A stretch of DNA of 64,000 bases from contig NC_091998.1 of NCBI RefSeq assembly GCF_044704955.1, positions 27,032,001 through 27,096,000 of the forward strand. The letters are read 5' to 3'. Source of the DNA: Pristiophorus japonicus. Its lineage: Eukaryota. The translations under genes and the position numbers were made by a program. Positions 1 through 64,000 of this stretch are shown here, piece by piece; position 1 is the stretch's first letter, and each line of letters begins with the position of its first letter. Below the pieces are notes generated by a model. It was not told the DNA's origin. It worked only from the letters and a program-made list of their open reading frames with translations, and searched no databases.

Positions 1-12765: not shown

Positions 12766-13367
12766 GAATTTCTCCTCTCAGAGGGTCATGAATCTTCTCT
12801 ACCTCAGAGAGTGGTGGAGACTGGGTCATTGAATATATTTAAGGTGGAGAAGCTGTTGCAGGTGATTCTCTGGCTACGATTAGATAGATAAGAATGGAAC
12901 CAGGTAAGTGTCGTCCCACCCAGCTGGACGACGGTGGAGAGGCATGGAGAAGAATATAATGGTCAACCGTGTCAAAGGCTGCACAACAAGTCAAGAGGAC
13001 GAGGAGGGACCCCTCTATTCCCTTCTTCCTCATTTGCTTATCTATTCTCCCCTTAAATGCGCTATACTATTCGCTTCAACCACTCCCTGTAGAAACGAGT
13101 TCCACATTCTCGCCACCCTCTGAGTAAATACATTTCTTCTGGATTCCCTATTGGATTTCTTAATGACTATATTATACTGATGGCCTCTATTTATGCTCTT
13201 CCCCACAAGTGGAAACATCATCATCATCATAGGCAGTCCCTTGAAATTGAGGAAGACTTACTTCCATTCTAAAAATGAGTTCTTAGATGACTGAACAGTC
13301 CAATATGGGAATTACAGTCTTTGTCACAGGTGGGACAGACAGTCGTGAGTGGAAACACTCACTCTAA

Positions 13368-13885
13368 AAACATAGAAAATAGGTGCAGGAGTAGGTCATT
13401 CGGCCCTTCGAGCCTGCACCATCATTTGATAAGATCATGGCTGATCATTCCCTCAGTACCCCTTTCCTGCTTTCTCTCCATACCCCTTGATCCCTTTAGC
13501 TGTAAGGGCCATATCCAACTCCCTCTTGAATATATCCAATGAACTGGCATCAACAACTCTCTGCGGCAGGGAATTCCACAGGTTAACAACTCTCTGAGTG
13601 AAGAAGTTTCTTCTCATCTCAGTCCTAAATGGCCTACCCCTTATCCTAAGACTGTGTCCCCTGGTTCTGAACTTCCCCAATATCGGGAACAATCTACCCG
13701 CTTCTAACCTGTCCCATCCCGTTAGAATCTTGTATGTTTCTATGAGATCTCCTCTCATCCTTCTAAACTCCAATGTATAAACTCCAGTTGATCCAGTCTC
13801 TCCTCATATGTCAGTCCGGCCATCCCGGGAATCAGTCTGGTGAACCTGCGCTGCACTCCCTCAATAGCAAGAACGTTCTTCCTCA
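13368..13885 (-). mobile_element. CR1 3' fragment
   Basis: RRMRGDLIETYKI...WNSLP and the 3' UTR shared with the long copies. Confidence 0.88.
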
Positions 13886-13888
13886 AAA

Positions 13889-16215
13889 CCTTTCAGAATT
13901 TTAAAGACCTCTATTAGGTCACCCCTCTGCCTTCTCTTTTCAAGAGAGAAGAGAGCCAGCCTGTTCATCCTTTCCTGATAGGTATACCCTAGCATTTCCG
14001 GTATCATCGTGTAAATCTTCTCTGCACCCTCTCCAGTGCCTTTCTAACCTTTTTATAATATGGCGACCAGAATTGTACGCAGTACTCCAAGTGTGGCCTA
14101 ACCAAGGTTCTGTATAAGTTTTGCATAACTATACTACTTTTCAATTCTATCCCTCTAGAAATAAACCCTAGTGCTTGTTTTTGTTTTATGGCCTTGTTAA
14201 CCTGTGTCACTACTTTCAGTGATTTGTGTATTTGTACTCCGAGATCCCTTCTCTCCTCTATCTTCCAAGTAATAAGTGACCTCCCTATTCTTCCTAACAA
14301 ACTGTAATACCTCACATTTATCTGTGTTGAAATTCATTTGCCAATTATATGCCCTTTCTGCAAGTTTATTCATGTCCTCCTGTAATTTGTTGCAATCTTC
14401 CTTAGTGTTGACTACTCCCCTGCTCCCAATTTGGTGTCATCTGCAAATTTAGAAATTATGTTTTTGATTCCAAAGTCTAAACTGTAGATATAAATTGTGA
14501 GCAACAGTGTGGTCCCAGCACCGATCCTTATGGAACACCACTCCCGCCTTCTGCCACTCTGAATGGCTACCCTTTACCCCTACTCTCTGCTTTCTGTCTT
14601 GAAGCCAGCCAGCTATCCATTCTGCTGCTTGTCCCCTCACTCCGCATTCTCTGACCTTATTCATTAGTCTATTATGTAGTAGCTTATCGAAAGCCTTTTG
14701 AAAATCTAGATAAATTAATCTACTGCATTAAACTTGTCTACTCTCTGTTACCTCTTCAAAAAATTCAATGAGATTGGTCGAGCAAGACTTCCTCTTTCAA
14801 AATCCATGTTGACTATTCATTATTATATTTTTGGCTTCTAGATGTTCTTTTATTTTCCCCTTTAGTAGGGATTCCATTATTTTTCCCACCACAGATGTTA
14901 AGCTGACTGGTATATAGTTCCCTGAAGATGTTCTATCTTCCTTCTTAAATATAGGTATTATGTTAGCTATCCAACAGTCCTCTGGCACGGCACCTTTTTT
15001 AACGATGTGTAGTAATGCCTCTGCTATCTCCTCCCTCAATTCTTTTAAAATGTGAGGATGTAAGCCACACAGTACTGCCCCCCGAATATCAAGATCCATG
15101 ACGAGGCCTTGAACAACGTGGACGACTTTCCATACCTCGGGAGCCTACTGTCAACAAGGGCAGACATCGATGATGAAGTCCAATGCCATCTTCAGTGTGC
15201 CAGTGCAGCTTTCGGTCACCTGAGGAAGAGAGTGTTTGAAGACCAGGATCTCAAACTTGGCACCAAGTTCATGGTCAACAGAGCAGTCGTGATACCCGTC
15301 CTCATATATGCTTCAGAGACACGGACTACAGCAGGCACCTCAAAGCACTGGAGAAGTACCACCACTGCTGCCTCCGCAAGATCTTGCAAATCCATTGGCA
15401 GGATAAGCCCACCAACGTCAGTGTTCTCGCTCAGGCCAACATTCCCAGCATCGAAGCATTGGCCATGCTCAATCAGCTCCGATGGACGGGCCCGATACTA
15501 GACTCCCAAAACAAACGCTCTGCTCAAGAGCTCAGACATGGCAAGCGAGTCCCAGGTGGGCAGAGGAAACGCTTCAAGGACACCCTCAAAGCCTCCTTGA
15601 AAAAGTGCAACATCCCTACCGACACCTGGAAAACCCTGGCCCAAGACTGCCAAGAAAGTGAAGAAGCATCTGGGAAGGCGTCGAACACCTCGAGTCTCTT
15701 CGCCGGGAGCACACAGAAGCCAAGCTTCCTCCCTTCCACTATTAGGTCGTCTGTAGACTACCCCTGTTAGTAATCTTTTATCTCTATCCATATGGATTCT
15801 ATTTCTGCCTCACTGATCATTGTGTCATTCTTTTCTATAAGTACAGCTACTCCACCGTCCCTTTTCACATCTCTATCTTTTCTAAATATGTTCTACCCTG
15901 CAATGTTTAATTCCCAGTCCTGATTTTTCCATAGCCATGTCTCGGTAATCCCTACTCTATCTGGTTCCTCGCAACGCATGATTGCCTCCAGCTCCCCTGT
16001 TTTATTACGGATAGTGTGCATTGCTGTAGTTTAACTCATTTTTGATAGCAGTTCCTTTCACTTTATTTTTTTACTCTCCTGTTCTATTACTCTGTTTATT
16101 CCCTGGCCATCAATGTCCTCCCTTACTTTACTCTTTCCTATGCTCTCCTTTCCGGTTTTGATTATCTTTCGGTTGGTTTCATTTCTTGTAGATACCTTCC
16201 CCCTTTACCATATTA
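13889..16215 (-). mobile_element. Old CR1 ORF2 relic interrupted by an RTE fragment
   Basis: Fragments LVRPHLEYCVQFWSP, YIPVSLTSVVGK and GVVYRRPNS. Confidence 0.8.
15060..15724 (+). mobile_element. RTE fragment
   Basis: FPYLGSLLS and GGQRKRFKDTLK motifs. Confidence 0.85.
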
Positions 16216-16400
16216 GTAAAGGATCATGGAGTAGTTAGATCCATGTGAAATATCACCATTGCCATCTTGGCAAAAAAAAGTGAGTTGGGGGAAGGGGACC
16301 TATCCACCGCAAGACCCCGTGCATTCGCCATATTTGTATAGGATAATGGAGCAGCTAGATCCATGTGAAATATCACCATTGACATCTTGGTAAAGGATAA
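16208..16400. repeat. ~60-bp direct repeat at 120-bp spacing
   Basis: GGAT.ATGGAG.AG.TAGATCCATGTGAAATATCACCATTG.CATCTTGG at 16221 and 16341. Confidence 0.8.
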
Positions 16401-17159
16401 TTAATACTTCCTTCCCATTTCATTTCATCCTGGAAAGAGGGCAGTTTCTCTTCCACTTTGTCTGAAAAAACAGACGTAAATTAAAATTTTTTTTTTTCCC
16501 ACAGCTGTTCACCGACGTTTTCCAGCATCTGTATTTGTTTCTATCATGTTAACCAAAGTACTCATCACAATTCCATAAGGCATAACTGGTGAATAAACTT
16601 CCCACTCCACCAATGGGTAAATCTCAATCGTCCCAGATGCCACCATTAGAGCAGCTGAATGTATCCACTAACTACTACAGGAATAAGAGTTTTCAGCCAG
16701 TAAGACTCCTTGTACTAATTGTAAGTTTGAATTCTGGCTGGAATATAAAAGCAGTGTCTAAACTTGAAACCTTGATGGCTCACCTTTCACAATCTAATTG
16801 TTAGAAAATGCTATATTTCCAGTTATTTACAAGCATTAAAAATCATGCTGGCAATAGGCCAGTCAGCAGCACTCCATACGTGAAATTGAATGTACGAAGT
16901 TCTGCCTTTCCCAGCTTAGTAAGCACTTGAAGTCTTCTGTAACTCGTAGGTACCACTGCACATCAACACTATCATTGATGAAGGAAAGTAGATTATGATT
17001 TAACTGCAAACATTTTAGCTTGATTGAGCCATGTGCATTAGTGGTGGTGTCATCTTGTAATATTTTATCCTCGTAGGACTCAATTGGCTCAACTCAAAAT
17101 AATCCCAGTTTAGTAGCATGCGAGCAGGTCGTGAAAAGTTGTGTCTGTTTACATCACAA

Positions 17160-17412
17160 CAGCAACAACTTATATTTATATAGCACCTTTAAAATTGCAA
17201 ACCTTCTCAAGACACTTCACAGGAGCGTTATCAAACAAAATGTGACACCGACCCACACAAGGAGATATTAGGGTAGATGACCAAAGGCTTGGTCAAAAAG
17301 ATAGATTTTAAGGAGCATCTTAAAAGGAGGGTAGAGAAGTAGTGAGGCAGAGAGGGAATTCCAGAGCTTAAGACCTAGGCAGCTGAAAGCATGGCCACCA
17401 ATGATGGAGCAA
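17160..17412 (-). mobile_element. L2 3' end fragment
   Basis: Same tail and 3' sequence as the other L2 copies. Confidence 0.65.
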
Positions 17413-18201
17413 TTGTGAAAATAGAGTTAATACCACTTTGTGCAAAAACTATTGGGCTGAAATATTGCATTAATAAAACAAATGACAAACCAGTAATTTA
17501 GTCTTTTTCCCCAGATTTCATTAAATGTATTTGTGCTATAAAACGATATTTAGAGCATTAAGTGAACTAGGTGAGGAACCACGATGATCACTCAAAGACG
17601 TTAGAAAACAGTTTGAGCAATTTGATTGGTTGGTTTTGTGGTGGTCAAATTTTGTTTGATAACACTCCTGTGAAGCATCTTGGGACATTTTACTACGCTG
17701 AAGGCGCTAGATAAATACCAGTTGTTGCTGTGATATTATTATTGGTTCCCAATAGTTGAAGTAGTTTCATATGTGTGAAGTTTATGGAAGAGATGTACCA
17801 ATTTTTAAAATCACAAACTTTTCATTTTGACTAAAAACCTATCTGAGGTTCACTTGCGATCAGCAGCTGAGTATACTGCCTGTGAGGAAGCAGGACCAAC
17901 TGTTTGACCTAGCAATAAATCAGATAAGGTGGTGCTTTATATGGGGACCTTGGTGACACTGTGTCCATACCAACATTTCCAGAGTAACGCAGATAATAGA
18001 GGTTATGACTCAAACATTGAATGCAGCCATCTGCTACTACTGCAAAATCTATTTTGATTGATAGCTTTGATTAATTCTGAATTTGTGATCGCTTAAACTT
18101 CAAAGGGAAATAGACGTAAAACCCACCAATAGATTAGATTATTTATTTGTCTATCTCTCTATTCCACTAGATCAGGTTAATCCTCCAAAAAATTGGTACA
18201 C

Positions 18202-18252
18202 TTTATTTTTTATAAATATGACAGCAGTCATTTTATTATCTAGTTATTTATT
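18202..18252 (-). terminator. NDUFB8 candidate polyadenylation signals
   Basis: Three AATAAA hexamers on the minus strand (18202-18207, 18232-18237, 18247-18252), 75-125 nt after the stop codon. Confidence 0.65.
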
Positions 18253-18326
18253 ACATTATTCACTGTACAGAGTAAGAGGCCATTTCCAAAAGGATCTGCA
18301 ACCTACAACCAGCCATGGAAAGCTGG

Positions 18327-18419
18327 TCATATTTCATAATTGTTCACTTCGGGTGGCTCGTTTTCAGGTGCTCCTCCATTCTCCAGGTAAAGGTTATTGT
18401 ACGGATACTGTTTCGGACC
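18327..18419 (-). CDS. NDUFB8: NDUFB8 coding exon 5 (terminal)
   Basis: tctctttgcag| then GPKQYPYNNLYLENGGAPENEPPEVNNYEI-stop. Total CDS 94+127+100+156+93 = 570 nt (189 aa). Confidence 0.96.
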   Translation of the reverse strand, partial: GPKQYPYNNLYLENGGAPENEPPEVNNYEI

Positions 18420-18826
18420 CTGCAAAGAGAATTAAAGTCAAAATATCAATCAAGTCAACTTTCCCTCCCATTACCGTTGAATCTTTCTCCTCTCTCTTCC
18501 TGAAGCTATTTATCCTCCGTCACCTCCCCCAACTCAATTATTTATGTATGAGCCTCGACAGTGAGTGTCAGTAGACCATTGAATTGGAAGGAGTGTTAAG
18601 CATCCCAATCCCATCCTCACCCAACATCCACACACATATACTTTCAGCAGGGACCCTGGACAATGCTCTCCTTCCTTAGTCCATGGCCAATAAGGTCAAC
18701 TATAGCACCCCTATTCCTGCACTGTCGAGATCAGCTAACTTAGCATAGATCAGGAATTGAACCTTTGACCATCCTTTCCCTCATGGATAAATGCTTAAAG
18801 GCATTGGTTAAATATTACATTATGAG

Positions 18827-21800
18827 GAGCTGAAATTTGCTGGAGCAGGGCATCGCTTAGTAAGACTTTTTCCTGCACCCTTCAAGCTCAACTATTTTTT
18901 GCCCTGTACGTTGCTGGAAGTGTGAGTTGATAATGGCTCAGCGAGGGCAACAGGGCTCCTTATGCTCTTCCTGTACTATGTGGGAACTCAGGGACGCTTC
19001 CGGTGTCCCTGACGACTACGTGTGCGGGAAGTGCATCCACCTGCAGATCCTGACGGACCGCATTGCGGCACTGGAGCTGCAGGTGGATTCACACTGGAGC
19101 ATGCACGATGCTGAGAATGATGTGAATAGCACGTTTAGCGAGTTGGTCTCACCGCAGGTAAATGGTACACAGCCAGATAGTAAATGGGTGACCAACAGGA
19201 AGAGCATTGCAAGGAAGGTAGTGCAGGGGTCCCTTGTGGTCATCCCCTCTGTGGTAAAACAGATACACCGCTTTGGGTACTGTTGGAGGGGGGGGCGGGG
19301 GGGGATGACTCTTCAGGGGAAGACAGCAGCAGCCAAGTTCATGGCACCGTGGGTGGCTGCTGCACAGGAGGGCAGGAAAAAGAGTGGGAGAGCGATAGTG
19401 ATAGGGGATTCAATTGTAAGGGGAAGAGATAGGAGTTCCTGCGGCCGCAACCGAGACTCCAGGATGGTATGTTGCCTCCCTGGTGTAAGAGTCAAGGATG
19501 TCTCGGAGCGGATGCAGGACATTCTGAAAAGGGAGGGTGAACAGCCAGTTGCCGTGGTGCATATAGGTACCAACGATATAGGTAAAAAAAACGGGATGAG
19601 GTCCTACGTGAAGAATTTAGGAGCTTGGAGCCAAATTAAAAAGTAGGACCTCAAAAGTAGTAATCTCAGGATTGCTATCAGTGCCATGTGCTAGTCAGAG
19701 TAGGAATCGCAGGATAGCTCAGATGAATACGTGGCTTGGGGAGTGGTGCAGAAGGGAGGGATTCAAATTCCTGGGACATTGGAACCGGTTCTGGGGGAGG
19801 TGGGACCAGTACAAACCGGACAGTCTGCACCTGGGCAGGACCGAAACCAATGTCCATGGGGAAGTGTTTGCTAGTGCTGTTGGGGAGGAGTTAAACTAAT
19901 ATGGCAGTGGGATAGGAACCTATGCAGGGAGGCAGAGGGAAATAAAAGTGAGACAGAGGCAAAAGATAGAAAGGAGAATAGTAAAAGTGGAGGGCAGAGA
20001 AACCAAGGCAAAAAATTAAAAGGGCCACATTACAGCAAAATTCTAAAGGGGCAAAGTGTATTAAAAAGGCAAGCCTGAAGGCTCTGTGCCTCAATGCGAG
20101 GAGTATTCAGAATAAGGTGGACAAATTAACTGCACAGATAGCAGTTAATGGAAATGATGTAATTGGCATCACAGAGACATGGCTCCAGGATGACGAAGGT
20201 TGAGAACTCAACATCCAGGGGTATTCAACATTTAGGAAGGACAGAAAGGAAAAGGAGGCAGGGTGGCGTTACTGGTTAAAGAGGAAATTAATGCAATAGT
20301 AAGGAAGGACATTGGCTTGGATGATGTGGAATCGGTATGGGTGGAGCTACGGAATACCAAAGGGCAGAAAACGCTGGTGGGAGTTGTGTACAGACCACCA
20401 AACAGTAGTAGTGAGGTTGGGGACAGCATCAAACAAGAAATAAGGGATGTGTGCAATAAAGGTACAGCAGTTATCATGGGCGACTTTAATTTACATATAG
20501 ATTGGGGTAACCAAACTGGTAGCAATGCGGTGGAGGAGGATTTCCTGGAGTGTATTAGGGATGGTTTTCTTGACTAGAGAGCTGGCCATCCTAGACTGGG
20601 TGATATGTAATGAGAAGGGACTAATTAGCAATCTTGTTGTGCGAGGCCCCTTGGGGAAAAGCAACCAATATGGTAGAATTCTTTATAAAGATGGAGTGAT
20701 GGAGTGACACAGTTAATTCAGAAACTAAGGTCCCGAACTTAAGGAAAGCTAACTTCTACAGCATGAGGTGTGAATTGGCTAGAATAGACTGGCAAATGAT
20801 ACTTAAAGGGTTGACGGTGGATAGGCAAATTTATAGATCACATGGATGAACTTCAACAGTTGTACATCCCTGTCTGGAGTAAAAATAAAACAGGAGAGGT
20901 GGCTCAACCGTGGCTAACAAGGGAAATTAAGGATAGTATTAGATCCAAAGAAGAGGCATATAAATTGGCCAAAAAAAGCAGCAAACCTGAGGACTGGGAG
21001 AAATTTAGAATTCAGCAGAGGAGGACAAAGGGTTTGATTAGGAGGGGGAAAATAGAGTACGCGAGGAATCTTGCCGGGAACATAAAAAGTGACTGCAAAA
21101 GCTTCTATAGATATGTGAAGAGAAAAAGATTAGTGAAGACAAACGTAGGTCCCTTACAGTCAGACTCAGGTGAATTTATAATGGAGAACAAAGAAATGGC
21201 AGACCAATTGAACAAATACTTTGGTTCTGTCTTCACGAAGGAAGACACAAATAACCTTCCGGATGTACGAGGGGACCGAGGGTCTCGAGAGAAGAAGGAA
21301 CTGAAGGATTTCCTTATTAGACGGGAAATTGTGTTTGGGAAATTGATGGGATTGAAGGCCGATAAATCCCGGGGGCCCGATTGTCTGCATCCCAGAGTAC
21401 TTAAGGAAGTGGCCCTAGAAATAGTGGATGCATTGGTGATCATTTTCCAACAGTCTATCAACTCGGGATCAGTTCCAATGGACTGGAGGGTAGCTAATGT
21501 AACACCACTTTTTTAAAAAAGGAGGGAGAGAAAATGGGTAATTATAGACCGGTTAGTCTGACATCAGTGTTGGAATCAATTATTAAGGATGAAATATCAG
21601 CGCATTTGGAAAGCAGTGACAGGATTGGTCCAAGTCAGCATGGATTTATGAAGGGGAAATCATGCTTGACAAATCTTCTAGAATTCTTTGAGGATGTAAC
21701 TAGTAGAGTGGACAAGGGAGAACCAGTGGATGTGGTGTATTTGGACTTTAAAAAGGCCTTTGACAAGGTCCCATACAAGAGATTGGTGTGCAAAATCAAA

Positions 21801-23491
21801 GCACATTGTATTGGGGGTAATGTACTGGCGTGGATAGAGAATTGGTTGGCAGACAGGAAGCAAAGAGTCAGGATAAACATGTCCTTTTCGGAATGGGAGT
21901 CAGTGACTGGTGGAGTGCCGCAGGGTTCAGTGCTGGGATCCCAGCTCTTTACAATATACATTAATGATTTGGATGAAGGTATTGAATGTAATGTCTCCAA
22001 GTTTGCAGATGACACTAAATTGGGTGGCGGTGTGAGCTGTGAGGAGGATGCTCAGAGGCTGCAGGGTGATTTGGACAGGTTAGGTGAGTGGGCAAATGCA
22101 TGGCAGATGCAGTATAATGTGGATAAATGTGAGGTATCTACTTTGGAGGCAATAACACAAAGGCAGAATATTATCTGAATGGCGGCAGATTAGGAAAGCG
22201 GGAGGTGCAACGAGACCTGGGTGTCATGGTTCATTGGTCATTGAAAGTTGACATGCAGGTACAGCAGGCGGTGAAGAAGGCAAATGGCATGTTGGCCTTC
22301 ATAGCTAGGGGATTTGAATATAGGAGCAGGGAGGTCTTACTGCAAATGTACAGGGCCTTGGTGAGGCCTCACCTGGAATATTGTGTTCAGTTTTGGTCTC
22401 CTAATCGGAGAAAGGATGTTCTTGCTATTGAGGGAGTGCAGCGAAGGTTCACCAGACTGATTCTAGGGATGGCTGGACTGACATATGAGGAGAGACTGGA
22501 TCAACTGGGCCTTTATACACTGGAGTTTAGAAGGATGAGAGGGGATCTCATAGAAACGTATAACATTCTGACAGGACGGGACAGGTTAGATGCAGGAAGA
22601 ATGTTCCTGATGTTGGGGTAGTCCAAAACCAGGGGACACAATCTTAGGACAAGGGGTAGGCCATTTAGGACTAAGATGAGGAGAAACTTCTTCACTCAGA
22701 GAGTTGTTAACCTGTGGAATTCCCTGCCGCAGAGAGTTGTTGATGCCAGTTCATTGGATATATTCAAGAGGGAGTTAGATATGGCCCTTACGGCTAAAGG
22801 GATTGAGGGGTATGGAGAGAAAGCAGGAAAGGGGTACTGAGGTGAATGATCAGCCATGATCTTATTGAATGGTGGTGCAGGCTCGAAGGGCCAAATGGCC
22901 TACTCCTGCACCTATTTTCTATGTTTCTATGTTAACCAATGCGATTTAAGGATTGAGAAATAAACAGAGGAAGGACTGTAAAGGTGTGTGAATTAGAGAG
23001 AGTATTCAATGTCAGATCAGGCACAGGGAGAGAAATAAAGGAAAATAAATATTGAATTAAGAGCGATAAGAGATAAATAGGAAAATAAAAATAAATGTAA
23101 AACAATTTTAATTTGACATTTTTGAAATCTCCAACAATTCACTTTCTGAAAGAATGAGACGCCACACTTTTAATTGTTCACTTTCTGAGCCAGAGGTTGA
23201 TTGGCAGTAATGAACAATTATCACGTCATTAAAAGGGTACTTGTGATATTAATTAAACTCTGGGGTGAGTTTAATAGGCAATTAATATACAAATGCAGCA
23301 ACTTCATAAAACCCACGGGGAGGTTAAGGGAGAGATGCCGTTTTCACAAAGCTAATGGCAGAGCAGCGCAAATCGTCCAGCAATTTGTGTCAATTCACGG
23401 ATACCTCTTCCTCGCCACATGTCGCTGGCTGATTTGCACATTAATAATGGTAGGTGTCATTCAGAGTTATTTTTTCAGCAAATTCCGGACT
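18827..23491. mobile_element. Probable old MITE split by the CR1 at ~18927-22931
   Basis: Degenerate inverted ends GAGCTGAAATTTGCTG and CAGCAAATTCCGGACT (11/16 match) flank the LINE. Confidence 0.45.
18927..22931 (+). mobile_element. CR1 LINE, near full length, disrupted
   Basis: ORF1 has CxxC...CxxC, leucine zipper and IVIGDSIVRG esterase motif. ORF2 fragments include GVVYRPP, IMGDFN, YLDFKKAFD and KFADDTK. (TTTCTATG)n tail. Confidence 0.93.
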
Positions 23492-23524
23492 AATATCTTA
23501 ACACCAAGATTGTGACAACCAAAC

Positions 23525-23762
23525 TGTCATGTATGTAGACCATGTATACTAACTGTATAGTCACATAAGGTGTTCCACCAGAGGGCACTGCGGTGGGAGA
23601 CCTGAGGGTCACCTGCATAGGTGTGCAGGGTCTGGTATAAAAGGCTGTCCACCATGCTTGTGCCTCACTCTGGAGTTACAATAAATGGGACTAAGGTCAC
23701 AACAGCTCAAGTACAATACTAGACCTCGTGGAATCATTCAGAAGAGTATTAAAGACATAACA
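23525..23762 (+). mobile_element. Solo LTR (238 bp)
   Basis: TGTCATGT...ACATAACA termini, exact 5-bp TSD CAAAC, internal TATAAAA (~23636) followed by AATAAA (~23680). Confidence 0.9.
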
Positions 23763-23936
23763 CAAACAACAGAGTCAAGTTCTGCATTTCCAGCCAAATC
23801 AAATGCCACTTTTAATCTGAGAGCTTTCAATACTTCAGTGAATTTCATGCACGCACAGATATTATTTCAACTGTGGCACGATATATACACACACACACAC
23901 ACAAAAACACAAACAAGGGAATAATCCTGTATATCC

Positions 23937-24350
23937 TCATAGGCAGTCCCTCGAAACGAGGATGACTTGCTTCCACGCCCAAAAATGGATGAGTTCACAG
24001 GTGTTTCGAATGAAGAACTCGAACTACATCTTCAAGGGTGGAAGATGCCTGGATTTTTTTAACGTTGGTGGCCGTTACACACCAGCCACCACATGGGCTT
24101 GACAGAACTAGGTCTTAGTCCAGTGGCAAGGATTACCCAAGACAACTGGAGACCTGCTCTGCTGCACGGATCTAGTGTGCACACATATTGCAGTGTGAGC
24201 TGGCTCGTGCTGCCCCTGGGCCCCTGGCCCCGAACTCATGCCTCCCCTGGGCCCCGATCACATTCCTCCACAGTCTCTCACAGCTCCTTCGGCCCGATCT
24301 CGCCACTCCTGCTGCATCTGCCCATGCTCCAATCACCGAACTGGACCTTG
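23937..24350 (-). mobile_element. Non-autonomous element with an RTE-type 3' tail (copy 2)
   Basis: Reverse complement of the family at 510-960. Confidence 0.8.
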
Positions 24351-24369
24351 CTGACATAACAACTCCTGT

Positions 24370-24860
24370 ATAACAACTTGCATTTATATAGCGCCTTGAA
24401 TGTAGAAAGTATCCCAAGGCACTTCATAAGAATGTAGTAAGACAAAGAATGGCACTGAGCCAAAGAAGAAGATATTAGGAGCGGCGAGTCAAAGATATTG
24501 GGTTTATGGAGCATCTTTAAGGCGGTGTGTGTGGTGGAGAGGTTTTGGGAAGGGATTCCAGAGCATAGGGCTTAGATGACCGATGGCAAGGCCCCCAATG
24601 GTGAGCGGTGGAAGTGGGAAATGCACAGCTCTGGGAGGGTTGTCGAGCTGGAGGAGGTTACAGAGACAAGGCCATGAAGCAATTTAAACACAAGGATGAG
24701 AATTTTAAATTGGACATACTAGGGAACTGGACCAATGTAGGTCACTAAGAACGGGGTTGATTGGTGACTGGGACTGCGAGATAGGCAGCAATGTTGGAAC
24801 GGCAGAAATTTATGGGAAGCAGAGAATGGGAGGCCATCCAGGAGAGGAATGGGCATGTCA
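24370..24860 (-). mobile_element. L2 3' fragment (uninterrupted)
   Basis: Similar to the 8859-9298/11022 L2 copy. Confidence 0.7.
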
Positions 24861-24916
24861 AGAATGTGTGATAGCAGAAGACTCCAAGGCGCTTTAACAA
24901 AATACTTTATTCTTCC

Positions 24917-26895
24917 TTTCAGGTGTCAAGGATCACAAGCTTCAACAACTCTTCGATACCAATACCCCTCCGGATCCTTCTTCCCCATCACGTTCCTCTG
25001 ACCCCATCGCTCCTTCCAATCTTACCCTTTGCCGTGGTTTCACAATCCCCCTGACCCCGAATGAATATTCCTCAGCAAAAAAGGCCTCAGCTTCATCCCC
25101 TGACGCTCCACCTCAAAAGAATTTTGTGCTCGGCACGACACTGAGCTCTTCTTCCGTCAACTTCATCTCTGCGTCCACCTCTCTGGCCAAGAGTCTTTTC
25201 CCCCGCACAGCGGACCCATTTGACCGTTTTCAGAATTCTCATTCCACCTAGACCCCTCCTTCTGGCCTCTTAACCCTCTTTAGAACTTTTCATTGGGAAA
25301 TGCCAACGCGACATTGGCTGCCTCAATTATTCTACTCCGCTCACTCACTCTAACCTACTTCCTCAGTTCTCTCCGGGTCAAACTCTAACATTGTCATTAA
25401 ACCTGTTGACAAGGATGGCACTGTTGTTTGGCAGACCGACCTCTACCTTGCGGAGGCTGAATGGCAACTCTCTGACCCGTCCTTCTACCTCCCCCTGGAC
25501 CATGAGCCCACCACCGAACATCAAGCCATCGTTTCCCAGTCACTAACCTCTGAAAATCTTTCCTCCATGGTCTCCAACCTCACAGTCCCCCCAACCCCGT
25601 GCAGCCTGCTTTTACCTCCTTCCCAAGATCCACAAACAGGACTGCCCGAGTAGACCCATTGTTTCAGCCTGTTCTCGCCTCTCGGAACGAATTTCTTCCA
25701 ATTGGCTTTTTTTTCCTCCCCTTGTCCAGGCTCTTCCCATCTAGATCCACGACTCTTCTGACACCCTCCGCAACCTTTTAAACCATTTCCAGGTTCGAAC
25801 CATCTCCTCTTCACCATGGACATCCAATCCCTCTACACCTCCATCCCCCAAACAGGACAGCCCGAGGGCTCTCCACTTGTTCCTTGAACGGAGGCCCAAC
25901 TAGGTCCCGCTCAGGTCCCCTCCCTCACCTTTTTTTCAGTTTCCTGCTCTCACCCCAAACTGGAACATTTCATCAACTTTGCTTCCAATTTCCAACCTTC
26001 CCTTGCCTTCACACGGTCTATCTCTGATTCTTCCCTAGCTCCATTTCTGGGGATAGACTGTTGACCAATATCTACTATAAACCCATCGACTCCCACAGCT
26101 ACCTTGATTACTCTTCCTCCCACCCTGCTTCCTGTAAGAACTATTCCATCCTCCCATTTTCTCCATCTCTGTTGCATCTGTTCAGATGATGCCACCAAAA
26201 CACTCCTTCCAGGTGAAACAGCGATTTAAGTGTACTTCTTTCAATTTAGTATACTGTATTCGCTGCTCACGATGTGGTCTCCTCTACAATGGGGAGATCA
26301 AATGCAGATTGGGTGATTGCTTTCTAAAACCTCTGTTCAGTCCACAAGCATGATCTTGAGCTTCCGCTCGCTTGTCATTTTAATTCTCCATACCACTCCC
26401 ACTCTGACCTCTCTGTCATTGGCCTCCTATAATACTATATTACACTGTTCTAAAGAAGCTCAATGGAAGCTTAAAGATCATCTCATCTTTCGATAAGGCA
26501 CTTTACAGCCTTCTGGACTCGACATTAAGTTCAACAATTATAGATCATAACCACTCCTCCCATTTTTTTTGGACAGCAGTTACTGCTAATGATTCTGCTG
26601 TGGTAATTTACACCTTCTCTAGACACATCCCCTTTTTCCTTGCACCATTATCCCTTGTCATTTAATCTCTCCTGCCTTCCACCCTACCTTCCCTCTTGTT
26701 CTTTTCTCCCCTCCCTGCTTTCCCTGCCTCTGTACTTGCTGAAAACTTGTTACATCTCTAATCTTCTGATGAAAGCTCATCGACCTGAAACATTAACTTC
26801 GTTTCCCCCGTCACAGATGCTGCCTGACCAGCTGAGTACTTCCAGCATTTTCTGTTTTTATTTCAGATTTTCAGGATCCACAGTATTTTGCTTCT
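24917..26895 (+). mobile_element. Degenerate Penelope-like element
   Basis: Relics of VIKPVDK.G, MDIQSLYTSIP (RT) and NLVYCIRCSRCGLLY.GE (GIY-YIG endonuclease); many stops. Confidence 0.8.
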
Positions 26896-27077
26896 GTGAG
26901 ACTATGAGGTGTGTTCATTTCAACACAGCACGGATATAGTGAAAAGGAAAACAAGCTAGGGTGGTGCATTTTCATTTTTGAAAGAACAGGAGAAGGAAGC
27001 TCACAGGAGCACTGACCAGTGATTTCAATAAGATAAGTGAGAGATTAACTAGGCATAAACTTATAATTAAAACTTAC

Positions 27078-27233
27078 CACAGGCTGATATGAAGGAAATA
27101 ACTCCCCAACGCAGAACATTAACAACATAAAGCCTATAAAGCCACCCAAGTGTTTAACCATAGTATTCCAGTCCACGGGACTTGGAGAGGTGTCCACACG
27201 ATTCCGAATGAACATGTCGAAATCCCAGTGCAT
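27078..27233 (-). CDS. NDUFB8: NDUFB8 coding exon 4 (transmembrane helix)
   Basis: Bounded by cag| and |gtaagt; 156 nt encoding MHWDFDMFIRNRVDTSPSPVDWNTMVKHLGGFIGFMLLMFCVGELFPSYQPV. Confidence 0.96.
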
Positions 27234-27729
27234 CTGGATAAAGCAATGTAAAAAGTTAAGTGAGGTTTCAAACTGAACGCAAAAAAATAACTTGCATTTA
27301 TACAGCACCATGTCAAATCATCCAAGTACGCCACAAACAAATCACTTTGAAGAATGCAGTAACTATTATGAGGCCACAGCAAAACATTGAAACCATTTTA
27401 TGTTAACATCAATTAGATGAATGAACAGCTAATCTGCTTTTCTGATGGTATGTGTCAAGGGGGTGGTGGCGGGGGGCGGGGGGAGGCAGAACGTTCACCA
27501 GGACACTGGAAGATAAACTTCCAGCTTATCTTACTTGATAGCATTTTTAATGTCCAAAACAGACAGTGCGGAATTTCCTCAGTGTTGCACTGCATTGTTG
27601 GCAGAGACCACACACTCAAGGTTTGGTGTGGGACCTCAAAGCACCTGACCAGAGACAAAATGCTGCCAACTGAGCCAAGCTAACGCCCAACACAAAAAAA
27701 AAGTTCTTTCAGCCATTTTCTTGTGATCG

Positions 27730-27930
27730 CACTCTCAGAAGGTTGTAGGTTCAAGCCCCACTCCAGGAACTTGAGTCCATAATCTAGGTCTACTACACCA
27801 GTGCAGTACTGAGGGTGTGCTGCATTGTTGGTGGTGCCGTCTTTCGGCTGAGATGTTAAACTGAGATCCTGTCTGCTTGTTCAGTTGGATAGAAAATATC
27901 CTATGGTACCTTTTAAGAAGAAATAGGGAG
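27730..27930 (+). mobile_element. SINE 5' fragment
   Basis: GGTTCAAGCCCCACTCCAG box B and following family sequence. Confidence 0.65.
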
Positions 27931-28547
27931 TTTTTGCAATTTGCATTTACATCTCCTCTAATCCATCTTTTGTTTCTCGACTTGTCCCACTGCCGTCTCC
28001 TTTCACCTCGCACCATCATCCTTTGTCATTTAATCTCTCCTGCCTTCCAATCTATCACAGACCTTCCCTTTAGTTCTTTCCTCCCATTCCCCCGCCCGCC
28101 CCCCACCCCCCACCTCACCTTCCTCCAATGGCTCAGTGGATCAATGCACCTGGTCTGGTACCTGAGCCATGTGACCAGGAAGATCCCACATTTGATTCCG
28201 AGTTTTTGCCTTCATAATTGATCCCAATCAGGACAATCACAACATTACTGTTACCTCCGTGCTACAAGTTAGGGAGAAAAATATCAGCCAGGTTCCCACA
28301 CTCCTGATGGGTGTCCAATGACCTCTACTTGAAGCCACACATGCCCACACTGAATTAGGATTAGGTTTAACTATGATGCACCTACGAAATTGGACAGAAA
28401 CACTTTTGCTTTTTACCACTTTTTGTTGGAAAATGAGCTAAAGCCCGAGAAGTGGTCTTCAGACGGTTTCAATACTTTAGCCAAGAACAATAAACTTGGA
28501 GCCACATGGACAGGATTGCTACAGAGGCACTCAGCATTGCTGCTCAC

Positions 28548-28647
28548 CGGTTCACCCCAGTTCCTTCGCAGGTCAGGCTCGTCCCAAGTATACCACGGAT
28601 CTCGCTCTTGTTGCGACCGGTCCGGCAGTTTCGGGTAGTCACCAAAT
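28548..28647 (-). CDS. NDUFB8: NDUFB8 coding exon 3
   Basis: Bounded by cag| and |gtgagc; 100 nt encoding FGDYPKLPDRSQQERDPWYTWDEPDLRRNWGEP. Confidence 0.96.
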
Positions 28648-29394
28648 CTGTTAAGGGGAAAATAAACTTTCAGCTTTACTCAGAGGACCTTGGCTGAAGC
28701 TACAATAGCTACTCAGGTTTTTACCCTCCCCAGAACGCACTTTAAGACAGAAGACACAGAAGGGATGAAATAAGTGCTGGTCTGTGTTGAAGAAAACACA
28801 CCATAGTACGGTTGCATTGTCCAGGACACAATATAGTAACTACTCATGTAACTTTCCAGTGGAATTACTACAGCAGTCATTTGAACCTCTACAAGTTATT
28901 CAGTTGGAAAGTCTGCTAATTTTCTATTCACTTTTTCACATCAATACTGGCACCTCTGGTAAAAACAAAAAGGAAATCACGTCAAGCTCCCATTAAATGT
29001 GATCTTTACCTGGTGGTCAGATCCAGTGTTGTTCAGTTCCAATAAATTCTACTCCACGGGCACTGGGCACCCATACTCTGCAAGTCAGCAGAACTGCAAA
29101 TACGGTACACAATTCATTTTGTTTCAAAAGGACTGGTTGATATCTGCTGGCATTGCTAACAGACAAAATTATTTAAAGAAAGTATCCCGCTCTTTCAGTG
29201 ACTATCTTTTTGCACCCTTTCAACCGAAAATAACTTTTACCATCTTCTGCTGCTTTTCTGTTTGTTTTCCACTTTGTCCATTTCTCTCACGCACACACAC
29301 ACACGTCTCTTGTCATTGCTTTGGGTTTATTTCCAAACCCCTTTCTAAAAATCCCTCCTTCCCTGTGTCAACCCTCTCTTCTGTATGTTCTCTC

Positions 29395-29727
29395 AATCAG
29401 GGCCCAGGGGAGGCGCGAGTTCGGGGCCAGGGGCAGCACAGGCCAGCCCACACTGTGATGTGTGCGCACTGGGTCCATGCAGCACAGCAGGTCTCCAGTT
29501 ATCTTGGGTAACCCTTGCCATTGGACCAAGACCTAGCTCTGTCAAGCCCGTGTGGTGGCTGGTGTGCAAAAGTCACCACATGTTTTAAAAAAAAATCCAC
29601 GCACAGGCATCTTCCACCCTTGAGGATGTAGTTCGGGTTCTTCTTTCGAAACACCTGTGAACTCATCCTTTTTTTTGGCGTGGAAGCAAGTCATCCTCGT
29701 TTCGAGGGACTGCCTATGATGATGATG
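29395..29727 (+). mobile_element. Non-autonomous element with an RTE-type 3' tail (copy 3)
   Basis: Aligns with ~640-960 by eye. Confidence 0.8.
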
Positions 29728-30044
29728 TTTTCTCAGTCTTCCTGTATGCATCTCACACATATGCCTCCATAAATTCATTTAAGTAAGTATGGTTTAACTT
29801 TTAAAGTACAGAACATGATTCAGGATGGGCAAGGATCATTAAAATTGTTGTTGTTTTAAGTAAAATACATCATTGGCTACTCCATGTATTCCCACAATAG
29901 GACTGCAATAAATATTTCTCCCCGGTCCAATTTGTAGCCAAAAATAAATGCTGGTTCAATTCCCCATCTTACAGCCAGAAGATATTCTCTATCACCCTTT
30001 ATGTAGCATAAAATGTAGGCAAATTACAAACACTGCCATTCAAT

Positions 30045-30940
30045 GGGCTCAATTTTCACCACCATTCTGCGTCCTTTTTTTGGCATCTGCTGTTTTTTTT
30101 TTGAGCAAACTAAAATCTCCAAGTTTCGCCAAACATTCTGCGCCATCATAAACTAGTTACAGCCGATTATTTTTTTAGTTCCTGATTTTTTGACGCCACT
30201 GGGGGCGGAACCTGCCGGCTGCGCCATTTTTGGCCACTTAAGCGAGTTTGGCCAACTAGGATTTTTTCAAAAACGGCGCAGTGCGCCGTTCTGAAAAACC
30301 TTACCTAACTTAAGAAAATTGCCGCAGAAGATCGAGTTCCACGGCTTGGGATAGCAGCGGCAGGGGGAGGGGACCTTTCGGCCCGGGATACGAGCGGCAC
30401 CTGGGGAGGGGGCGGCATTCAGCCCGGGATAGGAGCGGCACCTCCTAAGTGAAGAGGCTTGGGGCAAAAACAGAAAGATGCTTGTACAAGTTGCTGTTCT
30501 TATTTATACAATGAGCGTCCCAGAGGCAGTCGAGGACGATGGAAAGCAGCTCCTTCAAATTAAACATAAAGCTCAGTTGAAACAACTAACAGCAACTGTA
30601 TGTGTTTATTCTTGCTATAATGGAACAGCACCGGCACCGGGTGGGGGGGGCCTTTTGGCCCGGGATAGGAGCGGCACCGGGGCTCAACAATTGCTTATGT
30701 CTTCTGTATGTTTCACTTTCCAGCCTCAGCCCTTCAGTGTCCCCCTCGTTACCCTGACAACCTCAGGTTTTTGGCGCAGACCTTAAAGCTCCACCCACAG
30801 AGCTTAAGGTCTATGTGCGCTGCTCCAAAATGAAAGTTTATTCCGGCAAAATTTGCAACTTTCTTTTTCAGCTACTTAAAAAAAAATCGTCCGTAACTCT
30901 ACAACTGCGCCAAAAATCAGCAAAGTGGAAAATTGAGCCC
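30045..30940. mobile_element. MITE, Harbinger-related
   Basis: Perfect 13-bp TIR GGGCTCAATTTTC...GAAAATTGAGCCC. Shares the subterminal block GAAAAACCTTACC...TTAAGAAA with 33469-35965. Internal GCCCGGGATA.GAGCGGCACC repeats. Confidence 0.8.
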
Positions 30941-33900
30941 ATAAACGCTAGTGTGCAATAATTACACAACCAGTTACCAGGAGGCTTATTTTATTTATCA
31001 GTACCATATCATCGGAATTATTAATTTTAAAAACGCACTTAATCCAAAATGCTTTAATGTTATGCTGATACACCTCTTTTGTAATATCACCATGCTTTTC
31101 GTAGAATCATAGAAAATTACCACACAGCAGGAGGTTATTCAGCACATCGTATTTGTGTTGGTGCCAGATCTTTACCTGGAGCTGTTGACTAACTGTATTT
31201 CTCTGCCTTTGCCCCATGTCCTTTTATTTTCCTGTTTTTCAAATTCTTCATTTAAATGGGAATTAAATGGAAATGTGCAATAGTCACAACCAATGACAGG
31301 CAGAGCGTAACTCCCCTCGAGCAGGCCATATCTCTCAAAATATCTCTCCAGATAAGACCCAAGTTTTAGAAATAAAATTAAATCTATCCTTTAATTTTAT
31401 TATTGGCCGTTTTCCAACAGCTCATGAAAATGTCATCGTGCTCACTATTATGGTGATGACATTGCTGCATATTTATATTTAAAGGGCATAAACAGCTACA
31501 AAAGGTGCAATTCTTATACTAAATCTAAGAATAAAGCATTTCAGGTTACAAACCAAGTAATAATACACATAGAAACATAGAAAATAGGTGCAGGAATAGG
31601 CCATTCAGCCCTTCGAGCCTGCACCACCATTCAATATGATCATGGCTGATCATTTTTGCAACTTTAGTACCCCATTCCTGCTTTCTCTCCATATCCACTG
31701 ATCCCTTTAGCTGTAAGGGCCACATCTAACTCACTTTTGAATATATCTAACGAACTGGCCTCAACAACTTTCTGTGGTAGAGAATTCCACAGGTTCACAA
31801 TTCTCTGAGTGAAGAAGTTTCTCCTCATCTCGGTCCTAAATGGCTTACCCCTTATCCTTAGACTGTGACCCCTGGTTCTGGACTTCCCCAACATCGGGAA
31901 CATTCTTCTGCATCTAACCTGTCCAATCCCGTCAGAATTTTATATGTTTCTATGAGATCCCCTCTCATTCTTCTAAATTTCAGTGACTATAAGCCTAGTC
32001 GATCCAGTCTTTCTTCATATGTCAGTCCTTCCATCCCTGGAATCAGTCTGATGATCCTTCGCTGCACTCCCTCAATAGCAAGAAGTCCTTCCTCAGATTA
32101 GGAGACCAAAACTGCACACAATATTCAAGGTGTGGACTCAGGAAGGCCCTGTACAACTGCAGTAAGACCTCCCTGCTCCTATACTCAAATCCTCTCGCTA
32201 TGTAGGCGAACATGCCATTCTTCACTGCCTGTTGTACCTACATGCCAACTTTCAATGACTGATGTACCATGACACCCAGGTCTCATTGCACCTCCCCTTT
32301 TCCTAATCTGTTACCATTCAGATAATATTCTGCCTACCTGTTTTTGCCACCAAAGTGGATAACCTCACATTATACTGCATCTGCCATGCATTTGCCCACT
32401 CACCTAACCTGTCCAAGTCACCCTGCAGTCTCTTGGCATCCTCCTCACAGCTCACACTGCCACTCAGCTTAGTGTCATCTGCAAACTTGGAGATATTACA
32501 TTAATGATTTAGATGAAGGAATTCAATGTATATTGTAAATAGCTGGGGTCCCAGCACTGAACCTTGCTGTACCCCACTAGTCTCTGCCTGCCATTCTGAA
32601 AAGGACCCGTTTATTCTTACTCTTGGCTTCCTGTCTGCCAACCAGTTCTCTATCCACGTCAATACATTACCCTCAATACTATGTGCTTTAATTTTGCACA
32701 CTAATCTCGTGTGGGACCTTGTCAAAAGCCTTTTAAAAGTCCAAATACACATCCACTGGTTCTCCCTTGTCCACTCTACTAGTTACATCCTCAAAAAATT
32801 CCAGAAGATTTGTCAAGCATGATTTCCCTTTCATAAATCCATGTTGACTTGGACCGATCCTGTCACTGCTTTCCAAATGTGCTGCTATTACATCTTTAAT
32901 AATTGATTCCAACATTTTCCCCACTACCGATGTCAGGCTAACCGGTCTATAATTCCCTGGTTTCTCTCTCCCTCCTTTTTTAAAAAATAGGGTTACATTA
33001 GCTACCCTTCAATCCATAGGAACTGATCCAGAGTCTATAGAATGTTGGAAAATGACCACCAATGCATCCACTAATTCTAGGGCCACTTCCTTAAGTACTC
33101 TGGGATGCAGACTATCAGGCCCTGGGGATTTATCGGCCTTCAGTCCCATCAATTTCTCTAACACAATTTCCTGACTAATAAGGATTTCCTTCAGTTCCTC
33201 CTTCTCGCTAGATCCTCGATCCCCTAGTATTTCCTGAAGGTTATTTGTGTCTTCCTTAGTGAAGACAGAACCAAAGTATTTGCTCAATTGGTCTGCCATT
33301 TCTTTGTTCCCCATTATAAATTCACCTGATTCTGACTTCACGGGACCTACATTTGTCTTCACTAATCTTTTTCTCTTCACATATCTTTGGAAGCTTTTGC
33401 AGTCAGTTTTTATGTTCCCTGCAAGCTTACTCTCATATTCTATTTTACCCCTCATAATTAAACCCTTTGGACCCAAATTTCCCCAAGAGTTGCCCCGTAT
33501 TTTTTTGGAGTAAGAAGCTTTTTTTGGAATAACTTAAAAATCGCAATTGTCCCCATTTAACTTGCTCCAATATAAGTTAGTTAGGTTTTTTTTAAAGTTT
33601 AGTTTGTTTTCTCCAAAAGGGGGCGTGACAAGCCACTTACACCTCTTCTGGCCATAGAAGCAAATTTGGCCAGCTGAAAGTTACTCCAAACTAACTTTGG
33701 CCAGTGTATGTGGCCACTTTTGTAGGCATAGAAAAACCTTACCAACATTTAAGAAATCAGCGCAGGTAGCCAGAGATGGAAGGATGGTGGGGGGGGGGGG
33801 GGGGGGGGGGGGGGGGTGAAGGTAAGTTAGAGGATTCCAAAGCTCTAAACATTAGCACAACATTACAACATCTTCAGCACAACAGCTGCACAACATTACC

Positions 33901-34226
33901 ACAAGTAAATGAAAGATAATTCAGCTACAGAAAATAAAGCAGTCCTACCTTGCTGACTGCAGAAAGCACTGGCTAGCCCTCCCGCCAGGGCTAGGGGCGG
34001 CAGGCACGCATGACTGTAGGGGTGAGGGATTTTTACTTTTTACAGGTGACCCTAAATGTTGCGTGGTCCTAATGGAGGATGATTCAGTTTTGATGCAAAA
34101 TATCTTTTATTGTAAATTTTACAGTGCACTTCAACGATACCAACAACAACAGCCACACCAGGAAAGAAAGTCTGCACCCATCCCTCACCCACATCCTTAC
34201 AGGGTCTGTGATGGTGGTGAGGTGGA

Positions 34227-34852
34227 TTAGGGGCCCGGCTTGGGTCTGACCGGTGGCTGGTGCGTGGAATGAAGTGGGAGTGGCATTTGAGTCTCCGGCC
34301 TTTGTGCCCTTATTGCAGAAACCAGCTCCCTCATGGCATCTGCCATCGTCTGCACGCCCTCTGAAATGCCTGCCCTGACTTCCCGTCTTAGTGCAGAGAT
34401 TTCACCCGACAGTGTCGTGACCTCATCACGCACCCCACTCGCGGCCACCACGAGTGATCTTGTAAGGGCATTGGTCTCCTCACCCAATGAAAAAACCTGA
34501 TTAACTTCTGCTGAGGGTTGCCACTCAGGAGAGACTGGTTGGCTTCTCCTTCCCCTCGCCGTGGGTCTGTCTAGTGGCACCCCTCCAGTGTGAGGCACAG
34601 GCTGGGACGGTGGGGGACTGGGTGTCCCAAGATGCATTTCCCGACCATCACTCGGACCCGCGACCTCGGAAGGTGTGAACCCATGGACGGTTGCCGAGGA
34701 GCTAATGGAGGGTTCTGGCAGTGTGATGTCCTGATCGATATCGCGGTCAGCATTCTCCTGAGCACACATTTCCATGGACCCCTCCTCCCCCCACCCGCCT
34801 TGATCTGGAGCGCATGCATCTGGATCCTCAGGATCTTGAGGAGTGTCGTCTT
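34227..34852 (-). CDS. Harbinger Myb/SANT-like protein, exon 3 (low-complexity linker and C-terminal helical segment)
   Basis: ttttgcag|AA continues phase 1 into an open frame ending at stop 34227. AATAAA on the minus strand at 34106-34111. Joined CDS is 1029 nt (342 aa). Confidence 0.75.
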
Positions 34853-34992
34853 CTGCAAAAGAACACACAACAATCAAATGGTTAGCAGCACAGGAGGGGG
34901 CAGGATGAGTGGCATGAGTAGTCTCATGTGTAGCAGGCCAATCAGCAGGTTGATCTGAAGGGCCACTATGCATTTTAATGACTCTCCCTCAC

Positions 34993-35149
34993 CCTCGGGT
35001 GTGGGTCCAGCTTGTGCAGAGCTCATTCTTTTTCTGCCAGTGCGAGTCAGCAAGGCAGCAACCCTCTGTTCCAGGGGTGTCAGTTGGTGCAGATTTGGTG
35101 GACCTCCTCCTGTTCTAGTTCTCTCCCTCTTGTTGTGGGCCAATTTCTT
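34993..35149 (-). CDS. Harbinger Myb/SANT-like protein, exon 2
   Basis: tttgcag|KKLAHNKRERTRTGGGPP...LTPLEQRV...|gtgagg. The TGGG motif is typical after this Myb domain. 157 nt, ends in phase 1. Confidence 0.8.
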
Positions 35150-35261
35150 CTGCAAAGATGAAAATATTAATTGTCAGACATGGTGCGCTTCTGACGGATG
35201 GGACACATACATGCTCACATTTTCCACTGCAATTCAATTTCAAGATGAAGATATTACTTAC

Positions 35262-35507
35262 ACTCACTACTTGACCAACGTCATGCCATTTCTTCTTGCA
35301 CTGGCTTCCAGATCTTGCGGTGTTGACCCCAGCGGAGAATTTTTCGGCAACGAGGTTCCATCTTTTTCTCATTTCCTTGGGGGAGACCTTTGACGGACCA
35401 CTCTTGCCGATATCCAGTTCCAGCCACTTCTCCTCAATAACAGTCACTAATTTCTCCACTTCCTCATGGAGGAAATTCTTGGCTCGTCTTGCATGCTCTT
35501 GCGCCAT
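35262..35507 (-). CDS. Harbinger Myb/SANT-like DNA-binding protein, exon 1
   Basis: MAQEHARRAKNFLHEEVEKLV...KRWNLVAEKF...RSGSQCKKKWHD shows the R..NF...E...L / W..VA / R...QC.KKW.D signature. 246 nt, ends |gtaagt, phase 0. Confidence 0.85.
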
Positions 35508-38231
35508 TCGTCTATTGGACTCAAACGCAGGTAATGTTCAAAGATCACACTTACATCTCTCTTACACCTATCCAGCACTCCTTACCACTTGCTCAGCCAC
35601 ACAAAAATCAATATTCAGACCTCACTTTCATTATATGCTCCATAACCACTTATTCTGAGGAAGCTCTCCCTTTAACTGGCCGATTGCCAAGCTTCCTGTT
35701 ACACTGCGCATGCGCGCAAACGGAACCGCCAATTGCGCATGTGTGCGCGCTCAAACGGTCATGCTAGTGCCCCTGCCAGCACTACACAACACGCTGGGCT
35801 CAAGCCCCGCCCCCCACCCAGGCTCTGCTGCGTGACACCGATGGATCCGGACGATGAGGGAGCGATCAAATTCAGAGGTAGATTTTTGGTGGGTTTTTTT
35901 CCTCCAGGAAGTCGGCGCACCACATCGAAATATGCCGCTCTAAGCGGCTGGGAAAATTTGGGGGCTATGTCCTCCTCTGCTGAATTCTAAATTTCTCCCA
36001 GTCCTCAGGTTTGCTGCTTTTTCTGGCCAATTTATATGCCTCTTCCTTGGATTTAACACTATCCCTAATTTCCCTTGTTAGCCACGGTTAAGCCACCTTC
36101 CCAGTTTTATTTTTACGCCAGACAGGGATGTACAATTGTTGAAGTTCATCCATGCGATCTTTAAATGTCTGCCATTGCCTATCCACTGTCAACCCTTTAA
36201 GTATCATTCGCCAGTCTATCCTAGCCAATTCACGTCTCATACCATCGAAGTTATCTTTCTTTAAGTTCAGGACCCTAGTCTCTGAATTAACTGTGTCACT
36301 CTCCATCTTAATGAAGAATTCTACCATATTATGGTCACTCTTCCCCAAGGGGCCTCGCACAACAAGACTGCTAATTAATCCTCTCTCGTTACACAAGTCT
36401 AGGATGGCCAGTTCTCTAGTGGTTCCTCGACGTATTGGTCTAGAAAACCATCCCTTATACGCTCCAGGAAATCCTCCTCCATCGTATTGCTACCAGTTTG
36501 GTTAGCCCAATCTATATGTAGATTAAAGTCACTTATGTTAACTGCTGTACCTTTGTTGCACGCATCCCTAATTTCCTGTTTGATGCCACCCCCAACCTCA
36601 CTACTACTGTTTGGTGGTCTGTACACAACTCCTACTAGCGTTTTCTGCTCTTTGGTGTTCCGCAGCTCTACCCATACAGATTCCACATCATCCAAGCTAA
36701 TGTCCTTCCTTACTATTGCATTAATCACCTCTGTAACCAGCAACGCTACCCCACCTCCTTTTCCTTTCTGTCTATCCTTCCTGAATATTGAATACCCCTG
36801 GATGTTGAGTTCCCAGCCTTGGTCACCCTGGAGCCATGTCTCCGTGATCCCAATTACATCATATCCATTAACAGCCATCTGCGCAGTTAATTCATCCACC
36901 TTATTACGAATGCTCCTCGCATTGAGACACAGAGCCTTCAGGCTTGTTTTTTTAACACTCTTTATTCTTTTAGAATTATGTTGTAATGTGGCCCTTTTTG
37001 ATTTTTGCCTTTAATTTCCCTGACCTCTACATTTCCTCATCTTCTTTCTACCTTTTCCTTCTGCCCCAATTTTACTTCCATCTGTCTCCCTGCAGAGATT
37101 CCCATCCCCCTGCCATATTAGTTTAAACCCTCCTCAACAGCACTAGCAAACACTCCCCCTAGGTCATTGGTTCCAGTCCTGCCCAGATGCAGACCATCCG
37201 GTTTGTACTGGTCCCACCTCCCCCAGAACCGATTCCAATGTCCCAGGAATTTGAATCCCTTCGTCTTGCACCATTCCTCAAGCTATGTATCCATTTTAAC
37301 TATCCTGCTATTTCTATTCTGACTAGCACGTGGCGCTGGTAGCAATCCTTAGATTACTACCTTTGAGGTCCTACTTTTTAATTTAACTCCTAGCTCCCTA
37401 AATTCAGCTTGTATGACCTCATCCCATTTTTACCTAAATCATTAGTATTTATATGCACCATGACAATTTGCTGTCCCCCTTCAGAATTCCATGCAGCTGC
37501 TCAGAGACGTCCTTGACCCTTGCACCAGAGAGGCAACATACCATTCTGGAATCTTGATTGCGGCCACAGAAGAGCCTATTTATTCCCCTTACAATAGAAT
37601 TTCTTACAACTATAGCTCTCCCACTCTTTCCTGCCCTCCTATGCAGCAGAGCCACCCATGGTGCCATGAACTTGGCTGCTGCTGCCTTCCCCTGATGAGT
37701 CATCTCCTCCAGCAGTACCCAAAACAGTATATCTGTTTCGGAGGGAGATGACCGCAGGGGACCCCTGCACTACCTTCCTTCCACTGCTCTGCCTGGTGGT
37801 CATCCATTCCCTATCTGCCTGTGTAACCTTTACCTGCGGTGTGACCAACTCACTAAACGTGCTATTCACGACATCCTCAGCATCGCGGATGCTCCAGAGG
37901 GAGTCCATGCGCAGCTCCAGTGCTGCATCAGGAGCTGCAGCTGGACACACTTCCTGCACACATGGTAGTCAGGGACACTGGAAGCGTCCCTGACTTCCCA
38001 CATAGCACAGGAGAAGCATGACACAAGTCTGGGTTCTCCTGCCATGACTTAACCCTTAAATTAACTTAATTTGCAACAATGCCAAAGGTTACCTACTGAT
38101 AAGAAAAGAAAACGAAAAAGATTAAATACTCACCAATCCACCAGCCAATCCCTTAGCCGCTTGGCTGTGACGTCACACTTCGATTTCTTATTACTTCTTT
38201 GTTTACTCTTGTCCCTGCACCAGCTGGCCTC

Positions 38232-38533
38232 CTCGGACTGCCCGAACTCTTGGCCTTTTATAGGCCTCGATCCTCGACTTCCTGTTGCTCCCGACTGCCC
38301 GAACTCTTGGCCTTTGAAAGGCATCGATCCTCGACTTCCTGTTGCTCCCGACTGCCCAAACTCCTGGCCTTTAAAAGGTCTCGATCCTCGACTTCCTGTT
38401 GCTCCTGACTGCTGCTCCGGCTGCCCAAACTCCTAGCCTTTTATAGGCCTCGATCGTTGACCTCCCGCTGCTCCCGACTGCCCAAACTCCTCACCTTTTA
38501 TAGACCTCGATCCTCGACCTCCCGCTGCTCCCA
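38232..38533 (-). repeat. CR1 5' UTR tandem monomers (~57 bp x5)
   Basis: GACTGCCC(G/A)AACTC recurs at 38236, 38293 and 38350, with two further units. Confidence 0.88.
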
Positions 38534-38761
38534 ACAATGTGCCTTTGCGCTACAAAATACATTATCAGGAGCATATTGAGAAATCCTCTCTCTCTGGAAA
38601 GTTGGCAGATTTAAGCCAACACTGGTGATTAATGACCAAAAGGCACTTTGTTTTGCAGAAAACTATTTTCCAAATGAAATGTTATTCTTTACATGACATT
38701 CAATTTGTGATCCCAAGGCAGGCCTCAGCTGTGTTACTCAGTGTGATACCGCCTACACCTT

Positions 38762-39200
38762 CGCTTCGCTGGGCAGGCCACATAGTACGCATTTCAGATA
38801 CGAGACTCACTAAGAAAATGCTTTATGTGGAGCTCCTTCATGGTAAACGAGCCAAAGGAGGACTGCGGAAACGTTATAAGAACACCCTCAAAGCCGCCCT
38901 GGTAAAGTGCGACATCACCACTAACCCTGGCCACAGACCGCTCGAGGTGCAGAAAGTCCATCCGGGAGGGCGTTGAGCTCGAGGCTTGGCACAAAGAGCA
39001 TGAAGAGGTCAGGCGCTGGCAGCGGAAGGAGCGTGCGGCAAACCAGCCCTACCGACCCCTTCCCCCGACGAATGTCTGTCCCACCTATAACAGGGTCTGT
39101 GGCTCTCGTATTGGACTATTCAGCCATCAAAGAACTCACTTTGGGAGTGGAAGCGAGTCCTCCTCGATTCCAAGGGACTGCCTATGACATGATGATGATG
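38762..39200 (+). mobile_element. RTE 3' fragment
   Basis: LRWAGHIVR, GGLRKRYKNTLK and GGGACTGCCTATGA tail. Confidence 0.85.
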
Positions 39201-39825
39201 CCACCATGAGTAAATAGTCCTTGCAGTACCAAGCACCCAGAACCCTATCTTTAATTTACTCAGGCACTCTGTGTATGGGTAGCACTGAACTACACATCCA
39301 CATCAAATCTCCATTCCAATTTTTCCCCCTTATCTCATTAAAAAGGTGCTAACTTGTGCTGGGGTACAAGTGCCAACCTCCTTCTGGTACCTCAGCAAAG
39401 TGAGTTCATGCTTAATTTGTGAGCTGAATATCAAGAGGCTATTCAACTGCAGACATCATCACAGAACAGCCCAATCCTATCCTCACAAACCTCCAAATGT
39501 ACGTACTTACGCTCGTCATCAGGAATGGGAACCTTTGCCCAGGATATACTACATCTACTATGGTCCTCTTTGACTGTGAACCCTGGGCCCACCTGGTCAG
39601 TATGGCTCAGTTCCACAAAAGACAGTGAATTACCAACTCAGCCATCATGAGAACCAGTCACTTAAAATCTCTGAAGCATTTTTTATGTGGGAGGTATTGG
39701 AAGTTTGAAGGAATACAGAATATTTTTCTCCTAAGTGACATTAAAAACAACTTTTAAAAAAAGAGTCTCCTGCTTACGGAAACCGTCTTATATTCAAAAC
39801 GAAAGAAAAGTCTTCCATTTATATA

Positions 39826-40184
39826 CCGGGTTGAACCTTCCTTATCCGGAACCCACGGGACCTGGCCTGTTTTGGACAAGGGATTTTTCTGCACGAGGAG
39901 TGGTCACGTTAAATTGGATGGTATAGGTACTAAGCAAGAGTATATCGGGGCTGGCTGGCTTGGGGCTGAGAGTGCGGCACAGAGATCATGGCGGTGGGGG
40001 GGGGGGGGGGGGGGGGGGGGATGGATCACGGGGTCAGGCCAGCGATTGCGGGAATCGGCAGCAAGGAAGGACTTCAATTTGTTCATGTCGGAGTTCTGCG
40101 CATGCGCCACCCGGTGACCGGGAATGGTTCCGGACGAGGGGTGGTTGCGGATAAGGGAGTTCTGGATAAGAGAGGTTCAACCTG
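39826..40184. mobile_element. Tc1/mariner-pogo-type MITE inserted in a SINE tail
   Basis: ~28-bp imperfect TIRs (CAGGTTGAACCTCTCTTATCCAGAAC type) with TA on both sides. Removing it restores catttatatagcgcctttcacgacc. Confidence 0.85.
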
Positions 40185-40590
40185 TAGCGCCTTTCACGAC
40201 CACTGGACATCCTAAAGCGCTTTACAGCCAATTTTGAAGTGTAGTCACTGTTGGAACGCAAGAAACGCAGCAGCTAATTTGCACTTAGCAAGCTCCCACA
40301 AACAGCAATGTGATAATGGCCAGATAGTCTTTTTTTAAAGTGCTGTTGATTGAGGGATAATTATTGGCCAGGACATCGGGAATAACTCCCCTGTTCTTCT
40401 TCGAAATAGTGCCATGGGATCTTTTACCTTCACCCAAGAGAGCAGATGGGGCCTCAGTTTAACGTCTCATTCAAACGGCGGCATCTGGAGTGTGAGCCTA
40501 GAATTTTGTGCTCAAGTCTCTGGAGTGGGAATTAAACCCACAACTTTCTGACTCAGAGGCAAGAGTGCGACCCACTGAGCCACGGCTGAC
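40185..40590 (-). mobile_element. tRNA-derived SINE, DeuSINE-like
   Basis: Reverse complement of the same family, with an L2-like tail. Confidence 0.8.
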
Positions 40591-40855
40591 ACCAGAAAAC
40601 AGAAGCAGAAAGAGATCAGTTCTATTTATGTTGGAATAATGTAATTATATTTAAACATTACACTCAAAATATAATTGTTTCAGCACAACCAATAAGGCAG
40701 CATATTGCTCACCAATATAAGTAAAGCCAGTCACCAAGCTTTGCTGAAGTAAATTTCTATTAGACTCGCTTCTCCTACAAATATTGTGAAATGTTATTAC
40801 AGCTCTGATTTCCATTGTTCGACATAATATAATCCATTTTGCTGAAATAAACTCA

Positions 40856-41023
<168 letters not shown>

Positions 41024-41099
41024 TTAACCTTTCACCCTCTCTTTTTCAAAAAAAAGCGGCTCCCCCATTCCTGTCTGAGAAAAGCTATATCCAGGCTAT

Positions 41100-41526
41100 G
41101 CAACAACAACTTGTATTTCTATAGCGCCTTTAATGTAGTAAAATGCTTCACATGACCGTTATAAAACAAAATTTGACAGTAAGCCACAAAAGGCGATATT
41201 AGGGCAGATGCTTGATCATGAGGTAGGTTTTAAGGAGCATCTGAAAGGAGTAAAGAGAGCTACAGAGGCGGAGAGGTTTAGGGATAGAATTCCAGAGCTT
41301 AGGGCCTTGGCAGCTAAAGGGACAGACACCAATGGCGGAGCAATTAAAATCAGGGTGCTCAAGAGGCCAGAATTGGGCAAGCACAGGCATCTCAGAGGGT
41401 AGCGGGGCTGGAGGAGGTTACAGAGATAGAGGGAGGCACGGAAGGATTTGAAAACAAGGATGAGAATTTTTAAACCAAGGTGTTGCTTAACGGGAGCCAA
41501 GGTAGGCCAACGAGCACAGGCGTTAT
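41100..41526 (-). mobile_element. L2 3' fragment, continuing at 48685-48800
   Basis: PVKQHLGLKILILVFK motif and the same tail as the 8859 copy. Confidence 0.8.
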
Positions 41527-42967
41527 AGAAACATAGAAATTAGGTGCAGGAATAGGCCATTCGGCCCTTCGAGCCTGCACCGCCATTCAATAAGATCACA
41601 GCTGATCATTCAACCTCAGTACCCCTTTCCTGCTTTCTCTCCATATCCCTTGATCCCTTTGGCCGTAAGGGCCATATCTAACCCTTTTGAATTTATCTAA
41701 CAAACTGGCCTCAACAACTTTCTGCGGAAGAGAATTCCACAGGCTAACCACTCTCTGGGTGAAGAAGTTTCTCCTCATCTCGGTCCTAAATGGCTTACCC
41801 CTTATTCTTAAACTGTGACCCCTGGTCTGGAACTCCCAAACAACGGGAACATTCTTCCTGCCTCTAACCTGTCCAATCCCGTCAGAATTTTATATGTTTC
41901 TATGAAATCCTCTCTCATTCTTCTAAACTCCAGTGGATACAAGCCCAGTTGATCCAGTCTCTCCTCATATGTCGGTCCTGCCATCCCGGGAATCAATCTG
42001 GTGAACCTTCGCTGTACTCCCACAACAGCAAGAACGTCCTTCCTCAGATTAGGAGACCAAAACTGAACACGATATTCCAGGTGTGGACTCACCAAGGCCC
42101 TGTACAACTGCAGTAAGACCTTACTGCTCCTATACTCAAATCTTCCAGCTATGAAGGCCAACATGTCATTTGTCTTCTTCACCGCCTGCTGTACCTGCAT
42201 GCCAACTTTCAATGACTGATGTACCATGACACCCAGGTCTTGTTGCACCTTCCCTTTTCCTAATCTGTCACCATTCAGATAATATTGTGTCTTCCTGTTT
42301 TTGCCACCAAAGTGGATAACCTCACATTTATCCACATTATACTGCATCTGCCATGCATTTGCCCACTCACCTAACCTGTCCAAGTCACCCTGCAGCCTCT
42401 TAGCATCCTCCTCACAGCTCACATCGCCACCCAGCTTAGTGTCATCAGCAAACTTGGAGATATTACATTCAATTCCTTCATCTAAATCATTAATGTATAT
42501 TGTAAATAGCTGGGGTCCCAGCACTGAACCCTGCGACATCCCACTGGTCACTGCCTGCCATTCTGAAAAGGACCTGTTTATTCCGACTCTCTGCTTCCTG
42601 TCTGCCAACCAGTTCTCTATCCACGTCAGTACATTACACCCAATACCATGTGCTTTAACTTTGCACACTAATCTCTTATGTGGGACCTTGTCAAAAGCCT
42701 TTTGAAAGTCCAAATACACCACATCCACTGGTTTTCCCTTGTCCACTCTGCTAGTTACATCTTCAAAAAATTCTAGATTTGTCAAGTATGATTTCCCTTT
42801 CATAAATCCATGCTGACTTGGACCAATCCTGTCACTGCTTTCCAAATGTGCTGCTATTACATCTTTAATAATTGATTCCAACATTTTTCCCCACTACCGA
42901 TGTCAGGCAAATCAGTCTATAATTCCCTGTTTTCTCTCTCCCTCCTTTTTTAAAAAGTGGTGTTACA

Positions 42968-45900
42968 AAAAGCGGCAGTTGGGGAGAGGCGGGAGCGGCC
43001 TATAAAAGGTCCAGCGGGAGCTCGAGAGCCAGCGGCAGTTGGTGAGAGGCGGGAGCGGCCTATAAAATGCGTACCGGTGCAGCTACAGCGGGAGAGAAAG
43101 CAAAAAAGAAGTAGAAAGGAATCAAAAGGTGACGTCACAGCCAATGGGGTAAGTGATCGGCTGGTGATTGGTGAGTAGCGTTTATTTTTATTTTTATATC
43201 AGTAAGTAAACTGTAACATTGTTATTACCAATTTAAGTGTATCTAAGGGTTAAGGCATGACAGGAGAGCTCGGTCACGTGATATGCTCCTCCTGTGCCAT
43301 GTGGGAACTCAGGGACACATCCGGTGTCCCTGACGACTACGTGTGTAAGAAGTGTATCCGCCTCCATCTCCTGACGGACCGCGTTGCGGAATTGGAGCTG
43401 AGGGTGGATTCACTCTGGAGCATCCACGATGCTGAGAATGACATAAGTGGCACGTGTAGTGAGTTGGTCTTACCACATGAGAAGGATCCACAGCCAGCTA
43501 GGGAATGGAAGACCAGCAGGAAGAGTAGTACAAAGAAGGTAGTGCAAGGGTCCCATCTGGTCATCCCCCTGCAAAACAGATACACTGCTTTGAGTGCTGT
43601 TGAGGGAGATGACTCATTAGGGGAGAGCAGCAGCAGCCAAGTTCATGGCACCGTGGCTGGCTCTGTTGTACAGGAGGGCATAAAAAAGAGTGGGAGAGCG
43701 ATAGTGATAGGGGATTCAATCATAAGGGGAATAGATAGGCATTTCTGCGGCCGCAATCGAGATTCCAGGGTGGTATGTTGCCTCCCTGGTGCAAGGGTCA
43801 AGGATGTCTCCGAGCGAGTGCAGGACATTCTAAAATGGGAGGGAGAACAGCCAGTTGTCGTGGTGCACATTGGTACCAACGACATAGGTTTAAAAAAAGG
43901 GATGAGGTCCTACGAGACGAATTTAAGGAGCTAGGAGTTAAATTAAAAAGTAGGACCTCAAAAGTAGTAATCTCGGGATTGCTACCAGTGCCATGTGCTA
44001 GTCAGAGTAGGAATCGCAGGATAGCACAGGCTTGAGCAGTGGTGCAACAGGGAGGGATTCAAATTCGTGGGGCATTGGAACAGGTTCTGGGGGAGGTGGG
44101 ACCAGTACAAACTGGACGGTCTGCACTTGGGCAGGAACGGAACCAATGTCCTAGGGGGAGTGTTTGCTAGTGCTGTTGGTGAGGAGTTAAACTAATATGG
44201 CAGGGGGATGGGAACCAATACAGGGAGACAGAGGGAAACAAAAAGGAGACAAAAACAAAAGACAGAAAAGAGATGAGTAAAAGTGGAGGGCAGAGAAACC
44301 AAAGGCAAGAAACAAAAAGGGCCACTGAATATAAAACTAAAAATCATGGTTTAAAAACTAGGATGAAAACACTCTACCTAAATGCACGCAGCATTCGAAA
44401 TAAAGTAAATGAGTTGACGGCACAAATCATTACAAATGGGTATGATTTGGTGGCCATTACAGAAACATGGTTGCAAGGTGGCCAAGACTGGGAATTAAAC
44501 ATACAGGGGTATCTGACGATTCAGAAAGATAGGCAAGAAGGAAAAGGAGGTGGGGTAGCTCTGTTAATAAAGGATATCAGGGCAGTTGTGAGGGATGATA
44601 TTGGCTCCAATGAACAAATGTTGAATCATTGTGGGTGGAGATTAGAGATAGTAAGGGGAAAAAGTCACTGGTCGGCGTAGTTTATAGGCCCCCAAATAAT
44701 AACTTCACGGTGGGGCGGGCAATAATCAAGGGAATAATCGAGGCATGTAAAAAGGAACGGCAGTAGTCATGGGGGATTTTAACCTACATATCGATTGGTC
44801 AAATCAAATCGCAGGGGGTAGCCTGGAGGAGGAATTCATAGAATGCATACGGGATTGTTTCTTAGAACAGTATGTAACAGAGCCTACAAGGGAGCAAGCC
44901 ATCTTGGATCTGGTCCTGTGTAACGAGACAGGAAAAATAAACGATCTCCTCGTAAAAGATTCTCTCGGAATGAGTGATCACAATATGGTTGAATTTGTAA
45001 TACAGATTGAGGATGAGGAAGTTGTGTCAGAAACGAGCGTACTATGCTTAAACAAAGGGGACTACAGTGGGATGAGGGCAGAGTTGGCTAAAGTAGACTG
45101 GAAACAAGGACTAAACGGTGGCACAATTGAGGAACAGTGGAGGACTTTTAAGGAGCTCTTTCATAGTGCGCAACAAAAATATATTCCAGTGAAAAAGGGC
45201 AGCAAGAGAAGGGATAACCAGCCGTGGATAACCAAGGAAATAAAGGAAAGTATCAAATCAAAGACCAATGCGTATAAGGTGGCCAAGGTTAGTGGGGAAC
45301 TAGAGGATTGGGAAAATTTTAAGCAACAGCAAAGAATGACTAAAAAAGCAATAAAGAAAGGGAAGATAGATTACGAAGGTAAACTTGCGCAAAACATAAA
45401 AACAGACAGTAAAAGCTTTTACAGATATATAAAATGGAAAAGAGTGACTAAAGTAAATGTTGGTCCCTTAGAAGGTGAAAAGGGGGATTTAATAATGGGA
45501 AATGTGGAAATGGCTGAGACCTTAAACAATTATTTTGCTTCCGTCTTCACAGTGGAAGACACAAAAACCATGCCAAAATTTGCAGGCCACAGGAATGTGG
45601 GAAGGGAGGACCTTGAGACAATCACTATCACTAGAGGGGTAGTGCTGGACAGGCTAATGGGACTGAAGGTAGACAGGTCCCCTGGTCCTGATGAAATGCA
45701 TCCCAGGGTATTAAAAGAGATGGCGGAAGTTATAGCAGATGCATTCGTTATAATCTACAAAATTCTCTGGACTCTGGGGAGGTACCAGCGGATTGGAGAG
45801 CAGCTAATGTAACGCCTCTGTTTAAAAAATGGGGCAGGCAAAAGGCAGGTAACTATAGGCCGGTTAGTTTAACATCTGTAGTGGGGAAAATGCTTAAAAC

Positions 45901-47845
45901 TATCATTAAGGAAGAAATAGCGGGACATCTGGATAGGAATAGTGCAATCAAGCAGACGCAGCATGGATTCGTGAAAGGGAAATCATGTTTAACTAATTTA
46001 CTGGAATTCTTTGAGGATATAACGAGCATGGTGGATAGAGGTGTACCGATGGATGTGGTGTATTTAGATTTCCAAAAGGCATTCGATAAGGTGCCACACA
46101 AAAGGTTACTGCAGAAGATAAAGGTACGCGGAGTCAGAGGAAATGTATTAGCATGGAGAGAGAATTGGCTGGCTAACAGAAAGCAGAGAGTCGGGATAAA
46201 TGGGTCCTTTTCCGGTTGGAAATCAGTGGTTAGTGGTGTGCCACAGGGATCAGTGTTGGGACCACAACTGTTTACAATATACATAGATGACCTAGAAGAG
46301 GGAACAGAGTGTAGTGCAACAAAATTTGCAGATGACACTAAGATTAGTGGGAAAGCGGGTTGTGTAGAGGACTCAGAGAGGCTGCAAGGAGATTTGGATA
46401 GGTTAAGCGAATGGGCTAAGGTTTGGCAGATGGAATACAATGTCGGAAAGTGTGAGATCATCCACCTTGGGAAAAAAAAAACAGTAAAAGGGAATATTAT
46501 TTGAATGGGGAGAAATTACAACATGCTGTGGTGCAGAGGGACCTGGGGGTCCTTGTGCATGAAACTCTTTTAGAAACTCTTTTTGGAGTTTATCTGCAAA
46601 AACAAAAGACATTAAACCGTGCCACCCTACCTGGGTGACACACCAGACATTTACAAGGCCCTTTTTTTTTCCTTTTTTTGTTTTTTTTTGTGTTTTTCTT
46701 TTTCTTTTTTTTTGGGCACTAAAATCACAATTTCTTCCCCAGTGCCCCCTATAAAAGGGAAGGGGGACACTAAAAGCACCGGCAATTAAAACAAATTAAA
46801 CTTTAAAACGTAAAATCAAATTAAAATTTGGTTGCCGGGCGTGATGATGCACTCCAGTCCCTCCGGTGCCCACCTCTCGCGGAAGGCCGCGAGCGTACCG
46901 GTGGACACCGCGTGCTCCATCTCCAAGGACACCCTGGACCGGATGTAAGAGCGGAAGAGAGGCAGGCAGTCAGGTTGAACGACCCCCTCGACCGCCCGCT
47001 GCCTGGACCGGCTGATGGCACCCTTGGCCGTGCCCAGGAGCAGTCCTACGAGGAGGCCTTCGGACCTACCCGCTCCCCTCCGCACAGGTCAGGAGAGTGG
47101 GACTGAAGTGCAGCCAGAATTTCAGGAGCAGCTCTTTTAGAATCCCAAAAGGATAGTTTGCAGGTGCAGCAGGTAATCAGGAAGGCAAATGGAATGTTGG
47201 CCTTCATTGCGAAAGGGATGGAGTACAAAAGCAGGGAGGTCTTGCTGCAACTGTACAGGGTATTGGTGAGGCCGCACCTGGAGTACTGCGTGCAGTTTTG
47301 GTCACCTTACTTAAGGAAGGATATACTAGTTTTGGAAGGGGTACAGAGACGATTCACTAGGCTGATTCCAGAAATGAGGGGGTTACCTTATGATGATAGA
47401 TTGAGTAGACTGGGTCTTTACTCCTTGGAGTTCAGAAGGATGAGGGGTGATCTTATAGAAACATTTAAAATAATGAAAGGGATAGACAAGATAGAGGCAG
47501 AGAGGTTGTTTCCATTGGTGGGGGAGACTAGAACTAGGGGGCACAGCCTCAAAATACGGAGGAGCCAATTTAAAACCGAGTTGAGAAAGAATTTCTTCTC
47601 CCAGAGGGTTGTGAATCTGTGGAATTCTCTGCCCAAGGAAGCAGTTGAGGCTAGCTCATTGAATGTTTTCAAGTCAAAGATAGATAGATTTTTAACCAAT
47701 AAGGAAATTAAGGGTTACGGGGAGAGGGCGGGTAAGTGGAGCTGAGTCCACGACCAGATCAGCCATGATCTTATTGAATGGCGGAGCAGGCTCGAGGGGC
47801 TAGATGGCCTACTCCTGTTCCTAATTCTTATGTTATGTTCTTATG
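42968..47845 (+). mobile_element. CR1 LINE, near full length, different ORF2 lineage, interrupted by a Tx1 fragment
   Basis: 5' 60-bp monomers, ORF1 from 43257, EN/RT fragments 44273-47745, (TTCTTATG)-type tail. Confidence 0.92.
46563..47140 (-). mobile_element. Tx1-like (L1 clade) retrotransposon 3' fragment
   Basis: LLLKFWLHFSPTLL...LLLGTAKGAISRSR...RVSLEMEHA...FRERW resembles a Tx1-type ORF2 C-terminus. A-rich 3' UTR. The CR1 host resumes at aatcccaaaagg. Confidence 0.75.
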
Positions 47846-48799
47846 AGCTACCCTCAACTCCATAGGAACTAATCCAGAGTCAATAGAATGTTGGAAAATG
47901 ATCACCAATGCATCCACTATTTCTAGGGCCACTTCCCCCCTTAAGTAATCTGGGATGCAGCCCATCAGGCCCTGGGGATTTATCGGCCTTCAATCCCATC
48001 AATTTCCCGAAAACAATTTCCTGACTAATAAGGATTTCCTTCAATTCCTCCTTTTCGCTAGACCCTCGAACCCCGAGTATTTCCAGAAGGTTATTTGTGT
48101 CTTCTTTAGTGAAGTCAGATCCAAAGTATTTGTTCAATTGGTCTGCCATTTCTTTGTTCCCCATTATAAATTCACCTGATTCTGACTGCAAAGGACCTAC
48201 GTTGGTCTTCACTAATCTTTTTCTCTTCACATATCTATAGAAGCTTTTGCAGTTCAGTTTTTAATGTTCCCTGCAAGCTTCCTCTCATACTCTATTTTCC
48301 CCCTCCTAATTAAACCCTTTGTCCTCCTCTGCTGAATTCTAAATTTCTCCCAGTCCTCAGGTTTGCTGCTTTTTCTGGCCAATTTATATCCCTCTTCTTT
48401 GGATTTAACACTATCCCTAATTTCCCTTGTTAGCCACAGTTGAGCTACCTTCCCAGTTTTATTTTTACTCCAGACAGGGATGTACAATTGTTGAAGTTCA
48501 TTCATGTAATCTATAAATGTCTGCCATTGCCTATCCACTGTCAACCCTTTAAGTATCATTTGCCAGTCTATCCTAGCCAATTCATGTCTCATACCATCGA
48601 AGTTACCTTTCCTTAAGTTCAGGACCCTAATCTCTGAATTAACACTGTAACTCTCCATCTTAATAAAGAATTCTACCATATTATGGGTGAACGGGACTCA
48701 GGAGGAGTCAGGACATGGGCAGCAGAGTTTTGGATGACCATAAGTTTATGGAGGGTAGAACATGGGAGGCCGGCCAAGAGTGTGTTGGAATAGTCAAGT

Positions 48800-50310
48800 C
48801 TGAGAAATCCCCAGAACCTGGTGGTATCCACCCCAGGCTTTTGAAGGAAGTAGGTGAGGAAATTGCAGATGCTTTAGCCATAATCTTCCAATGCTCGCTT
48901 TATTCAGGAATTTTCCCTTTAGATTGGAAAATTGCAAATGTAACTCCATTATTTAATGTGAGAGAGAAACCAGGAAATTTTCGATCTGTTAATCCAACAT
49001 CTGTTGTAGGAAGGTTACAGGAATCTATAATTAAGGACAGAGTGACTGAGCACTTTGAGAAATTTGAGCTGATTAGAGGGAGCCAACATGGATTTCTAAC
49101 AGCTGGGTCATGTCGAACCAACCCAATTGAATTTTTTGAGGAAGTAACTAAAGTAGTAGACAGGGGAATGTCTATTGATGTAGTTTATATAGACTTCCAG
49201 TCGGCATTTAATATGGTTGCACATAAGAGACTGTTGTCTAATATTAAGGCTCATGGGATTGAAGGCAAATTATTGACCTGGTTAGGAGATTGTGGCAGTA
49301 GGAGACAGGAAGTAAGGATAATGGGTATGTACTCATTGGAAGGAAGTAACTAGTGGTGTCCCACAAGGATTTGTGCTGGGGCCTCAACTATTCACTATAT
49401 TTATTAATGACTTAGATAACACAATAGAGAACCATATATCCAGGTTTATCGATAACACAAAGATTGGTGGCATAATAAGTAGTGTAGGTGGGAGCATAAA
49501 ATTACAAAGGCATTGATAGATTAAGGGAGTGGACAAAACTGTGGCAGATGCATTTCAATGCATGTAAGTGTGAGGTCAACAATTCACTTAAGTATTGAGT
49601 CAACAATTCAGTTGAGTATTTTCTAAACAGTGAAAAGCTAGGAACAGTGGAAGTCCAAAGACATTTAGGGGTCCATGTGCACAGATCACTAAAATGTAGT
49701 GGTCAGGTATAAAAAATAATCAAAAAGGCTAATCCAAGAAGAAGAATTTTTGCTACAGTGGTACAAAGCCCTGGTTAGACCACATCTGGAGCACTCTGTA
49801 CAGTTCTGGGCACCGCACCTTGGAAAGGATATTTTGGCCTTGGAAGGAGTGCAGTGCAGATTCACCAGAATGTTACGTGGTCTCCAAGGGTTAGATTATG
49901 AGAAAAAATTAAATAAACTAGGCCTATGTCCCCAGGAATATAGACGGTTAAGCAGTGATTTGATTGAGGTTTATAGGATTTTGGAAGGAACTGGTAGGAT
50001 AGATAGAGTGAGTGGAGAGTCCAGGACAAGGGGACATAACCTTAAAATCAGAGCCAGACCATTCAGGAGCAAAGTTAGGAAAGACTTATTTTTGAAAGGG
50101 TGGTAGAAATGTGGAACTCTCTCCCACAATAAGCAGACACTAGCTCAATTAATAATTTTAAATCTTGAGATCGCTAGATTTTTGCCAGCCAAGGGTATTG
50201 ACGGATATGGAGCCAAGGTGAGTAAATGGAGTTAGGATACAAACCAGCCATGATTTTATTGAATGGCGGAACAGGCTCGAAGGGCTGAATGGCCTAATTG
50301 TGTTCCTGCA
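48800..50310 (+). mobile_element. Old CR1 RT relic
   Basis: KSPEPGGIHPRLLKE, VVYIDFQSAF and LVRPHLE motifs with many disruptions. Confidence 0.85.
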
Positions 50311-50952
50311 TCTATCGGGGTCTGCAAACTACTAAACAATCCAGGCGAGTTCTCAGCACAAAATACCAAAGAATTACTGGAAATGAGCCTATTTATACCA
50401 TTAGATGGACAATGTCAGACAACTCACTCTGAACCTATCAATTCTGAGATTATTGTCATTTGATATTTAAATATCATAGGCTCCAACAGTAGAGGGCAAT
50501 ATCGCATCACATACATCCCATCCTCACTGGAATGCAAATGTAATTTATCCAGAAAGTAACAATTATTCATGGTTATAAACATTGCAACTTAACACTAACA
50601 GCTGAAAACTAGACACGTTGGCTCCAAACTAGCTATAATTCTTATACAAACCCTTTGATGCTTCTTAAATAGCATTAACTGGACACCTCCTGCTTATTTA
50701 GTATTCCCTGCGGAATCTTCATGCCCTAATCTAAACCGTGTCGGTCTTCATCAAAGAATACATTCTCAAAATACAAAAAGATATTAATACAGACTGCTGT
50801 ATTGTTAAGCTATTTTTCCTATTATATCCTACAGTACCCCCACCAACTGATACCAACAAACTCAGCACAAACCAGGGTTAGAACCTGGGATCAATTTTGT
50901 GTGTACAACTCAGTAACACAAAGAGCAATGGGAACAGTAGGGTAAGACTGGC

Positions 50953-51322
50953 AGCCGTGGCTCAGCAGGTAGCACTCTCGCTTCCAAGTCAGAAGGTTGT
51001 GGGTTCAAGTCCCACTACAGAGACTTGAGCACTAAAATCTAGGGTGGCACTCCGGTGCAGCACTCAGGGAGCGCTGCATTGTCAGAGGTGGCATCTTTCG
51101 GGTGAGACGTTAAACAGAGACCCTGTCTGCTCTCTGGACGTAAAAGATCCCATGGGACTATTTCAAAGAAGTAAAAAAAAATCCCATGGCACTATTTCGA
51201 AGAAGAGCAGGGGAGGCCTTCTGTGTGTCCTGGCCAATATTTATCCCTCAATCGACATCACAAAAAAAAAATTATCTGGCCATTATCAGGTTTCTGTTTG
51301 TGTTAGCTTGCTGTGCGCAAAT
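50953..51322 (+). mobile_element. tRNA-derived SINE, DeuSINE/SacSINE1-like
   Basis: Box A GTGGCTCAG..GG, box B GGTTCAAGTCC, central AAAGATCCCATGG...GTCCTGGCCAA block. Confidence 0.8.
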
Positions 51323-51479
51323 CTCTTTGGACCTCCACTGTTCTAGCTTTTAGCCATTTAAAAAATTCTGAGTTATCCTTTTTTATCCAAATTGGAATGA
51401 CCTCGCTCTTGCCGGTGTTCAAATCAGATACTTCCCTTGTGAAAGTAGGTTTTGTCTTGTTTTGTTGAGAAACCTAGAT

Positions 51480-64000: not shown

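What the first reader, a model, noticed from the sequence alone, without database searches (positions are those of the whole stretch)
33469..35965. Transposase-less Harbinger-type element carrying an intact, spliced Myb/SANT gene
Seen: a 2497-bp insert with TIRs and TTT/TAT flanks inside a CR1. It holds three exons (35507-35262, 35149-34993, 34852-34227) with canonical GT-AG introns whose phases join into an uninterrupted 342-aa ORF: Myb/SANT domain, TGGG motif, acidic/Pro-rich linker and an amphipathic C-terminal helix. It has its own CpG-rich upstream region with an NRF1-like TGCGCATGCGC (35705-35715) and a poly(A) signal. No DDE transposase is recognisable in the remaining ~750 bp. Known: PIF/Harbinger elements need both a DDE transposase and a Myb/SANT protein, and vertebrate NAIF1 was domesticated from the latter. 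Inference: this may be one half of a split two-component system (Myb-only element complementing transposase-only elements in trans), or a mobile DNA-binding regulator gene. It is in the same orientation as NDUFB8 inside intron 2, so its splice and poly(A) signals could also intercept host transcripts.
Basis: partly seen in the sequence, partly recalled or inferred. Interest (0 to 1): 0.8.

Follow-up and report, generated by a model that had tools for sequence, protein, structure and literature searches.

The report
Myb-only Harbinger transposon family copy
This is one of roughly a thousand copies of a jumping element that lost its cutting enzyme once but kept its DNA-binding helper gene, apparently under selection while it spread, and this copy is annotated as splicing into the host NDUFB8 message.

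Summary
The element is real: 16-bp TIRs, a 3-bp target duplication, three exons joining to a 342-aa Myb/SANT protein, and no transposase. It is one of about 850-1000 copies of a 2.5-kb Myb-only PIF/Harbinger family. None of 118 fetched family loci holds a transposase inside the element, and 70 of 71 full-length copies share one deletion junction. Two-gene sister families live in the same genome, one with identical TIRs, and so does a separate 2.9-kb transposase-only family with different ends. Copies decay neutrally after insertion (singleton omega about 1). Variants shared by at least 8 copies are 7 synonymous to 0 replacement in the Myb core (P about 1e-4) and mostly linked to junction and end markers, which points to purifying selection after transposase loss. 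Both predicted introns are spliced in public contigs (family level, one study). A missed acceptor 4 nt before the ATG gives an annotated in-frame NDUFB8(exons 1-2)-Myb isoform; an ASCC1 fusion at another copy appears in the contigs. This copy is near-intact (early stop, 12-nt deletion) and shows no sign of domestication. The closest precedent is C. inopinata Harbinger-1M (2026). A dedicated split partner was not found.

The parts
33466..33468 (.). Target-site duplication, left copy (TTT)
   Evidence: the empty CR1 site has one AAA on the - strand
33469..33484 (+). Terminal inverted repeat at the downstream end of the Myb gene
33485..33790 (.). Subterminal region with repeated TGGAGTAA-type words; homologous (about 62-78%) to the transposase-promoter end of two-gene families A, B and C; candidate Myb binding sites (inferred)
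33810..34028 (.). About 220-bp junction region standing where two-gene relatives have about 1.7 kb with the whole transposase gene; limits approximate
   Evidence: present in 70 of 71 copies
34106..34111 (-). Poly(A) signal AATAAA, in a block (34029-34122) conserved with two-gene families
   Evidence: 61 of 71 copies
34227..34852 (-). Myb gene exon 3: acidic/Pro-rich linker and long amphipathic helix (protein residues about 249-317); ends in TAA where most copies have CAA; 12-nt in-frame deletion
34853..34992 (-). Intron 2 (140 nt, GT-AG)
   Evidence: joint 34852-34993 in 1 of 3 runs
34993..35149 (-). Myb gene exon 2: third-helix extension and TGGG motif
35150..35261 (-). Intron 1 (112 nt, GT-AG)
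   Evidence: joint 35149-35262 in 3 of 3 runs
35262..35511 (-). Myb gene exon 1: Myb/SANT-like domain; ATG at 35507, exon entered at 35511 when spliced from upstream
35512..35513 (-). Splice acceptor AG 4 nt before the ATG; receives host exons in frame (exon trap)
   Evidence: reproduces P0001 exactly; AG kept in 65 of 71 copies
35600..35949 (-). CpG-rich upstream region with GCGCATGCGC (35705-35715); own promoter inferred, not shown
   Evidence: motif in 41 of 71 copies
35950..35965 (-). Terminal inverted repeat at the upstream end of the Myb gene
35966..35968 (.). Target-site duplication, right copy (TAT, one base changed)
31578..37010 (-). Decayed CR1-type LINE copy interrupted by the element (limits approximate)
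40857..40983 (-). NDUFB8 exon 2; its GTGAGT donor joins the element's acceptor in annotated isoform X1
57021..57114 (-). NDUFB8 coding exon 1 (basic N-terminus, 5 R/K and no D/E in 30 residues; mitochondrial presequence inferred)

Best explanation
A non-autonomous PIF/Harbinger family that arose once, by deletion of the transposase gene from a convergent two-gene element, and then spread to about 850-1000 copies. Shown: one shared deletion junction; intact ends and 3-bp target duplications; spliced Myb transcripts of the family; an excess of synonymous changes in the DNA-binding domain among variants that mark whole-element subfamilies; neutral decay of individual copies. Inferred: the source elements that produced new copies had a working Myb protein, which bound subterminal repeats and recruited and imported a transposase made by co-resident two-gene families (family B has the same TIR and a similar age). 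The element so supplied one half of the machinery and borrowed the other. The window copy is a decaying, near-open copy. Its acceptor and poly(A) signal make it an alternative terminal cassette of NDUFB8, giving a presequence-Myb fusion that lacks NDUFB8 exons 3-5; this is most likely a tolerated by-product.
For: Family size and uniform architecture. No transposase inside the element in 118 of 118 family loci. Collinear with two-gene family A except for the transposase segment. Junction in 70 of 71 copies, with markers linked to the 5' end and to Myb exons. Singletons S161:N485:stop23, omega 0.97. Alleles in >= 8 copies: S9:N2 in codons 1-134 (P = 8.8e-5) and S7:N0 in codons 7-95 (P = 1e-4), holding at thresholds 5 to 15. 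dN/dS 0.17-0.35 against two-gene Mybs. Family B TIR GGGCCCAAATTTCCCCA identical; median copy identity 0.916 (transposase part) against 0.908. Both introns spliced. Fusion records P0001 and P0003, and the ASCC1 loose end in run X2. The role of the Myb protein is from PMC9179366 (introduction) and PMC9392472 (passages).
Against: The selection signal rests on few sites (7-11 in the Myb exons); codons 135-346 alone are not significant (S6:N7, P = 0.07). The same count on two-gene transposases gave no such signal (family B, 15 copies, N9:S1 among alleles in >= 3; family A too few), so the method lacks a positive control here. At 6 of 11 marker sites the rarer allele equals the two-gene state: this fits retained ancestral states but also input from two-gene relatives. 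No two-gene relative closer than 76% in exons 1-2 was sampled, so the parent and the helper are unidentified. Subterminal words overlap among families, so a helper's own Myb might serve these ends, which leaves the reason for selection open. The runs are not on record as RNA, come from one study, and cannot be assigned to this copy. No NDUFB8-Myb junction was among the rows shown.
Confidence: 0.62

Rival explanations
1. Ordinary neutral deletion derivative. The Myb gene is a passenger, and the synonymous excess was inherited from rare, unsampled two-gene parent subfamilies through repeated identical deletion, gap repair or gene conversion.
For: Copies decay neutrally (omega 0.97) and only 3 of 71 are open. 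Few informative sites. At 6 of 11 markers the rarer allele matches two-gene families. The searches score only the best 40 candidates, so a rare parent could be missed.
Against: One junction of nearly fixed length in 70 of 71 copies, carrying its own markers linked to both ends and to Myb exons. Markers are isolated single sites with different copy counts, not tracts of 25%-diverged sequence. Exon-1, junction and 3'-end word counts give similar totals of about 980, 970 and 840. All 7 long-spaced copies examined lack a transposase.
Confidence: 0.18
2. True split pair: a dedicated transposase-only element with matching ends co-evolved with this family, each supplying the other in trans, as proposed for C. 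inopinata Harbinger-1M.
For: The Myb-only lineage has a long stem with no near two-gene relative. A multi-copy 2.9-kb transposase-only Harbinger family of similar age exists in this genome (14 copies examined, no Myb by HMM or tblastn). One family-B copy with both TIRs has lost its Myb domain exons (L148).
Against: The transposase-only family has TIR GGGCTAGATTTTCC (4 of 14 bases differ), another subterminal word (AAAATGGGCG), and a transposase from a more distant clade (57% to family B). None of 72 loci picked by either end alone carried a transposase inside. 16 of 18 family B/C loci carry the Myb exon.
Confidence: 0.12
3. This copy is being domesticated: the NDUFB8-Myb fusion, or the Myb gene itself, is a maintained host gene, as with CSB-PGBD3 or NAIF1/MSANTD.
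For: Open 342-codon frame, canonical splice sites and an in-frame annotated fusion listed as NDUFB8 isoform X1. The synonymous fraction of its rare changes ranks 5th of 71.
Against: Rare changes S6:N9 do not differ from the other copies (P = 0.23). Open copies occur at the chance rate, and the copy was picked because it is open. It has an early stop and a deletion, keeps its TIRs, and is 4.7% from the family majority, like its siblings. The protein cluster has one member.
Confidence: 0.05

Closest known systems
Harbinger-1M_cIno and Harbinger-2M_cIno of Caenorhabditis inopinata (PMC13668399, 2026; abstract, sections 8 and 12 and keyword passages read)
   Same: PIF/Harbinger elements with TIRs and 3-bp TSD that keep a spliced Myb/SANT-type (MADF) gene and lack the DDE gene; the MADF-only class expanded; supply in trans is proposed, not shown.
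   Different: There 19 MADF-only loci among 258 mostly MITE-like copies, 14 of them intact, one intact DDE-only locus, and recent activity. Here about 850-1000 copies in a vertebrate, nearly all decayed (3 of 71 open), no MITE class seen with these ends, and abundant two-gene sisters. Here a synonymous excess after transposase loss; 'synonymous' does not occur in that paper's main text (its supplements were not read).
Canonical two-ORF fish Harbinger elements (PMC9179366, introduction and passages read; Harbinger3_DR mechanism cited there from Sinzelle 2008, which was not held)
   Same: Myb/SANT-like trihelix protein, short TIRs, 3-bp TSD. Sister families A, B and C in this genome have the convergent two-gene layout and share exons 1-2 and intron 1 at 72-76% DNA identity.
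   Different: No transposase ORF. That study reports both ORFs persisting in all fish elements studied, found no Harbinger in elephant shark, and asks for other cartilaginous fish to be examined.
NAIF1 and MSANTD1-4, domesticated Harbinger Myb-like genes (PMC9392472, passages read)
   Same: Same protein class (PF13837/PF13873), multi-exon gene; one related record here is auto-named NAIF1-like and one MSANTD3.
   Different: Those are single-copy conserved host genes. This is a high-copy TIR element that decays neutrally after insertion.
CSB-PGBD3 and piggyBac as a natural exon trap (PMC2268245, passages read); host-transposase fusions (bioRxiv 10.1101/2020.05.07.082677, search listing only)
   Same: A DNA transposon ORF with an acceptor just upstream and a poly(A) signal downstream acts as alternative 3' end of a host gene and yields an N-terminal host fusion.
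   Different: Here the captured ORF is the Myb helper, spans three exons, and shows no sign of conservation at this locus.

Membership tests
PIF/Harbinger superfamily | Short terminal inverted repeats | tested here: met
   16-bp TIRs in window and copies; identical over 17 bp to family B two-gene ends. Shorter than the 25-50 bp called usual in PMC9179366.
PIF/Harbinger superfamily | 3-bp target-site duplication | tested here: met
   25 of 71 identical, 48 of 71 within one mismatch, shuffled mean 5; A/T-rich (ATA, ATT, AAA, TTA and others), not strictly TWA
PIF/Harbinger superfamily | Myb/SANT-like protein with trihelix and aromatic residues | tested here: met
   PF13837 and PF13873 above cut-off; three helices at pLDDT about 60-86 per block. 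No solved-structure match at E <= 0.001.
PIF/Harbinger superfamily | Descent from an element with a DDE_Tnp_4 (PF13359) transposase | tested here: met
   Collinear with PF13359-bearing two-gene elements at both ends, exons, intron 1 and poly(A) block
Autonomous two-ORF Harbinger | DDE transposase ORF between the TIRs | tested here: not met
   None in 118 family loci; no remnant in 71 copies
Split (MADF-only plus DDE-only) Harbinger as in C. inopinata | Expanded Myb/MADF-only class with intact ends | tested here: met
   About 850-1000 copies
Split (MADF-only plus DDE-only) Harbinger as in C. inopinata | DDE-only element with the same termini | tested here: inconclusive
   None among 72 end-picked loci; the transposase-only family found has other ends; 11 of 40 family-B transposase hits were not examined; a rare partner is not excluded
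Split (MADF-only plus DDE-only) Harbinger as in C. inopinata | Complementation in trans | not testable with these tools
   Needs a transposition assay; also undemonstrated in PMC13668399
Domesticated Harbinger Myb gene (NAIF1/MSANTD) | Single copy, lost mobility features | tested here: not met
   High copy number, TIRs and TSD kept
Domesticated Harbinger Myb gene (NAIF1/MSANTD) | Purifying selection at the locus after insertion | tested here: inconclusive
   Rare non-CpG changes S6:N9, P = 0.23 against the other 70 copies; low power
Domesticated Harbinger Myb gene (NAIF1/MSANTD) | Orthologous conservation across species | not testable with these tools
   No related genome is held; all named hits were from one species, in a search the tool calls weak
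Transposon exon trap (PGBD3 type) | Acceptor upstream of ORF, poly(A) signal downstream, host exon spliced in frame | tested here: met
   P0001 reproduced by canonical joins; ASCC1 peptide in the loose end of a run X2 contig. The NDUFB8 junction itself rests on the public annotation.
Transposon exon trap (PGBD3 type) | Abundant, conserved fusion product | not testable with these tools
   Contigs give no isoform shares

The most novel reading that the evidence does not exclude
In this vertebrate genome Harbinger has repeatedly split into one-gene mobile halves. A Myb-only family and a transposase-only partner (the 2.9-kb family or an unsampled one) each spread to high copy number and depended on one another. 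The Myb-only half also uses a built-in splice acceptor to be expressed from host promoters, which would give an element a reason to keep a trans-acting helper gene under selection and a ready route to NAIF1/MSANTD-like genes.
Probability: 0.15. Interest if true: 0.8.

Novelty: new variant of a known kind. Interest (0 to 1): 0.58.

Why it matters
Proteins of eukaryotic DNA transposons act in trans, so a non-autonomous element is expected to gain nothing from keeping an ORF and to shrink to a MITE (general knowledge, recalled). A thousand-copy family whose DNA-binding helper shows purifying selection after the transposase was lost suggests that supplying the Myb half benefits the element itself. 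With real near-open copies, two-gene helpers with identical TIRs and a transposase-only family in one genome, the trans-complementation idea left open for C. inopinata becomes directly testable. The acceptor before the ATG also shows how Harbinger Myb domains get spliced onto host genes (NDUFB8, ASCC1), a plausible first step to domesticated MSANTD-type genes, and warns that the annotated NDUFB8 isoform X1 is a transposon fusion. Harbingers were reported absent from elephant shark; here a cartilaginous-fish genome is full of them.

Tried and rejected
1. A near two-gene parent was sought by whole-element, 5'-end and 3'-end searches, by sampling transposase loci and by checking long-spaced copies. 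None was found; homologues of exons 1-2 fall at 72-76% or at 84% and above, none between. Large inserts in copies are LINE-type or other repeats.
2. A 401-aa family ORF from a majority reading was rejected: it runs past the poly(A) signal because of a hypervariable C tract. The true C-terminus is uncertain, probably about 357 aa.
3. 'Private binding sites' as the reason for selection is not established: the subterminal words differ in frequency but overlap among families.
4. The control count on two-gene transposases showed no internal-branch signal. The transposase-only family gave S6:N7 among alleles in >= 3 of 14 copies, which is uninformative.
5. A branch-wise reconstruction of changes was not obtained, so the selection test is by allele frequency and linkage.
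6. Complex prediction of a family B transposase with the C-terminal helix gave no verdict (score 0.28, mark 0.34).
7. Foldseek against PDB found nothing at E <= 0.001; phmmer gave only weak c-Myb hits (E 0.4-0.6).
8. No RNA holder listed: the three runs have no kind on record.
9. The first family-D Myb test had an empty query and was redone.
10. The bacterial promoter scan is not relevant to this genome and found nothing.
11. Flanks of the new transposase hits were not obtained, so 11 of the 40 hits stay unclassified.
12. Paper searches listed no Myb-only Harbinger in a vertebrate. Repbase, Dfam and most subscription journals were not searchable, and Sinzelle 2008 was not held.
13. Earlier scan findings: nothing for this genome or sequence; four unrelated Harbinger notes.

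Full report
Observation. The insert spans 33469-35965. Its ends match at 13 of 16 bases, and the three exons join through GT-AG introns to 342 codons without an internal stop. Exon 1 passes the curated cut-offs of PF13837 and PF13873. An AlphaFold2 model of the annotated protein that contains this ORF (mean pLDDT 53.6, 8 sequences) shows the trihelix, a disordered linker and one long C-terminal helix, which is amphipathic (P = 0.001). The host CR1 has a single AAA at the empty site in three other copies in the window, so TTT/TAT is a 3-bp duplication with one change. NDUFB8 exons lie on the same strand on both sides, and the element is in intron 2.

A large family. The window lies in a 5.9-Gb genome. 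The whole element found 6986 candidates, of which 40 were scored, mostly full-length 2.4-2.6-kb copies at 85-89%. I fetched 39 of these, 35 new loci picked by the 5' 266 bp alone and 37 picked by the 3' 307 bp alone. None has a transposase inside the element. Transposase hits in 5 of the 35 and 1 of the 37 lie outside it, and none of the first 39 was hit. Exact 20-mers occur 688 times (exon 1), 484 times (junction) and 554 times (3' end), with 0 for the reversed controls. Divided by the share of 70 copies that carry each word (0.70, 0.50, 0.66), this gives about 980, 970 and 840 copies; these are rough and may be low, since the shares come from copies like the window's. On contig C1, 36 of 37 junction-to-3' pairs have the short spacing, and all 7 long-spaced loci examined lack a transposase. 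That makes 118 of 118 loci. The flanking 3-mers are identical in 25 of 71 full-length copies, against a shuffled mean of 5.

Origin. PF13359 finds 89,386 candidates in the genome, 150 scored. Among 20 sampled loci, nine are 4.6-5.1-kb convergent two-gene elements (family A) that are collinear with the Myb-only element at both ends, exons, intron 1 and the poly(A) block. About 1.7 kb holding the whole transposase gene is replaced by about 220 bp. Further two-gene families B and C were sampled (18 loci, 16 with the Myb exon). Family B carries GGGCCCAAATTTCCCCA at its 3' end, and in two copies at both ends, identical to this family, and has a similar age (median pairwise identity 0.916 over the transposase part, against 0.908 for 25 Myb-only copies and 0.941 for family A). 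In a tree of exons 1-2 the Myb-only copies form one clade on a long stem; homologues lie at 72-76% or at 84% and above. So the direct parent was not sampled. dN/dS against two-gene Mybs is 0.17-0.35, which does not say whether selection came before or after the loss.

Selection after the loss. The 71 full-length copies (truncated and interrupted copies left out) fall into subfamilies with markers along the whole element. The junction region is present in 70 of 71 and carries markers linked to the 5' end (P down to 1e-11) and to the Myb exons, so the subfamilies diversified within the transposase-less form. With CpG-prone columns removed, singleton changes are neutral (S161, N485, stop 23; omega 0.97). 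Alleles shared by at least 8 copies are S9:N2 in codons 1-134 (expected synonymous share 0.24, P = 8.8e-5) and S7:N0 in codons 7-95, significant at thresholds from 5 to 15 copies. Seven of the nine synonymous markers are linked to non-coding markers at P < 1e-4, while the two replacements (both Thr to Ser) are not. Against this: few sites; codons 135-346 are not significant (S6:N7, P = 0.07); the same count on 15 family B transposases gave N9:S1; and at 6 of 11 sites the rarer allele equals the two-gene state. I read that last point as retained ancestral states, because the markers are isolated sites and not tracts.

This copy. Its TAA is CAA in 55 of 71 copies, followed by a hypervariable C tract; the family probably ends about 10-12 codons later (the annotated P0003 and P0008 end that way). 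It has a 12-nt in-frame deletion. Three of 71 copies are open through codon 346 with all splice sites, 2.0 expected from independent lesions. Its rare changes (S6:N9) do not differ from the other 70 (P = 0.23). It is a lucky survivor and not demonstrably maintained.

Expression and exon trapping. Three public runs hold the sequence (one study, kind not on record). Laid at 85% likeness, their contigs show the 112-nt intron removed in 3 of 3 runs and the 140-nt intron removed in 1 of 3, at the predicted ends. This is family-level evidence, and intron-containing contigs are also present. A protein search found 7 relatives among 57 candidates; those with a visible species label are from Pristiophorus japonicus, a sawshark, and two match fetched loci at 100%. 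P0001, named NDUFB8 isoform X1, is reproduced exactly by NDUFB8 exon 1 (57114-57021), exon 2 (40983-40857, GTGAGT donor) and the element entered at 35511 after an AG that 65 of 71 copies keep. It has 74 NDUFB8 residues, one junction residue and the whole Myb ORF, and lacks exons 3-5. P0003 is the same kind of fusion to ASCC1 at another copy, and a loose end of one X2 contig at 35508 translates to the ASCC1 residues before the junction. The NDUFB8 junction was not among the rows shown (225 loose ends were not displayed), so it rests on the annotation, whose read support I could not see.

The other half. A transposase-only family exists: 14 copies examined, about 2.9 kb, TIR GGGCTAGATTTTCC, no Myb by a profile or by family-D Myb peptides that do find their controls. 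Its TIR differs at 4 of 14 bases, its repeated subterminal word is different and its transposase is from a more distant clade, so it is an unlikely partner. The Myb-only 3' end shares a degenerate TGGAGTAA-type word with families A, B and C, which favours those as helpers but weakens the idea that this element needs its own Myb to read private sites.

Mechanism. From the literature, the Harbinger Myb-like protein binds the ends and the transposase N-terminus and imports it, and both proteins are needed (PMC9179366, introduction read; PMC9392472, passages read). I infer that source elements made this protein and borrowed transposase from two-gene families. Why a trans-acting helper was selected is open. 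Candidates are low copy number in source lineages, passage between hosts, limiting Myb supply, or a cis preference; a cis effect of a Harbinger-derived MADF protein is claimed in PMC11893794 (abstract only).

Comparison and novelty. PMC13668399 (abstract, sections 8 and 12, keyword passages; supplements not read) describes MADF-only and DDE-only elements in C. inopinata and calls the configuration previously unreported. PMC9179366 found both ORFs in all fish elements studied and no Harbinger in elephant shark. PMC5741667 (passages) reports expanded Myb-bearing Harbingers in a newt, without a Myb-only class in the passages seen. PMC2268245 (passages) describes the piggyBac exon trap. Nine searches listed no vertebrate Myb-only family; Repbase and Dfam could not be searched and may hold one. 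The element is a member of PIF/Harbinger, is not an autonomous element, works like the MADF-only class, and has not been shown to belong to a split pair.

Verdict. Observation confirmed, interpretation partly supported. New variant of a known kind; interest 0.58.

Noticed in passing
L073:3495-6426; L172-L184: Multi-copy 2.9-kb transposase-only Harbinger family with TIR GGGCTAGATTTTCC and no detectable Myb gene; copies about 89% identical; related to two-gene family D (L055, L058, L066). Whether it has its own Myb-only partner was not tested.
   Followed up: partly
L148:2540-6010: Family B copy with both TIRs and the transposase but an internal deletion that removes the Myb domain exons; seen once in 18 loci.
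   Followed up: partly
P0003 (UniRef, ASCC1 isoform X1); run X2 loose end at window 35508: A second host gene spliced in frame into another copy of the family, apparently through the same acceptor.
   Followed up: partly
L009:228-300; P0008: An annotated gene model starts in flanking DNA just outside another near-open copy and splices into the same acceptor.
   Followed up: partly
G000: 89,386 PF13359 candidates and at least five Harbinger transposase lineages, many with open frames over 400 codons, in a cartilaginous-fish genome; Harbinger was reported undetected in elephant shark.
   Followed up: partly
L114:2321-3401: 1.08-kb derivative with a 3'-type end on both sides joined to the downstream part of the Myb-only element.
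   Followed up: no
L059:8126-8729; L123:88-814; L055:2673-3449: Further Myb-bearing Harbinger fragments of other subfamilies next to or nested in sampled elements; their architecture was not determined.
   Followed up: no
window 57500-62500: Long GA-rich microsatellite-like tract with several N runs directly upstream of NDUFB8 exon 1; the short unique stretch near 57510-57800 may be the first exon of a head-to-head neighbour (HIF1AN by recalled synteny, not tested).
   Followed up: no
window 33789-33817: Poly-G tract of variable length inside the element's downstream end; a second hypervariable C tract follows the stop at 34227.
   Followed up: partly
L101 and L104: Two nearly identical loci, on a small contig and on C3, with the same deletion and flanks: a duplication or an unmerged haplotype. 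Only L101 was used in the counts of full-length copies.
   Followed up: no
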